The notes under the pieces: model-generated
Seen by the model: only the letters and a program-made list of their open reading frames with translations
Databases searched by the model: none
Told to the model about the DNA's origin: nothing
Assembly (NCBI GenBank): GCA_048571215.1
Contig: CP182352.1
Location: forward strand, 2,816,001 to 2,880,000
Direction of reading: 5' to 3'
Length of the DNA stretch: 64,000 nucleotides
Origin: Halarcobacter sp.
GTDB taxonomy: Bacteria > Campylobacterota > Campylobacteria > Campylobacterales > Arcobacteraceae
Program-made: the position numbers and the translations under genes
Shown: piece by piece, positions 1-64,000 of the stretch
Numbering within the stretch: the first letter of the stretch is position 1
How the letters are laid out: each line of letters opens with the position of its first letter

Positions 1-1
1 A

Positions 2-1534
2 ATGATGAAACAAATAGAGGCATTAAAAGCACAAATTGCAGCCCTTGAAAGTAAAATTTCAAATACTGAATCTGCAACAAAAAAAAATAAAGTATCATTA
101 GAGAAAATGATAAAAGGAGAATCTGCAACAATAAATGATAAAAGATTCAAAAAGTTAGAAAAAAAAGTTGCTAAAAACTATAAAAAAATCAATGATGTTA
201 AAACCCATGATGCAAATGATAACATAAAATGGGATGTTGATTTTAGAACACAGTTTGATAATATTCAATATGAACATGCTTCAGGTAAAAAATCTAAAAA
301 CAATGCCTTACTAACAAATAGATTATGGCTGGGCATGGGTTATTCTCCTGATGATAATACAATCTTTAAGGGATTATTATCGTATAACAAAGCTTTTGGA
401 GATACTGCAAACCACTCACAATCAAATACAAATCCTGGATATGCAAATTTTGATTGGGTGACTAATGAAAATGCTCTTGATAACACTTTAAAAGTTAAAG
501 AAGCATATTGGTTATATAAACAAGCTACTCTATTTGGAAGCAAAGTACCTTGGACAGTTTCTGTTGGTAGACGACCATCAACTGATGGTTTAGGAATAAA
601 CCTAAGAGCTGACCAACAAAGAAAATCTCCCCTCTCTCATACTGTAAATGTTGAATTTGATGGTGTAAGTGCAAGATTTGATTTAGATAAAATTACAGGT
701 GTTACAGGTATGTGGTGGAAATTTTGTGGAGGTAGAGGTTTAACAAATGCTAAACCTAGATTTCAAAATGATGGCACTGATTATGCAAAAGATGATTCAA
801 AAAATCCTGATGTAGATATGGCTGGATTTATCTTTGTACCATATGATAATGGTCAATACTCTATTCATACAAACTATGCTAGAGCATTTAATCTAATTGG
901 ATTTACAAATACTGCACTTGGTGCATATCAAGCTGCATATGGAGCTTATATGGGTTCTCAAAATGCAACAACTGCATATAATTTACAAGCTGCTACACCT
1001 GCATTTAATGATGTTGGAGATATGGATTTAGCAACTATTATGTTTAAAGCATATGGTATAGGAGATGGTATCTCTGATTTCTTAGATGATACAACCTTCT
1101 TTGCATCTGCTGCTATGTCAAAAACTCATCCTAACTCGAAAGGTATGTTAGGTTCTACAAGTTCTGAAACTGGATACTCTTTTTGGATTGGAGCTAATGC
1201 ACCTTGTCCTATAAGTCCAGATGATGCAAGAATAGGAATAGAGTGGAATAAAGGTAGTAAATACTGGCGTTCTATGACTTATGGTGAAGATACTATGGCA
1301 GGAAGTAAGATATCAGCTCGTGGTAATGCTTGGGAAATTTATAGAAATGCTAAGATTACAGATTCATTAAGTTGGCATCTAAGTTATACTTATATCAAAT
1401 ATGACTATACAGGAAGTAATGCCTTCTTTGGTGCAGAAGGTGCACCTATGACAATGGCTCAAGCTGTTGGTGCAGGTCAAGACCCTGTTGAAAAAGCACA
1501 AGATATAAAAGCATATGTAAGATATAGATTCTAA
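2..1534 (+). CDS. DUF3373-like outer-membrane beta-barrel protein (probably 5'-truncated by window edge)
   Basis: N-terminal coiled coil followed by beta-strand-rich body (NRLWLGMGY, KEAYWLY, SVGRRPSTDG), ends in aromatic YRF typical of OM barrels; resembles Campylobacterota DUF3373 proteins. Confidence 0.7.
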   Translation: MMKQIEALKAQIAALESKISNTESATKKNKVSLEKMIKGESATINDKRFKKLEKKVAKNYKKINDVKTHDANDNIKWDVDFRTQFDNIQYEHASGKKSKNNALLTNRLWLGMGYSPDDNTIFKGLLSYNKAFGDTANHSQSNTNPGYANFDWVTNENALDNTLKVKEAYWLYKQATLFGSKVPWTVSVGRRPSTDGLGINLRADQQRKSPLSHTVNVEFDGVSARFDLDKITGVTGMWWKFCGGRGLTNAKPRFQNDGTDYAKDDSKNPDVDMAGFIFVPYDNGQYSIHTNYARAFNLIGFTNTALGAYQAAYGAYMGSQNATTAYNLQAATPAFNDVGDMDLATIMFKAYGIGDGISDFLDDTTFFASAAMSKTHPNSKGMLGSTSSETGYSFWIGANAPCPISPDDARIGIEWNKGSKYWRSMTYGEDTMAGSKISARGNAWEIYRNAKITDSLSWHLSYTYIKYDYTGSNAFFGAEGAPMTMAQAVGAGQDPVEKAQDIKAYVRYRF

Positions 1535-1535
1535 T

Positions 1536-1559
1536 AAAAAGAGGCTAAGCCCTCTTTTT
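1536..1559. terminator. Bidirectional intrinsic terminator
   Basis: AAAAAGAGG-ctaagc-CCTCTTTTT between convergent genes. Confidence 0.75.
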
Positions 1560-2073
1560 ATTTACTAAAAGAGTATCTATCTAGTTTATAGATTACTTTT
1601 TCTGCTATCTCTAACATAGAGATATTTAATTTCTTAAAATTCTCATCTTTTATATTTACTAATAACTTATCGTATACATTTCCATAAGGATATATTGTAA
1701 AATAGATATAGCTCTTTGATTTACTCTCTTTATCCAATTCTTTAAACCAAACTGCTAAAAGTGAGAAATACAACATAGCAGGATTGAAAGGTTTTCCATC
1801 TTTTAACTCTTTTGAAAGTTGAAAATTTAAAAAGTTATAAGCATCAATAATCGCTTTTATTCTATAGTGACTTGCATTTTTTATATAATATTCATTTGGA
1901 AAGGTACAAACACTCATTTGTTTATACATATCTTCTGATATTTTATTGATATATTGATTAATCTCTTTATCAATATCAAAAATATCCTCTTCTACATCCT
2001 TATACGAGGAGATTAAATCTTTGCAAAAAAGTAGTAAGGCTTCTGTTTTTATCTGTGATAAGTTTAAAATCAT
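1558..2073 (-). CDS. Hypothetical protein
   Basis: 171-aa ORF with host-like composition, no recognised motif. Confidence 0.7.
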   Translation of the reverse strand: MILNLSQIKTEALLLFCKDLISSYKDVEEDIFDIDKEINQYINKISEDMYKQMSVCTFPNEYYIKNASHYRIKAIIDAYNFLNFQLSKELKDGKPFNPAMLYFSLLAVWFKELDKESKSKSYIYFTIYPYGNVYDKLLVNIKDENFKKLNISMLEIAEKVIYKLDRYSFSK

Positions 2074-2183
2074 ACACTATTTTAACGAAATTTTGATAAA
2101 AAATTCCACTTAAGAATAAATTTAAGTGCTTTTGCGATAAAATGTATAAATTTAATCAATTATTAATAAAATAAAGGAAATTA

Positions 2184-3992
2184 TTGGAACCTATTGGTAT
2201 TTTAAAAGATGGTCAAATCTATGACCTTCAAACTGCGGAAGCTTTAAACTTAAGTGGAGATGAGATTAAAGCTGATAATTCACCCGAATCTCTAGAGATA
2301 TTAAGACACTCGTGCGCACACTTAATGGCTCAAGCAATAAAAGAGCTATATCCAGAGGCTAAATTCTTTGTTGGACCAGTTGTAAAAGAGGGATTCTATT
2401 ACGACTTTAAAGTAGAAGAAAAAATCTCAGATGAAGATCTTCCTAAAATAGAAAAAAAGATGAAAGAGTTAGCAAATGCTAAACTTAAAATCGAAAGATA
2501 TGAAACATCAAGAGAAGAGATCTTAGAAAAATTTGCAGATGATGAATTAAAACAAGCTGTGCTTAGTAAAATCAAAGATGATACACTAACCATATATAAA
2601 CAAGGGGATTTTGAAGACCTATGTCGTGGACCACATCTACCTAATACAAGAATGATTAGAAGTTATAAACTTACACGTGTAGCAGGTGCTTACCTTGGTG
2701 GTGATGAAAAAAATGAGATGATCACAAGAATTTATGGTATTGCATTTTTTGATAAAAAAGAGTTAAATGACTATGTAAGGATGCATGAAGAAGCTAAAAA
2801 AAGGGATCATAGAAAACTTGGAACAGAACTTGAACTTTTCACATTTAGTGATGATGTGGGAGCAGGTCTTCCAATGTGGCTACCAAATGGAGCACGTCTA
2901 AGATCAAAACTAGAGCATATTTTATACCATGCACACAGAATTAGAGGTTATGAACCAGTACGTGGTCCTGAAATCTTAAAATCTAAGATGTGGGATATCT
3001 CAGGGCACAATGCAAACTATAGTCAAAATATGTACTATACTACTATTGATGAACAAGAATATGCAATGAAGCCAATGAACTGTGTTGGTCATATTCAAAT
3101 TTTTAAGAACTCTTTAGTATCATATAAAGATTTGCCAAAAAAACTTTTTGAATATGGTGTTGTTCATAGACATGAGATGAGTGGAGCTATGCATGGATTA
3201 TTTAGAGTAAGAGAGTTTACTCAAGATGATGCACATATATTCTGTACACAAGACCAAATGAAAGAAGTTATATTTGAAGTTTTAGAATTTGTTGATTCTT
3301 TACTAAAACTATTTGATTTTAAATATGAAATTGAAGTTTCTACAAAACCAGAAAAAGCAATTGGGGATGATGATTTTTGGGAAAAAACAACAAAAGGTAT
3401 CATGGATGCACTTGATGAAAACAATATCTCTTATGGTATTGATGAGGGTGGAGGAGCATTTTATGGTCCAAAAATTGATATCAAAATTCTTGATGCTATT
3501 GGAAGAAAATGGCAATGTGGAACAGTACAAGTAGATATGAACTTGCCTTCTAGATTTGAAGCTGAATTTATTAATGATAAAGGTGAAAAAGAACAACCTG
3601 TTATGATTCACAGAGCTATATTAGGTTCTTTTGAAAGATTTATTGGAATATTAACAGAACACTGTGCTGGTGAGTTTCCATTTGCTATTGCACCAACACA
3701 AGTAATTTTTATACCAATTGCTGATACACATAATGAATATGCAAAAACTCTACAAAAAGAGCTTTTAGCAAATAATATGGATTCTAAAATTTTCAATATG
3801 AATGAAAGTTTAAATAAAAGAATTAGAATGGCAGAAAAACAAAGAGTTCCTATGATTGTAGTTATTGGGGATGAAGAGGTTGAAAACCAAACTATTGCAT
3901 TAAGAGATAGAAGAAAAAGAGAACAGTCAAATATGAGTAAAAATGAATTTTTTACAATGTTAAATGAGTTAAATAAAGGGAGTAAAATTTGA
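2184..3992 (+). CDS. thrS: Threonine--tRNA ligase
   Basis: [38 protein letters not shown] motifs; TTG start after AAGGA. Confidence 0.98.
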
Positions 3993-4525
3993 GTAGAGAT
4001 AAAAGAAAAGACGATGTTATAATGAATGAAGACATTACAGCAAGAGAAGTTAGGTGCACAGGTGATGATGGAACAAATTATGGAATTATTCCAACAAGCA
4101 ATGCCCAACAAACTGCTGATGAATTAGGACTAGATTTAGTTTTAATTGCACCTGATGCTAAACCACCAGTTGCTAAAATCATGGATTATGGAAAATTTAA
4201 ATATCAACAAGAAAAAAAGAAAAAAGACGCTAAGAAAAAACAAAAAGTTATTGTTGTAAAAGAGGTAAAATTTTCTGTAAAAATTGCAGATAATGATATC
4301 AACTATAAAGTAAAACATATTATAGAATTCCTTGAAAAAGGTTACCATGTAAAATGTAGAGTATTTTTAAAAGGTAGAGAGATGGCACACCCTGAAGCTG
4401 GTGCTGAAGTACTTGAAAGAGTATGGCCTATGATTGAAGAATATGCTGCAAGAGATATGGAACCAAAACAAGAGGGAAGATTTGTTAATATGAATGTTGT
4501 TCCTAAAAACGAGCATAAAAAATAA
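3989..4525 (+). CDS. infC: Translation initiation factor IF-3
   Basis: [14 protein letters not shown] motif; overlaps thrS stop; TTG start. Confidence 0.97.
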
Positions 4526-4676
4526 GCTAAGGTAAATTTAGGAAAAGAGCTCTCAACTCTTTTTCTCTCCCCTTTTTAATACTTCACTTAAACTTTATTA
4601 AAGCTAAATTTAAGTAAAATCTCAAACTTTTTCATAAGATAATTGGAAATGCAAATTTATTAGAAAGGAATCCACG

Positions 4677-4874
4677 ATGCCAAAGATGAAATCTGTAAGT
4701 GGTGCTTTAAAAAGATTTAAAGTAAAAAAGAATGGTTCTATTAAAAGAGGATCAGCTTTTAGAAGCCACATCTTAACTAAAAAATCTCAAAAAAGAAAAA
4801 GAGATTTAAGAGGTCCTCAAACAGTTGCAGAAGTTGATGTAACTAGAGTAAAAAGAATGTTAAACAAAGCGTAA
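4677..4874 (+). CDS. rpmI: 50S ribosomal protein L35
   Basis: MPKMKS...KRFK...HILTKKS. Confidence 0.98.
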
Positions 4875-4971
4875 TTAAGATTTAATTACATAGTCCCTCC
4901 ACAAAATGTGGACAAGTTCGATTTTATAAAATCGACACCTATTAAAAAAATATGGTAAAGAAAGGAAAAAT

Positions 4972-5331
4972 ATGCCTAGAGTTAAAACTGGTGTAGTAAG
5001 AAGAAGAAGACATAAGAAAGTTTTAAAAGCTGCTAGAGGTTTTTATAGCGGTAGAAGTAAACACTTTAGAAAAGCTAAAGAGCAATTAGAACACTCGTTA
5101 GTATATGCTTATAGAGATAGAAAACAGAAAAAAAGAGATATCAGAAAGCTTTGGATCATCAGAATCAATGCTGCTTGTAGATTAAACGATATTAACTATT
5201 CAAGATTTATGAATGGTCTTAAATTAGCAAATATCGAATTAGATAGAAAAATCTTAGCTGATATGGCTATGAATGATGCGGAAGCATTTACTTCATTAGT
5301 AACTAAAGCAAAAGATGCATTAGCAGCATAA
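4972..5331 (+). CDS. rplT: 50S ribosomal protein L20
   Basis: MPRVKTG...[10 protein letters not shown]...WIIRINAA. Confidence 0.98.
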
Positions 5332-5350
5332 TAATAAATTTGCAAAATAA

Positions 5351-5389
5351 AAAAGGGTTTGAAGTTTAGACTTCAAGCCCTTTTTTTTT
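5351..5389 (+). terminator. Intrinsic terminator of the thrS-rplT operon; marks the left edge of the accessory island
   Basis: GGGTTTGAAGT-ttag-ACTTCAAGCCC followed by T9. Confidence 0.9.
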
Positions 5390-5420
5390 GGTTTTTTTGA
5401 GGACATTGAGCTTTGATTTA

Positions 5421-6020
5421 CTCAAATAGTTTTAGATAATTTCAATTGTATGCAGTTGTCTTGTAGAGCGAGGCTCTCCGCTTTCATACTTTTTAATTGT
5501 AAAAAGTATGGCAAAAAGCAACCAGACGGTTCTTGAAGCTAAAGTTCCCTCCAGTTTTATAATTATTTCCTGACCTGCGGGACTTGATATAAAACGTGAC
5601 ATTTAGTCACCTTTTATATCTTCGAACAAGTCCTCGGTCTTCTCCGAAAATAATTAGAAAACTTCCGGCTTCAACAAAGTCTGGACTAAATATACTAGCC
5701 ACAAACTTCCTAATTTAAATTTAACATAACACCAGTTTAAATAAAATGGTACAAAAAAATGTAAAGGTCCTTATCCCACTTTCCCGCATTTGAGAAACCG
5801 AGTGTTTATTTATCTCTTTTGAAAACAAGTGACTAAACTGTTTGAAGCGTAAAGAAACGTTCTGGGAGAACGTTTTAGCAAGTTTTTAGGCACTCAAAAG
5901 GGATAAGTAATAAGCGAGGGAACCTTCGGCTTCGAAACCCGCGGGATAATTTCTTTGCTACTTTCTTTTTTACAAAAGAAAGTTGAGAAAGCCAAGACGT
6001 ACAGTAGAAATTTAACTACA
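5421..6020. repeat. Structured non-coding ~600-bp repeat, copy 1 (module A about 5480-5684, module B about 5771-5992)
   Basis: Aligns to copy 2 at a 600-bp offset (CTTTCATACTTTTTAATTGTAAAAAGTATG at 5481 and 6081); long nested inverted repeats; no credible ORF. Confidence 0.92.
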
Positions 6021-6636
6021 CTCAAATATATTGATAATAGTTTTTATTGTCTGCAATTGTCTTGAAGAACAAGTTCTTCGCTTTCATACTTTTTAATTGT
6101 AAAAAGTATGACAAAAAGCAACCAGACGGTTGTCGAAGCTAAAGTTCCCTTCAGTTTTATAATTATTTCCTGACCTGCGGAACGCCTTCCTAAAAGGTAC
6201 ATTCAGTACCTTTTATCCAGTTGAACGGTCCTCGGTCTTCTCCGAAAATAATTAGAAAACTTCCGGCTTCAACAAAGTCTGGACTAAATACACTAGCCAC
6301 GAACTTTCTTTTGCAAATTGAGTATTACACCAATCAAAATAAAATGGTAGTAAAAATGCAAAGGTCCTTATCCCCACCTTCCCGCATTTGAGAAGCCGAG
6401 CGTTTATTTTGCTTTTCGGAAAAGTTTTTCAACTGTCAGAGCGTAAAAAAACGTAACTAACTTACGTTTTAGCGAGTTTTGAAAAACAGAAAAGTGAAAT
6501 AATAAGCGAGGGTAGTTTCACCTTTGAAACCTGTGGGATAATTTCTTTGCTACTTTCTTTTTTATAAAAGAAAGTCGAGAAAGCCAAGACGTGCAGTAAA
6601 AGTTTATTTATACTCAAATATATTGATAATAGTTTT
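6021..6636. repeat. Structured non-coding ~600-bp repeat, copy 2 (plus start of a further unit)
   Basis: Tandem with copy 1; same flanking motifs, diverged apical stems that still pair. Confidence 0.92.
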
Positions 6637-6901
6637 AACCCTACATACAACATAATATATTTATCATTTTGTTAAACTATCAAAATTTTCATCCAATAGT
6701 CATACAAAATGATATGCTATTAAGGATATACCTTAATAATCTAACATAAAAAATGTTCTACTTTTTCTTATATTATTTTGTATTTCACTAAATTTAGACT
6801 ATTTAAGGCTTATTTGAGTTAATATTTTTACATTTTAATTGTTAAGATATTAGATGTTTTTATACATTATTTATATATAATGTATAACTAATAAGTAGTT
6901 A
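6637..6901 (+). promoter_or_regulatory. Conserved cassette-array leader 1 (candidate Pc promoter region)
   Basis: Homologous to 12468-12718; contains ATTTAAGGCTTATTTGAGTTAATAT (resembles the thrS upstream ATTTAAG-N11-TAAAAT) and an inverted repeat TATACATTA/TAATGTATA with a TATAAT. Confidence 0.55.
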
Positions 6902-6904
6902 GTC
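6885..6904 (+). other. attI-like integron recombination site 1
   Basis: TAACTA-ataag-TAGTTA inverted pair ending in G|TTAGTC; homology with leader 2 stops right after GTTA, where cassette DNA begins. Confidence 0.65.
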
Positions 6905-6928
6905 GAAAAATTAAAATAAGGAAGTCCT

Positions 6929-7981
6929 GTGAATTTATATGACTATTTGTATGTTGATTTAGATAAAGCAATTTCATTGTACAGTCAGCTCACGGGAGGC
7001 GTTGTTGAGCTTAAGGAAACTCAATCTGAGAAAAGCATCACCTCAGACAACAAAAGAAATTACGATTTCAAAGTGTTTAAACATGATGCAGGTGGAACCA
7101 CTCAAGACAAAGATCAAGACAAAACAACAATCAAGCCTCATCATGCTCTGCTGCAAGAATTGGAAGCAGAATTATTGTCGTCAGGTTATCTCTTGGACTT
7201 AGACGGTCTTGATGGAGACAAAACCCTTAAAGACCTAGAGCTAAGAGCAACATTGAAAAATGCATTATGTATCAAATGCACAGGGTGAATTGTCATTGAA
7301 GACTATGAAAGAATGAAGAAAATTGGTAAAGACTTTCCTGATATCGTGAAACTTATCAATAGGAGTCATGCCGATTCATTAAAAGACAATCCTGAGTATC
7401 AGGCAATTGAACAGCAGATAGAAGAGCTTGAAAATACGACAGGTGATAGAAATAAGAAATCTAAGGCAAAACAAAAAGCAAAAGAATTAAGAGAAGTACT
7501 AGATAATTTAGTTTCCTCATCGACAGCGCTAGATGCTGTACCTCAGTGGATACTGGACGGGATGAGAACATGGATTGATGCTTTCTTGCCCAATATTACC
7601 AATATTCGAGTCTATCCCTTCAAAGATCAAAATGATGAGCATATCTTTGGGCATTTAGACTCAGAAAACTTCACAATTAATGACCCAACTGCGTTCCATT
7701 TCACATACGGGTCCTTTCCAACAGAAGAGTTTACCATACTTGGAATCGTAACCTCAGTACCACTGAATGAGGAGGAAAGCTTCTCCCCATTGGAAGAATT
7801 TGAAAAAGATGAACTAGAAGATTTCGAAAGTGTTGAAAGTGCTTTTCGCGGTATGTTTAGAGGGTTTGACGGTATGGAGGCAATGGTGAGAACTTGTCGA
7901 TATCCAAGAGTGTTAGTGCATCCAATTTTAGTTTATCGTCACACATCACCTAACAAAGCATTGCAGCGGACAAGCCGCTGA
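6929..7981 (+). pseudogene. Cassette 1 gene, hypothetical (possibly DUF6414-like), split by one in-frame TGA at 7286-7288
   Basis: ORFs 6929..7288 and 7313..7981 share a frame and read KCTG*IVIEDYERM across the stop; visibly more GC-rich than the host. Confidence 0.75.
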
Positions 7982-7995
7982 ATGCGGCGTTAGAT
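7948..7995 (+). other. attC site of cassette 1
   Basis: R'' ACCTAAC ... GCATT-g-CAGCGG-acaag-CCGCTG-AATGC ... R' GTTAGAT, with an extra-helical G in L''. Confidence 0.85.
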
Positions 7996-8017
7996 AAACA
8001 TAATAAGGAATATTAAA

Positions 8018-9859
8018 TTGAGCATAGAATTTTTAAAAACAGATTATGAAAAAATAGATTATTTAAGTAATTTATTAAAATCTCGTGCCACAGGAAAGGA
8101 AGCTTCTGATAGTGAATACAAAGCACTAAGAGATGAACTATTATTGAATAGAAAATTAGAACAATATTTTCCTATATGGTTGAAAACCAATGGAGATTTA
8201 AATTCATTTTGGAGATTTATAAAAGAAAAGTTTAAAACATATGATGAAAGAACTAAATTTTTATCTGATGAATTTCTACCTTTGTTAAATTATCTAATGC
8301 CAACAGAATTAAAGCCGGTATCAATTCCAAAAGATATTTTACCATTAGGTCAAGATACTTTAAAACAAAAACTTAATGAATATCTAAAAATACATAATGA
8401 AATAATCAATATATATGGGAATTTTATATTATCTACAAAAGTTTTAGGGAATGGTGGAACTTCTGTTGTTAAAGGATTTAATTTTAGTGGTAAAGAATAT
8501 GCTATTAAATTTTTACTTGAAAATATAAAACAAAAAGAAAGCACAACATTTAAACGATTTAAACAATCTCATTTAAATTTATTGTCCATTCAACATTCAG
8601 GAGTGGTATTACCACAAATACATTTTGATAGCATAAAGATTAATAATGAAACTCAAATCCCATATATAATAATGCCAAAAGCAGAAACTACTTTAAAAGT
8701 TTTTGTGGATGAGAAAAAAAGAAATGATGAATTTAACTTTATATTCTTTGAAAAATTATTTGATAATTTAATAAATATAGTTGATATAATTCATAGCCAT
8801 AATATTATACATAGGGATATAAAACCTGAGAATCTTTTTATTTTGGATGGAAGATTAGTTTTGGGTGATTTTGACATTGCTAAATTTAACGATAATCATC
8901 ACATTAAGCTTGTAGATACAAAAAAAGCCGATAGAATGGCAAATTTTTACTATTCTGCACCAGAACAATCAATAAAAAAATTTGATGAAATTACATTTTC
9001 TGCTGATTGGTATGCAATAGGACAAGTATTGTATTGGCTAATAACTGGCGATACATTAAGAGGTCAAGAGAATATATCTTTGGTTCAATATGATAAACAA
9101 TATGAAAAATACGAAACATTAATAAGAAATTTATTGTCTAATGAACCAAGCCATAGATTAAGTTCAAAAAAAGATATTAAAGAATTTTTAAATAGCAAAA
9201 AACAAATTAGATGGGAAGACACCTTACATAATTTTGATGATATTATTGTTTATAAGTATATGTCTGATTTTGGAGTTTCAAGACAAGGTTTTAAAGAATT
9301 TAACGATGTAGAATCCATTCTTGAAATAATGACTGATTTATCTAATAATACTGATAAATTAGCACTTTGGATAAGTCAAGGTTATTCAGACAGAGATGTT
9401 AAGTATATTTCAAAAAATAAAGACTGCGATGCTTGTTTTTTAATTGACTATTTAGAAATAAAAATTAAAACTATTTGGATATATAAACATTTTAATAGTT
9501 TTGGTGGTAGTACAATTATTATTGAAACAGACAACTATGAAGCTATTAACACAGATGCTAACAATATTGACTATTATGGTCTTTTTGATGGTAATATTAT
9601 AAAACCTGAAGAAGTTGATAGTGGCTGGGCAATAATAAATGGAAAAAGAACTAAACTTGATAAAACAGCAGAAGTGAGGGGAAGAGTTTTAAATAAAACT
9701 ATCTATTTTTTAGCACCATTTAAAGGTCCATTAGTTAAAAATGCTAAAATAATTGATAACTTATATAAATCTTACAATGAGGAAATTGGTCTAAATGAAG
9801 ATTTTTTAGCACCTCTTAAATCAATAAAAAGGAATGATGATATTATGATGATGTCATAA
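8018..9859 (+). CDS. Cassette 2 gene: Ser/Thr protein kinase with an N-terminal abortive-infection-like domain
   Basis: LGNGGTSVV, YAIKFL, HRDIKPEN, DFD (in place of DFG), YSAPEQ, DWYAIG; N-terminus FWRFIKEKFKTYDERTKFL resembles Abi-protein N-terminal domains. Confidence 0.85.
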   Translation: MSIEFLKTDYEKIDYLSNLLKSRATGKEASDSEYKALRDELLLNRKLEQYFPIWLKTNGDLNSFWRFIKEKFKTYDERTKFLSDEFLPLLNYLMPTELKPVSIPKDILPLGQDTLKQKLNEYLKIHNEIINIYGNFILSTKVLGNGGTSVVKGFNFSGKEYAIKFLLENIKQKESTTFKRFKQSHLNLLSIQHSGVVLPQIHFDSIKINNETQIPYIIMPKAETTLKVFVDEKKRNDEFNFIFFEKLFDNLINIVDIIHSHNIIHRDIKPENLFILDGRLVLGDFDIAKFNDNHHIKLVDTKKADRMANFYYSAPEQSIKKFDEITFSADWYAIGQVLYWLITGDTLRGQENISLVQYDKQYEKYETLIRNLLSNEPSHRLSSKKDIKEFLNSKKQIRWEDTLHNFDDIIVYKYMSDFGVSRQGFKEFNDVESILEIMTDLSNNTDKLALWISQGYSDRDVKYISKNKDCDACFLIDYLEIKIKTIWIYKHFNSFGGSTIIIETDNYEAINTDANNIDYYGLFDGNIIKPEEVDSGWAIINGKRTKLDKTAEVRGRVLNKTIYFLAPFKGPLVKNAKIIDNLYKSYNEEIGLNEDFLAPLKSIKRNDDIMMMS

Positions 9860-9864
9860 TGATT

Positions 9865-9877
9865 ATCTAACAAAACC
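9865..9877 (+). other. Truncated attC of cassette 2 (R'' box only)
   Basis: ATCTAAC is the exact reverse complement of the cassette's first bases GTTAGAT (7989-7995); followed by AAAAC as in attC3, then IS sequence. Confidence 0.7.
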
Positions 9878-9879
9878 TA

Positions 9880-10200
9880 CAGACTGTGAATTTAGTCCCA
9901 AATAAACTAAATTTACAGTAAAAATTCAAATTAACTTCCTAAATATCTGATATTTTTTCTTAAAATTTTTTGATATAAAAATTTTTGTAAAAAATAAACC
10001 AAATAAAGTCCAAACACTAAGATATATTCCTCTATATCTTTGGTAATTTGGGTTAAATCTTTATTTTTTATGGCTAAGCATAACTTTTGAAACAGATTTA
10101 TCCCTATAAGATTTAAAAGTCTTCTAAAATTATATGTAAACATAATAAGAGCATTTTCACCAAGTACTTTTTCTTTAGAACGAACTAAAAAATAATCCCA
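9880..10200 (-). mobile_element. IS1182-family remnant (transposase C-terminus plus element end)
   Basis: Minus strand reads WDYFLVRSKEKVLGENALIMFTYNFRRLLNLIG, like IS1182 DDE C-termini; ends in CACAGTCTG with a hairpin ACTGTGAATTTAGT/ACTAAATTTACAGT. Confidence 0.7.
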
Positions 10201-10244
10201 TATAACGCCCCATAGAATGAATTTCCACTTTTATAATAATTGTT

Positions 10245-10474
10245 AAGTATCACACCGATTCAAATAAAATGGTATCAAAAAATGCAAAGGTCAATTTCCT
10301 ACCTTTCCGCATTTGAGAAGCCGAGCGTTTATTTATCTCTTTTGAAAACAAGTGACTAAACTGTTTGAAGCCTAAAGAAACGTTCTGGGAGAACGTTTTA
10401 GCAAGTTTTTAGGCACTCAAAAGGGATGAATAATAAGCGAGAGTAGTTTCACCTTCGAAACCTGTGGGATGGTT
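10245..10474. repeat. Structured repeat copy 3, module B left part (interrupted by IS110)
   Basis: Matches 5730-5950 and 6325-6540; stops at CCTGTGGGATGGTT. Confidence 0.88.
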
Positions 10475-10514
10475 CGTATAATAAAATATTGGAAATATGA
10501 TAGTATATTTTCAT

Positions 10515-10716
10515 AGAGTTCAATAGAAGATGATATATTGTGTGGGTGGTTGAAGCAATTAAAAATAATTTTAATTAGCTTGTAAAGAAGTTCAATAGTT
10601 ATACTTCAAATTTGAGTGGCAACAAGAACAGTTTTATAACTAGTTCGTATTTACGAGTCTAAAGTTTGTATGACGAAATATCAGGTAGGAATTTTATTCC
10701 TACCCTAACGAACTCT
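10515..10716 (+). ncRNA. Putative IS110 bridge RNA
   Basis: Enclosed by AGAGTTC/GAACTCT; two internal loops carry GGGTGGTT + GTAAAGAA (target) and GTGGCAAC + TACGAGT (donor); TATAAT at 10477-10482. Confidence 0.7.
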
Positions 10717-10741
10717 TTATATTAATACAAAGGTTCTAGAT

Positions 10742-11725
10742 ATGTATTCTATCGGATTAGATATAAGTAAGTCAACAATTAATATTTATATCCCTATCAA
10801 TGATTTAGATATTCAAATATCAAATAATTTGAAATCACTTAAAGGTTTTTATTCTAAGTTAAAAAAACTTTATAAAAAAGATATAGATAAACTTGTATTT
10901 GTTTTTGAACCTACAGCTAATTATTCCTTTTTAATTAAAAAGTTTTGTTCTGAAAAAAGTATACACTGTTTTATTGTTAATCCAAAGAAAAGTGCTAACT
11001 TTGCTAAAGCAATTGGTCAAAGAAATAAAACTGACCTTTTAGATGCTAGAATGTTATCTCAGATGATAGTTACTGCAAGAAAAAATCAGATTAAAATACC
11101 CATTATTAATCCTTATGCCGAGGAATTAAAAGAGCTTATTACATATTATAAATTTATATCAAAAATTAAAACTCAAAATAAAAATCATTTGGAAGCTTTA
11201 GTTTCAAAAGATGCTTCATCTATTATAATTAAATCATTAAGAAAAGATATAAAATCATTTGAAAAAAAAGAAAAAGATATTCTTATTGAGATAAAAAAAG
11301 TTATTGCAAAAGACAAAAATTTACATAATGCATTTTTAAATATCCAAACTATAAAAGGCATAGGAGAATTATCTTCAATTATATTATTACACCATTTTAT
11401 ACAATATCCTGATACAAATCAAAAGCAAATTGTTTCATTAGCTGGATTAGATCCAGTTAGTAGAGATTCTGGTTCATCAATAAAAGGAAAAACAAAAATA
11501 TCAAAATCTGGTTCAAAATTATGTAGGGGTACATTATTTATGGCAGTAATGACAGCGATACAATACAATGAAGAATTAAAAATATTTTATAATAGATTAA
11601 AAGAGAATGGCAAACATACTACTGTAGCACAAATTGCTGTAATGCGAAAAATGATTGTAATTGCTCACTCATTATATAAAAATAATAATATATATGACCC
11701 TAATAAATTTAAAAGTATATCATAA
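10742..11725 (+). CDS. IS110-family transposase/recombinase
   Basis: IGLDISK, VFEPTANY, KTDLLDARML (RuvC-like DEDD) and IKGIG, AGLDPVSRDSGSS (Tnp domain serine). Confidence 0.95.
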   Translation: MYSIGLDISKSTINIYIPINDLDIQISNNLKSLKGFYSKLKKLYKKDIDKLVFVFEPTANYSFLIKKFCSEKSIHCFIVNPKKSANFAKAIGQRNKTDLLDARMLSQMIVTARKNQIKIPIINPYAEELKELITYYKFISKIKTQNKNHLEALVSKDASSIIIKSLRKDIKSFEKKEKDILIEIKKVIAKDKNLHNAFLNIQTIKGIGELSSIILLHHFIQYPDTNQKQIVSLAGLDPVSRDSGSSIKGKTKISKSGSKLCRGTLFMAVMTAIQYNEELKIFYNRLKENGKHTTVAQIAVMRKMIVIAHSLYKNNNIYDPNKFKSIS

Positions 11726-11773
11726 ATATTAGATTTAAATATTTTATATTTTATCATTTTTTAAGGTGGCAAC

Positions 11774-11843
11774 TTCTTTGCTACTTTCTTTTTCAGAAAA
11801 GAAAGTCGAGAAAGCTAAGAGGTACAATAAAAGTTTATTCACA
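11774..11843. repeat. Structured repeat copy 3, right end of module B
   Basis: TTCTTTGCTACTTTCTTTTTCAGAAAAGAAAGTCGAGAAAGC continues the sequence broken at 10474. Confidence 0.88.
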
Positions 11844-12467
11844 TTCAAATATTTTGAAAATAGTTTTAATTGTATACACCCTCTTGTAGAGCAAAGCTCT
11901 CCGCTTTCTCACTTTTTAGTTGTAAAAAGTAAGACAAAAAGCAACCAGACGGTTGTCGAAGCTAAAGTCCCCTACAGCTTTCTAATTATTTCCTGACCTG
12001 CGGAACGCCTTCCTAAAAGGTACATTCAGTACCTTTTATCCAGTTGAACGGTCCTCGGTCTTTTCCGAAAATAATTAAAAACCTTCCGGCTTCAACAAAG
12101 TCTGGACTAAATACACTAGCCACAAACTTCCTAATTTAAATTTAACATAACACCAGTTTAAATAAAATGGTACAAAAAAATGCAAAGGTCAGTTTCCCAC
12201 CTTCCCGCATTTGAGAAGCCGAGTGTTTATTTATCTCTTTTGAAAACAAGTGACTAAACTGTCTGAAGCGTAAAAAAATGTGCTGGGAGCACATTTTAGC
12301 AAGTTTTTAGGCACTCAAAAGGGATGAATGAAAAGCTCGGGGAGCTTCTGCCTTCGAAACCTGCAGGATGGTTTCTTTGCTACTTTCTTTTTCAGAAAAG
12401 AAAGTCGAGAAAGCCAAGAGGTACAGCAAAAGTTTATTTACACCTAAATATATTGATAATAGTTTTA
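11844..12467. repeat. Structured non-coding ~600-bp repeat, copy 4 (complete)
   Basis: Full A+B unit homologous to copies 1 and 2, followed by the same tail as copy 2. Confidence 0.92.
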
Positions 12468-12718
12468 GCCAATCACAATATAATATATTTATCATTTTGT
12501 TAAACTATCAAAATTTTCACCAAATAGTCATACAAAATGATAGGATATTACGGATATACGTTAATAATCTAACATATAAAAGTACATATTTATTTACTTT
12601 ATTTTATATTTTATTGAATTTTGACTATTTAAGGCTTATTTGAGTTAATATCTTTATGTTAAGATATTAGATGTTTTTATACATTATTTATATATAATAT
12701 ATTACTAGTAAGTAGTTA
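12468..12718 (+). promoter_or_regulatory. Conserved cassette-array leader 2
   Basis: Homologous to 6637-6901 (e.g. TAATATATTTATCATTTTGTTAAACTATCAAAATTTTCA, GTTAAGATATTAGATGTTTTTATACATTATTTATATATAAT). Confidence 0.55.
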
Positions 12719-12721
12719 TGT
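12702..12721 (+). other. attI-like integron recombination site 2
   Basis: TTACTA-gtaag-TAGTTA ending in G|TTATGT, which is the exact reverse complement of R'' ACATAAC of the next attC. Confidence 0.65.
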
Positions 12722-12737
12722 TCAGAGGAGATAAATT

Positions 12738-13100
12738 TTGTTAGAAGTCATAATATTTGCATTAATAATAATCATTTTGGGTGTACTCCCAAGTATTTGG
12801 TACCTTAAAAGGAAAGAAAAACCTGCTGAAGTTAATCAAAAACCGAATATTATAATAGTAATTTTAGGTTCGATACTTTTAATTGTAAATACATATTTTA
12901 CATATATTTTGAATAAAGGCTCTATAGCATATGTTTTTGGTGCGGTATATTTTATTCCAATTGTTTTAATCCTAATTTTCAATGAAAATTGGAATAAAAG
13001 ATGGAAAATTATACTGTTTACACAGTTTATAATTTTCTTAAGTGTTTTGGGTAATTTGATGTCAGTAGCTCAAGAAGTTGCTAAAACTCAAGGAACATAA
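12738..13100 (+). CDS. Cassette 3 gene: small multi-pass membrane protein
   Basis: GAGGAG RBS, TTG start, about four hydrophobic segments, stop codon lies inside the attC R'' box. Confidence 0.8.
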   Translation: MLEVIIFALIIIILGVLPSIWYLKRKEKPAEVNQKPNIIIVILGSILLIVNTYFTYILNKGSIAYVFGAVYFIPIVLILIFNENWNKRWKIILFTQFIIFLSVLGNLMSVAQEVAKTQGT

Positions 13101-13163
13101 CAAAACATTGGAGAGAAATATTTGACCCTGCGGCTCAAATATTTCTCAACTCAAACGTTATAC
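13095..13163 (+). other. attC site of cassette 3
   Basis: R'' ACATAAC ... GAGAAATATTTGA-ccctgcggc-TCAAATATTTCTC ... R' GTTATAC. Confidence 0.85.
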
Positions 13164-13239
13164 TTTAAAACGAAAATATGATCATAATCTAAATAAGGAA
13201 TATAAATATGTTTGATTATTCTCTTGTCCACTGACAACT

Positions 13240-14346
13240 TTATTTCACACTATTTATTGAAATTTTTACAACCACAGTTGTTCCAATATTTTCTTGACTT
13301 TCATAGTGAATTGTTGCTCCCAAAAGTTCTAAAATTCTTTTTACGATGGAAAGTCCAAGACCACTTCCTTGTTTTTTATGGGATTCATCACCTTGGTAAA
13401 ACTTATCAAAAATCTTTGCAATTTTTTCACTCTTAATCCCAATACCTTCATCTTTAATCTTAACAATAAGTTCATTTCCATTTACGTATTCATCGATATA
13501 AATTGTACTATTGTTAGAAGAGTATTTCATGGCGTTATCAATGAGATTCATCCAAACATGCATCAAAAGTGATTTATCCGATTCTACAACTACATCGCAG
13601 AGGTTTAAATCAAATTTTTGATCATGATCACTCCACTTTTGGGACAGTACTATCACTGCACGCCTTATTTGTTCATCTACTCGGATCATATCTTTTTTTG
13701 AGATAATTTGTTGATTATCTAAGCGTGACATTTGGAGCATATCTTCACAAAGTAATGACAAGCGTCTAGATTCTTGATGTATGAGTTCCAAATACTCTTT
13801 TTGCTTTTGCATTTCAAGTGGCGTATCTAATAACAATTCAGCAAAACCTGTGATTGCCGTAACAGGTGTTTTTATTTCATGTGATACATTACTCATAAAA
13901 TCTTTACGCATATAATCCATACCAGAGAGTTCTTCTACCATTTTATTTACATTTGAAGAGAGTTCATCAAGTTCATGGGCATAAAGATGATTTTTCATCT
14001 CTCTTTTTTTACGATAAACTCTTGCAGTAAAATCCCCTTGGGCAATTTTATTCACAGTTAAATTTAAAGCTTCAACAGGTTTCAATAAATGCCCTGAACC
14101 AATGTATAAGGCAATACCACCAATAATCATCGTTAAAGCACAAACCAGTAGACTCATAATGATCCCTGATAACATAGTAATTGGTCCGTGATAAAATAAC
14201 CAAGTCCCAGTAATAACTATACCACACGCAATAAGACAAGCAACGAATAAGGTGGCAATAGAAACAAAAGAGATAAAAGAGCGAAGGCGTATTATATATT
14301 TCTTTTTCATGGTTTCCTTTTTTAATTTTATGGCATTACTTTTCAT
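13240..14346 (-). CDS. HAMP-domain sensor histidine kinase (HssS-like)
   Basis: Two TM helices, HAMP, SNVSHEIKTP H-box, NLIDNAMKY, DEGIGI, GSGLGL; true start may be the downstream MKKKY. Confidence 0.9.
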   Translation of the reverse strand: MKSNAIKLKKETMKKKYIIRLRSFISFVSIATLFVACLIACGIVITGTWLFYHGPITMLSGIIMSLLVCALTMIIGGIALYIGSGHLLKPVEALNLTVNKIAQGDFTARVYRKKREMKNHLYAHELDELSSNVNKMVEELSGMDYMRKDFMSNVSHEIKTPVTAITGFAELLLDTPLEMQKQKEYLELIHQESRRLSLLCEDMLQMSRLDNQQIISKKDMIRVDEQIRRAVIVLSQKWSDHDQKFDLNLCDVVVESDKSLLMHVWMNLIDNAMKYSSNNSTIYIDEYVNGNELIVKIKDEGIGIKSEKIAKIFDKFYQGDESHKKQGSGLGLSIVKRILELLGATIHYESQENIGTTVVVKISINSVK

Positions 14347-15032
14347 TTGGTATTATCTGTTAAATGATATTTTGCCTTATACCCAAGCCCTCTTATAGTC
14401 ATAATCTCAAAATCCTGACATGATTCAAATCTACGACGAAGTTTTTTGATATGAGAATCAACAGTTCGTTCATCTGCTTCTGATTCTACACCCCAAATTT
14501 CATTCATAATTTCATATCTAGTAAAAATTCTATTGGGATAGCTGAGTAAAAGAAATAGTAGATAAAACTCTTTAGGGGGAAGATCGTATTCTTTAGAGTC
14601 AATATTTATTTTTAATGCCTTGTAGTCTAGAAAACTCTTTCCTATAACTAATCTATTTTCATTAGCTATTTTTGCTCTTCGTAAAAGTGCATTTACTCTA
14701 AGAACCATCTCTTTTAGTTGAATAGGTTTAACCATATAATCATCTGTTCCAAGTCTAAATCCCTTTTCAATATCTTCCATTTGATTTTTTGCCGTAATCA
14801 TCAAAATAGGAAAAGAAGGTTCCATCTTTCTAATCTCTTGTATAAGTTCATAGCCATTTATTTTTGGCATCATAATATCTGAGATGACTAAATCAACATA
14901 TGTTGTATCCATGATTTCTAAGGCTTCTTCTCCATCAAATGCCGAAATAGTCTTGAAGTTTTCTTGTTTTAATTTCGTACATATCATCTTATTTAATGTC
15001 TCATCATCTTCAGCAACTAATATAGAAAACAT
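14343..15032 (-). CDS. OmpR-family response regulator (HssR-like)
   Basis: AEDD, DIMMP, GTDDYMVKP, LPPKEFYLL, DERTVDSHIKKLR, TIRGLGY. Confidence 0.93.
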   Translation of the reverse strand: MFSILVAEDDETLNKMICTKLKQENFKTISAFDGEEALEIMDTTYVDLVISDIMMPKINGYELIQEIRKMEPSFPILMITAKNQMEDIEKGFRLGTDDYMVKPIQLKEMVLRVNALLRRAKIANENRLVIGKSFLDYKALKINIDSKEYDLPPKEFYLLFLLLSYPNRIFTRYEIMNEIWGVESEADERTVDSHIKKLRRRFESCQDFEIMTIRGLGYKAKYHLTDNTK

Positions 15033-15135
15033 CTTTTTACCTCGTATCTAAGATATTACTTTTGGAAAATTATATCACAGTTCTTTCTCTTAAGACAAAC
15101 CATATCTTTGTCTGGCATAGTACTATAGTTTATAA

Positions 15136-15447
15136 TTACATCCACTCAAAATGGATAAAGAGTTCAGGATACCCCTCAATTGGAAACCAATAAGAGATAA
15201 TTTCTTTTTCCGTATATTCTGCATTTTTGTATGCCACTTGCTGCAAATGTAATGCTCTATTAGCCAAACAACCCCTATATTCTTCATTTGTACTTAAAGT
15301 AGAGTAATTCATTCCCTTCACAATTCCAAGCACTTCAGACAATGCATTTACAGCAATTACTTCTTTGTTTTTATGTACCAGTGTTACAGGCTCAGGAAAA
15401 TTTCCCCACATCAGATGAAAAGCCTCAATTATTTTTGAATCAACCAT
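15136..15447 (-). CDS. Hypothetical protein (possible PAS-like small domain)
   Basis: AAGGAAGGA RBS, 103 aa, AFHLMWGNFPEPVTLV. Confidence 0.7.
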   Translation of the reverse strand: MVDSKIIEAFHLMWGNFPEPVTLVHKNKEVIAVNALSEVLGIVKGMNYSTLSTNEEYRGCLANRALHLQQVAYKNAEYTEKEIISYWFPIEGYPELFIHFEWM

Positions 15448-15492
15448 AATTAGATATCCTTCCTTAAATATATTTCAAAAAGATCTCTTACA

Positions 15493-15651
15493 CTATTTAA
15501 CCAAAAATGTTACGGCACATAAAATAACTGCACTTGCTCCCATAATTAAATGGCATTTTCTAAGCCATGTTGCTTTTGAACCAAAAAACATGTAAGCTCC
15601 TGTAATTCCTGCTATTGCAATTGTTAAACGAAATAATAAATCTAGTATCAT
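15493..15651 (-). CDS. Small two-helix membrane protein (52 aa), absent from the ORF track
   Basis: AAGGAG RBS then MILDLLFRLTIAIAGITGAYMFFGSKATWLRKCHLIMGASAVILCAVTFLVK*. Confidence 0.65.
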   Translation of the reverse strand: MILDLLFRLTIAIAGITGAYMFFGSKATWLRKCHLIMGASAVILCAVTFLVK

Positions 15652-16084
15652 TTCTTCTCCTTTTATTTATTATGTCAATAGAATAATAATAACCTTCATT
15701 CACTTATCCATCTGAAAGTTCATTTCCTTTTGACAATAGGAATTATACATTTCGAATATGGTCTGAATGTGTCCAAAATAAAGAATTCTATGATTTTGTA
15801 CTTTTATGAAATATAGATTGTGTATGAGTGTACTGTTTTACCCGTTAGAGCTCTTCTAAAAATCCCTACCTCCTTTACAATTCCTATCGTATAAATAAAG
15901 ACAAGTTTCTTTATCTTTCTCTTTCTAAATTCTTTATATGTAAAAGATTTATTGCTTAATTTCGTTAAAATATTCTTATATCTATATGATATAATAAAAC
16001 CTAGAGAGTTTAAAAAGTTAATACATTGCGAAGAATTAAAAGCCGCAGATTTTTCTTTCTACATAAAAGAAAATCAAAAGAAAT

Positions 16085-16117
16085 AAAGGAGTGCAAAATA
16101 AAAATGCACTTCCTTTT
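16085..16117 (-). terminator. Intrinsic terminator after the rhodanese gene
   Basis: AAAGGAGTGCA...TGCACTTCCTTT inverted repeat with T-rich tail on minus strand. Confidence 0.6.
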
Positions 16118-16124
16118 ATCAAAT

Positions 16125-17315
16125 CTATTCTAAAGGTTCATTAACTGTAATATTACAGTTAGTTCCTTTACACTTTATATTTGCATCAAAATAATAGATT
16201 TCACTGATATCATATTTTGCATTTTTTAGTTTCATCCAGGCATCAATAGATCTACCACCTGCTGTACAGTTAAATACTACTGTTTTGCCTTTTGGTAGTT
16301 TTGCATAGAAGTCTTTTGCACTTAGCTTTTCTGCTTCTATATTTATAGCACCTTTGATATGTCCTGTTTTATACTCTTCTGGACTTGTTACATCAACAAT
16401 TTGGATAAATGAAGGTACTTTATCCCCTTTTATATATTTTAAAAGCCATTCACCATCTACACTTCCCTCATCTGAACCTAGTTTTAAACCATTTTTACTC
16501 ATAGTTGGTTTTGATGATTTTTTCACTTTTTTTATTTTTGAAGCTGATTTTGTAGTTGCTAAACCTGCTTTTTTCCATTGGGGAACTCCACCTGCAAAAA
16601 CTGAAACATTTTTATAAGCCATTGAAACCATTTTTTTTGCGACATTATGTGATTTTGCACATGCATATCCTCCACAAAAAATAATAACTCTTTGCATTTG
16701 ATGAACAGGAAATCTTCCTTTTAGCTTTTCAACTTCTGTATCAGGAATAGCAAGTGCTCCAGGAATTGTTTCTTGTAAAAACTTAGTATATGGTCTTGCA
16801 TCAATTAATAGTGCTGAATTATATTTATATGCAGCTTTGACTACTGCTAGACCAACTTCTATATAACTTTTTTTTCTCCACTCTGGCTCGCCAGCTTGGT
16901 ATAATTTTACATTTGTAAAACCATCTTTTTTAAGCATATTTGCAACTTTTGGAGATTTTCCACAAGCCCATCCTCCACAAAATACAATTATCTCTTTGTT
17001 TTTAGGAGTATCTTTTAACTGTCCCACATATTTTGCATAGTCTGTATCTGGGATATTTATAGCACTTGGAATAGTCCCTTTTACATATTTTGTCTTTGGT
17101 CTTGCATCTATTAAAACTGCTTTTGCACTTTTTCTAGTCCCTTTTCCAATTATATTTTTAACATAATTGTAATCTACAACTTGCAGTTTAAACTTATCTA
17201 TCATAGTTTGTACTTTTGCACTTGGTTTATTTAAAACTTCAGTACTATTTGCATACGCACCAGTTGATAAAAGTGTAGCTAATACTAAACTTTTAATGAT
17301 TAATTTTGCATTCAT
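16125..17315 (-). CDS. Exported triple-domain rhodanese/sulfurtransferase
   Basis: Signal peptide; three rhodanese repeats (IDARP..CGGWAC, IDARP..CGGYAC, VDVT..GHIKGA..CTAGGRS). Confidence 0.9.
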   Translation of the reverse strand: MNAKLIIKSLVLATLLSTGAYANSTEVLNKPSAKVQTMIDKFKLQVVDYNYVKNIIGKGTRKSAKAVLIDARPKTKYVKGTIPSAINIPDTDYAKYVGQLKDTPKNKEIIVFCGGWACGKSPKVANMLKKDGFTNVKLYQAGEPEWRKKSYIEVGLAVVKAAYKYNSALLIDARPYTKFLQETIPGALAIPDTEVEKLKGRFPVHQMQRVIIFCGGYACAKSHNVAKKMVSMAYKNVSVFAGGVPQWKKAGLATTKSASKIKKVKKSSKPTMSKNGLKLGSDEGSVDGEWLLKYIKGDKVPSFIQIVDVTSPEEYKTGHIKGAINIEAEKLSAKDFYAKLPKGKTVVFNCTAGGRSIDAWMKLKNAKYDISEIYYFDANIKCKGTNCNITVNEPLE

Positions 17316-17327
17316 GACATATCCTTT

Positions 17328-18506
17328 TTAATTGTGATCTAAATTAAATAACTTATCAGCTATATAATACAGTACAAAACATACCCCTATACCACCTATT
17401 GAAACAGCAATTTCTGCATATGATGGAAAATATTCTATAAAGCTTGGTGGTAACTGGTATTCTCTTATTTTAAGTAATTGAAGAGGCATTAATTGAGTAT
17501 CATGAACCAAATCATATCTCATAAAGAAAATACCTACCATACCTAAAATAGATGCCCAAACCATCCCTTTTATATTTTTCCCTTTACTTACTAAAATTAC
17601 AATAAATGGAATCAACATACCTAATAAAACTTCTCCTATCAAAAAGTTACTACTTCCTAAAATATGCCAAGCAACTTCAGCTCGTCCTGGCATTCCACCA
17701 TAAATGGAAGTAAACATTCTCCAAATCTCAAAGAACATCAAAATAGCTAATAAAAGCCCTAAAATTTTAGCAAGTTTTATAAGCATAGTTTCCACTTCTT
17801 TTGGAAAATCCATTTTATATCTAAAACCATACATCAAAAATAGTAAATAAGAACCTGTTATCATAGCTGAAAGTATAAAATATATAGGAAAGAAAACTCC
17901 ATTTGATATAGGTCTTGCAATCAAAAACCCAAAAACTGCACCAAGATTACTATGGGCTGCAAGTCCTACTAAAAGTCCCCCTAATCCAAATATTTTTGAC
18001 CACTTATGGTTCTCTCTAACTAAAAATATAAATTCAATTATAATAAATCCTAAATATGCTCCATATAATGTTCCCATCCACCAAATTGCAGAAGTAAACC
18101 CAGGAGTCAATATATTGTATATTATCATCGTAACAGGATGCCCTATCTCAAGAGCTATTACTATAAACCCCGTTGATATAGTTATTATTGCTCCTAAGAT
18201 TGCACGTTTTCCTATTATCTCAAACTCTTTTACACCAAATACATGTCCAATTGATGACATTATACAAAGCCCTGTACTTGAAACAACAAAAAATACATAC
18301 ATAGCAATAATCAATCCCCACGGGTGGGTTCTTGATACATTATAAGCATGATGCCCTTCAATAAAATACATCACTGCACCAGATATAAATAATGCCACTA
18401 AAGCAAGGGTTAATATAGCCATTGTAACATTACTAAAACTCTTTTTAAAGGTAAACAACTCTTTTAAAGAGATGTCTTTTATGGGTATAATAGTTCTTAA
18501 AGTCAT
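17328..18506 (-). CDS. psrC: NrfD/PsrC-family membrane anchor
   Basis: PWGLIIAMYVFF, LEIGHP, SAIWWMG, many TM helices. Confidence 0.85.
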   Translation of the reverse strand: MTLRTIIPIKDISLKELFTFKKSFSNVTMAILTLALVALFISGAVMYFIEGHHAYNVSRTHPWGLIIAMYVFFVVSSTGLCIMSSIGHVFGVKEFEIIGKRAILGAIITISTGFIVIALEIGHPVTMIIYNILTPGFTSAIWWMGTLYGAYLGFIIIEFIFLVRENHKWSKIFGLGGLLVGLAAHSNLGAVFGFLIARPISNGVFFPIYFILSAMITGSYLLFLMYGFRYKMDFPKEVETMLIKLAKILGLLLAILMFFEIWRMFTSIYGGMPGRAEVAWHILGSSNFLIGEVLLGMLIPFIVILVSKGKNIKGMVWASILGMVGIFFMRYDLVHDTQLMPLQLLKIREYQLPPSFIEYFPSYAEIAVSIGGIGVCFVLYYIADKLFNLDHN

Positions 18507-18517
18507 AACATCTCTCC

Positions 18518-19081
18518 TTATGTTAGATAAAACAATCTAGGGTCAGTACCTAAATGTGATTTTAAAGTAAAATGATCTCTTGTTCTTAAAACTTCTGATA
18601 TCTCACTATTTGGATCATCCAAATCTCCAAAAATTCTAACCTTTGTTGGACAAGTTGCTTGGCAAGCTGTTGTTGTCTCACCCCTAGCTATTCTTGTATC
18701 AGCACAAAAGTTACACTTATCAACTGTATTTGTTCTGTCATCTACATATCTTGCGTCGTAAGGACATGCGGTTATACAATATGAACATAAAATACATTTT
18801 TCAGGATCTACTCTTACCACTCCATTCTCATCATAATAAGTTGCATGGGTAGGGCAAACTTCTTGACAAGGTGCATTTGCACATTGTTGACATTGGCTTG
18901 GTTCAAAATTATTTGAAGCAATATGTAAAAGTGGAAACTCCCCTTCTATCTCCTTTGTTCCAACCCATATTCTATGATTTTCAGCACCCAATAAAATTCC
19001 ATTTTCTTCTTTGCAAGCTGTTTCACAAGCTTTACAGTTAATACAATTTTTATAATCTAGTACCATTGCGTATCTAGCCAT
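18518..19081 (-). CDS. psrB: 4Fe-4S dicluster subunit (PsrB/NrfC family)
   Basis: CINCKACETAC, CQQCANAPCQEVCP, CILCSYCITACP, KCNFC. Confidence 0.9.
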   Translation of the reverse strand: MARYAMVLDYKNCINCKACETACKEENGILLGAENHRIWVGTKEIEGEFPLLHIASNNFEPSQCQQCANAPCQEVCPTHATYYDENGVVRVDPEKCILCSYCITACPYDARYVDDRTNTVDKCNFCADTRIARGETTTACQATCPTKVRIFGDLDDPNSEISEVLRTRDHFTLKSHLGTDPRLFYLT

Positions 19082-19082
19082 C

Positions 19083-21530
19083 TTACACCTTCCTTACATC
19101 AACAATTGTTTCGTGCATTGCAGCACTTCCAAATACTGGTTCAATTACATCATCAATAATCATATTATCAGCTGCTCCATTGCCCACACCTAAAGTTAAG
19201 CTATCAGAAGTTGCGCCAAAGCCATGGATAAAAAATAGTGTATTAGTACCTATTTTTTCAGTAGGATATGCTTTTATTTGAATTTTACCTACTCCACTTT
19301 CAACCTCTACAGTATCTCCAAACTCTATCCCTTTGTCTTTTGCAACTCTTTTATTAATCCATAAATAATTCTCAGGCATTAAATCCAATAACATTGCATT
19401 ATTACAAGTAGCATTTTGAGTAAATTGCCCATGTCGTCCTGTTATGAATTTAAATTTTCCATTTGGTGTTGGAGTATATAATTCATCTCTCCATTTTGGC
19501 ATCGAATCAACACCTTTACTAGTTAGATTTCCCAATACACACTCAACTTTTCCAGAAGGAGTTTTAAATTGTTTTTTAAGAACTGCAATCTCTTTTTCAT
19601 TTACACAGGTATCATGGAAAACATCAGATTTAAATTCCCCTTTTACAATTGAATAAAATCTTCTAGCTTTTGGATACCATTCATACTCATTAGCAGATAT
19701 TTTTTTGAAGTATTTATCCATATTTAAATAATAAACACCTTTTTCTCTAAGTGTCTCCCAAGCCTCTTTTCCATAAACTTTTTCAACCATATGTTTATTT
19801 ATCTCTTCTTGACTAGATCCATATGCATCACTTAAATCAAAACCGTTCTCTTTATAATATGTTTCAATCTCAGCTTCAGTTTTACCATCAATTTCATCTT
19901 GTACATCTTCATCATATTTTTTAGTAATTTCCCATAAAGGTTTTGACATTTTTTTACCTAAGCCATACATGATTTCAATTACTGGTTTTGTTTCATACAT
20001 TGGTTTAACTACTCTTTGTCTTAGTGCAATAGAAGGTTGTGCCCCACCAAATGATTTGATTGGGTCTTCCCTTTCTAAATAAGTACACTCTGGTAAGATA
20101 ACATCTGCCATCATAGCAGTATCGCTTGGCATTGTATCAATTACAACTACTAAATCCATTTTTTCAAACATCTGTCTTGTTTTTTTAATATTTGGAATAC
20201 TTAACATTGGATTTTGTTTATAAACAAACATACTTCTTATTGGATAAGCAGATGTTCCTTCTATAATTTTATTTCTCCAAGCTATCCAAGAACCACTTCC
20301 ACCTATAATTGCTGCTGAATCTTTTTCTATTCTACCTTCAGCATTTGCATATAAAGGGGCATTTACTGTATGAGAGCCCAAAGGCAATACTTTTCCAAAA
20401 ACAATACCACCCTCTTTGTCTATTCCACCACCAAGGGCTGTAAAAATAGCTTGGGCACGTCTTAGTTGAAAATCTTGTTTACTCCAAGTTGTTCTTCTTC
20501 CTTGATAATAGATAGATTTAGGTGCATGGTGCATAAAATCCCTTGCAACTTTTTTTATCTTTGCAACTTTTATCCCTGTGATTTTTTCTGCCCATTCTGG
20601 GGTATATCCACTACTTAAAATATGTTCTTTATACTCTTCAAAACCATTAAAGTTCAAATCTACAAACTTCTTATTATATAACTCTTCTGTTAATACAACA
20701 TGTGTCATTGCAAGAACTAAAGCTAAATCAGTACCCACTTCTATTGGTAACCACTCATCACTATGAGCAGCAGTATTTGTAAACCTTGGATCTACCACAA
20801 CCAATTTGGCACCTCTTCTTTTTGTTCTTTTAAACAAGTCCATAGTATCAGGAGTTACAATAGCTTCTGCCCTATTTGCACCAGCCATTATAATATAATC
20901 TGCATTTTCTAAATCTGCTTGCCCATACCCACCAATAGTAAGAGCATATCCTGAAACTGTTGTTTGTAAACAAATCGATGAATGGTTAACAAAATTAGAT
21001 GAACCAAGCTTATCTTGCATAAATGTTTTATATGTATGCTCAGCCATCCCTTCACCTGCACAGTACCCTATACATGATCTATTATCTTTCTCTTCATCCA
21101 AAATCTTTGTCATCTTTTCAGTTATATATGTATAAGCTTCATCCCAAGTTACTCTTTTATATTTACCATCACCTCTTTTTCCTACTCTTATAAGTGGATA
21201 TTTAAGTCTATCTGGATCATATAAAGCCTGAATTCCTGCATTTCCCCTTGCACAAAGCATATTCTTTGATTTTGGAAAGTGTGGATTTGGGTCTAACTTA
21301 GTTACTACATTATTTTCAACCCTTGCATATGCTGCACATTTATTAACACACATCTCACATAAAGTTGGAACTATTTTTATCTCATTTTTATTATTTGATG
21401 TTTTAGTTGTACCAAATGTTTTCTTATCATCCTGCGATTTACTATTTGATAGTGCAGAAGTTGATGCTGCGATTACTGATAAAGCAACAGTACCTTGTAA
21501 AAATTTTCTTCTTGAAATTTCAACTTCCAT
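19083..21530 (-). CDS. psrA: Molybdopterin oxidoreductase catalytic subunit, polysulfide/thiosulfate reductase type
   Basis: Tat signal SRRKFL, CEMCVNKC...C 4Fe-4S motif, HSSIC Mo-ligand region. Confidence 0.85.
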   Translation of the reverse strand: MEVEISRRKFLQGTVALSVIAASTSALSNSKSQDDKKTFGTTKTSNNKNEIKIVPTLCEMCVNKCAAYARVENNVVTKLDPNPHFPKSKNMLCARGNAGIQALYDPDRLKYPLIRVGKRGDGKYKRVTWDEAYTYITEKMTKILDEEKDNRSCIGYCAGEGMAEHTYKTFMQDKLGSSNFVNHSSICLQTTVSGYALTIGGYGQADLENADYIIMAGANRAEAIVTPDTMDLFKRTKRRGAKLVVVDPRFTNTAAHSDEWLPIEVGTDLALVLAMTHVVLTEELYNKKFVDLNFNGFEEYKEHILSSGYTPEWAEKITGIKVAKIKKVARDFMHHAPKSIYYQGRRTTWSKQDFQLRRAQAIFTALGGGIDKEGGIVFGKVLPLGSHTVNAPLYANAEGRIEKDSAAIIGGSGSWIAWRNKIIEGTSAYPIRSMFVYKQNPMLSIPNIKKTRQMFEKMDLVVVIDTMPSDTAMMADVILPECTYLEREDPIKSFGGAQPSIALRQRVVKPMYETKPVIEIMYGLGKKMSKPLWEITKKYDEDVQDEIDGKTEAEIETYYKENGFDLSDAYGSSQEEINKHMVEKVYGKEAWETLREKGVYYLNMDKYFKKISANEYEWYPKARRFYSIVKGEFKSDVFHDTCVNEKEIAVLKKQFKTPSGKVECVLGNLTSKGVDSMPKWRDELYTPTPNGKFKFITGRHGQFTQNATCNNAMLLDLMPENYLWINKRVAKDKGIEFGDTVEVESGVGKIQIKAYPTEKIGTNTLFFIHGFGATSDSLTLGVGNGAADNMIIDDVIEPVFGSAAMHETIVDVRKV

Positions 21531-21693
21531 TTCAGCTCCTTCGTATATTAATATACTCTTATTATTATATATTAATATTATAATTTTAGCATCTTATATG
21601 ATAAATAAAACTTATCTATGAATAATTGTTTATGATTTTATAAATATTAATATCTTTTATGATTAATTATAAGAATTTGTAATTATATTGTAA

Positions 21694-22818
21694 TCATTGT
21701 GGAGGGTATTTTATATTGATATCAGAGAGTAAACCTTGTTCAAAACCTTTATGACAAGCAACACAGTTTACTTTTGTTTCAACTAAATCACTATCAAAAA
21801 CTTTTTTAGGTATTTTTGAATGTATTTTTTTCCAATAATTTGTTTTTGTTATAGTATAGGCTTTCGATTTTTTTATCTCTTTTGTTAAATAATATGATGA
21901 CTCTCTTGTGGATTTTTCAGAAGAATTTACCACAATATAATTTTCTATAGTTTTAGCTAAACTTGCATCTAATTCTAAATCTTCATTATAATGATTGTGT
22001 TGATCTTTCATCAACTGTACCCAAGATTCTTTTGGTAATAAAAAGGGTGGAATTAGATTGTGGCAATCTGAACACTCAAAATAAAAATCATAGTTTTCTG
22101 CTTTATAGTTTATTTTTTCAAAAATAGATTTAGTAAAAACATTATTTGATGAATAATATGAATAGTATGCAATAGCTATCACAACAACAATATATAAGGA
22201 ACCTAAAAACTTCATTCTAAAAGTTGTTGAGATATCCTCACCTTTAGCTTTTTTAAAGCCACTAACCATTGCCATAACCATATTTGTTTTATGATAGAAT
22301 TGTTCTATTAACACCCCTGTAATATGAGCTGCAATCATAAACAATAAGATATAAACTAATATATAATGTACATTATTTATAATATCAACTTTTGATATAA
22401 GAGATGCATTTAAAAAGGAAAATAATCCATTACCCTCTTGAACTCCATAAAGTATAAAACCACTTAGACAACAAAAAATTCCAAACCAAGTTACTAAAAA
22501 GGCAAACCATGATGAGGCAGGATTATGCCCAGCAGGTATATCTCTATATCTGTATTTAATCTTTTCAATAAAATAGTATTTTAAATGTTTTATTTTAAAA
22601 TCAAAATCACTCCACCTAGCATATTTAGGTCCTATAACTCCCCAAACTATTTTCATCAATAACATACCAAATACAACAATTCCTATTGAGATATGCAAGG
22701 TAAGTAGATTTTCATAAAAAGAGCTTATATAACATGCAAAAAAAGACCCCACCAACATCCAGTGACTTAATCTACCTAAAAAAGACCATACATAAGTTTT
22801 GTATTTATAGTTGTTCAT
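21694..22818 (-). CDS. Cytochrome b/b6 domain fused to diheme cytochrome c domain
   Basis: RLSHW, GHNP, TM histidines; CSDCH and CVACH. Confidence 0.85.
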   Translation of the reverse strand: MNNYKYKTYVWSFLGRLSHWMLVGSFFACYISSFYENLLTLHISIGIVVFGMLLMKIVWGVIGPKYARWSDFDFKIKHLKYYFIEKIKYRYRDIPAGHNPASSWFAFLVTWFGIFCCLSGFILYGVQEGNGLFSFLNASLISKVDIINNVHYILVYILLFMIAAHITGVLIEQFYHKTNMVMAMVSGFKKAKGEDISTTFRMKFLGSLYIVVVIAIAYYSYYSSNNVFTKSIFEKINYKAENYDFYFECSDCHNLIPPFLLPKESWVQLMKDQHNHYNEDLELDASLAKTIENYIVVNSSEKSTRESSYYLTKEIKKSKAYTITKTNYWKKIHSKIPKKVFDSDLVETKVNCVACHKGFEQGLLSDINIKYPPQ

Positions 22819-22867
22819 ATTTTCCTAACAAATGAATATTCATTTATAATTAAATATTTTAAAAAAA

Positions 22868-23095
22868 TTATTTTTTGCTAAATACCTTTTTAATAAAATG
22901 AAATATAACCCTTAAAACCAAAATTATTAAATAGATTACAAAAACATACAAAAGGGGATGATACGGTAACGATTGTGAGAATAATCCCTTAATATGTTCT
23001 ATAGGATGACTAAGCCATGCAGAGTAGTGCATTAGAATAGAAGTTACAATAAAAAGTATAAAAAAAATCAATAATTCTTTTTTTATTTTAAACAA
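22868..23095 (-). CDS. Small membrane hypothetical protein
   Basis: 75 aa, two hydrophobic segments, co-oriented in the cluster. Confidence 0.65.
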   Translation of the reverse strand: MFKIKKELLIFFILFIVTSILMHYSAWLSHPIEHIKGLFSQSLPYHPLLYVFVIYLIILVLRVIFHFIKKVFSKK

Positions 23096-23146
23096 TACAT
23101 TTCCCAGCTTATAAGGTAAAGATCTATTCTTTACCCTATAATATTT

Positions 23147-23809
23147 TTAATTTTTATAAAGATAAGTCTCTATATATTTTGCCATATCTTTAGGGTCATA
23201 TTTCATACCCTTTTCTTCTATCTTATTTTGGTTATGTTCCATAATTTCGTGTTCTGTTCCAGAAGATTGATTTAATCCCCCATCTCTTATATCAATTAAC
23301 TCAACTTCAATTTCATGTGCAGTTTTATCATTTAGGGCAGGTCCTTTCTTTTTAGGATTCCCTTCACCATTTATCCCATGACATTTTGAACACATTTTTG
23401 CATATATTTCAGATACACTATAATCTTTTTTTTCATTTATATCTTTATAATATTTTGCTTCTGGATTATATGTTGTAAAAATAAAGTTTGCCATTGATTT
23501 AGGTTCATAATTCATACCCTTTTCAATAATCTTCTTCATATTATGTTCCATAACTTCATGCTCAGTTCCAGAAGATTGATTTAAGCCTCCACTTTTCAAA
23601 TCATACAAACTGATTTCAAGTTCATGTGCAGTTTGATCATTAAGTGCAGGTCCTTTTTTTGCTGGATTCCCCTCTGCGCTTTGTCCATGACATTTTGAAC
23701 ACATTTTTAAGTATATTTCAGCATCAGTATAACCATTATCTATCGCATTAGCTCCAACTGCAAAAATAGATACCAGAAAACCTAATAAAATTGCTTTCTT
23801 AGCTTGCAT
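23147..23809 (-). CDS. Diheme c-type cytochrome with two tandem duplicated domains
   Basis: Signal peptide MQAKKAILL; CSKCH twice in near-identical context; AAGGA RBS favours the 23809 start. Confidence 0.85.
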   Translation of the reverse strand: MQAKKAILLGFLVSIFAVGANAIDNGYTDAEIYLKMCSKCHGQSAEGNPAKKGPALNDQTAHELEISLYDLKSGGLNQSSGTEHEVMEHNMKKIIEKGMNYEPKSMANFIFTTYNPEAKYYKDINEKKDYSVSEIYAKMCSKCHGINGEGNPKKKGPALNDKTAHEIEVELIDIRDGGLNQSSGTEHEIMEHNQNKIEEKGMKYDPKDMAKYIETYLYKN

Positions 23810-23823
23810 TTTGATTCCTTTTC

Positions 23824-24408
23824 TCATTTTTTGTTAGAGATAGTTACTACAACAGCACCTCTAACTTCTCCACTTTTATAGCCATATCCTCTATCGTTTT
23901 TATAAACTTCTGAGAATCTTTTTTTTGACTCTTTATCAACTTTTTTTTCTAAACCATGACATTTTTTGCAGTCTCTACTTTTCATCTGTATAGGGGCATA
24001 TACTTTATATACACCCTCCTTTACAATTTGTACTATCTGTTCTGGTTCGTATGCATCAGATTTTTCTATTAAATCAAAAGCTTTTAAAATCTTAAGCTCA
24101 TTATCTTGCGGTTTGGCATTTTTATTCCTATTATTAAGACTCACCCTTTTTATAAAAACCTTAGGAGCATATTTTTTATTTAGCTTCTCTAAAACCTTTT
24201 TAGACTCATCAATACAATAGCTAGTCATTGCCTTTGTTCCACCTGATCGTTTTGCATCTTTTAGCTCTTTTTTCAATGTGGACTCAAACTCTTTTGTAGC
24301 TTTCGCCGCAATTTTTTTCACATCTTTCAAGGCTAAATCATTTGCACCCAAAACACTTACAAATATAAATGTTAGTAAAACACTACTACTTATAAATCTC
24401 ATTTTCAA
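23824..24408 (-). CDS. DUF3365/Tll0287-like monoheme cytochrome c
   Basis: RVSLNNRN, CKKCH, GYKSGEVRGAVVV. Confidence 0.8.
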   Translation of the reverse strand: MKMRFISSSVLLTFIFVSVLGANDLALKDVKKIAAKATKEFESTLKKELKDAKRSGGTKAMTSYCIDESKKVLEKLNKKYAPKVFIKRVSLNNRNKNAKPQDNELKILKAFDLIEKSDAYEPEQIVQIVKEGVYKVYAPIQMKSRDCKKCHGLEKKVDKESKKRFSEVYKNDRGYGYKSGEVRGAVVVTISNKK

Positions 24409-24409
24409 A

Positions 24410-25885
24410 CTATGCTCTACCTGAAAGCATCCCGTAAACTGTCATTGGTTTAAGAAGATAAACTTTTAATAGCCACCAGATATATCTCTCTTGAGTTGGA
24501 TCTAAAGGAAATGATGGAGTTGGTTTTTTAGTCCAGTTAAACTCCGCTAACATAACTTTTCCAATATCTGTAATAAGTGGGCATACTGTATATCCTGCAT
24601 ATTTAGCAGTTAAATCTTTACCTTCCATTGCAGAGATAAGGTTTTCAGCTAATACTTTATATTGTTTTCTTGCACTTCCACCTGTTTTACCCATAGGTAT
24701 ACCAGCAACATCCCCTAGTCCAAATATATTTGGATATCTAGTATGTTGAAGTGTTTCTTTATCTAACTCTACCCATCCACCTTTTGATGCACTACCTTTT
24801 TGCCAAGCTAAACTTGAGTTTTTAACTGCATCAGGTGCTCTCATTGGTGGTGTAACATGGATAAAATCATATTCTCTATCTACTGCTTTACTCATAGGAA
24901 CCATAGTATACTCTTCTAAATCCTCATCCCAAGGACCTTTTTCGAACCATCTTTTTTCAAAGGTTGCGATTTTTTTATCTGTATCTATTCCTATTAAGTT
25001 ATTTCTATATTCCCATTTCATATCTCTTGCTTCAAACTGCTTTACAATTGCATCATGATATTCAGGTACACCAAACATTTTTGAACCATTTGGATAGAAA
25101 GTCATTTCAACATTGTCTCTTACTCCAGCTTCCACTAGTCTTGCATTAGTAAGGTACATGATTTTTTTTGGAGCTCCACCACATTTGATTGGAGTATTTG
25201 GGTGAGTATAAAGTGCTTTTAGTTTTTTACCACTTTTAGCTTCAGAAATCAGTTCTTGCATACCTTGCCAAGTGCTAACAGCACCATCTGCATAATAGAT
25301 TGAATGTACTCCATTTTTACCTATTTTCTTAGATACTTCAGGATTAGCTTCTGCTGAGTGTCCAACTCCTTCAAGTCCTTTGATTTGTCCATAATCTAAA
25401 ACTAATCCTGTAGCAACTATTAAGAAGTCATAAGAGATTGTATCTCCACCTTCTAATAAAATTTGATTTGACTCTGGATTAAACTCTGATACCTTATCTT
25501 TTATCATCTTAACGCCGTCTGGGATAAAATCTTTTGTATTATAAACAATATCTGACTTTTCCCAAATACCACCTGCAACTAAGGTCTGACCTGGTTGGTA
25601 CGAAACCGAAATAGGATTTGGTTCTATTACAGTTATATCTGGATTAGACAAACTATTTGATAATCTAGCAGCAGTTGACATACCTGATAAACCACCACCT
25701 ACAATAACTATTTTTGCTTTTGAATCACTTACTGTTGTTTCAGCCTCAGCTTCAGTTGCATTACCCATTAAAAATGACGCAGAACCTATACCAGCTATTT
25801 TAAGAGCATCTCTTCTTGAGATACCTTTTGCTTTAAGTTCTCCATTTATAATATCTAATGCTTTTTTTATCTCATCATTTTTCAT
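24410..25885 (-). CDS. sqr: Tat-exported sulfide:quinone oxidoreductase-like flavoprotein
   Basis: SRRDALK Tat motif, IVGGG, YQPGQTLV, IKCGGAPKK, GYTVCPL. Confidence 0.8.
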   Translation of the reverse strand: MKNDEIKKALDIINGELKAKGISRRDALKIAGIGSASFLMGNATEAEAETTVSDSKAKIVIVGGGLSGMSTAARLSNSLSNPDITVIEPNPISVSYQPGQTLVAGGIWEKSDIVYNTKDFIPDGVKMIKDKVSEFNPESNQILLEGGDTISYDFLIVATGLVLDYGQIKGLEGVGHSAEANPEVSKKIGKNGVHSIYYADGAVSTWQGMQELISEAKSGKKLKALYTHPNTPIKCGGAPKKIMYLTNARLVEAGVRDNVEMTFYPNGSKMFGVPEYHDAIVKQFEARDMKWEYRNNLIGIDTDKKIATFEKRWFEKGPWDEDLEEYTMVPMSKAVDREYDFIHVTPPMRAPDAVKNSSLAWQKGSASKGGWVELDKETLQHTRYPNIFGLGDVAGIPMGKTGGSARKQYKVLAENLISAMEGKDLTAKYAGYTVCPLITDIGKVMLAEFNWTKKPTPSFPLDPTQERYIWWLLKVYLLKPMTVYGMLSGRA

Positions 25886-25972
25886 TATAAATATCTTCCC
25901 CTTTATTTATGTTGGTAAAGGATAGCAAAAAAGAGATAAGACAAGTCTTAAGTTTTTCTTAATTTTTTAATA

Positions 25973-26581
25973 TTAATTATAAATATAACTTATAATATAT
26001 TTTGCTAGTTCATAATCTTCTTTTCTATTTAAGTTTAAAAACTCCATATCATCGGCAAATCTTATAATATTAACTTTACAATTTTTTTGAAGATATCCAA
26101 CTTTATGAATATTATTTTCTAACATTTGTGAAATCGAAAATAAGTTGGACTTATCAAATACTCCACATAAGTTTTGGATTCTAAAAGTTTTTGCAACTGT
26201 AATATCAAAATTTTTAGATTCTTTTATTAGCTTAGATATTGATTCTATTTTTACAAAAGGGGAATCAACAGTGATTATAAAAACTTTTTGACTCTCAATT
26301 GATTCTAAGATTTTTTTTAAGGCAACTATAGGGGAATAGATATCACTATCATCATAAATAATATTAGATTCTTCATCTTTATCACTATTTTTTAGAAAAT
26401 CAAATTTATCAATTTTTGAAGAGATATAAGTTTTTTTAAAGTAAGGTTTTAGTCTATCATATTGGTATTGAATGAGGGTTTTATGATTCCCAAAGGGAAG
26501 AAGTGCTTTATCTTCTCCCATTCGTGAACTTCTACCACCTGATAATATTACACATGGAATATCAAAAGGTTTTTGAAGCAT
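25973..26581 (-). CDS. mobA: Molybdenum cofactor guanylyltransferase
   Basis: ILSGGRSSRMGEDKALL, VDSPF, NLN. Confidence 0.92.
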   Translation of the reverse strand: MLQKPFDIPCVILSGGRSSRMGEDKALLPFGNHKTLIQYQYDRLKPYFKKTYISSKIDKFDFLKNSDKDEESNIIYDDSDIYSPIVALKKILESIESQKVFIITVDSPFVKIESISKLIKESKNFDITVAKTFRIQNLCGVFDKSNLFSISQMLENNIHKVGYLQKNCKVNIIRFADDMEFLNLNRKEDYELAKYIISYIYN

Positions 26582-27864
26582 TATAAACTTCTAGGGTCAG
26601 TTATATATCCAGAAATTGCACTTGCTGCGGCAACTGCACTATTTGCTAAGTAGATTTTAGATGACCTACTTCCCATTCTTCCTACGAAGTTTCTATTTGT
26701 AGTAGAGATACAAACCTCATCATCTCCTAAAATCCCCATATATCCTCCTAAACATGCTCCACATGTTGGATTTGATACAACTGCACCTGCATCTACTAAA
26801 GTATCAATATAGCCAGCTTTAGTAGCATCCCTTAAGATTTTTTGAGTACCTGGAGTTATGATAAGTCTTACATGACGTGCAACTTTTTTATCTTTTAAAA
26901 TCTCAGCTGCAACTTTAAAGTCACTCAGTCTTCCATTTGTACATGAACCTATAAATACTTGATCAACTTTAATATTCTCTTTAACTGCTTCATTTACTGA
27001 GTGTCCATTTGATGGCAAGAAAGGATAAGCAATAACTGGATCTAGTTTTTCAACATCTATTTCAATCACTTGACAATATGTTGCATCCTCATCACTGTAA
27101 TGAATTTTTGGTTCTGCTCTTAATGAATCTCTACTATCTAAAAACTCTTTTGTTACTTCATCATATGCAACTATACCGTTTTTAGCTCCAGCTTCAATCG
27201 CCATATTACATAAAGAGAATCTATCATCCATACTTAAATATCCAATTGTATCCCCTGTAAACTCTAAAGTTTTGTATAAGGCTCCATCAACACCTAAAAT
27301 TCTAATAATCTCTAAAATTAAGTCTTTCCCTGTTACAAATGGTGCTGGTTTACCTTTAAAAATTACTTTAATTGACTCTGGAACTTTAAACCAGTTACCA
27401 CCTGTGATCATACCAAAAGATATATCTGTACTTCCCATACCTGTTGAAAATGCACCTAATGCACCATGTGTACATGTATGTGAATCAGCTCCAATAATAA
27501 CATCACCTGGTAATACTAAACCTTTTTCTGGTAAAAGTGCATGCTCAATACCCATATCTTTTTCATCAAAGAAGTATTTTAAATTGTGTTTCATTGCAAA
27601 ATCTCTTGATATTTTTGCTTGATTTGCACTTGCAATATCTTTTGCAGGAATAAAATGATCTAATACAATTGCAAAACCTTCAGGATTTGCTAGTTTTTCA
27701 AAACCACCCTCTTCAAATGCTCTAATAGATATAGGAGTTGTAATATCATTTCCAATTACCATATCAATTGGGCTTCTTATAATCTCCCCTGCAAAAACCT
27801 CTTTTCCTACATGTTCACTAAATATTTTTTCTGTTATTGTTTGACCCATTATTTTAGTTGGCAA
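26581..27864 (-). CDS. leuC: 3-isopropylmalate dehydratase large subunit (start may be ATG at 27849)
   Basis: GADSHTCT, IGSCTNGR, CGACLG, STTNRNFVGRMG. Confidence 0.9.
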   Translation of the reverse strand: MPTKIMGQTITEKIFSEHVGKEVFAGEIIRSPIDMVIGNDITTPISIRAFEEGGFEKLANPEGFAIVLDHFIPAKDIASANQAKISRDFAMKHNLKYFFDEKDMGIEHALLPEKGLVLPGDVIIGADSHTCTHGALGAFSTGMGSTDISFGMITGGNWFKVPESIKVIFKGKPAPFVTGKDLILEIIRILGVDGALYKTLEFTGDTIGYLSMDDRFSLCNMAIEAGAKNGIVAYDEVTKEFLDSRDSLRAEPKIHYSDEDATYCQVIEIDVEKLDPVIAYPFLPSNGHSVNEAVKENIKVDQVFIGSCTNGRLSDFKVAAEILKDKKVARHVRLIITPGTQKILRDATKAGYIDTLVDAGAVVSNPTCGACLGGYMGILGDDEVCISTTNRNFVGRMGSRSSKIYLANSAVAAASAISGYITDPRSL

Positions 27865-27953
27865 TAGTTAGTATTCTACTAACTAAAACCCCCTCCTTAT
27901 AAATTTTTTTTTTGGATTATAGCTAAATTTCTTTTTAACTACAAAATTTAAAA

Positions 27954-28421
27954 CTATATCTCTTTTCTTTTCTTTTCTTCTTTGTAGATTTGATACTGTT
28001 TATATAAAATTAAAACAACAGCTAAATCTATGATTACATCTGCAAAGTTAAATATTGCAAACTCAAAACCATAATGCCAATAAACATAATCTACCACTCC
28101 ACCATAAGTAAATCTATCTAATATATTAGATAAACCACCTGCAAAAAGCAATCCAATCTCTATATTGTATTGTTTAAAAACAGCAGGATTTTTATATAAA
28201 TATCCTATGGCTACAACAACTAATAAAAGTTGTAAATACTTTAAATACTCTTGCAAAAATGAAAACATTGAAAAGGCAACACCTTTATTATATACCAAAT
28301 GCAATGAGATAATACTCCCATCAACATTCCAATCATAATTTACAAAACAAAACTTTATTATTTGATCAAGTATAAATACAAAAACAAATATAAATAAAGT
28401 GACTTTTAACTTCTCTTTCAT
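27954..28421 (-). CDS. lspA: Lipoprotein signal peptidase II
   Basis: DQIIK, NKGVAFS, SNILDR, VVDY, FNFADV. Confidence 0.95.
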
Positions 28422-29752
28422 AGAACTTTTTTAATAAAAGAGACTAACTCATCCATAGATTTTTCAACCTCTTTTTTATCTTTACCCTCTAAGAGTAATC
28501 TTATTTTATTTTCTGTTCCAGAGTATCTAATCAAATCTCTAATACCTTTTTTTCTAAATGATTCCAATAAAGGTTCTAAGCCTTCAATTTTATTCAATGG
28601 TTTTTTTTCAGATACAATTAGATTAGTTAAAATTTGTGGATATAGTTTAAAAGGATTTAAAACTTCACTTGCTTTTTTACCACTTCTTAATACTAATGCC
28701 AATACTTGTAAAGCAGATGCTAAACCATCTCCCGTTTTTGCCACATCAGAAAATATAATATGCCCACTTTGCTCTCCACCAAAATTGATATTATGTTTTT
28801 TCATTTCTACTAAAACATTTTTATCTCCAACATTAGACCTAATAAGTTTTAATTGGTGGGAATTTAAATAGTCTTCTAAAGCTTTATTACTCATAACAGT
28901 AGCAACACAACCTTTACCCTCTAATGTACCTTCATTTTTCAAAAATAGACAAAGTGCACCTATGAGTTTATCCCCATCAATCACTTCCCCATTTTCATCA
29001 ACTATAACTAATCTATCCGCATCACCATCAAGTGCAATACCTATGTCTGCTCTATACTCTTTTACTATTTTTCCAAGATGTTTTGGATATAAAGCTCCAC
29101 ACTCTTCATTTATATTATAACCATTTGGTTTATTGTTCATTATAATTATATCGGCACCAAGTTCTTCTAAAATAGTTGGAGCAACTTTATATGCCGCCCC
29201 ATTTGCACAATCTAAAACTATTCTCATACCATGTAAAGATAAATCTTTTGGAAAAGAGCTTTTAATAGAAACAATATATCTTCCTATAACATCATCTATT
29301 CTTTTTGAAGAACCTATATCTTTTCCTATAGTTGAACCCTCTTTTAATAACTCTTCATTATTAAAAATATTTTCAATATCCTCTTCACTTTTTGCACTTA
29401 GTTTATCTCCATGATTATTGAAAAATTTTATTCCATTATCTTCATATGGATTGTGTGAAGCACTTATCATAATTCCAGCATCACATCTCATCGATTCTGT
29501 TAAATATGCAATAGCTGGAGTTGGCATTGGACCTATTTGAATTACATCATATCCAACAGAAGTTAGACCACTTACAAGTGCATTTTCTATCATATATCCA
29601 CTTCTTCTAGTGTCTTTTCCAACTAAAATCTTCTTTGTAGTTGAGTATTGTTTAAAATATATCCCTGCTGCTTTTGCTAATTTCAAAACTGTTATTGCAT
29701 CTAAATATTCTCCAGCAAGTCCACGCACACCATCTGTTCCAAACAATTTCAT
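28418..29752 (-). CDS. glmM: Phosphoglucosamine mutase
   Basis: [27 protein letters not shown]. Confidence 0.96.
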
Positions 29753-29871
29753 TGATATCCTTTTATAAAGAAATGTAGATTTTAAATTAAATTAAACTTA
29801 TTTTAAACTAACTTTAAAGTTATTTAGATACTATTCTATCCTTAAAAATTTTACAAAGAGGTTAAACAACA

Positions 29872-30132
29872 ATGGCAAATCATAAATCTGCTGAAAAAAG
29901 AGCAAGACAAACGAAAATTAGAACAGAAAGAAATAGATTTTATAAAACTAGAATTAAAAATGTAATTAAAGATGTATTATCATCAGTTGAAGCTGCTGAT
30001 AAAGATAAAGCAAGCGAAGCTATGAAAACTGCTAACAAATATATTCACCACTGTGTTTCAAAGGGAATCCTTAAAAAAGGAAATGCAGCAAGAAAAGTTA
30101 GTAGATTACAAGTTAAAATCAACGCTTTATAA
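29872..30132 (+). CDS. rpsT: 30S ribosomal protein S20
   Basis: [13 protein letters not shown]...AARKVSRL. Confidence 0.97.
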
Positions 30133-30184
30133 TTCATATTTTTTCTATTATATTTAATTAATAATTTTATAAATACAAACAATT

Positions 30185-31252
30185 ATGCTACAGAATAAAC
30201 TACAGCCTTTTATAGATAGATATGAAGAGATTAACAATATGTTAATCTCTCCAGATATCACATCAGATATTAAAAGAATGACTAATCTATCTAAAGAACA
30301 ATCAAGTATAGAACCTATTGTTACTAAAGCTAGAGAGTATATAAAACTTCTAAATGATATAGAAGACAATAAACTAATGCTTGAAGATAATGAGTTAGGG
30401 GAACTTGCTAAAGAGGAATTAAGAGAGTTAGAACCTTTAAAGCCTAAGCTTGAGGAAGAGATTAAATTCTTGATGATTCCAAAAGATCCAAACGATGAAA
30501 AAAATATCTATTTAGAACTTAGAGCAGGAACTGGTGGTGATGAAGCAGCAATATTTGTAGGTGATCTTTTTAGAGGTTACTTAAGATATGCAGAAAACAA
30601 TGCTTGGAAAGTTGAAATCATGAACCAAAGTGAGAGTGAATCTGGTGGATATAAAGAGATTGTAGCTTTATTTAAAGGTGACCATGTATATTCAAAATTA
30701 AAATTTGAAGGTGGTACCCACAGAGTTCAAAGAGTTCCAGCAACAGAATCTCAAGGAAGAGTTCATACTTCTGCAATTACAGTAGCTGTTATGCCAGAGG
30801 TTGATGATGTAGAGATTGAAATCAATCCAAACGATTTAAAGATTGATGTTATGAGATCAAGTGGTTGTGGTGGACAATCAGTAAATACTACAGACTCAGC
30901 AGTTAGAATTACCCACCTGCCAAGTGGATTAGTTGTAACAAACCAAGACCAAAAATCACAACATAAAAATAAAGAAAAAGCTATGAAAGTCTTAAAAGCT
31001 AGACTTTATGATTTGCAAATGCAAGAACAAATGCAAAGTGAAGGTGCTAATAGAAAAGAGCAAGTTGGTACTGGAGATAGAAGTGGTAGAATTAGAACAT
31101 ATAACTACCCACAAAACAGAGTAACAGACCATAGAATTAACCTAACCTTATACAGACTTGAAAACATAATGAATGATGGGTACTTTGACGAAATTATTGA
31201 CCCACTTATAACAGACTATCAAACAAAACTTATGGAAGTAAACGGACTTTAA
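30185..31252 (+). CDS. prfA: Peptide chain release factor 1
   Basis: [10 protein letters not shown] (PAT), [11 protein letters not shown]. Confidence 0.97.
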
Positions 31253-31314
31253 TCTTTTAAAGTTTGTTTGCTTTTTTTAAACACACACTAAACCTTTTCC
31301 CCTAAACTTTACCC

Positions 31315-31343
31315 TTAACATATAAGTAACCAAAATGTAATCA
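31315..31343 (+). promoter_or_regulatory. Pho-box-like direct repeats upstream of pstS
   Basis: TTAACA/GTAACC/GTAATC at 11-bp spacing (31315, 31326, 31337); same pattern before pstC. Confidence 0.6.
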
Positions 31344-31387
31344 ATACTTTATATACTTTCATATCAAAAATAGATAAAGGTGAACAT

Positions 31388-32446
31388 ATGACAATCAAAA
31401 AAACAACAATTGCATTACTAGCAAGTGCAGCTCTTACTGTATCTTTAAGTGCAAGAGATCAAATCAAAATCGTTGGATCTTCAACGGTATATCCATTCTC
31501 TTCATCAGTTGCTGAAGAACTTGGTGCTACAACTAAATACCCAACTCCAGTAGTTGAATCAACTGGTTCAGGTGGTGGTATGAAACTATTTTGTGCTGGA
31601 AATGATTTAAATACTCCAGATATCACAAATGCTTCAAGAAGAATGAAAACTAAAGAGTTTACATTGTGTGAAAAAAATGGTGTAACTGATATCACAGAAG
31701 CAGTAGTTGGTTATGATGGTATTGCATTTGCACAATCAAAAGTTAACCCAGCGTTTAATATTTCAAGAGAAAACTTAGCTTTAGCAGTTGCAGCTGAAGT
31801 TCCTTCAAAAGATGGTAAATCATTAATAGCAAACCCATATAAAAAATGGTCTGAAATTGATGCTTCATTACCAGATAGAGAAATCATCGTTTATGGTCCT
31901 CCAAAATCTTCTGGAACAAGAGATGCATTTGAAGAATTAGTAATGCAACACACTTTCAAAAAAATGCCTGTATATACTGACCTTTATAAAGCAGACAAAA
32001 AAGCTAACAAAAAATATAAAAAATATTCAATCATTAGAACTGACGGTGTTTATGTTCCATCAGGGGAAAATGACAACATTATTGTTCAAAAATTAAATAA
32101 AAATACTGATGCATTTGGTATTTTTGGTTTCTCTTTCTTAGTTGAAAATGATGATAAATTACAAGGTGCTACAATCAATGGTGTTAAACCAACTCCTGAA
32201 AATATCTCTTCAGCTAAATACCCAGTATCTAGATCATTATATTTCTATGTTAAAAACTCTCACAAAAAAGATGTTCCTGCTATGAACAAATATATTGAGA
32301 TGTTTATGTCTGAGAATATGATTGGTACAGAAGGTATCCTTTCAGAAATCGGTCTTATTCCATTACCAGATGCTCAAAGAACTGCTATTAGAAAATCTGT
32401 AATGAGTGCTAAAAAAATCACAATGGATGATTTAAAACACAAATAA
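31388..32446 (+). CDS. pstS: Phosphate ABC transporter substrate-binding protein
   Basis: IVGSSTVYP, ESTGSGGG, SGTRDAF, YPVSRSLYFY. Confidence 0.95.
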   Translation: MTIKKTTIALLASAALTVSLSARDQIKIVGSSTVYPFSSSVAEELGATTKYPTPVVESTGSGGGMKLFCAGNDLNTPDITNASRRMKTKEFTLCEKNGVTDITEAVVGYDGIAFAQSKVNPAFNISRENLALAVAAEVPSKDGKSLIANPYKKWSEIDASLPDREIIVYGPPKSSGTRDAFEELVMQHTFKKMPVYTDLYKADKKANKKYKKYSIIRTDGVYVPSGENDNIIVQKLNKNTDAFGIFGFSFLVENDDKLQGATINGVKPTPENISSAKYPVSRSLYFYVKNSHKKDVPAMNKYIEMFMSENMIGTEGILSEIGLIPLPDAQRTAIRKSVMSAKKITMDDLKHK

Positions 32447-32452
32447 ATCTAT

Positions 32453-32479
32453 AAAAAAGAGGTTAATCCCTCTTTTTTT
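32453..32479 (+). terminator. Intrinsic terminator after pstS
   Basis: AAAAAAGAGG-ttaatc-CCTCTTTTTT. Confidence 0.75.
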
Positions 32480-32567
32480 AGTAGATTTATCTATAGCTTT
32501 TTATCTGTCAGAGCGAACATGAGAGGTAAAAAGCTATAGACAAATCTATCTACAAGAGGACTGCCAA

Positions 32568-34292
32568 ATGTCAACAAAACTTGAGGTTGACAAAATCGAC
32601 TTTGCATTCCAACCCATAGTAAATATCTATACAGGTAAAACACTTGGAGTTGAAGCACTTTTAAGAAATAGTGAAGAGCTTGGTTTCAATACTATATTAT
32701 CATTATTTGACTCATACTTTAAACAAAAAAAACTCTTAGATATTGATTTAAAATATATAGAAAAAGTTATAAAAAAATTTAAAAAGATAGATTCTATAGA
32801 TAATCTAAAACTATTTTACAATCTAGATAATAGAGTTATAAATGATAAAAACTTCGATATTGAAAGATATGATGCCCTACTAAAAGAGTTAAATATAAAA
32901 CACTCCACAATATATCTTGAGGTTACAAAACAAAACAATATGGAAGATGAGAGTCTTACAAAAGTTTTAATACCAACTTTTAGTGAAAATAACTACTATT
33001 TGACAATTGATAACTTTGGTAGCCAAACTACAGACTTAAGCCTTCTTTATATAGCCCAAACAGATTATGTAAAAATTGATAGATATTTTATACATGATAT
33101 TAGAACCAATGCAAAAAAAAGAATTTTTTGTTCATCTGTTGTTGATTTAGCCCATACTATGAATAAAAAAGTGATTGCTTTAGGTATAGAAACAACTGAA
33201 GAGTATTATATTTGTAAAGAGTTAAGATTTGATTTTATTCAAGGTTATTTAGTATCTAAACCAACTTTAGATGTTGAAAATATAAAAAAAAGATATCCCC
33301 ATATAAAAGATTTAGCAAAATCTGACAAAAGGGGTTTATACGATAATTTAATTGATAAGAGTTATATAGATAAAGTTGAACCTTTAAATGAAAATACAAC
33401 TCTACATGATTTATTTATCTACTTTAAAAAAAATAGATACAACACTTTTGTTCCCATTGTTGATGATAATAAAAAGATCTTAGGTGCTATATATGAAGTA
33501 GATATTAAAGGTATTTCATATTCACAATATGGCTTATCTTTAGCACAAAACAGCTCTTATAGATCTAAGCTAAAAAGCTTTATAGAACCTGTAATTCAAA
33601 TCGATATTACCTGGGGGATAGATAAAGCTTTGGAACTATTTAGTATGCAAAGTGATTCAAAAGGTTTATTTGTAACTAAAAATGATAAATATTATGGCTT
33701 TATTAATCTTAACAATCTTCTTTCACTTTCATACAAAAGAAACTTAGAGATTGCAGAAAATAAAAACCCCCTTACTAAACTTCCAGGTAACAATCAAATA
33801 GAAAAATATATAGATAATATATTTGAAAGTCAAATTGAAGCCCAAGTAGTATATTTTGATTTTAATGATTTCAAACCCTTTAATGACAAATATGGATTTA
33901 GACAAGGGGATAGAGCTATTTTAATGTTTTCTGAAATATTACAAAAAATCATCTCAAAAGATGGATTTATAGCCCATGTTGGAGGAGATGATTTTGTATC
34001 AATTTTTATAAAAAAAGATTATATTGAAACCTATAATTTAGTTAAAGCAATACAAGATGAATTTAAAAACTCTGCAGTAAGTCTTTACAATGATGAGGAT
34101 ATAAAAAATAACTATATGGTTGCAAAAGATAGATTTGGAATAAGTAGACAATTTAAACTTTTATCTGTTAGTTGTGCCATCATACACTTAATACCTTCTA
34201 GTACCCTAAACGGATTCAACTCTAAATTAGGTGAGATAAAAAAGGGTTCTAAACAAATACCCTTTCCACTAGGTGCAACAATAATATTGTAA
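32568..34292 (+). CDS. EAL-CBS-GGDEF c-di-GMP signalling protein
   Basis: FQPI/VEALLR EAL domain, CBS-like centre, NPLTKLPGN, DFNDFKPFNDKYG, GGDDF. Confidence 0.9.
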   Translation: MSTKLEVDKIDFAFQPIVNIYTGKTLGVEALLRNSEELGFNTILSLFDSYFKQKKLLDIDLKYIEKVIKKFKKIDSIDNLKLFYNLDNRVINDKNFDIERYDALLKELNIKHSTIYLEVTKQNNMEDESLTKVLIPTFSENNYYLTIDNFGSQTTDLSLLYIAQTDYVKIDRYFIHDIRTNAKKRIFCSSVVDLAHTMNKKVIALGIETTEEYYICKELRFDFIQGYLVSKPTLDVENIKKRYPHIKDLAKSDKRGLYDNLIDKSYIDKVEPLNENTTLHDLFIYFKKNRYNTFVPIVDDNKKILGAIYEVDIKGISYSQYGLSLAQNSSYRSKLKSFIEPVIQIDITWGIDKALELFSMQSDSKGLFVTKNDKYYGFINLNNLLSLSYKRNLEIAENKNPLTKLPGNNQIEKYIDNIFESQIEAQVVYFDFNDFKPFNDKYGFRQGDRAILMFSEILQKIISKDGFIAHVGGDDFVSIFIKKDYIETYNLVKAIQDEFKNSAVSLYNDEDIKNNYMVAKDRFGISRQFKLLSVSCAIIHLIPSSTLNGFNSKLGEIKKGSKQIPFPLGATIIL

Positions 34293-34306
34293 CTAAGTTG
34301 TAACCA
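34289..34306 (+). promoter_or_regulatory. Pho-box-like direct repeat upstream of pstC
   Basis: GTAACT-aagtt-GTAACC, 11-bp spacing. Confidence 0.55.
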
Positions 34307-34348
34307 TATTAAACTAGAATTTCATAAAATTTAGTTAGGGGTATTATT

Positions 34349-35278
34349 TTGCATTCATTTGAACCTAAAAACAAAAGTGTAGTTTTTAAAGAAAAACTGA
34401 TAAAACTAATGTTAATTACCGCTTCAACTATCTCAATTCTGACCACCTTTGGTATATTATTCTCAATTTTATTCGAAGCAATTGCCTTTTTTGAATTAAG
34501 AAGTTTTTGGTACTTCTTAACAGGTACTGAATGGTCTCCAGGAGTTATTGGTAGTAAATTTGGAGCAGTTCCTATTTTTGCAGGAACATTTATGATTACT
34601 TTAATCGCCATGATTGTTGCAGTTCCTGTTGGTTTAGGAAGTGCTATATATATGAGTGAGTATGCAGGTCATAAAACTAGAGATTATTTAAAACCTATTT
34701 TAGAAATACTTGCTGGTATTCCAACAGTTGTTTATGGTTTCTTTGCAGCTATTACAGTTGCTCCTGCTATAGTAAAAGGTGCAGCTTTTTTTGGTTTAGA
34801 AGCAACCTTTAACTCTGCCCTTGCTTCTGGTGTTGTTATGGGTATTATGATTATTCCCGTGATATCTTCACTTAGTGATGATGTAATTAGAGCAGTACCA
34901 GATTCTCAAAGAAAAGCTTCTTTAGGACTTGGATTAACACAAGGTGAAACTATTAAGAATATTGTTATCCCATCTGCTATGCCTGGTATAATATCAGCTG
35001 TATTGTTAGGTTTTTCAAAAGCAGTTGGTGAAACTATGATTGTTGTTATGGCAGCAGGTTTACGACCAAATTTATCTATTAATCCACTAGAAGATATGAC
35101 AACTGTTACAGTTAGAATAGTTGATGCCTTAGTTGGTGACCAAGCATTTAATTCTCCTGATACATTGGTTGCATTTGCCTTGGGACTTGCCCTATTTGTA
35201 GTAACATTGATTCTTAACATTATCTCATTGATGATGATTAGAAAATTTAAAGAAAAATACAAAGTGAATACATTATGA
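34349..35278 (+). CDS. pstC: Phosphate ABC transporter permease
   Basis: EILAGIPTVVYG, KAVGETMIV. Confidence 0.95.
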   Translation: MHSFEPKNKSVVFKEKLIKLMLITASTISILTTFGILFSILFEAIAFFELRSFWYFLTGTEWSPGVIGSKFGAVPIFAGTFMITLIAMIVAVPVGLGSAIYMSEYAGHKTRDYLKPILEILAGIPTVVYGFFAAITVAPAIVKGAAFFGLEATFNSALASGVVMGIMIIPVISSLSDDVIRAVPDSQRKASLGLGLTQGETIKNIVIPSAMPGIISAVLLGFSKAVGETMIVVMAAGLRPNLSINPLEDMTTVTVRIVDALVGDQAFNSPDTLVAFALGLALFVVTLILNIISLMMIRKFKEKYKVNTL

Positions 35279-36462
35279 TTAGTAAAAAAAATAAAAAACT
35301 AGAAAACAATCCATTTTATGATCCAAGTTTAAACAGCAGACATAGAAGTTCAAAAAGATTTAAAAAGTTTACTTTAGCTTCACTAATCTTTTCAATTGCA
35401 TTCTTAGCCTTCTTTTTATTTGATATTACATCAAAAGGAACACCTGCATTTAAGCAAGCGTATTTATATATTCCAGTTTCTTATAATGAAAAAAGTATAA
35501 AAATCACAAGAACTGCAATTGAAAGAAAATACAGAAGAATTGTATCAAGAGCATGGTTAAGAGAGATTCCAAACGATGTAAAAAATGATCCATCACTAAT
35601 GGGAAAAACAGTTTTTAAATGGGTATTAGCAGATGATCAAGTTGACCAATACTTAAAAGGTCATTATTATAAACTAAAAAGAAAAGATAGAGCATTAGTT
35701 GATGATATGAAAGCTCATAAGGAGGTTGAACTAAAATTTAATACAATATTTTTTACAAATGGAGATTCAAAAATTCCAGAGTTTGCAGGTTTAAATTCAG
35801 CAATAACAGGTTCAATATTTACACTTATAATAACTATGCTTTTTGCTTTTCCTATTGGGGTTATGACAGCAATTTATCTTGAAGAGTTTGCAGATGATAA
35901 TAAGTTTACTCAAACAATCGAAGTAAATATTAATAACCTTGCTGCTATACCATCTATTTTATTTGGTCTTTTAGGTTTAGCAATATTTATTAACCTATTT
36001 GGTTTACCTAGGTCTTCCCCTCTTGTTGGTGGTTTAACCCTTGCCCTTATGACCTTGCCAATTATTATAGTAAGTTCAAGAGCAGCCTTAAGAGCAGTTC
36101 CAGATTCAATTAGACAAGCTGGATATGGTTTAGGACTTACAAAAATAGAAGTTACAAGAGACCATGTATTACCTTTAGCCTTTCCAGGTATCTTAACTGG
36201 TTCTATTATTGGTTTAGCACAAGCTATGGGTGAAACTGCACCATTAATTATTATTGGTATGATTGCATTTATTCCAGATGCACCAAATTCAGTTTTCCAA
36301 GCAGCAACAGTTATGCCTGCACAATTATTTACTTGGGCTGGAATGCCAGAAAGAATGTATATAGAAAAAACAGCAGCTGGTATTATGGTGTTATTATCAA
36401 TCTTAATTTCACTAAATGCATTAGCGATTTATCTTAGAAAAAAATATGAAGTAAAATGGTAA
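35275..36462 (+). CDS. pstA: Phosphate ABC transporter permease
   Basis: NLAAIPSILFG, AMGETAPL. Confidence 0.95.
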   Translation: MISKKNKKLENNPFYDPSLNSRHRSSKRFKKFTLASLIFSIAFLAFFLFDITSKGTPAFKQAYLYIPVSYNEKSIKITRTAIERKYRRIVSRAWLREIPNDVKNDPSLMGKTVFKWVLADDQVDQYLKGHYYKLKRKDRALVDDMKAHKEVELKFNTIFFTNGDSKIPEFAGLNSAITGSIFTLIITMLFAFPIGVMTAIYLEEFADDNKFTQTIEVNINNLAAIPSILFGLLGLAIFINLFGLPRSSPLVGGLTLALMTLPIIIVSSRAALRAVPDSIRQAGYGLGLTKIEVTRDHVLPLAFPGILTGSIIGLAQAMGETAPLIIIGMIAFIPDAPNSVFQAATVMPAQLFTWAGMPERMYIEKTAAGIMVLLSILISLNALAIYLRKKYEVKW

Positions 36463-36473
36463 AAGGAAAATAG

Positions 36474-37244
36474 ATGTCAAATAAAAATAATATAAAAGTA
36501 GATGTTAGTGAACTAAATTTATGGTATGGAGATAACCATGCCTTACACAATATCACTGTTCCACTATATGAAAATAAAATCACAGCCCTTATTGGACCAT
36601 CAGGATGTGGAAAATCTACATTTTTAAGATGTTTAAATAGAATGAATGATTTAATCTCAATTGTAAAAATTGACGGTGAAGTTGTAATTGATAAAAAAAA
36701 TATTTATGACAAAGATGTAGATGAAGTAAGTGTTAGAAAAAAGATTGGAATGGTTTTTCAACAACCTAATCCTTTTCCAAAATCAATCTATGATAATGTA
36801 TCTTATGCCCCACTAAAACATGGGCAAGTAAAAAAAGGAAAAGCTTGTGATGAATTGGTTGAAAAATCTTTAATAGATGCTGGTCTTTGGGATGAAGTTA
36901 AAGATAAATTAACTGATCCTGGAACTTCATTATCAGGTGGTCAACAACAAAGACTTTGTATAGCAAGAACAATTGCAGTTAAACCTGAGGTTATCTTAAT
37001 GGATGAGCCAACTTCTGCCCTTGACCCTATTTCAACTGAAAAAATTGAAGCCCTTATGTTAGAGTTAAAAAAGAAATATACTATTATAACAGTTACTCAT
37101 AATATGCAACAAGCAGCAAGAGTTGCAGATTATACAGCATTTTTCCATTTAGGAAAACTTATTGAATATGATGAAACAGAAGTTATTTTTGTTAACCCAT
37201 CAAATAAGAAAACAGAAGACTATATTACAGGAAGGTTCGGATAA
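36474..37244 (+). CDS. pstB: Phosphate ABC transporter ATP-binding protein
   Basis: [35 protein letters not shown]. Confidence 0.97.
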
Positions 37245-37912
37245 TGTTAAAACCATATGAAGAGAATATCAACAAAATAAAAGAGGATGTGTTTGAAATA
37301 GGTCAAGACCTGATTCAAGCAAATAAGATTGCCCTATCAGCTCTAAAAGAGAATGATTTAAACATGATGAAAGATATCTCTATATCTATCTCAAAATTAT
37401 CTGCTAAATCGAATGAGATTGATAATATCATAGTTAAAACACTTGCTTTATATTCTCCTGAAGCTAGAGATTTAAGAGCTATGGTATCTTATTTAAAAAT
37501 TACAAATGAGTTAGTAAGAGCTGGAGCAAATGTTAAAACATTTGTAAAACAATTTAAAAAATCTTTCTCTGATGATTTAAATAAAAAAACCATTTTAGAA
37601 TACGCTATTCCTTTACTAAAATCTTCAAATCTAGCCTTACAAATAGCAATAGATATGGTTAAAGAACCAAATGACGAACTTTTAGAAGAGCTTTATCATA
37701 AGGTATCTGTAGAAGAGAGCAAGACAGATGATTTATATGCAATGGTTGAAAAAAATATTTTAAAACTTATTACAAAAAACCAATCTCTTTCTAGGGACTA
37801 TTTTGATGTTTTAAGTAGTTTAAGAAGACTAGAAAAAACTGCTGATAGAGCAGCTTCAATTGCAAACCTACTACTTTTTGCTGAAGTTGGTGGGGAGATA
37901 GAACAATCATAA
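37244..37912 (+). CDS. phoU: Phosphate signalling protein PhoU
   Basis: PEARDLR, RLEKTADRA; follows pstB. Confidence 0.85.
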   Translation: MLKPYEENINKIKEDVFEIGQDLIQANKIALSALKENDLNMMKDISISISKLSAKSNEIDNIIVKTLALYSPEARDLRAMVSYLKITNELVRAGANVKTFVKQFKKSFSDDLNKKTILEYAIPLLKSSNLALQIAIDMVKEPNDELLEELYHKVSVEESKTDDLYAMVEKNILKLITKNQSLSRDYFDVLSSLRRLEKTADRAASIANLLLFAEVGGEIEQS

Positions 37913-37931
37913 TTATGCTATAATAATTTTT

Positions 37932-38393
37932 ATGAAAAGAGCACTTGTTAACATAAAAAAATATTTCAGTACAAATTACGAAGTTTTAGCCGCAGCTGTT
38001 ATCTTCGTAATTGTTTTAAGTTCTGGATACGAATTCCCTCAAGTAATAATTTTGATGTTAGAATTTATTGTTGTGATGGAAGTTGTTAAGATGATTTCTG
38101 ACTTTATCAAAAAAGAAAAGTTAAGACTTCGTTTTGTAATAGATATCTTTATAATTTTTTTAATTAGAGATGTAATAATAAACGCATCCCATACAAATAA
38201 AGACTATTTTACTATATTGTTTTTACTTTTTGTAATTTTTATATTCTTTATTTTTAGAATTTTAGCCATAAAATTCTCACCTGGGGTAATTAAAATCTCT
38301 AAAGATACAGTAATTGAATATGAAGATGAAAGAAGTGAAAAAAAAGTTACTGAAAATAAAAATGAAATAGAAAAGAAGTTACATAATGAATGA
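37932..38393 (+). CDS. PsiE-like phosphate-starvation membrane protein
   Basis: Hydrophobic, LEFIVVMEV...IDIFIIFLIRDVI pattern, pho context. Confidence 0.7.
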   Translation: MKRALVNIKKYFSTNYEVLAAAVIFVIVLSSGYEFPQVIILMLEFIVVMEVVKMISDFIKKEKLRLRFVIDIFIIFLIRDVIINASHTNKDYFTILFLLFVIFIFFIFRILAIKFSPGVIKISKDTVIEYEDERSEKKVTENKNEIEKKLHNE

Positions 38394-39060
38394 GAAGCTA
38401 ATATTAATTGTTGAAGATGAAGAGGATATTTTAGAACTATTAGAATATACCCTACAAAAAAATGGTTATGAAACAATTGGTTTTTTAAGTGTCAATGATA
38501 AATTAAAAAAAATTTTTGATGAAGAGAAAATTGATTTAATTTTAATGGATAGAAATCTACCTGGGTTAGATGGTACTTCTTTTATAAATGATATTAAAGA
38601 GCAAGGTTATAATATACCTGTAATATATTTAACAGCTAAAGATAAAGATGAGGATATTTTAGAAGGTTTTAACTCATATGCTGATGATTATATAACCAAA
38701 CCATTCAATATTAAAGAGTTATTAGCAAGAGTTAATGCCGTTATAAAAAGAACTAGCAAAGAAGTTGATGTTTTAAAAGTGCGCGATATTACATACAAAT
38801 CTATAAATAAAAAGTTTTTTATAGGTTCAGAAAATATTGATTTAACACACCTTGAACACGATTTACTTTTAGAATTTATGAAAAACAAAGATATCCTTAT
38901 GACAAGAGAACACCTTTTAGAAGCTGTTTGGGAAGATTCTTATGATAAAAAATTAAAAACAGTTAATGTCGCAATAAAAAGATTAAAAGCAAAAATTGAC
39001 CCAAATAATAAAAAAGACTATATAAAATCAGTAAGGGGTGAAGGTTATCTATTTTGTTAA
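38386..39060 (+). CDS. PhoB/PhosR-like response regulator
   Basis: VEDEED, DRNLP, DDYITKPF, VRGEGY; pho context. Confidence 0.88.
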   Translation: MNEKLILIVEDEEDILELLEYTLQKNGYETIGFLSVNDKLKKIFDEEKIDLILMDRNLPGLDGTSFINDIKEQGYNIPVIYLTAKDKDEDILEGFNSYADDYITKPFNIKELLARVNAVIKRTSKEVDVLKVRDITYKSINKKFFIGSENIDLTHLEHDLLLEFMKNKDILMTREHLLEAVWEDSYDKKLKTVNVAIKRLKAKIDPNNKKDYIKSVRGEGYLFC

Positions 39061-40430
39061 AGATTCACCAACTTTTTTTAAGAACTTTCTCACTTATATT
39101 TTTTATAATTTTAATTGCACTAAGTGCTACAACATATTTTTGGTCTAAAAATATATATCTTGACCAAATAGAAAAAAATCTATCTCAAAATATCGATTCT
39201 CTATCTATCTCACTCACCTCCTTTGATAATTTAGCATATATTATAAAAACATTCAAAGCTAAAACAGGACTTAGAATAACTATTATTGATGAAGATGGTA
39301 CAGTAATAGCTGATAGTGATAAAGATGTAAAACTTATGGAAAACCATTTAAATAGATATGAGATTGTGCATGCAAAGTATGAAGGTTATGGGAAAAGTGT
39401 AAGATACTCTAAAACACTCAAAGAAGAGTTACTTTATGTGGCAAAAAAAATAGTTGTTGATGATCATATTTATTTCTTAAGACTAGCAGACTATACAGCA
39501 AAAATCAAAGAAAATTTTACAAAGCTTATTTACCAAATCTTCATTTTTATTGCAGTGTTTTTGATTGGTGCCTTAATTATTGCCTATTATTTAAGTATAA
39601 AAATCAAATACGAGACAAACGCTATCTTAGAATATTTAGTTAAGCTAAGTGATAAAAGACCAGATTATGAGATATATTCAGACTTCTCTGATGAATTCAA
39701 TAAAATCACAAGATTGTTAAATAAAGTTGCTTTGAAACTATCAAAAAGGGATAAACAAAAATCAAAACAAACAGCAAAACTAAAAATTGCCAATAAACAA
39801 AAAGATGAGATTATTTCTGCCATTTCCCATGAATTTAAAAATCCTATTGCTGTTATTTTAGGATATAGTGAAACAATTTTAAATGATAAAGATTTACCAA
39901 ATAGTATGAAAACCAAGTTTTTAATGAAAATATTTTCAAATGGTAATAAAATGTCACAGATTATTGATAAGTTAAGACTGACTTTAAAACTTGAAGAGGG
40001 GAAACAACAAATCATGACCCAGGAGTGTTGCTTAAAAACACTTTGTGAGCATGTTATCTCTGATTTAAAGGATAAATATACAGATAGAGAGATAATACTA
40101 AAAGGGGAAGATAAAAAGATATCAGTGGATGAAACTCTTTTTTCTATGGCTCTTACAAACCTAATTGAAAATGGTTTGAAATACTCAGACAACGAAATTA
40201 TAGTTGAACTTCATAAGGATTCAATCTCTATTTTAGACAAGGGAATTGGTATTGCACCAAAAGATTTAAAAAAAATAAATAAAAAGTTTTATAGGGTATC
40301 AAGAAACGGTTGGAATAACTCACTTGGACTTGGACTTTTTATTGTACATTCTATTTTAAAACTGCATGGATTTGAGCTTGAAATTAAAAGTGAAATCAAG
40401 ATTGGTTCTGAATTTATTATAAAATATTAA
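39054..40430 (+). CDS. PhoR/PhosS-like sensor histidine kinase
   Basis: MENHLNRYEI periplasmic motif, SHEFKNP, NLIENGLKY, GLGL. Confidence 0.88.
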   Translation: MLKIHQLFLRTFSLIFFIILIALSATTYFWSKNIYLDQIEKNLSQNIDSLSISLTSFDNLAYIIKTFKAKTGLRITIIDEDGTVIADSDKDVKLMENHLNRYEIVHAKYEGYGKSVRYSKTLKEELLYVAKKIVVDDHIYFLRLADYTAKIKENFTKLIYQIFIFIAVFLIGALIIAYYLSIKIKYETNAILEYLVKLSDKRPDYEIYSDFSDEFNKITRLLNKVALKLSKRDKQKSKQTAKLKIANKQKDEIISAISHEFKNPIAVILGYSETILNDKDLPNSMKTKFLMKIFSNGNKMSQIIDKLRLTLKLEEGKQQIMTQECCLKTLCEHVISDLKDKYTDREIILKGEDKKISVDETLFSMALTNLIENGLKYSDNEIIVELHKDSISILDKGIGIAPKDLKKINKKFYRVSRNGWNNSLGLGLFIVHSILKLHGFELEIKSEIKIGSEFIIKY

Positions 40431-40506
40431 ATTCTACTTAATTTAAGTATTTTTTAAGTATTACTACACTATTATTCCACCTCATTAATTAAATCGGAGA
40501 AAATAA

Positions 40507-40926
40507 ATGAAATTTACTCAAATGGCAAAAGCTAACGAAATCGAAAGAGATTGGATAGTAGTAGATGCAACAGATAAAGTATTTGGTAGAATTATTACTG
40601 AAGTTGCAACACTATTAAGAGGTAAACATAAGCCTTCTTATACTCCTCATGTAGACTGTGGAGACAATGTAATTATCATCAATGCATCTAAAGCTAGATT
40701 CACTGGTGCAAAATTAGAAGATAAAAACTATTTTACACACTCAGGATATTTTGGTAGTACAAAAACTCATAAAATGTCTGACATGTTAGAAAAGAACCCT
40801 GAAAAGCTTTATAAATTGGCAACAAGAGGTATGCTTCCAAAAACTAAACTTGGAAAAGTAATGTTAAAAAAATTAAAAGTATACGCAGGTAGCGAGCACC
40901 CACACACTGCGCAAATTAAAGGATAA
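40507..40926 (+). CDS. rplM: 50S ribosomal protein L13
   Basis: [23 protein letters not shown]. Confidence 0.98.
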
Positions 40927-40931
40927 GACTA

Positions 40932-41321
40932 ATGGCAAAAATATATGCAACAGGAAGAAGAAAAACTTCTATCGCAAAAGTATGGTTAGAAAATGGTAAT
41001 GGACAACTAACAATCAACGGTCAAACTTTAGATGCATGGTTAGGTGGTCACGAAGCTATTAAAAAAAGAGTTATGCAACCTTTAGAAGTATCTAAACAAG
41101 AAACTTCTGTAAATATTGTTATTAAAACTTTAGGTGGTGGTTACTCTGCACAAGCTGATGCAGCTAGACATGGTATTTCTAGAGCATTAGTAGCTTTTGA
41201 TGAACAATTCAGAACTATCTTAAAACCTTATGGTTTATTAACAAGAGATGCAAGATCTGTTGAGAGAAAAAAATACGGAAGAAAAAAAGCAAGAAAGTCT
41301 ACTCAATTTTCAAAACGTTAA
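40932..41321 (+). CDS. rpsI: 30S ribosomal protein S9
   Basis: [16 protein letters not shown]. Confidence 0.98.
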
Positions 41322-41399
41322 TAGTTTTATTTTTCGTAGAATCATTGAACGTTTCTGTGAAAAAGATAATTGGTATTTTCAAGATTTATTTCTTACATC

Positions 41400-41428
41400 A
41401 AAGGAGCAACAATGTTGCTCCTTTTTTT
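41400..41428 (+). terminator. Intrinsic terminator after rpsI
   Basis: AAAAGGAGCAAC-aat-GTTGCTCCTTTTTTT. Confidence 0.85.
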
Positions 41429-41464
41429 ATGCACTTTTTTATAAAAACATATTACAATATACCC

Positions 41465-42976
41465 ATGAAAAAATTTCTTTTACTATTTATTATTCACTTT
41501 TCATTTTTCATTTCTCTAAACGCAAGTACCTTAGAACTATCTATGAGTTCAAGCCCAAGTAAACTAAACCCTATAATTGCAGCAGATAGTGCCAGCTCAA
41601 ATATAACCCAATGGCTATTTAATGGTTTATTAAAATATGATAAAGATGGAAATATCACCACTGATTTAGCATCTTCTTATAAATTTGAATCCAATACAAA
41701 ATTAATAATCCATATTAAAAAAAATATTAGATGGCATGACGGAAAAAAACTAACTGCCGATGATATTATATTTACTTATAAAAAAATTATTGACAAGAGT
41801 GTTTATACTTCAATAAAATCCAATTATAATGAAGTTAAAAGTGTAAAAAAACTTGATGATTATACAATTGAAATAATATATAAAAAACCTTATTTTAAAG
41901 CCTTGGTTATTTGGATGGTTAGTATTGTACCTAAACATATACTTGAAAATGAAGAAGACTTTATGACCTCCTCTTTTAATAGAAAACCCATAGGAACAGG
42001 ACCTTATAAACTAAAAGAGTTTGAAAATAATAAAGATATTCAACTTTTGGCAAATGATGATTATTTTGAAGGTAGACCTAAAATTGATAAAATTGATTAT
42101 AAATTTATGCCCGATACAAATACAACTTTTTTAATGTTAAAACAAAAAAAACTAGATTTAGGTGGCTTAACACCACTTCAAATCGATAGACAAATAGATA
42201 AATCATTTAGAGAAAATTATAAGATTATTGAACGTCCAAGTTTTTCTTATGATTATTTGGGTTTTAATCTTCATAATAAAAAATTCAAAAACCCAAAAGT
42301 AAGAGAAGCCTTATCCTTAGGTATAGATAGACAAGAGATAATAGATATACTCTTTTTTGGTCATGGTAAAGTATGTAATGGCCCTGCCCTACCAGGAAGT
42401 TTTGCATATAATGAAAAAGTAAAACAGATAGTTCCAAATAAACAAAAGGCAAAGAGATTATTAAAAGAGGCTGGATATGATGAGAAAAATCCTTTTAGCT
42501 TTGAAATAGTAACAAATACAGGAAATGAAACAAGAATAAATGCAGCACAAATCATCCAATATCAACTCTCAAAAATTGGAGTTAATGTAAAAATAAAAGT
42601 TATGGAGTGGCAAGCTTTTTTAAATACTGTTGTTCATCCTCGAAAATTTGAAACTATACTTTTAGGATGGAACTTAGCTTTAATGCCAGATGCTTACCCC
42701 CTTTGGCATACTAATTCAGCTAAACTTGGTGGTTTTAATTTAACAGGATATAGTAATAAAGAGGTGGATAAACTAATTGAAAAAGGTTCTTCAACTGTGG
42801 ATATGAATAAACTTTCAAAAATATACAAAAAGATATTTAAATTAATCACAGATGATAATCCTTATCTTTTTTTATATATTCCTAACTCTATTACAGTTGT
42901 AAACTCTCAGATAAAGAATATTAAACCAGCCTTTATAGGTATCACTTACAACCAAAAAGATTGGATAAAACCTTAA
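41465..42976 (+). CDS. Peptide ABC transporter substrate-binding protein (family 5)
   Basis: Signal peptide MKKFLLL; WHDGKKLTADD, PIGTGPY, VREAL; upstream in-frame extension crosses the terminator so is not used. Confidence 0.9.
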   Translation: MKKFLLLFIIHFSFFISLNASTLELSMSSSPSKLNPIIAADSASSNITQWLFNGLLKYDKDGNITTDLASSYKFESNTKLIIHIKKNIRWHDGKKLTADDIIFTYKKIIDKSVYTSIKSNYNEVKSVKKLDDYTIEIIYKKPYFKALVIWMVSIVPKHILENEEDFMTSSFNRKPIGTGPYKLKEFENNKDIQLLANDDYFEGRPKIDKIDYKFMPDTNTTFLMLKQKKLDLGGLTPLQIDRQIDKSFRENYKIIERPSFSYDYLGFNLHNKKFKNPKVREALSLGIDRQEIIDILFFGHGKVCNGPALPGSFAYNEKVKQIVPNKQKAKRLLKEAGYDEKNPFSFEIVTNTGNETRINAAQIIQYQLSKIGVNVKIKVMEWQAFLNTVVHPRKFETILLGWNLALMPDAYPLWHTNSAKLGGFNLTGYSNKEVDKLIEKGSSTVDMNKLSKIYKKIFKLITDDNPYLFLYIPNSITVVNSQIKNIKPAFIGITYNQKDWIKP

Positions 42977-43061
42977 TACTAAAAAAACTAATTGTTAGAG
43001 TATATCTACTTGTAAACAAATTTATATTAAACTAAACAATATAATGAATGGACGGTAATCA

Positions 43062-43715
43062 ATGGATAAAATTATACTTTTTGATTTAGATGGGACTTTA
43101 ATAGACTCAACAGATGCAATTATATCAACCTTTAATCACACCTTTGAGAAAATGGAATTTGATTTCAAGGGAAATGATGATGATATAAAATCTTTAATAG
43201 GATACCCTTTAGATATTATGTATTTAGATTTAGGGGTAGAAAAAGAAGTTGTTTGGGATTATGTAAAAGCATATAAAGAAAGATATAGAAAAATTTCAAA
43301 ACAACAAACTGAACTATTAGAGTTTGCAAAAGAAGCCATTGAATATGCAAAATCTTTTGCAAGACTTTCAATAGTTACAACAAAAACAGGACTTTATAGT
43401 AAAGAGCTTTTAGAGCATATGGATGTGATGCACCATTTTGAACATATTACAGGAAGAGAACATGTGCAAAACCCTAAACCCCATCCAGAACCAATCCACA
43501 AAACATTAGATTTGATGAATGTTAAAAATACTTGTGATATATGGATGATTGGAGATACAGAACTTGATTTAATAGCTGCAAATAGTGCAGGAATCAACTC
43601 TGTTGGAGTATTGTGTGGTTATGGAAAAGAGGAAACTTTAAAAGAACACACTTCTTTTATTGCCAAAAATTCTCTTGATGCTGTGAAACTTATTAAAACT
43701 CTATCTCAAGTCTAA
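43062..43715 (+). CDS. HAD-family hydrolase (phosphoglycolate phosphatase-like)
   Basis: FDLDGTL, KPHPEP, IGD. Confidence 0.92.
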   Translation: MDKIILFDLDGTLIDSTDAIISTFNHTFEKMEFDFKGNDDDIKSLIGYPLDIMYLDLGVEKEVVWDYVKAYKERYRKISKQQTELLEFAKEAIEYAKSFARLSIVTTKTGLYSKELLEHMDVMHHFEHITGREHVQNPKPHPEPIHKTLDLMNVKNTCDIWMIGDTELDLIAANSAGINSVGVLCGYGKEETLKEHTSFIAKNSLDAVKLIKTLSQV

Positions 43716-43757
43716 TAAAATTATAAACCTATGTTATCATAATAGCTTATTATTAAG

Positions 43758-43800
43758 TTGACATATGTTTAAAATTTATACTTATTATTGACATATGTTT
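43758..43800. promoter_or_regulatory. Direct repeat TTGACATATGTTT x2, candidate regulator sites upstream of nifJ
   Basis: Identical 13-mers at 43758 and 43788; palindromic ACATATGT core; recurs at 47603. Confidence 0.5.
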
Positions 43801-43960
43801 ACCACAACTGGGGGCACTAAACTTAAATGCAACAAAATTTGTACCTTTAATTAGAAATATTAATTAATATTAACTTATTTAAGAATTTTTCATGTTTTTA
43901 TAAGTTTAGTTTAATTACTATTTAAACTAATAGACTTATATTTGTAATGAAGGGAAAGAC

Positions 43961-46900
43961 ATGACAAAAAAATTTGCTACTATGGATGGAAATGAAGCTG
44001 CAGCATATGTATCATATGCATTTACGGAGGTAGCTGGAGTTTATCCAATTACTCCATCTTCTCAGATGGGTGACAACACTGAAAAATGGGCAACACAAGG
44101 GAAAAAGAATCTATTTGGTTCAACTGTAAAGGTTATTGAGATGCAATCTGAAGCTGGAGCTGCAGGTACATTTCATGGTTCACTACAAGCGGGTGCTCTT
44201 ACTACTACTTATACTGCTTCACAAGGTTTATTATTAAAAATACCAAACATGTATAAAGTTGCAGGACAACTTCTACCTGGAGTTATCCATGTATCAGCTC
44301 GTTCTTTAGCTGCACATGCCTTATCTATTTTTGGAGACCATCAAGATGTTATGAGTGCAAGAGCAACTGGATTTGCTATGCTTGCTACTGGTTCAGTTCA
44401 AGAGGTAATGGACTTAGGTGGAGTTGCTCACCTTGCTGCAATTAAAGGTAGAGTTCCATTTTTACACTTCTTTGATGGATTTAGAACTTCACATGAGATT
44501 AATAAAGTTGAAGTTATGGATTATGATGTATTTGACAAACTTATTGATTATGAAGCAGTACAAAAATTTAGAGACACTTCATTAAATCCAGAATCTCCAA
44601 TTACAAGAGGTACTGCACAAAATGATGATATCTACTTCCAAGGAAGAGAAGCTTCAAACAAATTTTATAATGCAGTTCCAGATATTGTAAATGAATATAT
44701 GAAAGAGATTTCAAAAGTTACAGGAAGAGATTATGCACCATTTACATATTATGGAGCAGAAGATGCAACTGATATACTAGTTGCAATGGGTTCTGTAACT
44801 GAAACTATAAAAGAAACTATTGATTATTTACAAAATGAGGGTAGAAAAGTTGGTTTATTAACAGTTCATTTATATAGACCATTTTCTGCAAAATATTTTA
44901 TGGATGCTTTACCTGATTCTGTTGAAAATATTTGTGTAATTGATAGAACAAAAGAACCAGGAAGTTTAGGTGAACCATTATATTTAGATATCAAATCGGT
45001 ATTTTATGGGCAAGAGAAACAACCTAAGATTATTGGTGGTAGATATGGACTATCTTCAAAAGATGTTCCACCTTCACAAATTATTGCTTTATATGATAAT
45101 TTAGCTAGTGAATCTTCAAAAGATAATTTTACTGTTGGTATCAATGATGATGTTACTTTTACTTCTATTGAAGTTGGAGAAAATGTATCAGTTGTTGAAG
45201 ATGTTAATGAATGCTTATTCTACGGACTTGGAGCTGATGGTACTGTTGGAGCAAATAAAAACTCAGTAAAAATTATTGGTGATAAAACAGACCTATATGC
45301 CCAAGCATATTTTGCATATGATTCTAAGAAATCAGGTGGATACACAAGATCACACTTAAGATTTAGCAAAAACCCTATTAGATCAACATACCTTGTATCA
45401 AATCCAGGATTTGTTGCCTGTTCAAAAGAGGTTTATTTAGAGCAATATGAGGTTATTGATAGAATCAAAGATGGTGGTACTTTCTTACTAAACTCTATTC
45501 ATAGTGCAGAAGAGATTATAAATAAAATTCCAAAAAGAGTTCTAAAAATACTTGCTGATAAAAAAGTTAATTTCTATATCATAAATGCTACAAAACTAGC
45601 AAGAGAGATTGGTTTAGGAACAAGAACAAATACAATTATGCAAGCAGCATTTTTTAAACTTGCAGATATTATCCCTTATGAACAAGCAAAAGATTATATG
45701 AAAGAGTATGCAGAAAAAGCATATGGAAACAAAGGTGATGAGATTGTAAAAATGAACTATGCAGCTATTGATGCAGGTGCAGGTGGTTTAATGCAAGTTA
45801 CAGTAGATCCTGCTTGGTCAGATTTTGATGGGGGAGCACTTGTAGTTAATTCTCAATACCAAGGTACTACTTATGTTGAAAACTTTGCAAAAGTTGTGAA
45901 TGCAGCTAAAGGTGATGAGTTACCTGTTTCTTCTATTGTTAACCTTGGAATGGAAGGTGGAACTTTTGAAAATGGTTCTACAAAATATGAAAAAAGAGCA
46001 ATTGCAACTATGGTTCCTCAATGGAATGAAGATACCTGTATTCAATGTAATCAATGTGCTTTTGAGTGTCCACATGCAGTTATTAGACCATTTTTAATGG
46101 ATGAAGATGAATTTGCAAATGCACCTGAAACAGTAAAAGAGCACTCTTTAGATGCAAAAGCTAAGGGTACTAAAAACCAAGGTTTAAAATATAAACTTCA
46201 AGTTTCAATTATGGATTGTACAGGTTGTAATGTTTGTGTTGATATCTGTCCTACAAAAGAAAAATCTCTTAAAATGGTACCATATGAGGTTGAGGAAGAA
46301 AACAATGAACAAGAAAATGCAGATTTCCTATTTAATGATGTAACATATAAAGATTATCTTGTAGATAAATCTTCAGTTCAAGGTTCACAATTTTCTCAAC
46401 CATTATTTGAGTTCCATTCTGCTTGTCCAGGATGTGGAGAAACTCCATATATCACTTTAGCAACACAAATGTTTGGTGATAGAATGATGATTGCAAATGC
46501 TACAGGATGTACTTCAATTTATTCTGCATCTGCTCCATCAACTCCATATACAAAAAATGCTAAAGGGGAAGGTCCAGCATGGGCTAACTCATTATTTGAA
46601 GATACTGCAGAGTTTGGTTATGGTATGCATGCAGCTAATGAAACCCTTAGAAATAGAATCGGTAATATTATGAACGATACTATGGAAGAGGTAACAAATC
46701 CACTTAAAGGTTTATATAAAGAGTGGTTAGAGAATAGATCTAATGGTGCCAAAACCCAAGAGATAAGAGATAAATTGGTTCCTCAATTAGAGGCAAATCA
46801 AGATCTACCTGGAGTAAAAGAGTTATTAACACTTAAAAAATATATTGTTAGAAAATCTCAATGGGTAATCGGTGGAGATGGATGGGCTTATGACATCGGT

Positions 46901-47524
46901 TATGGTGGAGTTGATCATGTTCTATCTACTGGAGAAAACATTAACATGTTAGTTGTTGATACAGAAGTTTACTCAAATACTGGTGGTCAATCTTCAAAAT
47001 CAGCTAGAACAGGTTCTATTGCAGATTTTACAAATGATGGTAAACCAAATAAGAAAAAAGATTTAGGTTATATCTCTATGACATATGGAAATATCTATGT
47101 GGCACAAATCAACTCAAGAGCAAACCAAAAACAAACTGCACAAGCACTTAAAGAAGCAGAAGAGTATGATGGTCCATCATTAGTTATTGCATATTCTCCA
47201 TGTATTGCACACGGTATCCAAGGTGGACTTATGAAATCAGTTGACCAAGGTGAGTTAGCAACTAACTGCGGATATTGGCCAATTTATACCTTTGACCCAA
47301 GAAAAATAGAAAAAGGTCAAAACCCAATTAAAATATTTGGTAAAAAACCAGATTGGGATAGATATGAAGAGTTCTTAATGAATGAAAACAGATATAGATC
47401 TCTTAAAAAACTAAATCCAGAGCACGCTGAATTTTTACTTGAAGAGAATAAAAAAGAAGCACAATATAGATTTAGACAACTTTATAGAATGGCAGCAGCT
47501 GACTATTCTGATGAACTAGAATAA
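43961..47524 (+). CDS. nifJ: Pyruvate:ferredoxin/flavodoxin oxidoreductase, single-chain type
   Basis: YPITPSS, EMQSEAGAAG, two 4Fe-4S motifs, ACPGCGE, GGDGWAYDIG. Confidence 0.96.
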   Translation: MTKKFATMDGNEAAAYVSYAFTEVAGVYPITPSSQMGDNTEKWATQGKKNLFGSTVKVIEMQSEAGAAGTFHGSLQAGALTTTYTASQGLLLKIPNMYKVAGQLLPGVIHVSARSLAAHALSIFGDHQDVMSARATGFAMLATGSVQEVMDLGGVAHLAAIKGRVPFLHFFDGFRTSHEINKVEVMDYDVFDKLIDYEAVQKFRDTSLNPESPITRGTAQNDDIYFQGREASNKFYNAVPDIVNEYMKEISKVTGRDYAPFTYYGAEDATDILVAMGSVTETIKETIDYLQNEGRKVGLLTVHLYRPFSAKYFMDALPDSVENICVIDRTKEPGSLGEPLYLDIKSVFYGQEKQPKIIGGRYGLSSKDVPPSQIIALYDNLASESSKDNFTVGINDDVTFTSIEVGENVSVVEDVNECLFYGLGADGTVGANKNSVKIIGDKTDLYAQAYFAYDSKKSGGYTRSHLRFSKNPIRSTYLVSNPGFVACSKEVYLEQYEVIDRIKDGGTFLLNSIHSAEEIINKIPKRVLKILADKKVNFYIINATKLAREIGLGTRTNTIMQAAFFKLADIIPYEQAKDYMKEYAEKAYGNKGDEIVKMNYAAIDAGAGGLMQVTVDPAWSDFDGGALVVNSQYQGTTYVENFAKVVNAAKGDELPVSSIVNLGMEGGTFENGSTKYEKRAIATMVPQWNEDTCIQCNQCAFECPHAVIRPFLMDEDEFANAPETVKEHSLDAKAKGTKNQGLKYKLQVSIMDCTGCNVCVDICPTKEKSLKMVPYEVEEENNEQENADFLFNDVTYKDYLVDKSSVQGSQFSQPLFEFHSACPGCGETPYITLATQMFGDRMMIANATGCTSIYSASAPSTPYTKNAKGEGPAWANSLFEDTAEFGYGMHAANETLRNRIGNIMNDTMEEVTNPLKGLYKEWLENRSNGAKTQEIRDKLVPQLEANQDLPGVKELLTLKKYIVRKSQWVIGGDGWAYDIGYGGVDHVLSTGENINMLVVDTEVYSNTGGQSSKSARTGSIADFTNDGKPNKKKDLGYISMTYGNIYVAQINSRANQKQTAQALKEAEEYDGPSLVIAYSPCIAHGIQGGLMKSVDQGELATNCGYWPIYTFDPRKIEKGQNPIKIFGKKPDWDRYEEFLMNENRYRSLKKLNPEHAEFLLEENKKEAQYRFRQLYRMAAADYSDELE

Positions 47525-47558
47525 TAAGCTAAACTTATTGAACATTTGTTCATTTTAT

Positions 47559-47592
47559 CCTTCTTTGATGGTCATATGACCATCAAAGAAGG
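47559..47592. repeat. Perfect 34-bp palindrome between nifJ and porC
   Basis: CCTTCTTTGATGGTCAT|ATGACCATCAAAGAAGG. Confidence 0.85.
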
Positions 47593-47754
47593 CCTAGAAA
47601 TAGGACATATGTTCACAACTTACATAATTGTTACATAACTTCACAAGCAGTAAAATTTACCTACCCATATTTAAGTAAAATATAGAAAAATTAGCTAAAC
47701 TTATCCTCAGACAATTTAAGTGTCCAATGAGCTAAAAAAATTTTAGGAGCGAAA

Positions 47755-48318
47755 ATGCTAGAAATTAGATGGCACAGCCGTGCAGGTCAAGGTGCTGTAA
47801 CAGGTGCTAAAGGACTTGGTTCTGTTGTTGCTGAAACAGGAAAAGAAGTACAAGCTTTTGCATTCTATGGTTCAGCTAAAAGAGGTGCATCAATGACTGC
47901 TTATAATAGAATTGATGATAAACAAATTATCAATCACGAAAAGTTTATGCACCCAGATTATGTGTTTATATTAGACCCAGCGTTAGTATTTACAGATGAT
48001 TTTACAGCTAATGAAACAGAGAAAACACAATATATAATAACTACTCACTTAACAAAAGATGAGTTAGTACAACTTGTTCCTGTATTAAAAGGAAGAGAAG
48101 ATAGAACTTTTATATTAGACTGTTTAGAGATTGCTCAACAGACTATTGGAAGACCGATTCCTAATACTCCAATGTTAGGTGCATTTATGAAAATAAGTGG
48201 CATGTTCGAACTAGAATATTTCCAAAATGCAATGAAGTCAGTACTTAAAAAGTTACCTCAAAAAGTTATCGATGCAAATATGATTGCTATCGAAAGAGCT
48301 TACAACGAAGTACACTAA
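47755..48318 (+). CDS. porC: Pyruvate:flavodoxin oxidoreductase gamma subunit
   Basis: EIRWHSRAGQGAVT, YGSAKRG, PNTPMLGA. Confidence 0.93.
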   Translation: MLEIRWHSRAGQGAVTGAKGLGSVVAETGKEVQAFAFYGSAKRGASMTAYNRIDDKQIINHEKFMHPDYVFILDPALVFTDDFTANETEKTQYIITTHLTKDELVQLVPVLKGREDRTFILDCLEIAQQTIGRPIPNTPMLGAFMKISGMFELEYFQNAMKSVLKKLPQKVIDANMIAIERAYNEVH

Positions 48319-48328
48319 GGAGAATCAA

Positions 48329-48742
48329 ATGAGTAAATCAATTAAAGAGATGGGATGGGATGAATTAGTACCTGGTGCTGCTTTATTCTCATTTGATGCA
48401 AATGTAGATTATACAATGGCAGAGGTTCAACCAGAAGATAGAACATATGCTGAGACTAACTCAAAAAATGCCTATGTTGGAGATTGGAGAGTTATAAAGC
48501 CAGTATGGAATAGTGAATTATGTATTGACTGTCAAAACTGCTGGATTTTTTGTCCTGATTCATCAATTATTTCAAGAAATAAAGAGATGAAAGGTGTGGA
48601 TTATGACCACTGTAAAGGTTGCGGAATTTGTGTGGAAGTTTGTCCAACAAATCCAAAATCACTATTGATGTTTAATGAAACAGAAAAAAATGAAGAAGCA
48701 CTTACAAAGTGGCCTGAGAAAAAAGAAAAGGGTAAGAAGTAA
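48329..48742 (+). CDS. porD: Pyruvate:flavodoxin oxidoreductase delta subunit
   Basis: GDWRVIKP, CIDCQNCWIFCP, CKGCGICVEVCP; AAGGAG RBS before ATG 48329. Confidence 0.93.
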   Translation: MSKSIKEMGWDELVPGAALFSFDANVDYTMAEVQPEDRTYAETNSKNAYVGDWRVIKPVWNSELCIDCQNCWIFCPDSSIISRNKEMKGVDYDHCKGCGICVEVCPTNPKSLLMFNETEKNEEALTKWPEKKEKGKK

Positions 48743-49968
48743 TGAATACTAAACTTATGGAACTAAAAGAAGTAGAAGTTTGGGATGGGAATATGTGTAA
48801 TGCACAAGCTATGAGACAAGCTGGTGTTGATGTTGTTGCTGCATATCCTATTACACCTTCTACTAATACAGTTGAAAACTACGCAACTTTCCATGCAAAT
48901 GGGTATGTTGATGGTGAGTTTGTAATGGTAGAATCTGAACATGCTGCAATGTCTGCATGTGTTGGTGCAGGTGCAGCTGGTGGTAGAGTAGCAACTGCAA
49001 CTTCATCTCAAGGTTGTGCTCTTATGGTTGAAGTTTTATATCAATGTTCTGGTATGAGAATTCCTGCTGTTTTATGTTTAGTAAATAGAGCCTTAGCTGC
49101 TCCACTTAATGTAAATGGTGACCACTCAGATATGTATTTAACAAGAGACTCAGGATGGATTCAACTTGATTCTTTTAATGCTCAAGAAGCTTATGATATG
49201 ACATTATGTTCATTTAGAATTGGAGAGCATAAAGATGTAAGACTTCCTGTTATTTCAAACCAAGATGGGTTCTTAACTTCACATACTGCTCAAACAATTA
49301 GACCTTTACAAGATAAGGTTGCACAAGAGTTTGTTGGTGAATACCTACAAGTAAATGCGATGTTAGATTTTTCTAAACCTGTAACTCATGGTGTTCAAAC
49401 AGAACATGACTGGCATTTTGAACATAAAGCAAAACAACATGCAGCCTTACAAGGTTCATTTCCTGTAGTTGAAGAGGTATTTGCTGATTTTGAAAAAGTT
49501 AGTGGAAGAAAATACAATATAGTAGAATCATATATGGTTGAGGATGCAGATGTAGTAATTGTTTGTATGGGAACAACTTATGAAACAACTATGTGTGCAG
49601 TTGATGAGATGAGAAAAGAGGGAATAAAAGCTGGTGTTGTTGCACCAAGACTTTTTAGACCATTTCCACTAACTCAACTAGCTTCAAAATTACAAAATGC
49701 AAAAGCAATTGCATGTATGGATAGAAGTGCACCAGGTGGTACTGTTGGAGCTTTATATAATGAAGTTGCTGGAGCTCTAATCAATACACCTGCTAGACCT
49801 GTATTAAGAAACTTAATCTATGGTTTAGGTGGAAGAGATATTATTATCAATGAATTAAAAGATATCTTCACAAATTTAAATGAAGATGCAAAAAATGGAA
49901 AACTTACTGGAAAAATTCAAACACTACATGGTGTTAGAGGTCCAGAATTAAGTTTTTATGAACTGTAA
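48742..49968 (+). CDS. porA: Pyruvate:flavodoxin oxidoreductase alpha subunit
   Basis: YPITPST, VESEHAAMS, YGLGGRD. Confidence 0.93.
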   Translation: MNTKLMELKEVEVWDGNMCNAQAMRQAGVDVVAAYPITPSTNTVENYATFHANGYVDGEFVMVESEHAAMSACVGAGAAGGRVATATSSQGCALMVEVLYQCSGMRIPAVLCLVNRALAAPLNVNGDHSDMYLTRDSGWIQLDSFNAQEAYDMTLCSFRIGEHKDVRLPVISNQDGFLTSHTAQTIRPLQDKVAQEFVGEYLQVNAMLDFSKPVTHGVQTEHDWHFEHKAKQHAALQGSFPVVEEVFADFEKVSGRKYNIVESYMVEDADVVIVCMGTTYETTMCAVDEMRKEGIKAGVVAPRLFRPFPLTQLASKLQNAKAIACMDRSAPGGTVGALYNEVAGALINTPARPVLRNLIYGLGGRDIIINELKDIFTNLNEDAKNGKLTGKIQTLHGVRGPELSFYEL

Positions 49969-49977
49969 GGAAAAAAT

Positions 49978-50934
49978 ATGAGTACTCAAAAAGTAATTAA
50001 AAACTTAAAAACTTTTTCAACTGCGGCTGAAAGATTTGAAGGTTCACATGTATTGTGTCCAGGTTGTGCCCACTCAATTATCGTAAGAGAAGTTTTAAAT
50101 GCAACTAATGATAACTTAGTAGTTGCAGCATCAACTGGGTGTTTAGAGGTATGTACAGCTATCTATCCTCACACTTCGTGGGATTGTTCTTGGATTCATA
50201 TTGGATTTGAAAATGGTTCTACTGCTGTTGCTGGGGCTGAAGCTATGAACAAAGCTTTAAGAAAAAAAGGTAAAATTAGTGCAGATACGCCAGAGCCAAA
50301 ATTTGTTGCTTTTGGTGGAGATGGAGCTACATATGATATTGGTTTCCAATGGATCTCTGGATGTTTTGAAAGGGGTCACGATATGATGTATGTTTGCTTA
50401 GACAATGAAGTTTATGCAAATACAGGTGGTCAAAGATCATCTTCAACACCTATTGGAGCAAGTACAACAACTGCACCAGCAGGTTCTACATCTTATGGGG
50501 AAACAAAAAATAAAAAAGATATGCTATCAATTATGGCAGCACATGGTTCTCCATATGTAGCACAAGTTGCTCCAAATAAATGGAAAGATATGGTTAAAAA
50601 AATCCAAACAGGATTTGCAACAAAAGGACCTGTTTTTATCAATGCTATGTCAGCTTGTACAACAGAATGGAAATTCCAACCACATGAGACAATTGAAGCA
50701 TCTGATTTAGCAGTTGATTCACTTGTTTTTCCATTATATGAGATAATTGATGGAACTGAATTAAACATCACTTACAGACCAAAAAATATTATACCTGTAA
50801 AAGATTATTTAGCATTTCAACCAAGATTTAAACATCTATTTACTCCAGGTAATGAACATATCCTAGAAGAATGGCAAAAAAGAGTAGATGCTAAGTGGGA
50901 GTATCTACAAAGAAGAGAAGAAGCAAGAGTTTAA
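49978..50934 (+). CDS. porB: Pyruvate:flavodoxin oxidoreductase beta subunit
   Basis: CPGCAH, GGDGATYDIG, YANTGGQRS. Confidence 0.93.
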   Translation: MSTQKVIKNLKTFSTAAERFEGSHVLCPGCAHSIIVREVLNATNDNLVVAASTGCLEVCTAIYPHTSWDCSWIHIGFENGSTAVAGAEAMNKALRKKGKISADTPEPKFVAFGGDGATYDIGFQWISGCFERGHDMMYVCLDNEVYANTGGQRSSSTPIGASTTTAPAGSTSYGETKNKKDMLSIMAAHGSPYVAQVAPNKWKDMVKKIQTGFATKGPVFINAMSACTTEWKFQPHETIEASDLAVDSLVFPLYEIIDGTELNITYRPKNIIPVKDYLAFQPRFKHLFTPGNEHILEEWQKRVDAKWEYLQRREEARV

Positions 50935-50956
50935 AACAAAACCTCTTTTATATTCT

Positions 50957-50988
50957 AAATTAAAGGGATTATATCCCTTTAATTTTTA
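50957..50988 (+). terminator. Intrinsic terminator after porB
   Basis: AAATTAAAGGGAT-tat-ATCCCTTTAATTT followed by T-rich tail. Confidence 0.65.
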
Positions 50989-51162
50989 TTTTCTATAATT
51001 AAACTTTCATATTAAAAATAATAAAAAATCAACTAAATGATTTAAATTCATTTAAATCTCTAACTTACACTAATTCAAGGCATTTCTATTAATTAATAAT
51101 GTAATTCTAATACAAGAATTATAAAGATATAATTTGATAATAATTATTTTAGCAGGTATAAA

Positions 51163-53067
51163 ATGCAATATAAAAATGAAAATACTATTTTAAAAATCAT
51201 AAAATACACCCCACCTATTTTTATTATAAGCATCTCCATTCTAATTACATTTTTTTTATATTACGATTATAAAACAACATATATCAAAGAGAGTGCTGTT
51301 ATTGAAAAAGAGTTTATAAAAGAAAATAAAAATTTAATTAAAAACAATGTAGATATAGTTTATAACAATATATTAAGAGTACAAAAGAGTACAGAGAAGA
51401 AACTAAAAGAATCACTAAAACAAAGGGTATATGAAGCATATGATATAGCTACAAATATATATAATGAAAACAAAGATAAAGATAAAAAAATTATTACAAA
51501 AATGATTAAAGATGCTCTTGCAAATATTAGATTTAATAAAGGCAGAGGATATTATTATATTTATTCATTTGATTATAAGTGTATTTTATTTCCACTCAAT
51601 AGAAGTGTTGAGGGTAAAAATTTTTATAATTTCAAAGATGGTAAAGGAGATTATCTAACAAGAGATATTATAAATCAATTGAAAAAACAAAAAGAGGGGT
51701 TTAAAACTTGGTATTTTTATAAACCTTCAGACAAAACTCACAACTATAAAAAAGTAGGTTTTAATAAATATTTTGAGCCTTTAGATTGGTTTATAGGAAC
51801 AGGTGAATATTTAGATGAATTTGAAGAAAGTGTTAAAAAACAGATTTTATCAAATATTAGTTCTTTAAGATATGTCAACAATAACTATATTTTTGTTTTA
51901 GATTATAAGGGCACTTATTTAAGTCATATTAAACCCTCTGTTGTTGGAAAAAGTGCTTTTAAAGCAAAAGATGTACAAAACACTCAACATATTATAAATA
52001 AAGCCATTGATATGGCAAAAAATAAAGGTCAAGGTTTTTTAAGTTATGTTCAGGACAAAAAACCTGATACCAATCTAGCCACACATAAAACTAGTTACGT
52101 AAGGGGTATAAATAAGTGGGAGTGGATTATAGGTCAAGGTTTTTATGATGATGATTATAAAATAAAACTGCAAGAAAAAAAACAAGAACTTGAAGAAAAG
52201 TTTAAATCATATATCTCGAATATACTAACAATTAGTGCTCTATTGATGGTAATTCTTCTAATGGTTTCAATATATATCTCAAAAGTTTTACAAAAAAAGT
52301 TTGATAAATATAAAAATGAGATAAACGAACATCTAAAAAATAATATTAAACAACAAGAGGTCTTAGCACACCAAAGTAAAATGGCTGCTATGGGTGAAAT
52401 GATAGGAAATATTGCCCACCAATGGAGACAACCTTTATCTGTTATAACAACAGCAGCAAGTGGTGTAAAATTAAACAAAGAACTAGATTTATTAAATGAT
52501 GATGATTTAATGAATTCAATGGATACTATAAATACCCAAGCAATCTATCTATCTAAAACTATTGAGGATTTTAGAAACTTCTTAAAAGTAAGCCATGATA
52601 AAAGTGACTTTAGTATAACTGAGGCTGTAGATGATGCAATAAACCTTACAAGTGTACAATTCAAATCAAAAGATATAATTGTAGTAAAAGAGATTGAAGA
52701 GTTTAAAATTTATGGAATAAAAAATCAATTTATTCAAGTAATAATAAATATTCTAAATAATGCAAAAGATGAATTAATAAAACTTGAAAATAAAAAAAGA
52801 ATAATATTAATTAGAAGTAAAATGTTAGATAATAAGGTTATTTTTACTATTCAAGATAGTGCAGGAGGTATTCCTGAAAATATTATTGATAGAGTATTTG
52901 AACCATACTTTAGTACAAAACACCAATTTCAAGGTACAGGTATTGGACTTTATATGTCTCAAGAGATTATTGTAAAAGTACTTAATGGTGAAATCAAAGC
53001 TGAAAACGATACCTTTATTTATGAAAAAGAGGAATACTACGGGGCTAAGTTTATAGTAAATCTTTAA
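51163..53067 (+). CDS. Double-Cache sensor histidine kinase
   Basis: Two Cache repeats (WFIGTGEY, WIIGQGFY), IAHQWRQPL H-box, GTGIGLY. Confidence 0.92.
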   Translation: MQYKNENTILKIIKYTPPIFIISISILITFFLYYDYKTTYIKESAVIEKEFIKENKNLIKNNVDIVYNNILRVQKSTEKKLKESLKQRVYEAYDIATNIYNENKDKDKKIITKMIKDALANIRFNKGRGYYYIYSFDYKCILFPLNRSVEGKNFYNFKDGKGDYLTRDIINQLKKQKEGFKTWYFYKPSDKTHNYKKVGFNKYFEPLDWFIGTGEYLDEFEESVKKQILSNISSLRYVNNNYIFVLDYKGTYLSHIKPSVVGKSAFKAKDVQNTQHIINKAIDMAKNKGQGFLSYVQDKKPDTNLATHKTSYVRGINKWEWIIGQGFYDDDYKIKLQEKKQELEEKFKSYISNILTISALLMVILLMVSIYISKVLQKKFDKYKNEINEHLKNNIKQQEVLAHQSKMAAMGEMIGNIAHQWRQPLSVITTAASGVKLNKELDLLNDDDLMNSMDTINTQAIYLSKTIEDFRNFLKVSHDKSDFSITEAVDDAINLTSVQFKSKDIIVVKEIEEFKIYGIKNQFIQVIINILNNAKDELIKLENKKRIILIRSKMLDNKVIFTIQDSAGGIPENIIDRVFEPYFSTKHQFQGTGIGLYMSQEIIVKVLNGEIKAENDTFIYEKEEYYGAKFIVNL

Positions 53068-53099
53068 AATTAAAGAGTTATATAAACTTATAAGAAATT

Positions 53100-53942
53100 T
53101 TAGTTTAAAAAACTATCTTCTACTCTTTGCATCTCTTTTTTAGAGCCAAAATAAAAAGGTGTTTTTTGATCTATTGATACATTTGTCATATCAAGGATTC
53201 GCCCCTTAGGACTTATAGCTCTTCCCCCTGCTTCTTCTATAATATATGAAATAGGAAAGGCTTCAAAAATAACCTCATGTTTTCCATCAGGAAAAGATTT
53301 TGTAGCTGGACTTGAATACAGCCCACCTTTTTTAAATAAAATTTGATGTGTGTCTAAAGCTAAAGAATCAGAAAATCTAAGTCTATAACCCTCATTAAAA
53401 AATGTATCAATTAACTCTTTATGCTCTTTAGTCCATTCACTTGCTAATCCACCAGTTGAATTGATTTTTCCACTGTTATCTAATTTTAATGGGTCTTGTT
53501 CTATAAATTCTCCATCTTCATATGAAAAATAAATAACCCCTTCTGATTTTGAAGCAAATACTAACTGAAAAGTTGGACCATAAGTTATATACATGGCTGC
53601 TTTTAAGTGAAAAGCATCCATTTGTTTTTCATAGATACCAAAAATAGTACCTAAAGAGAAATCAACATCAATTAAATCTAAATTATCAATGGCAACATAA
53701 CTAATTTTATATCTACCATTTTCATTTATTGTTGAATATTTCTTTGAATATTTACCAATAAATCCATGTACTGATTTAACTTTGTTAAACTCTCTTCTAA
53801 TAACCTTCGAACAATATTCATTTACACTTTTATGCATCTGCTCGTCAGTTAAACCACTTGAGATAAACTTATCACAATCTACGAATACATTTTTTTCAAT
53901 ATCTTCGGCAATATTTGTAATTGCGTTGAAAACTGCTATCAT
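53100..53942 (-). CDS. Class 1 fructose-1,6-bisphosphatase-like protein, degenerate active site
   Basis: SLGTIFGIY, YITYGP, DTHQILFKKGG, EAFPISYIIEEAGG, TPFYFGS; DPLDGS motif missing. Confidence 0.75.
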   Translation of the reverse strand: MIAVFNAITNIAEDIEKNVFVDCDKFISSGLTDEQMHKSVNEYCSKVIRREFNKVKSVHGFIGKYSKKYSTINENGRYKISYVAIDNLDLIDVDFSLGTIFGIYEKQMDAFHLKAAMYITYGPTFQLVFASKSEGVIYFSYEDGEFIEQDPLKLDNSGKINSTGGLASEWTKEHKELIDTFFNEGYRLRFSDSLALDTHQILFKKGGLYSSPATKSFPDGKHEVIFEAFPISYIIEEAGGRAISPKGRILDMTNVSIDQKTPFYFGSKKEMQRVEDSFLN

Positions 53943-53953
53943 TTATATAAACC

Positions 53954-55540
53954 CTAACTTGTTATAAATATTTTAAAATCGATAAAATTAAATATTGAGT
54001 TTTTATATTCACAATATTGTAATTTGTCAAAATCGATATTATTGTCTTCAATCATACCAAGTAATTCATTAAAGTTCGATATATGCTCTTTTGTTCTATT
54101 TACGCTATATTCAGTTGCAGTGGCTGTTGTCATTAAAAATGCCCAGTCACTACTTTGTGCTAATAGAAGCTCCCTTAACATTTGATTCAGAACTCTAGTG
54201 GTATTAAAATCTGTTGTATGAAAATACTCTAAAGCTTTCTCTTCCATATTTATAGCCATTTCATGAAGATGTCTATATATCCAAGAGTTTGTATTATTTA
54301 ACCAAACATCATAATACCCTTTATCTCCCCAAGATGATGGGTTTGGTTTTACCATTTGATTTTGTGGATTCATATTTAGATACTCTATTGGGGTTATCGC
54401 TTTTATATTTTCATTTTCATTTAACTGTTTAAAAATATTATATAAAAACTCTGGACCTTCAAACCACCAATGACCAAACAATTCTGCATCATAAGGTGAA
54501 ACTATCATAGGAGACTTGCTCATTAGGTTTTTTAATCCAAAAATTTGCTCTTCTCTTTTTGCTATAAAATCTTTCGCATGACCTATAGTTTTCTCTTTTG
54601 CAATTTTTGGATTATAAGCTTCCTTATAATCACTTGCACCTGTAATTTTATGATATTTAAATCCTGTAAATACTCTAATCCCATCTGGATTAATATAAGG
54701 TCTGATATATTCGAAATCTAAGTCATAACCAATATCTCTATAAAAATCTCTATAAGCAAAATCTCCAGGATAGCCCTCTTTTGAACTCCAAACTTGCTTA
54801 GAAGAGTGTGCATCTCTTGCAAATGCTGCAACACTATTTGGTGTATAACAAGGAGCATAAACTCCATTTACAGCTGTTGGTCTTCCATATGTTAAAGCAT
54901 GAGAATCCACAATAAAAAACTTTACTCCTTTTTCATTTAAGATTTTATCAAGCCCATCATAATATGCACATTCAGGAAGCCAAATCCCTTTAGGAGCTTT
55001 ATTAAAATGTTTTTTATGAGATTGTACAGCTATTTCTATTTGTGTTCTAACAGCTTGCTCATTTACACTTAGAAGTGGTAAAAATCCATGGGTGGCACCA
55101 CAAGTAATCACCTCTAAAGAACCTTTATCATAAAAATATCTATATCCATTTAAAACATTCTCTTCTAAAAATCCTTTAAAAAACTCTTCACTTTGTTCAA
55201 ATATATCCCTATAAAAAATTGCAAGTTCATGGAACTCTTCATCCCCAACAGTTCTTTTAACCTCTTTATTTCCTAACTCAATAAGTTTTTCTAAATATTT
55301 TTTATATTTTTCCATTAGGTGGGCATCATCTAACATCTCTGCTAATGGGGGAGTAATAGATACTGTAAGTTTAAAATCAATCCCCTCTTCTTCTAGAAGT
55401 CTAAGTCTTCTAAGAAGTGGAATATAACACTCTGTGATAGCTTCAAAAAGCCAATGTTCTTCTAAAAAGTTGTCATATTCTGGATGTTTCACAAAGGGTA
55501 GATGTGAGTGTAATACGGGTACCCAATAGCCATTAATCAT
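53954..55540 (-). CDS. GH57 1,4-alpha-glucan branching enzyme (DUF1957)
   Basis: HSHLPFV, EAITECYIP, WLPEC, YDAELFGHWWFEG, QSSDWAF; RBS favours MINGYW start. Confidence 0.9.
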   Translation of the reverse strand: MINGYWVPVLHSHLPFVKHPEYDNFLEEHWLFEAITECYIPLLRRLRLLEEEGIDFKLTVSITPPLAEMLDDAHLMEKYKKYLEKLIELGNKEVKRTVGDEEFHELAIFYRDIFEQSEEFFKGFLEENVLNGYRYFYDKGSLEVITCGATHGFLPLLSVNEQAVRTQIEIAVQSHKKHFNKAPKGIWLPECAYYDGLDKILNEKGVKFFIVDSHALTYGRPTAVNGVYAPCYTPNSVAAFARDAHSSKQVWSSKEGYPGDFAYRDFYRDIGYDLDFEYIRPYINPDGIRVFTGFKYHKITGASDYKEAYNPKIAKEKTIGHAKDFIAKREEQIFGLKNLMSKSPMIVSPYDAELFGHWWFEGPEFLYNIFKQLNENENIKAITPIEYLNMNPQNQMVKPNPSSWGDKGYYDVWLNNTNSWIYRHLHEMAINMEEKALEYFHTTDFNTTRVLNQMLRELLLAQSSDWAFLMTTATATEYSVNRTKEHISNFNELLGMIEDNNIDFDKLQYCEYKNSIFNFIDFKIFITS

Positions 55541-56177
55541 TTTCATTTCCTTTGTGTAAGTTATATGAGCTTTGATTTTGTTTATCATATCCATCAAACT
55601 CTCTTAATTGTTCAATCTCTTCAACATATTTTGCAGATGACATACCTAAAGTAAAGTGTTGCATAGAAGATCGTATAATCTCTGTCCAACCTTTTGTTCT
55701 TTTTATCCAAATCTCATCTTCTTCATCAGGTATTTTTATAGTTGTTGAAAAAGTATGAATTGTATTTGAGGTAAGCAATTCAACAAGCTTATCATCTTTT
55801 AGAATATAAAGTTTAACATAGATATCTAAATCCTCAAATTGCTCTTTTATAAAGTGTTCACCTAATGCAAAAGATGATTCAAAAGTATTTAACAATTCAC
55901 CATTTATATCATATAACTTAAAATATAGTTTATCTTTATTTAAATCTATATTATTAACCTCTATTGTATTATCATCAACTTCCCAATATATATAGTAACT
56001 TGTAGTGTTTACAAGTAGAATTACAAGACGATTTTTATTGTACCGTACTGGGATATCATAGGAGTTTTGCATAGGTATAATATCACTTGCAATTGAGTTT
56101 ATTATATGAGATGAAGATGAGAAATCATCTTCAATTTCCAGACTTTCGTTTATTAATTTTTTTGCATTTTCATTCAT
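55533..56177 (-). CDS. DUF4912-like protein
   Basis: IPVRYNKNRLVIL...YIYWEV; such proteins typically precede GH57 branching enzymes. Confidence 0.75.
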   Translation of the reverse strand: MNENAKKLINESLEIEDDFSSSSHIINSIASDIIPMQNSYDIPVRYNKNRLVILLVNTTSYYIYWEVDDNTIEVNNIDLNKDKLYFKLYDINGELLNTFESSFALGEHFIKEQFEDLDIYVKLYILKDDKLVELLTSNTIHTFSTTIKIPDEEDEIWIKRTKGWTEIIRSSMQHFTLGMSSAKYVEEIEQLREFDGYDKQNQSSYNLHKGNEND

Positions 56178-56254
56178 TTTTATATCCTAATTATGAAATA
56201 TTTATATTCTATCATATTATACTAATATTAGATTGTATAAAATCTATATAAATA

Positions 56255-57469
56255 TTATTTGCCAATTTTATCTAAATTTTCTACCCCAGGTAGAAATTTA
56301 CCCTCAAGTAACTCTAAACTAGCTCCACCACCAGTTGAAATAAAAGAAAAATTCTCTTTTTCTCCTGCTTTATCTGCAGCATTAGCCGTATCTCCACCAC
56401 CAACAATACTATAAGCATAAGTATCTGCTATAGCATGAGCTATTCTATATGTTCCTTTTGAGAACATATCTATCTCAAATATCCCCATAGGTCCATTCCA
56501 GATAATTGTATTTGACAATCCTATAGCTTCTTCAAAAAGTTTTACACTTGCTGGACCTATATCAACTGCTTTAAACCCTTCTAGGATATCTTGTACAGGG
56601 ACAATTTTAACATCAATAGGATGTTCTATATTATCAGTTATAACTAAATCCACAGGCAAATAAACCTTTACCCCTTTTTGTTTTGCTTCATCTAAAATAG
56701 CTAAGGCTTCAAGTAAAAACTCATCTTCGTATAAAGACTCTTTCATATCATGCCCTAAGGCCTTCAAAAAAGTATTACTCATAGCCCCACCAATTATAAT
56801 CTTATCAACCTTTGGTAAAATATTTTTAAGTAAGGTGATTTTTGATGAAACCTTTGCTCCACCAATTACTAAATTTATAGGTTTTAATGGCTTAAATAAA
56901 GCCTTTGCAAAAGCATCAATCTCCTTTTTTAATAAAAATCCAGCTACATTTACCTTACAAAAATTAGCTAAGCCATAAGTTGAACTATGTTTTCTATGGC
57001 TTGCACCAAAAGCATCATTTACATAAATATCACAAAGTTTTGATAAGTTTTCAGCTAAAAGCTGATCATTTTTTGTTTCCCCTTCATAAAATCTAATATT
57101 TTCTAAAAGGATAATTTTATTTGATTTTTCAGAGTTTATATAATCTATTTGCTCTTCAAAGTTTTCAATAAGTTCAATCTCCTCATCTAAAACCCTTTTT
57201 AATCTTTTTATAATAAATCTTAGAGAAAATCTATCTTTATCCTCCCCTTTGGGTCTACCAAGATGGCTTACAAGAACGATTTTTTTTGCTTTATTATCAA
57301 TACAATAGTTTATAGTTGGCAATGCTGCTTTTATTCTACTATCATCTGTTATATTGTGATGTGAATCCATAGGTACATTAAAATCTACTCGTATCAAGAC
57401 TCTTTTTTCATATACATCAATATCTTTTAAGCTCTTAACCTCTTGCATTTTCTCTAAATTTGTATGCAT
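56255..57469 (-). CDS. pgk: Phosphoglycerate kinase
   Basis: RVDFNVP, SHLGRP, LENIRF, GGAKVSSK, STGGGASLELLEG. Confidence 0.96.
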   Translation of the reverse strand: MHTNLEKMQEVKSLKDIDVYEKRVLIRVDFNVPMDSHHNITDDSRIKAALPTINYCIDNKAKKIVLVSHLGRPKGEDKDRFSLRFIIKRLKRVLDEEIELIENFEEQIDYINSEKSNKIILLENIRFYEGETKNDQLLAENLSKLCDIYVNDAFGASHRKHSSTYGLANFCKVNVAGFLLKKEIDAFAKALFKPLKPINLVIGGAKVSSKITLLKNILPKVDKIIIGGAMSNTFLKALGHDMKESLYEDEFLLEALAILDEAKQKGVKVYLPVDLVITDNIEHPIDVKIVPVQDILEGFKAVDIGPASVKLFEEAIGLSNTIIWNGPMGIFEIDMFSKGTYRIAHAIADTYAYSIVGGGDTANAADKAGEKENFSFISTGGGASLELLEGKFLPGVENLDKIGK

Positions 57470-57478
57470 GAAAAACCT

Positions 57479-59122
57479 TTATTTATTGTACATTCGCGAA
57501 TAATACTCATGAACCATTCTACCTGAATCAAAGGCAGGAATAACATCAGTTATAGAGTTTTTCATAATCTCTAACCAAGCTTTATTATCATTGTAATACA
57601 AAGGGATAATTTTATTTTCTAATAAATCCATCATATTTGTACTATCAAGTCTATCTTGCTCTTCTAAAGGTAAGTCTTGGGCTAAGGTTGGAATTGTAAA
57701 ACTATTAACTCCCTCTTTACAAAACTCTGGATGCCAACCATCAGCTATTGATAGATTTACTGCTCCATTCATTGCAGCACTCATACCACTTGTACCACTA
57801 GCTTCTCTAGTAACTCTTGGAGTATTTAGCCAAATATCAGATCCCTTTTTAAGTTTCATTGATAAATCAAGTTCATACCCTATAAGTACTGCTATATTTT
57901 TATAATTTCTAGCCATATAAATCAAATCATTGAAAATATTTATAGCTTGGGTATCAAAAGGATAAGGTTTTCCTGCCCATATTATTTGAACAGGATATTT
58001 TGTATTTGTAATCAAGTCTATAAATCTTTGTAAATCATATTTTAATAAGCCAGGTCTTTTATATTCTGCAAATCTTCTTGCCCAAACAATTGTTAATATA
58101 TTTGGATCCATCATTTTACCTGTTTGATTAGCTACAGTTACAAATAACTCCCTTTTTAGGTGTTTTTTTCTTGCATCAAGTTGAAAATCTTCATGTTCAT
58201 CTAAAGCACGAATAAGACCATTGTCTGTCCAATATCTTCTATTTTGGGCATTTGTTATAGATATTATTTCACATTTATCTTCTACCTTTGCCCACATTTT
58301 ATTTGCAACTTCTCCATGTATTTTAGATACACCATTTGCAATTTTTGATAGTTTTAAAGCCCCCACTGTTAAACTAAAACTTTCACTTTGACTCCCCATT
58401 ATGCTTTTTACCTCATCAAGGCTCAAACCTGCAAAAAATCCCATTTTGTGTAACATATTGATATTGTGTTCTTCATTTCCTGCAGCTTCAGGAGTATGGG
58501 TTGTAAAAACAACTCTTTTTTTAATCTCATCTTTATTTTGATATTTTTTATATAATTCAAAAGCCATAGGTAAAGAATGACCTTCATTCATATGAAAGAT
58601 TTCAGTTTGATGATTTAAGGCTTCAAGTATTTTTGTTCCACCAATACCTAAAACAATCTCCTGAGCAATTCTTGTTTCACTATTTGAATCATAAAGTTTA
58701 TGGGTAATTGTTCTTGATAGATAATCATTTTCATCCACATCTGTTGACAATAAAATTAATGGTGCAGTTGAAAAAAGATTACAAGGAACCAAGTATGCTT
58801 TCACTACTACTGGTTTACCATTTATATCAACAGTTACACTAATATTCAAATCTTCTAAAAAATAGTATCTTTTTCTTCTAAATGCAACCTTTAAATATCT
58901 ATTCTCTTCTCTTTCTTGGTCATAATAACCATAACTCCATAAAATTCCAATACCAACAAGGTTTTGTTTCAAATCAAAGGCACTTCTCATATGAGAGCCA
59001 GCTAAAAATCCCAATCCCCCTGAATATATTTTAAGCGCTTGGTGAATTGCAAACTCCATAGAAAAGTAAGCAACAGATTTTGTATATTTTTCATCAATTT
59101 CATAAGTATGTAAGCTACCCAT
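57479..59122 (-). CDS. glgP: Alpha-glucan phosphorylase (short form)
   Basis: AYFSMEF, YSGGLGFLAG, HMNEGH, ARRFAEYKR, EASGTSGM. Confidence 0.92.
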   Translation of the reverse strand: MGSLHTYEIDEKYTKSVAYFSMEFAIHQALKIYSGGLGFLAGSHMRSAFDLKQNLVGIGILWSYGYYDQEREENRYLKVAFRRKRYYFLEDLNISVTVDINGKPVVVKAYLVPCNLFSTAPLILLSTDVDENDYLSRTITHKLYDSNSETRIAQEIVLGIGGTKILEALNHQTEIFHMNEGHSLPMAFELYKKYQNKDEIKKRVVFTTHTPEAAGNEEHNINMLHKMGFFAGLSLDEVKSIMGSQSESFSLTVGALKLSKIANGVSKIHGEVANKMWAKVEDKCEIISITNAQNRRYWTDNGLIRALDEHEDFQLDARKKHLKRELFVTVANQTGKMMDPNILTIVWARRFAEYKRPGLLKYDLQRFIDLITNTKYPVQIIWAGKPYPFDTQAINIFNDLIYMARNYKNIAVLIGYELDLSMKLKKGSDIWLNTPRVTREASGTSGMSAAMNGAVNLSIADGWHPEFCKEGVNSFTIPTLAQDLPLEEQDRLDSTNMMDLLENKIIPLYYNDNKAWLEIMKNSITDVIPAFDSGRMVHEYYSRMYNK

Positions 59123-60549
59123 TAATTTTCCCTTTTATAAAGTTTTTTATATTCATTTGCCGAATTTTTCCAAGAGTTATCAACTCCCATATTATGTTTA
59201 GAGATTTTTTCAAATTTAGATTTATTTCCATATAAAGAAAAAGCCTTTGTTAGGGCATGATTAAACCAAAAAATATTGTGTTCATCAAAAGTTATACCAA
59301 TACCTAGATTAGTGTTCATATCTTTTGTATCTGTAAAATCTATAACCGTATCTTTCAAACCACCAGTTTTTGCAACAATTGGCAAAGAACCATATCTCAT
59401 ACAAATCATTTGATTTAAACCACAAGGTTCAAAAATAGAAGGCATTAAAAGGAAATCAGAACTTGCATAAAGTCTTCTTGATAAAGCTTCATCATAACCA
59501 ACTTTTATATGTATATTTTCATATTTGCCAATCAATTTACTAAAAGCTTTATTATAAAACTCTTCCCCATTTCCTAAAAAAACAAAGTTTGCTTCGTAGG
59601 TTCTAAAAAGCTCTATTGCTTCAAATAATAAATCAATCCCTTTTTGTGATGTAAATCTTCCAATAAATACAAAAAGTGCACGATCTTCATCATTTAGATT
59701 TAATTCTTTAAGTAAAAGTTTTTTATTCTCTTTTTTTAATTTATAACTATCTTTGTCAAAGTTTTTAGCAATATTTTTATCGGTTTTAGGATTAAAAACC
59801 TCATTACTTATACCATTTACTATCCCTTGGAGTTTAAAACTATTTGTTCTTAAAGTTTCATCTAAACCACTCCCAAAAATAGGTGTTTGAATCTCATTAG
59901 CATAAGATTTGCTAACAGTAGTTACCTTATCACTGTAAAATATTCCTGCTTTTAGTAGATTTACCTTATCAAAGTACTCTAAAGCTTGTGGTTTAAAACA
60001 CTCAACCCAATCTATCTCAAGCTCACCCATTAGCTTTTTATCAAAAATACCTTGGTATGCTAAATTATGTATTGTTAATATAATCTTTTGCTTTAGTTTG
60101 TATCTAGTTTTAGCCAATAAAGCTATCAATGAGCTTTGCCAGTCATTTATATGTATAGCTTCAATATCTAGCTTTTGTCTAATCATAACCTCTAATGCAG
60201 CGTATGAAAAGAGTCCAAACCTTAAGCCATTGTCTCCAAAGTCTCCAAAATCATCATTATATAAACCTAATCTATCACATAAAATTGGATTATATACAAA
60301 TAAATCATCTGGATTATCTTTTTTATGAAAAATATCAAACTGATGCCTAACTCCACACAACCAATACTCAAAAGTTAAACCACTATATACTATATTGAAT
60401 TTATCCCTGTCTATTTGGTTATAAAGGGGCATTATTGTATATACTTTTGTATCTTCTCTTAATGCTTCAGGAAGAGCATATGCAACATCCGCTAAGCCTC
60501 CACTTTTGGCATAAGGAAAAATCTCACTTGATGCAAATAAAATTGCCAT
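59122..60549 (-). CDS. glgA: Glycogen synthase
   Basis: KSGGLADV, HINDWQ, TIHNLAYQG, EPCGLNQM, TGGLKDTV. Confidence 0.95.
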   Translation of the reverse strand: MAILFASSEIFPYAKSGGLADVAYALPEALREDTKVYTIMPLYNQIDRDKFNIVYSGLTFEYWLCGVRHQFDIFHKKDNPDDLFVYNPILCDRLGLYNDDFGDFGDNGLRFGLFSYAALEVMIRQKLDIEAIHINDWQSSLIALLAKTRYKLKQKIILTIHNLAYQGIFDKKLMGELEIDWVECFKPQALEYFDKVNLLKAGIFYSDKVTTVSKSYANEIQTPIFGSGLDETLRTNSFKLQGIVNGISNEVFNPKTDKNIAKNFDKDSYKLKKENKKLLLKELNLNDEDRALFVFIGRFTSQKGIDLLFEAIELFRTYEANFVFLGNGEEFYNKAFSKLIGKYENIHIKVGYDEALSRRLYASSDFLLMPSIFEPCGLNQMICMRYGSLPIVAKTGGLKDTVIDFTDTKDMNTNLGIGITFDEHNIFWFNHALTKAFSLYGNKSKFEKISKHNMGVDNSWKNSANEYKKLYKREN

Positions 60550-61544
60550 TAACTCTCCTTGTATATTGTTGCAGCTGTTTCTGGCATAACTACATTTATA
60601 GCCATATCACTGCCCAATTCAAAACCAGCTTGTTTATAGATTCTTGGTTTTAACTCAATATTAAATCTAAAGTAATCTTTTGTATGTTCATCATACCCTT
60701 TATAAGGTGCATTATTAATAATCATATTAAAAGGGATTTCACCTAAGGCGCTATAAAATTTTGAAAAAAACTCTTTTATAATATCACTTAAAGAGGAGAT
60801 ATCACTTTTATTGAATTCATATAAAGATGACAATCTTTTTTTAGCAACAATCTTAACTTCAAAAGCAAAAGAAGAGGCATAAGGGCAATACAAAATAAAC
60901 TCTTGATTTTGCGTAATAATATTCTTTTTATAAGCTAACTCTTCATATACCAAATCATCAAATAATGCTCTTTTGTGTTTATTAAAATACTCTTTTTTAT
61001 ACTCTATTTCCTCTTTTGTTTTTTTAGGTAAAAAAGGCATAGCAATTATTTGACTATGGGAGTGGGTCATTGAAGCACCTGCATGTTCACCATGATTTTT
61101 AAATACAGAGATATACTCTAATCTATTATCATTTTTAAGTGCACAAACTCTATTTTGTATAATTGTAAAATAGTTAACTAGATCATTAAAACTATAATCC
61201 CAAATTTGTTTATCATGAATTGGAGTTTCTATTACAATCTCATGGGCTCCAAAACCATTTTGTTTTTCAAAAAAACTATCCCTTTTTGAAGTTAAAGGAA
61301 CATCTATTGATAAAGCATTATAAAGATTTGGAACCACCCTACATTGCCAAACATTATTTTGCGTAATTCTTGTTATTTCATTTGGTGTAAATTGCTCTTT
61401 TCCTAAATCAAAAGGACACTCATTATCTATAATCTCTTTAGGTTTTGGTTCTTTTTTATTGTGGAGATTATTAGGTCGTTTTAACCTCTCAGGAGCAAAA
61501 AGTGTCCACTCTCTTTTTAGTTTACAATATCTAAATTCTGACAA
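60549..61544 (-). CDS. GalT-like hexose-1-phosphate nucleotidyltransferase
   Basis: APERLKRP, CPF, RVVPNLY, GAHEIVIETP, GASMTHSHSQ. Confidence 0.85.
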   Translation of the reverse strand: MSEFRYCKLKREWTLFAPERLKRPNNLHNKKEPKPKEIIDNECPFDLGKEQFTPNEITRITQNNVWQCRVVPNLYNALSIDVPLTSKRDSFFEKQNGFGAHEIVIETPIHDKQIWDYSFNDLVNYFTIIQNRVCALKNDNRLEYISVFKNHGEHAGASMTHSHSQIIAMPFLPKKTKEEIEYKKEYFNKHKRALFDDLVYEELAYKKNIITQNQEFILYCPYASSFAFEVKIVAKKRLSSLYEFNKSDISSLSDIIKEFFSKFYSALGEIPFNMIINNAPYKGYDEHTKDYFRFNIELKPRIYKQAGFELGSDMAINVVMPETAATIYKES

Positions 61545-61556
61545 AATTTCTCCTAA

Positions 61557-63635
61557 TCATATATACCAACTTCTTAAATTAAAATCTTCAAAATCCAAAA
61601 CAATATCATCATATAAAGGAAACTGTTGTACTCTTTTATCATCAACTAAAAGTTCAAACATGAAATTTATCTTTTCATCCTTTATATCATACAGCTTTAT
61701 CTCAACAGCTTTATCATATGCTATATCAAACTCTATATTATTTAAAACTATTAAATCTTTACCTTTTTTAATATCTATACTAAACTCTTGATTATTTAAT
61801 TGCAATTTTAAGACTAGCTTTTGTTTTATTGTATTTAGTTTATCTGCTTTAAAATATAAATAAAGATTTCCTAATTTGTCTTTTCCATAATATAATGCTT
61901 CCACTAAAGAGGAAGAGGAATCCATTGTACTAAACTCTTTTTTAATATCAATAAAACCACTATTTAACCACTCAAAAAAGTTACTCATATTTCCATCAAC
62001 AAAAGGAGTAATAAAATCAGTTGGTTTTATATGTCCACTATCTTTTTTAACTTTTTTTACTATTGGCATAAAAATCTCTGATGGTATCTCCAAGTCAAGA
62101 AGTTTATAAATATTTTTTAAATGAGCTCTAAACTGTTCATCAAATTGATGATTTAATTCCGTAAAATGATCATCTCCATACCACCAAAACCAATCACTTC
62201 CTAAAGCTATTAAAAACTCTCGTTCAACTTTCTTTATAACACTTTCATCAAGTTGATCTTTTAACTCTTCAAAATTTTGTTTTGTTAAATCAAGAAGTTC
62301 CCAAGCTTTGTTTTTTTCACTTGAACCTATCCAAATATCAAAATTCCCATTTATCCAACTACCTGTTGCTAGTTTTGGTAATTCAACTTGTTGTATTGGC
62401 AACTTTGAAACCTCATCAAATAAAACTGTTTCACACCACTCTTGTTCATTTATAAGTCTATATAGATTTTCAAAGAAATCTTGTGCATTGTTTGGGTAAA
62501 ACTCCCAAGCGTTTTCACCATCTAAAATAACCGATACCAAAGTAGAATCATTTGCATTTAGATAGATATTTTTAAGATGAGAAATAAAATCCTGAGCAGC
62601 CTGTAAAGATTCTTTTTTACTATATTCAAACCCTATTAAATCACTAAGATATTTATCCCTAAAAAAAAGGTTTATATCTTGTCTTTCACCCTTTAAAAAA
62701 TAGGGTTTGTATAAATCCTCTTTATTGTGAGTATTTATAGATTTAAATAAAATCTCCTCATCAGTTGCTACCCATTTTATATTATTTGATTGCAATAGTT
62801 CTAAGGTTTTCATACTAACACTCCCCTCTGATGGCCAAAAACCAACTGGGGCATAATCAAACTTTTCTTTAAAAAAATCTACTGCCTTACTAACTTGTAG
62901 TTTTGCATACTCTTCATAGTTCTCAAAACTATTTGGCAATACAACGCCACTTTTAGCCTCTTTTGCACTGTTTCTATCAAGCAATAAAGGTAAAATAGGA
63001 TGATAAAAAGGTGTTGTTGAGATAGCTATTTGATTTGTTTGGGCTAACTTTTTATAATAAGGAACTATTTTTGATAAAAAATCATATAGTTCATCTAAGA
63101 GTTCTATCTTTTGTTCATGGGAATAATTAGACCCTTGGGTGATTAAACTTTTGATTAGATATGAGTTTTCCCTTAAATAGTTTCCACACCAACTAAGCAA
63201 AAACAAAACTTGCAATTCATTTAATTCTTGATAGCTAAATTGGTCTAAAGAGTTTGAGTTTGACTTATATTTCAATAATAGTTCATGATACCTATTAAGG
63301 GGTTTTATCATATTTTTTTCATTTGATAAAAATAAAAACTCTTCTAAAAACTGAAGCTCTTCAATCTTTAGACTTCCCACATCTTTTTTTATTATATTTA
63401 TAAGTTTATCGTTTGCTTTTCTATCAATATATTCATCAATTTGTAACATTAAAGAGGGAACTAAGTTAAATGTAGCCTTTATATTTGGAAATTTTTCCAA
63501 ATACCAAGGCATATCATAATAATCTTTTATTGCATGCAAAAATACCCAAGGCATTAAAGTAGTATTTGAAAGATTATCCTTATAGTATGGTTGGTGCATA
63601 TGCCATAAAAATGACAGATATAATTTTTTACTCAC
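61557..63635 (-). CDS. GH57 amylopullulanase/alpha-amylase-type protein
   Basis: WHMHQPYY, HPILPLL, WPSEGSVS, LDGENAWEFY, GSDWFWWYG. Confidence 0.9.
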   Translation of the reverse strand: MSKKLYLSFLWHMHQPYYKDNLSNTTLMPWVFLHAIKDYYDMPWYLEKFPNIKATFNLVPSLMLQIDEYIDRKANDKLINIIKKDVGSLKIEELQFLEEFLFLSNEKNMIKPLNRYHELLLKYKSNSNSLDQFSYQELNELQVLFLLSWCGNYLRENSYLIKSLITQGSNYSHEQKIELLDELYDFLSKIVPYYKKLAQTNQIAISTTPFYHPILPLLLDRNSAKEAKSGVVLPNSFENYEEYAKLQVSKAVDFFKEKFDYAPVGFWPSEGSVSMKTLELLQSNNIKWVATDEEILFKSINTHNKEDLYKPYFLKGERQDINLFFRDKYLSDLIGFEYSKKESLQAAQDFISHLKNIYLNANDSTLVSVILDGENAWEFYPNNAQDFFENLYRLINEQEWCETVLFDEVSKLPIQQVELPKLATGSWINGNFDIWIGSSEKNKAWELLDLTKQNFEELKDQLDESVIKKVEREFLIALGSDWFWWYGDDHFTELNHQFDEQFRAHLKNIYKLLDLEIPSEIFMPIVKKVKKDSGHIKPTDFITPFVDGNMSNFFEWLNSGFIDIKKEFSTMDSSSSLVEALYYGKDKLGNLYLYFKADKLNTIKQKLVLKLQLNNQEFSIDIKKGKDLIVLNNIEFDIAYDKAVEIKLYDIKDEKINFMFELLVDDKRVQQFPLYDDIVLDFEDFNLRSWYI

Positions 63636-64000
63636 TTATCCACTTTTCTATTTTATCTTGATATCTATAAAAAATCTTTCCAGCTTTTTTTTCATCTTCT
63701 GCTTGAACATAAAGATTTAAAAATTCATTATACTGATCAGGAACCATCAATACCCACTCATCATCACTGAAAATTATTTTAACTCCATCTACTGAAGATG
63801 TTTTATAGTTTTTACCATCTTCTAAAAACTTCCTCATCATTTTCCCTTTTAGTGCACTAGGACAAGGTATGTTTTCACCTTTATAACAAAATTCTGGAAT
63901 CTTTGAGATGATTTTTGAAAGATTTTTATCAGATTTTTTAATAAGTTCCAAAATCTTGAAACTTGCAAAAATAGAATCTCTATTTAATCCAAATTCACTA
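63628..64000 (-). CDS. C-terminus of a phosphohexomutase-domain protein (nucleotidyltransferase/PMM fusion type), 5' end outside window
   Basis: Frame open to window edge; CPSALKGKMMR, DGVKI, WVLMVPD domain-4 pattern. Confidence 0.7.
   Translation of the reverse strand, partial: SEFGLNRDSIFASFKILELIKKSDKNLSKIISKIPEFCYKGENIPCPSALKGKMMRKFLEDGKNYKTSSVDGVKIIFSDDEWVLMVPDQYNEFLNLYVQAEDEKKAGKIFYRYQDKIEKWISE

Follow-up and report, generated by a model that had tools for sequence, protein, structure and literature searches.

A paired ~210-nt folded repeat of Halarcobacter, sister to extended TwoAYGGAY elements, is joined to integron platforms with putative attI sites and no integrase

Introduction

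The TwoAYGGAY motif (RF01731) was scored as probably an RNA by its discoverers (Weinberg 2010, PMC2864571). In its extended form, according to the accessible text of a preprint, it is a multicopy repeat with 68.4% divergent doublets and mobile-element-like spread, its frame includes a 3' pseudoknot and upstream 5-6-mer repeats, and a Csr/Rsm-binding role has been proposed for its loops (Li et al. bioRxiv 10.64898/2026.09.22.753630). That text describes neither a variant without AYGGAY loops nor a link to integrons. A further motif, ARRPOF (RF02933), is 255 nt long, occurs in AT-rich hosts and has a multi-stem fold with function unknown; its homodimer trait is a 12-bp complementary bulge (Weinberg 2017, PMC5737381; PMC12990946). 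Integron arrays that lack an integrase are described as CALIN (PMC4889954, PMC9024848), and the DUF1874 motif is a structured motif that recurs between variable genes (PMC5737381).

We analyzed a window of 64 kb (C1:2816001-2880000) from the complete 3.61-Mb genome of a Halarcobacter sp. (G000; 28.5% GC), in which a preliminary description had noted a 600-bp repeat as a candidate structured RNA or single-stranded DNA element. The repeat is of the already known extended TwoAYGGAY kind and represents a new tip variant. To what is described we add the folding strand, evidence from models for the link to TwoAYGGAY, a dedicated clade of IS110 elements and the joining of the repeat to integrase-less integron platforms. 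In the accessible parts of the literature searched, we found no description of the tip variant or of an attI-fused Arcobacteraceae repeat; the supplements of PMC5737381 and of Li et al. could contain a related motif.

Genomic context

The element array begins directly 3' of the terminator of a thrS-infC-rpmI-rplT run (names taken from the translations, with thrS additionally identified by Pfam) and opens a variable island (Table 1). At the rplT site of five relatives, two have no element within the ~800 nt read, and in one of these the next gene is almost adjoining. One relative has a single B copy together with a gene and a short block resembling attI, and the remaining two have an A copy at the identical junction.

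Table 1. Elements, platforms and neighboring features in the window.
Feature	Position	Strand	Basis or remark
Element copy A1	5478..5686	-	R1 180 bits; fold z -6.57 (5455-5715 minus); strand by G-U/A-C counts
Spacer between two 5' ends, with predicted sigma70-like hexamers	5687..5780	.	
Element copy B1, inverted homologue of A	5781..5989	+	R1 139.5 bits; fold z -2.82 (5745-6015)
Linker between doublets	5990..6077	.	Outer inverted ends and a degenerate piece aligning with the 5' end of an integron integrase gene
Element copy A2	6078..6284	-	R1 177.6 bits
Promoter-like TTGAGT-16-TAAAAT directed into B2	6318..6345	+	Consensus match only
Element copy B2	6379..6581	+	R1 156.7 bits
Integrase-less integron platform: degenerate intI 5' stub, promoter region, attI-like end	6596..6904	+	Alignment with intact intI platform and motif scan; GTT 6898-6900
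First cassette-like gene, DUF6414	6929..7981	+	
attC-like hairpin	7949..7999	-	DNA fold z -4.90; ends TAAC...GTTA
Second cassette-like gene, Ser/Thr kinase domain	8018..9859	+	
Small separate repeat D, left end of B-only copies	10203..10232	+	26 fuzzy matches in genome
Element copy B3, 5' part, cut by IS110	10304..10474	+	
IS110 element, transposase 10742-11725	10475..11774	+	Inserted just 5' of the B 3' hairpin
Element copy B3, 3' part	11775..11838	+	
Element copy A4	11901..12107	-	R1 169.6 bits
Element copy B4	12202..12411	+	R1 135.4 bits
Second integrase-less platform	12425..12721	+	GTT 12715-12717
Small cassette-like gene, no Pfam match	12738..13162	+	attC-like hairpin 13097-13162, z -6.78

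The DUF6414 gene is interrupted by an in-frame TGA stop (7286-7288), and both halves match the same Pfam family. Elsewhere in the window, internal repeats of ~305 bp were found within genes at 16125-17315, where they are domain repeats of a gene that looks rhodanese-like, and at 23147-23827, which holds a second tandem domain pair. At one shared chromosomal site beside a HIT-family-like gene (L110, L114, L044), the element is accompanied by three different cargo genes in three genomes.

Organization and fold of the element

In the folding orientation, the element starts with a basal stem, followed by a second stem ending in AAGCCG, a long variable stem and a bulged short stem. The tip consists of the invariant loop CUGUUUGA opposite GAGUU and then an apical hairpin. 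The 3' part has a GAGGG(A) bulge with a variable hairpin, then a U-tract and an ACUUU hairpin. Copy A1 shows this arrangement as a basal stem, a long rod, an apical hairpin under the conserved UGUUUGA/GAGUU-type loop and a 3' U-tract hairpin.

All of the stems quoted in the preliminary description are present in the sequence (e.g., CCAGAC at 5523 with GTCTGG at 5681, and TTGAAGC with GCTTCAA), as are its 16-bp AT stem (with one A.G mismatch), the apical variants of A, the three apical variants and both middle stems of B, and the kept loop motif. It had counted four copies of the repeat, a number that falls far short of the 66 matches to model R1 in the genome, 54 of which are near-full. It had also treated the 600 bases as one molecule composed of two different modules. 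That part does not hold, as modules A and B are homologous: the plus strand of A aligns with the minus strand of B with a local score of 86 (38.6 +/- 6.8 in shuffles, with a maximum of 64 among 300), compared to 34 for A and B in the forward sense.

The strand on which each copy folds is indicated by the balance of G-U over A-C pairs. For A copies, the ratio is 238/74 when read on the minus strand and 97/127 on the plus strand, and for B copies it is 488/87 on the plus strand and 158/165 on the minus strand; owing to the relatedness and mosaicism of the copies, the pairs counted do not represent independent events. When helices were chosen by Watson-Crick pairs alone, ratios of 96/22 (A-minus, six main helices) and 54/24 (B-plus, three) were obtained. 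The G-T pairs described earlier as tolerated are thus present, but for module A they belong to the minus strand. Given the inverted homology of A and B and the strands of G-U excess, we conclude that the 600-base repeat is a divergent doublet of one ~210-nt element, in which A folds on the minus and B on the plus strand. The 5' ends meet in a ~95-nt spacer and the 3' ends point outward.

The other part of the earlier claim, selection on a single-stranded fold, stands and is supported more strongly than four copies could show. The unit at 5437-6036 folds far better than shuffled sequences (z -8.97 on the plus strand, -6.90 on the minus strand). In a hand-set structure for 41 copies from Arcobacteraceae, 40 of the 59 pairs are altered on both sides, which bears out the compensatory changes first reported. 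In this alignment, 81% of cells are paired, and the covariation score is 0.353, compared to 0.152 in shuffles (0 of 500 reach the observed value) and no more than 0.187 for slid controls; one 5-pair helix of the structure is out of register by one column, and the covariation tests are inflated by the relatedness of the copies. A cross-phylum core of 23 sequences has changes on both sides at 32 of 35 pairs. The same fraction (32/35) was obtained for 28 distinct metagenome matches fitted to the model, where the fitted alignment leans towards the structure. Selection is indicated because stems shift from AT-rich to GC-rich with the register kept, which is hard to explain otherwise.

Copies, doublets and their variants

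We classified the top 54 of the 66 R1 matches as 22 A and 32 B copies. All but one of the A copies (21/22) adjoin the start of a B in back-to-back orientation. The B copies follow an A (18), repeat D (12) or neither (2). Twelve full genomic units have 72-92% identity to one another and combine a few sub-variants as mosaics; many copies are cut short or split by IS110. Whole doublets have terminal inverted repeats, which are clearest in relatives G033 and G248; divergent doublets with terminal inverted repeats also occur on two GC-rich metagenome contigs. The few doublet flanks read show no direct target duplication, and the relatives compared yielded no exact pair of empty and filled sites.

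A ~22-nt insert with a palindromic core occupies different hairpin loops of the element, possibly as a footprint or as a loop-targeting mini-repeat. It has eight matches in the genome (C1:267706, 963602, 967225, 1464578, 1717520, 1717941, 1721359 and 2523274), all within or adjoining element copies, while a reversed control has none; it is also found in L112, L144 and L251.

Relationship to TwoAYGGAY, ARRPOF and Rfam families

Searches of the window against Rfam returned nothing at the gathering threshold and only chance-level matches at E up to 10, with RF01731 unmatched. There was likewise no match at 13 related loci or 2 phage loci, and nothing at 20 of the 80 metagenome loci other than matches to miRNA models at one unrelated locus. 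A resemblance to ARRPOF, raised in the preliminary description, is not borne out: RF02933 is unmatched at the repeats and has its best genome match elsewhere (E 0.36), in a search run without an ARRPOF-positive control, which leaves room for a distant relationship. The element is similar to ARRPOF, so far as the accessible descriptions go, in length, AT-rich hosts and a multi-stem fold. It differs in that searches of plasmids and phages gave no copy, and in that the self-complementary bulge is not consistently present and a variable hairpin occupies that position; judged by eye, the bulge is palindromic in some copies only.

Among described families, the extended TwoAYGGAY elements are the nearest, a link that goes through GC-rich relatives. 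Both are multicopy, with strongly variable copy number, and form divergent doublets. The Pseudomonas copies that we fetched share the basal stem, GCCG(A), the long stem and GAGGG(A) with its side hairpin, as well as a 3' end composed of a U-tract and ACUUU hairpin and then a terminal hairpin. However, where TwoAYGGAY has two AYGGAY hairpins, the element has one apical hairpin under the invariant UGUUUGA/GAGUU loop and no AYGGAY; also, the side and terminal hairpins are shortened in the AT-rich Arcobacteraceae copies. The extended TwoAYGGAY 3' frame (GAGGG side hairpin, basal stem, U-tract hairpin and terminal hairpin) is present in GC-rich members.

We built a model (R2) from only the 3' halves of 13 Pseudomonas TwoAYGGAY elements. 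It matches the Roseateles copy over its full length (E 1.8e-11) and the Rheinheimera copies at E 5e-4 to 0.12. At E <=2.3e-4, R2 matches 15 places in 12 of 22 loci, one of which is the Roseateles locus already counted. In nine metagenome loci among the 12, the R2 match lies directly behind the match to the core model (R3) on the same strand; the metagenome search pattern and R2 have six bases, GAGGGA, in common. Four of five Pusillimonas loci are unmatched and the fifth is matched weakly. Other Arcobacteraceae loci have E values of 0.011-0.66. For the window, the best value is E 0.17, and four of the 11 matches listed are element 3' ends in the folding orientation. In the reverse comparison, R1 has no significant match to TwoAYGGAY elements. 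As R2 matches GC-rich relatives but the window only at E 0.17, the element constitutes a sister family that is linked via those relatives. On sequence grounds, we classify it as sister to the extended TwoAYGGAY elements through GC-rich intermediates, from which it differs in the tip but not in the frame of TwoAYGGAY, and not as a member of RF01731.

The unexplained TwoAYGGAY repeats would then be one tip variant of a wider modular family. This would also narrow where function must lie, to a common frame for spreading and a swappable tip for recognition. Should cassettes and insertion sequences use the element as nothing more than an inert target, it would still represent a large uncatalogued repeat family absent from Rfam 15.

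Distribution

By DNA search, the element was identified in 22 of 24 genomes of the same genus, 2 of 12 other Arcobacteraceae genera and none of 24 other families. Using core model R3, we identified it in 45 of 121 Arcobacteraceae genomes, with 1 to at least 28 copies each. Close copies occur in Arcobacter and Halarcobacter, and some genera of the family have no element in their sampled genomes. Occurrences outside the family are real but rare, and include Rheinheimera (7 and 12 matches), Pusillimonas (9) and Roseateles (8); several of these outside-family loci were part of the R3 training set. Burkholderiales are thereby among the carriers, and weak single matches were found in one Sediminibacterium and one Peribacteraceae genome.

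In phylum-wide samples, 2 of 151 Campylobacterota genomes have the element, both of them Arcobacteraceae, and 1 of 151 Pseudomonadota genomes, which is the seed itself; with scoring limited to 16-22 candidates in each genome, weak copies may have escaped. Among 80 metagenome loci selected by pattern, we obtained 29 matches, 11 of which have 48-72% GC. None of 80 viral pattern loci has a real element copy, and blastn against plasmids and phages gave only short chance-level matches. At two Rheinheimera loci, divergent copies bracket DUF5343/HEPN genes.

Fusion to integron platforms

The genome has one intact intI (TIGR02249, 398 bits), with its attI near G000 896469; the attI-like sites in the window are at 6874-6904 and 12690-12721. 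The stretch behind B2 (6596-6904) aligns with the region of this intact integron integrase from approximately codon 13-17 through its promoters to attI. Direct homology is weak (E 0.1), and the alignment runs via intermediate copies at 68-73%. A clear integrase stub is present at 1803731-1803799 of the genome (G000; 78% identity over 23 aa, E 0.002) and a weaker one at 1717884-1717922.

Our motif scan of the genome identified 15 attI-like ends, of which 13 are located behind a B 3' end, one belongs to the intact intI and one has no element. Thus, 13 of the 14 integrase-less attI-like ends sit ~170-330 nt behind the 3' end of a B copy. All 16 array-terminal B ends selected for alignment run to an attI-like end, and the sequences diverge right after GTT; a platform is missing behind at least two terminal B copies. 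The coupling recurs in five relatives, where an element 3' end precedes 9 of 12 pattern matches by 260-490 nt; one of the 12 is at a contig start. The genes downstream of the platforms look like accessory genes, several of them with an attC-like hairpin at the end. We identify these regions as integron platforms, with putative attI sites, from their homology to the intI-attI region, the divergence after GTT and the attC-ended genes downstream.

Around 30 intact or near-intact intI loci, searched to a distance of 1.5 kb, we identified no convincing element and a single weak match (E 0.036), which argues that the fusion is lineage-specific; these loci give no support to the element as a normal part of intact integrons. 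Given the many copies that are fused to broken integron starts, it is likely that gene-capture sites are distributed over the chromosome by the repeat. The simplest history would be a single junction between element and integron, followed by spread of the fused block. As in CALIN, attC-ended cassette-like genes occur here without a neighboring integrase; unlike in CALIN as described in the accessible text, each array retains an attI-like end and an integrase stub, fused to a separate folded repeat. The repeat also resembles the DUF1874 motif in recurring as a structured sequence between variable genes. It differs from both in being located upstream of an attI-like site and being itself no attC. 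Scattered integrase-less cassette arrays could in this way have a testable origin in a repeat that carries an attI-like site along.

A GC-richer, structured non-coding cassette of ~180 nt occurs twice in the intact integron array, once directly at attI (L037:1990-2180 and 3890-4070, corresponding to G000 near 896500 and 898400).

IS110 elements that target the repeat

Two IS110 elements are inserted in the repeat in this genome. The first has four identical copies, all in B just 5' of the 3' hairpin, and the second has three copies, at the conserved GAGTT (GAGUU) motif. All seven IS110 copies in G000 are therefore at fixed element sites, and an IS110 of a relative uses a third insertion site. 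Among IS110 loci of relatives, the element is present at 16 of 23, at one of them ~1.2 kb away. The clade occurs in 22 of 121 genomes, and the element in 18 of the 22 IS110-positive genomes compared to 27 of the 99 others, although related genomes in these counts are not independent. Because the element is split at three different internal sites, we ruled out IS110 as the mover as a main reading, and read this clade as a parasite of the repeat. It is a clade of IS110 bridge recombinases for which this repeat is identified as the natural target. Our searches for a mobilizing enzyme found none, and there is no reverse transcriptase in genome G000.

RNA or single-stranded DNA

By eye, a variant of the promoter-like spacer is present upstream of 31 of the 32 B copies, including B-only copies. 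Five tRNA promoters of the genome have the form TTGACA-17-TATAAT, whereas the hexamers of the element spacer are 16 nt apart. A promoter scan yielded 7 sites compared to 5.2 +/- 2.2 in shuffles and recovered one of four expected spacer promoters; two GC-rich doublets have spacers in which no such promoter was seen. In B, the U-tract pairs with the predicted 5' end, with pairing that begins near the predicted start. G-T pairs are compatible with DNA as well. Based on the spacer, the 5'-end pairing and the kinship to TwoAYGGAY, RNA is somewhat ahead of single-stranded DNA as the folded molecule.

Proposed explanation and alternatives

Our preferred explanation, which we hold with modest confidence, is that a paired, ~210-nt folded element with the TwoAYGGAY frame multiplies at the DNA level, likely non-autonomously, with its fold kept on one strand, probably as an RNA made from the predicted spacer promoters. 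The invariant tip loop (UGUUUGA opposite GAGUU) may replace the two AYGGAY hairpins as a putative recognition site for a host or helper factor. A junction between a copy of the element and an integron would have formed near codon 13-17 of the integrase. Copies would later have duplicated and recombined with one another, distributing the block of promoter and attI over many sites. At the attI-like sites linked to the repeat, cassettes would be loaded in trans by the single intact integrase. More speculatively, TwoAYGGAY and the element may be two tips on one ancient selfish chassis, which here would have hijacked an integron promoter and attI and set out more than 12 putative landing pads served by one integrase in trans. 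We put this forward only tentatively; if true, it would represent a distributed integron built by a structured repeat.

It is also conceivable, though we consider it unlikely, that each element functions as a small RNA gene and is retained because it benefits the host, for example as a multivalent binding site for a regulator, with multiplication being secondary. The conserved fold and invariant loop across phyla would be expected of such a gene, and the promoter-like spacer upstream of nearly all B copies (B-only copies included) and the pairing of the predicted B 5' end with the U-tract are consistent with it. However, the element was not found in 76 of the 121 family genomes, many copies are truncated or split by IS110, and the promoter scan is not above shuffles. 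The proposed Csr/Rsm role of TwoAYGGAY loops (Li et al. bioRxiv 10.64898/2026.09.22.753630) would favor a regulator, but it does not transfer to the element due to the absence of AYGGAY loops. Less probable again is a single-stranded DNA, REPIN-like doublet moved by an HUH (Y1/RAYT) transposase and capturing cargo between or beside its arms.

REP sequences, with their REPIN doublets, BIMEs and RAYT transposases, are intergenic inverted doublets in tandem arrays that often lie just after a terminator. REP repeats are also targeted by IS110 elements, according to the accessible literature. The repeats analyzed here share all of these features, and the terminal inverted repeats of the doublets, the DUF5343/HEPN cargo genes flanked by arms in Rheinheimera and the tolerance of G-T pairs in DNA fit a movement of this type. 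They differ from REP in being multi-helix units of ~210 nt rather than short palindromes, and we could not tie them to a Y1 gene. Genome G000 does encode one REP-associated-like Y1 transposase (78.2 bits, cut-off 80), but a different motif lies upstream of it. Y1 transposases show no useful co-occurrence with the element (present in 21 of the 45 genomes that carry it and in 28 of the 76 that do not), the element is beside only 1 of 30 Y1 loci, and the complete genomes G229 (12 copies) and G234 (at least 28 copies) have no Y1 match. Y1/RAYT as the mover thus has no support. Still more doubtful is the reading of the doublet as a MITE, for which a DDE transposase (e.g., that of IS1182) would act in trans. 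The terminal inverted repeats on whole doublets would agree with this, as would short ORFs adjoining three B-only copies, which may be IS1182-like remnants. The label was not confirmed by Pfam for the three ORFs, and the only genomic match to PF13751 is below threshold. Single copies are common, and the few flanks read show no direct target duplication.

Sequences associated with the element

One of the ORFs mentioned above is in the window at 9864-10143, where an attC-like start is interrupted by a hairpin and this short minus-strand ORF. It resembles ORFs adjoining two other B-only copies and may be an IS1182-like remnant, an assignment for which Pfam gave no confirmation.

Repeat D (at 10203-10232 in the window and 25 other places in the genome) is also found without the element, often paired around arrays of short toxin/immunity-like ORFs. 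Some D copies adjoin motifs similar to that upstream of the Y1 transposase of the genome, and D may be its cognate repeat.

At element 3' ends (5945-5989 in the window; L023, L027 and L380), the U-tract and the stem of the 3' hairpin appear, by eye, to change together. An all-U tract occurs with an all-U stem and a C-containing tract with a C-containing stem, and a U-to-G change occurs with a C-G pair. Joint changes of this kind are what a triple helix or slipped pairing would require.

Follow-up and report, generated by a model that had tools for sequence, protein, structure and literature searches.

The window, a 64,000-nt stretch of the Halarcobacter sp. contig CP182352.1 (positions 2,816,001–2,880,000), carries two modules in which a structured repeat is followed by a leader, an attI site and gene cassettes. 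We consider it probable that these are two of about 22 integrase-less promoter–attI platforms, served in trans and copied by recombination at the repeats. Coordinates are those of the window unless prefixed with C1 (contig).

Two modules downstream of rplT

The intrinsic terminator of rplT (5349–5386, plus strand) forms the left edge of a 10.8-kb stretch that most relatives lack; at the locus downstream of rplT, 11 of 20 relatives in the genus carry no inserted gene. Module 1 opens with repeat halves in the order A-B-A-B (5441–6635). A1 (5441–5707, minus strand) has a rod-hairpin core at 5486–5675 on the minus strand (R1, 171 bits), and B1 (5725–6044, plus strand) consists of a linker, a rod core at about 5792–5985 on the plus strand and a tail. 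A2 (6042–6305, minus strand; core 6086–6273, fold z −6.7) and B2 (6321–6635, plus strand) follow. Leader 1 (6636–6898, plus strand) corresponds to an intI–attI intergenic region without intI and ends in attI, with the crossover at G6898|TT (full GTTAGTC). Cassette 1 (6899–7989, plus strand) carries a DUF6414 gene broken by an in-frame stop at 7286 and a 48-bp attC (7948–7995); its GC content is 38.6%, compared with 28.5% for the genome. Cassette 2 (7990 to approximately 9879, plus strand) encodes a 613-aa Ser/Thr kinase. Its R'' ATCTAAC (9865–9871) is complementary to its own 5' GTTAGAT, and the right arm of its attC is missing: a remnant of an IS1182-family element (9880–10199, minus strand) sits within this attC and cuts it at 9880.

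Module 2 has a sharp 5' end at a terminal inverted repeat (TIR) of a TIRtron, an HUH Y1 transposon (10200–10232, plus strand). The left portion of B3 (10246–10474, plus strand) is separated from the rest by an intact IS110 element (10475–11770, plus strand; transposase 10742–11725, NF033542) that interrupts the module. The remainder of B3, A3 (core 11909–12096, minus strand) and B4 occupy 11771–12466 (plus strand). Leader 2 with its attI (12467–12715, plus strand; crossover G12715|TT, full GTTATGT) is 86% identical to leader 1. Cassette 3 (12716–13163, plus strand) contains a 120-aa ORF, for which searches of Pfam and NCBIfam gave no match, and an attC (13095–13163) whose R'' ACATAAC is complementary to GTTATGT. 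With two complete attC and an interrupted one between 7948 and 13163, and intI not nearby, the region falls among the CALINs (at least two attC).

The two-module layout and the end of the homology between the modules at GTTA, both described in the initial annotation, were confirmed. Its account of the module content was right as to repeats, leader and cassettes; the intact IS110 in module 2 and the IS1182 remnant at the second attC had been overlooked. The assembly is supported by a sediment-metagenome run, possibly related to the source of the DNA, which covers 6856–9909 with 0 differences and shows a fourfold depth over IS110 (227 vs 57).

Leaders and the integrase

Judged by homology, the leader is the intI–attI intergenic region of Arcobacteraceae integrons. 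Leader 1 is homologous over its full length to the native regions upstream of intI at four loci (L039, L047, L048, L052). An attI profile made from the orphan copies matches upstream of intI at 15 of 30 native loci, and a whole-leader profile gives a strong match at 4 of the 30. The site that had been called attI-like is a true attI, related by homology to native sites next to intI as in a complete integron; intI beside attI, the other mark of a complete integron, is absent from the window modules. At seven orphan loci the first ~12 codons of intI (MxKKLLDIMxxK) are retained (0 matches in the shuffled control), with an identical breakpoint beneath different leaders, and the 34 regions searched contained no remaining parts of the gene. 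Homology shows each leader to be this region of an Arcobacteraceae-type integron that lost intI at or just past the start codon. One alignment hinted that the B tail of the window modules is a degenerate 5' end of intI, a candidate rejected because 28 tails did not score above shuffles (z −0.3 to 2.6). A promoter scan was at chance level (7 vs 6.1).

The genome has eight matches to tyrosine recombinases, all outside the window, as the initial annotation had stated for the window. The integrase it had postulated in trans exists: the only intact intI lies at about C1:895245–896189, 1.9 Mb from the window. Recognition of attI by the cognate integrase only has been reported (PMC2095811, part of the source), and some leader types may therefore lie beyond the reach of the resident IntI.

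The leaders fall into several types with a mutual likeness of 58–77%, which means that some may be independent dead integrons and not copies. Several types match different native integrons, and the identity between one of them and the resident native leader is 87%. In a rival reading, many complete integrons were acquired separately and each lost intI by deletion at a repeat, leaving frozen CALINs with no present activity or copying. It agrees with these matches and with the remains of intI, stubs or pseudogenes that differ in length, at 14 of the 66 sites sampled in relatives, and intI loss has been proposed as an origin of CALINs (PMC4889954, part of the source). We regard it as very unlikely, since it would not account for near-identical copies of repeat plus leader (six at five loci, 85–97% identical, and three at three loci), for one 12-codon breakpoint under different leaders or for the cassette turnover at orthologous orphan sites described below. 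The six copies at five loci go part of the way towards showing copying between loci; under the platform reading that we prefer, fusions of leader and rod repeat would have been copied between chromosomal sites.

Orphan attI sites and their cassettes

The architecture had been described as duplicated just once; instead, we found 30 repeat arrays and 23 attI-like sites in the genome, about 22 of the latter without an integrase beside them. At 17 of the 23, attI lies 207–341 bp downstream of the B half of a repeat on the same strand, a placement that covers 0.7% of positions by chance. Twenty-two sites were used to compare the crossover 7-mer with the R'' of the first cassette, 8 of which were unscorable. 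At 12 of the 14 scorable sites the 7-mer is complementary to the R'' that the first cassette itself carries (permutation mean 2.3; 0 of 10000), as expected of attC cassettes inserted at G|TT. Window cassettes 2 and 3 show such insertion; at window cassette 1 the crossover agrees at just one of three variable bases. The first cassette differs at five of the seven orthologous orphan sites common to this genome and its closest relative (G147). It also differs among three species at the carA locus and, at one locus, among four. The use of orphan attI sites for cassette capture is well supported by the agreement of crossover and attC at these 12 sites. This sequence signature is that of ordinary attI x attC recombination, by which an IntI acting in trans would place cassettes into the orphan attI. 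Most of the sites already carry different captured genes, and the integron thus seems to operate through a network of many sites and not at a single locus.

On the sequence level nothing spoke against the link between repeat and leader drawn in the initial annotation: it holds for 17 of 23 attI here and 9 of 15 in G147, and different cassettes follow the leader at orthologous sites. An obligatory unit of repeat and attI is not supported: the repeat occurs alone elsewhere, and of the 66 attI sites sampled in relatives just 8 have it upstream. The attI motif is present in 85 of 150 sampled genomes of the family and intI in 45. Sites of attI without a complete intI, mostly lacking this repeat, occur family-wide; three genomes (G056, G099, G115) have modules and no intI match.

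Orphan attI without a repeat, being common in the family, would suit a process in which IntI spreads its own attI. Recombination of attI x attI, or of attC x attI in chains, would excise promoter–attI circles, and these would insert again at an attC, an attI or a secondary site, with the repeat as a mere passenger. A leader–attI closely follows an attC at L134, at L154 and, inside the native array, at C1:899415–899720, and attI x attI recombination by integron integrases is known (PMC4792948, part of the source). This process leaves unexplained the repeat adjoining 17 of the 23 sites and the TIR junctions that stand in place of attC at array tails, and we find it highly improbable. Among the contigs of four read runs, no joint assignable to a module circle was found.

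The rod repeat

The structured 600-bp repeat of the initial annotation is present, its unit being in reality a mosaic in which a covarying rod hairpin occurs twice, as the inverted homologues A and B. Their homology gives a local score of 83, against a maximum of 56 in 200 shuffles, and HMM cross-matches on the opposite strand. The rod core comprises 188 positions and a terminal hairpin. It has no Rfam match at the gathering score, and known RNA families were rejected for want of a match. Beyond the family, neither BLAST (0 of 285) nor a covariance model (0 of 143) gave a match within the phylum; the restriction to the family that these negatives suggested was overturned by a pattern scan, which found the core across phyla, there between housekeeping genes. 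One genome (G003) has 15 copies of the repeat alone and 0 matches to the attI pattern.

Alternating inverted palindromic units, intergenic position and multiple copies are shared with REP/BIME elements, whose 20–40-bp unit with a GTAG/CGTC tag the repeat lacks (the tag was not seen by eye in alignments). The core lies beside 1 of 30 RAYT-like loci and 0 of 26 in a second, overlapping set of loci, and transposases account for 0 of 52 neighbours of the repeat in other phyla. A RAYT-like gene at C1:2560378 was rejected as the cognate enzyme, being frameshifted and flanked by neither the repeat nor the module TIR. The repeat is not an attC-type site, as its stem ends are GTT...AAC, opposite to attC, and variable; nor does it come from coding or downstream DNA of intI, of which nothing matched besides the 5' stub. 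Carriage by a plasmid or phage was likewise dismissed (no match), and no reverse transcriptase was found in the genome. The pieces listed for an RNA run fell mostly on IS110 and on one B start (91% alike), and we base no statement on expression on them. Soil and wastewater runs in which the share was small yielded pieces of the repeat and leader only and are not taken as a sign of habitat.

The initial annotation had suggested that the repeat might act in replication, expression or mobilisation. The first two are unsupported; for mobilisation we infer a role, as we do for the copying step of the modules. The repeat may itself be a selfish element of the REP/BIME kind, one that enhances spread without being required for it. 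Its dispersed copies of 300–600 bp would supply the homology by which a block of repeat, leader, attI and cassettes is copied or inserted at other repeats, and homologous recombination of this kind would produce chains of modules.

Terminal inverted repeats and insertion sequences

The genome contains 25 copies of the TIR, of which 12 head a B linker and 13 are without a repeat. All but one of the 12 lie 1.2–4.8 kb downstream of another attI on the same strand. The motif stands inverted on both sides of the five closest TIRYT genes (5/5), and the 28-bp TIR core of one of these loci (L381) is identical to the genome's motif. In relatives, a Y1 transposase between inverted TIRs was found only at L379–L381, L402 and L404, whereas a module here has a single TIR and lacks the transposase. 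This genome has no intact transposase of the module TIR type, only stubs: a TIR at C1:548408 adjoins a 37-codon stub (78% identical). The gene of this type matches NF047646 below the cut-off.

The modules could be read as a non-autonomous HUH transposon, in which a TIRtron transposase directly moves TIR, rod repeat and promoter–attI by one-ended single-strand transposition; the TIR would be its fixed end, and the cassettes would travel as open-ended, ISCR-like cargo. The sharp 5' ends at the TIR fit this, lying inside an attC (C1:1711888), inside an intI stub (C1:1717848) and against the IS1182 remnant of the window. The TIR faces the repeat as it faces its own transposase, the cassettes have no partner TIR behind them, and a TIRYT gene of another subfamily (L228) lies ~100 bp from a rod core. 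Yet many arrays, window module 1 among them, start with A and without a TIR; 13 of the 25 TIRs have no repeat; the cognate TIRYT search found a core or attI at 0 of 26 loci; and the genome retains the cognate transposase as stubs only. We consider this transposon unlikely. Slightly less doubtful is the broader idea that TIRtron ends, the cross-phylum rod repeat and promoter–attI were fused into a non-autonomous element that plants sites of capture and expression by HUH single-strand transposition, giving ~20 docking sites for a single integrase. Within the platform reading, a TIRtron transposase that is now not intact may have made the sharp joints between a new module and the tail of the previous array; the TIR could also mark later insertions into arrays and not their cause.

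The four copies of IS110 are identical, and every one sits at the same position of B. The non-coding left end of the element holds sequences matching its target, and putative bridge-RNA target loops of two IS110 elements match two different repeat sites. The sequence GTTGCCACCTT beside TIRs, tried as a TIR, is actually the right end of IS110. The IS1182 remnant belongs to the same element as C1:632055–632428, where an ORF matches NF033551, and this end occurs in six copies in the genome.

Discussion

In a standard integron one attI lies beside intI, and expression is limited to a few cassettes near one promoter. About 22 promoter–attI copies would provide many first positions simultaneously. 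The analysis also delimits a previously uncatalogued structured repeat found across phyla. MITE-flanked integrons or integron mobilisation units and ISCR elements resemble the modules in that parts of integrons are moved by elements which are non-coding or one-ended; what they move is class 1 integrons with intI, or resistance arrays. The present modules are without intI and without a flanking MITE pair, and a search for Y2 transposases (PF04986), run without a positive control, gave no match in the genome. The literature that we searched, mostly outside subscription journals and supplements, describes neither multiple orphan attI sites nor the rod repeat.

The motif heading modules corresponds to the inverted terminal repeat of Y1 HUH transposase genes in TIRtrons (Di Nocera 2013, PMC3733652; Quentin 2018, PMC6006769), where solo and clustered TIRs are known; the parts of these two papers available to us describe no link of TIRs to attI platforms. 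The module TIR differs in deviating from GGGGWSAS and in having no intact cognate gene in the genome. The lists of TIRs that accompany both papers, in figures and supplements, may be relevant to it.

With REP, BIME and REPIN sequences, as described in parts of PMC2817692 and PMC3733652, the rod repeat shares intergenic palindromic units of alternating orientation, tandem arrays and patchy presence. It also shares targeting by IS110 elements: IS621, a member of that group, targets REPs (PMC11208160, part of the source). The unit here is ~190 nt and not 20–40, no cognate RAYT was found, and the repeat is fused to an integron leader.

Integrons and CALINs, as treated by Cury et al. (2016, PMC4889954), are likewise among the closest known systems. 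According to the parts of that paper available to us, they have in common with the modules IntI, attI, attC cassettes and arrays distant from intI, with use in trans proposed; CALINs are defined there by attC alone, attI is sought for classes 1–3 only, the attI of most integrons is unknown, and the origin of CALINs is left open. Arrays that keep and copy attI, invisible to IntegronFinder outside classes 1–3, would give CALINs a testable origin. Compared with CALINs so defined, the arrays described here retain the region upstream of intI together with attI, number about 22 in one chromosome, bear the signature of insertion at attI and are linked to a repeat.

Results

The studied genome (G000) is a single contig (C1) of 3.61 Mb with 28.5% GC. 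The two modules of the window, at 5441-~9879 and 10200-13163, are part of a stretch of 10.8 kb between rplT and a rhodanese-like gene. Both have the architecture given in the initial annotation (repeat array, leader ending in attI, cassettes), which had overlooked an IS110 copy in module 2, an IS1182 remnant interrupting the second attC and a stop codon in cassette 1. One metagenome run reproduces window positions 6856-9909 with 0 differences. Among 20 relatives, fetched out of 24 in the genus, the rplT site has no inserted gene in 11, other inserted genes in eight and a rearrangement in one; the repeat is present there in three of the 20, and the attI pattern in none of them. A two-component pair and short ORFs lie behind cassette 3 (window 13240-16000), still in the rplT stretch that most relatives lack. 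An IS1182-family element is repeatedly inserted at an identical position in attC left arms (window 9880-10199 and five other loci).

The sole intact intI of the genome lies at C1:895245-896189 (398 bits against a cut-off of 265), so that the IntI acting in trans that had been postulated for the window has a candidate gene. The DNA upstream of this gene ends in a homologue of the leader's final part. Of 30 native intI loci in the family Arcobacteraceae, 15 are matched by an attI profile derived from the orphan copies (sites with no complete intI beside them). The whole-leader profile has strong matches at four of the 30, which begin 4-12 bases from the intI start codon, and in pairwise alignments distinct orphan leader types match distinct native integrons. 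At seven orphan loci the first ~12 codons of intI survive (0 hits in shuffled controls); a search of 34 regions gave no further part of the gene, and the window's two leaders carry no significant intI stub. Judged by these homologies, the leader is the control region of an integron.

Profile and pattern searches combined give 23 attI-like sites in the genome. Seventeen of them lie 207-341 bp downstream of a same-strand B half of the repeat, a condition met by 0.7% of genome positions, and an attI stands behind 17 of the 30 repeat arrays. Modules are chained in the window and at C1:957-971k, 1464-1473k, 1711-1722k and 1803-1808k. The closest relative (G147) has a B half upstream of 9/15 attI matches. 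Six leaders form a group of 85-97% identity, three others one of 88-90% and two one of 97%; between leader types identity is 58-77%, and one orphan leader is 87% identical to the native one. The repeat-linked copies were probably duplicated between loci. Two more attI-like sites, both with degenerate crossovers, are located within the native cassette array or directly after it (C1:899720 and 904735).

The 600-bp repeat unit consists of two inverted homologues, A and B, whose common core is predicted to fold, with z of -6.7 and -4.0, as a long rod with a terminal hairpin. Both sides have changed in 31 of 48 pairs across 18 sequences (0/500 shuffles equal this; slid controls give 11-18), a figure biased in favour of the structure because the latter was drawn from the same, related sequences. 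BLAST finds the repeat in 58/150 family genomes, and a core motif scan of species genomes gives at least 122 stretches. The family-built covariance model of the core was applied to 30 loci that had been preselected for a shared motif; 12 of them give matches at E<=0.001 (best 1.3e-10), frequently as inverted pairs. Rfam has no match for the repeat, and 52 ORFs neighbouring the core in other genomes include one phage integrase and no transposase. Members of the repeat family that includes the rod core are seen in Ralstonia, Pasteurellaceae and Methylotenera, where inverted pairs between housekeeping genes are frequent (among the listed loci L257-L378). Records from Bacteroidota, Bacillota and Deltaproteobacteria likewise contain the core pattern, with little or no backing from the model. 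No mobilising gene for the cross-phylum repeat was found among the neighbours.

All full-length IS110 copies of the genome (7/7) are inside the repeat, with copies at window 10475-11770 and at C1:383490-384773, 424830-426113 and 969537-970820. The two IS110 types have a non-coding scaffold in common except for two short segments. In these, each type matches a target of its own, which lies in B for one type and at the GCGAGTT motif conserved in A for the other (by eye, unscored). This pattern looks like bridge-RNA retargeting within one repeat family.

Arrays whose first half is B start with a 33-bp motif. The five closest members of one Y1 HUH transposase subfamily each stand between two inverted copies of it, so the motif is a TIRtron terminal repeat, an element of a kind described in PMC3733652 and PMC6006769. 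Its 28-bp core is identical in locus L381; none of ten more distant subfamily members examined has an inverted motif pair. Twelve of the 25 motif copies in the genome stand at the start of a B linker. Eleven of the twelve follow another attI at a distance of 1.2-4.8 kb, where the cassette array of that attI ends. Of the cognate transposase the genome holds stubs only. In our best reading, homologous recombination at the repeats would spread the modules and the TIRtron would make their sharp junctions; direct HUH transposition of modules and spread driven by IntI both rank behind it. At C1:808000-812000 and 2554000-2561000, arrays of short genes that resemble RHS C-terminal/immunity pairs are interspersed with TIRtron terminal repeats of two kinds; a frameshifted TIRYT (transposase) gene lies beside them.

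As is well established for integrons, when a cassette is inserted by attI x attC recombination, the bases behind the crossover are expected to complement the R'' box of its own attC. We examined 22 sites, of which 14 could be scored at three variable bases. All three match at 12 of the 14 (permutation mean 2.3; 0/10000), the two misses being C1:1472890 and the native site, whose first cassette (C1:896496-896675) has no ORF. In the window, the match to the flanking sites is perfect for cassettes 2 and 3 and covers one of the three variable bases for cassette 1. Chimeric sites after cassette insertion are described in PMC4889954. As had been anticipated, the cassettes behind the leader vary: by eye, the first cassette differs between the genome and its closest relative at 5/7 orthologous orphan sites (one of the two unchanged sites has a degenerate crossover), the carA site has three different first cassettes in three genomes (G000, G147, G056), and a site without the repeat in the studied genome has four in four relatives (G099, G083, G115, G138). 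At the level of sequence comparison, these differences show turnover between species and are not evidence of present-day activity. The orphan sites are very probably attI sites that IntI has loaded, and they may well still function with the resident IntI. A reading of the modules as frozen independent relics stands, too, behind that of repeat recombination with TIRtron junctions.

Across the family, the attI pattern matches 85/150 genomes, several with 3-15 copies (reversed control 0-1), against 45/150 with an intI match, mostly one each. We fetched 60 loci with 66 sites, a non-random choice among the matches listed; 114 further matches were outside that list. The rod repeat lies just upstream of eight of the 66, one of them a fragment, and intI stubs or pseudogenes are present at 14; the remaining sites include some behind other repeats or an attC. 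This makes orphan promoter-attI regions a trait of the family. Repeat and attI had been proposed to form one unit. Such a unit is not obligatory, as its presence at only eight of the 66 sites and the solo repeats of one relative (G003; 15 copies, no attI pattern match) indicate. The largest orphan-attI expansions observed, in the studied genome and its closest relative, go with fusion to the rod repeat. Genus g18 (L139, L173, L190, L192, L193) shows a parallel fusion: ahead of an orphan attI, intI stubs that end near codon 15 adjoin a structured repeat of another kind. One repeat type occurs beside integron leaders (L140, L185, L192) and intI 3' ends, downstream of native intI in L041, L044, L054 and L061; we take it to be ERIC-like.

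Discussion

Every single part of this system is of a known kind. What appears new is the dispersed, repeat-linked, multi-attI arrangement, of which our literature search found no description. The CALINs of Xanthomonas (attC arrays without intI; bioRxiv 10.1101/2025.06.18.660453) likewise occupy several loci, but no attI copies are described for them in the parts of that source available to us.
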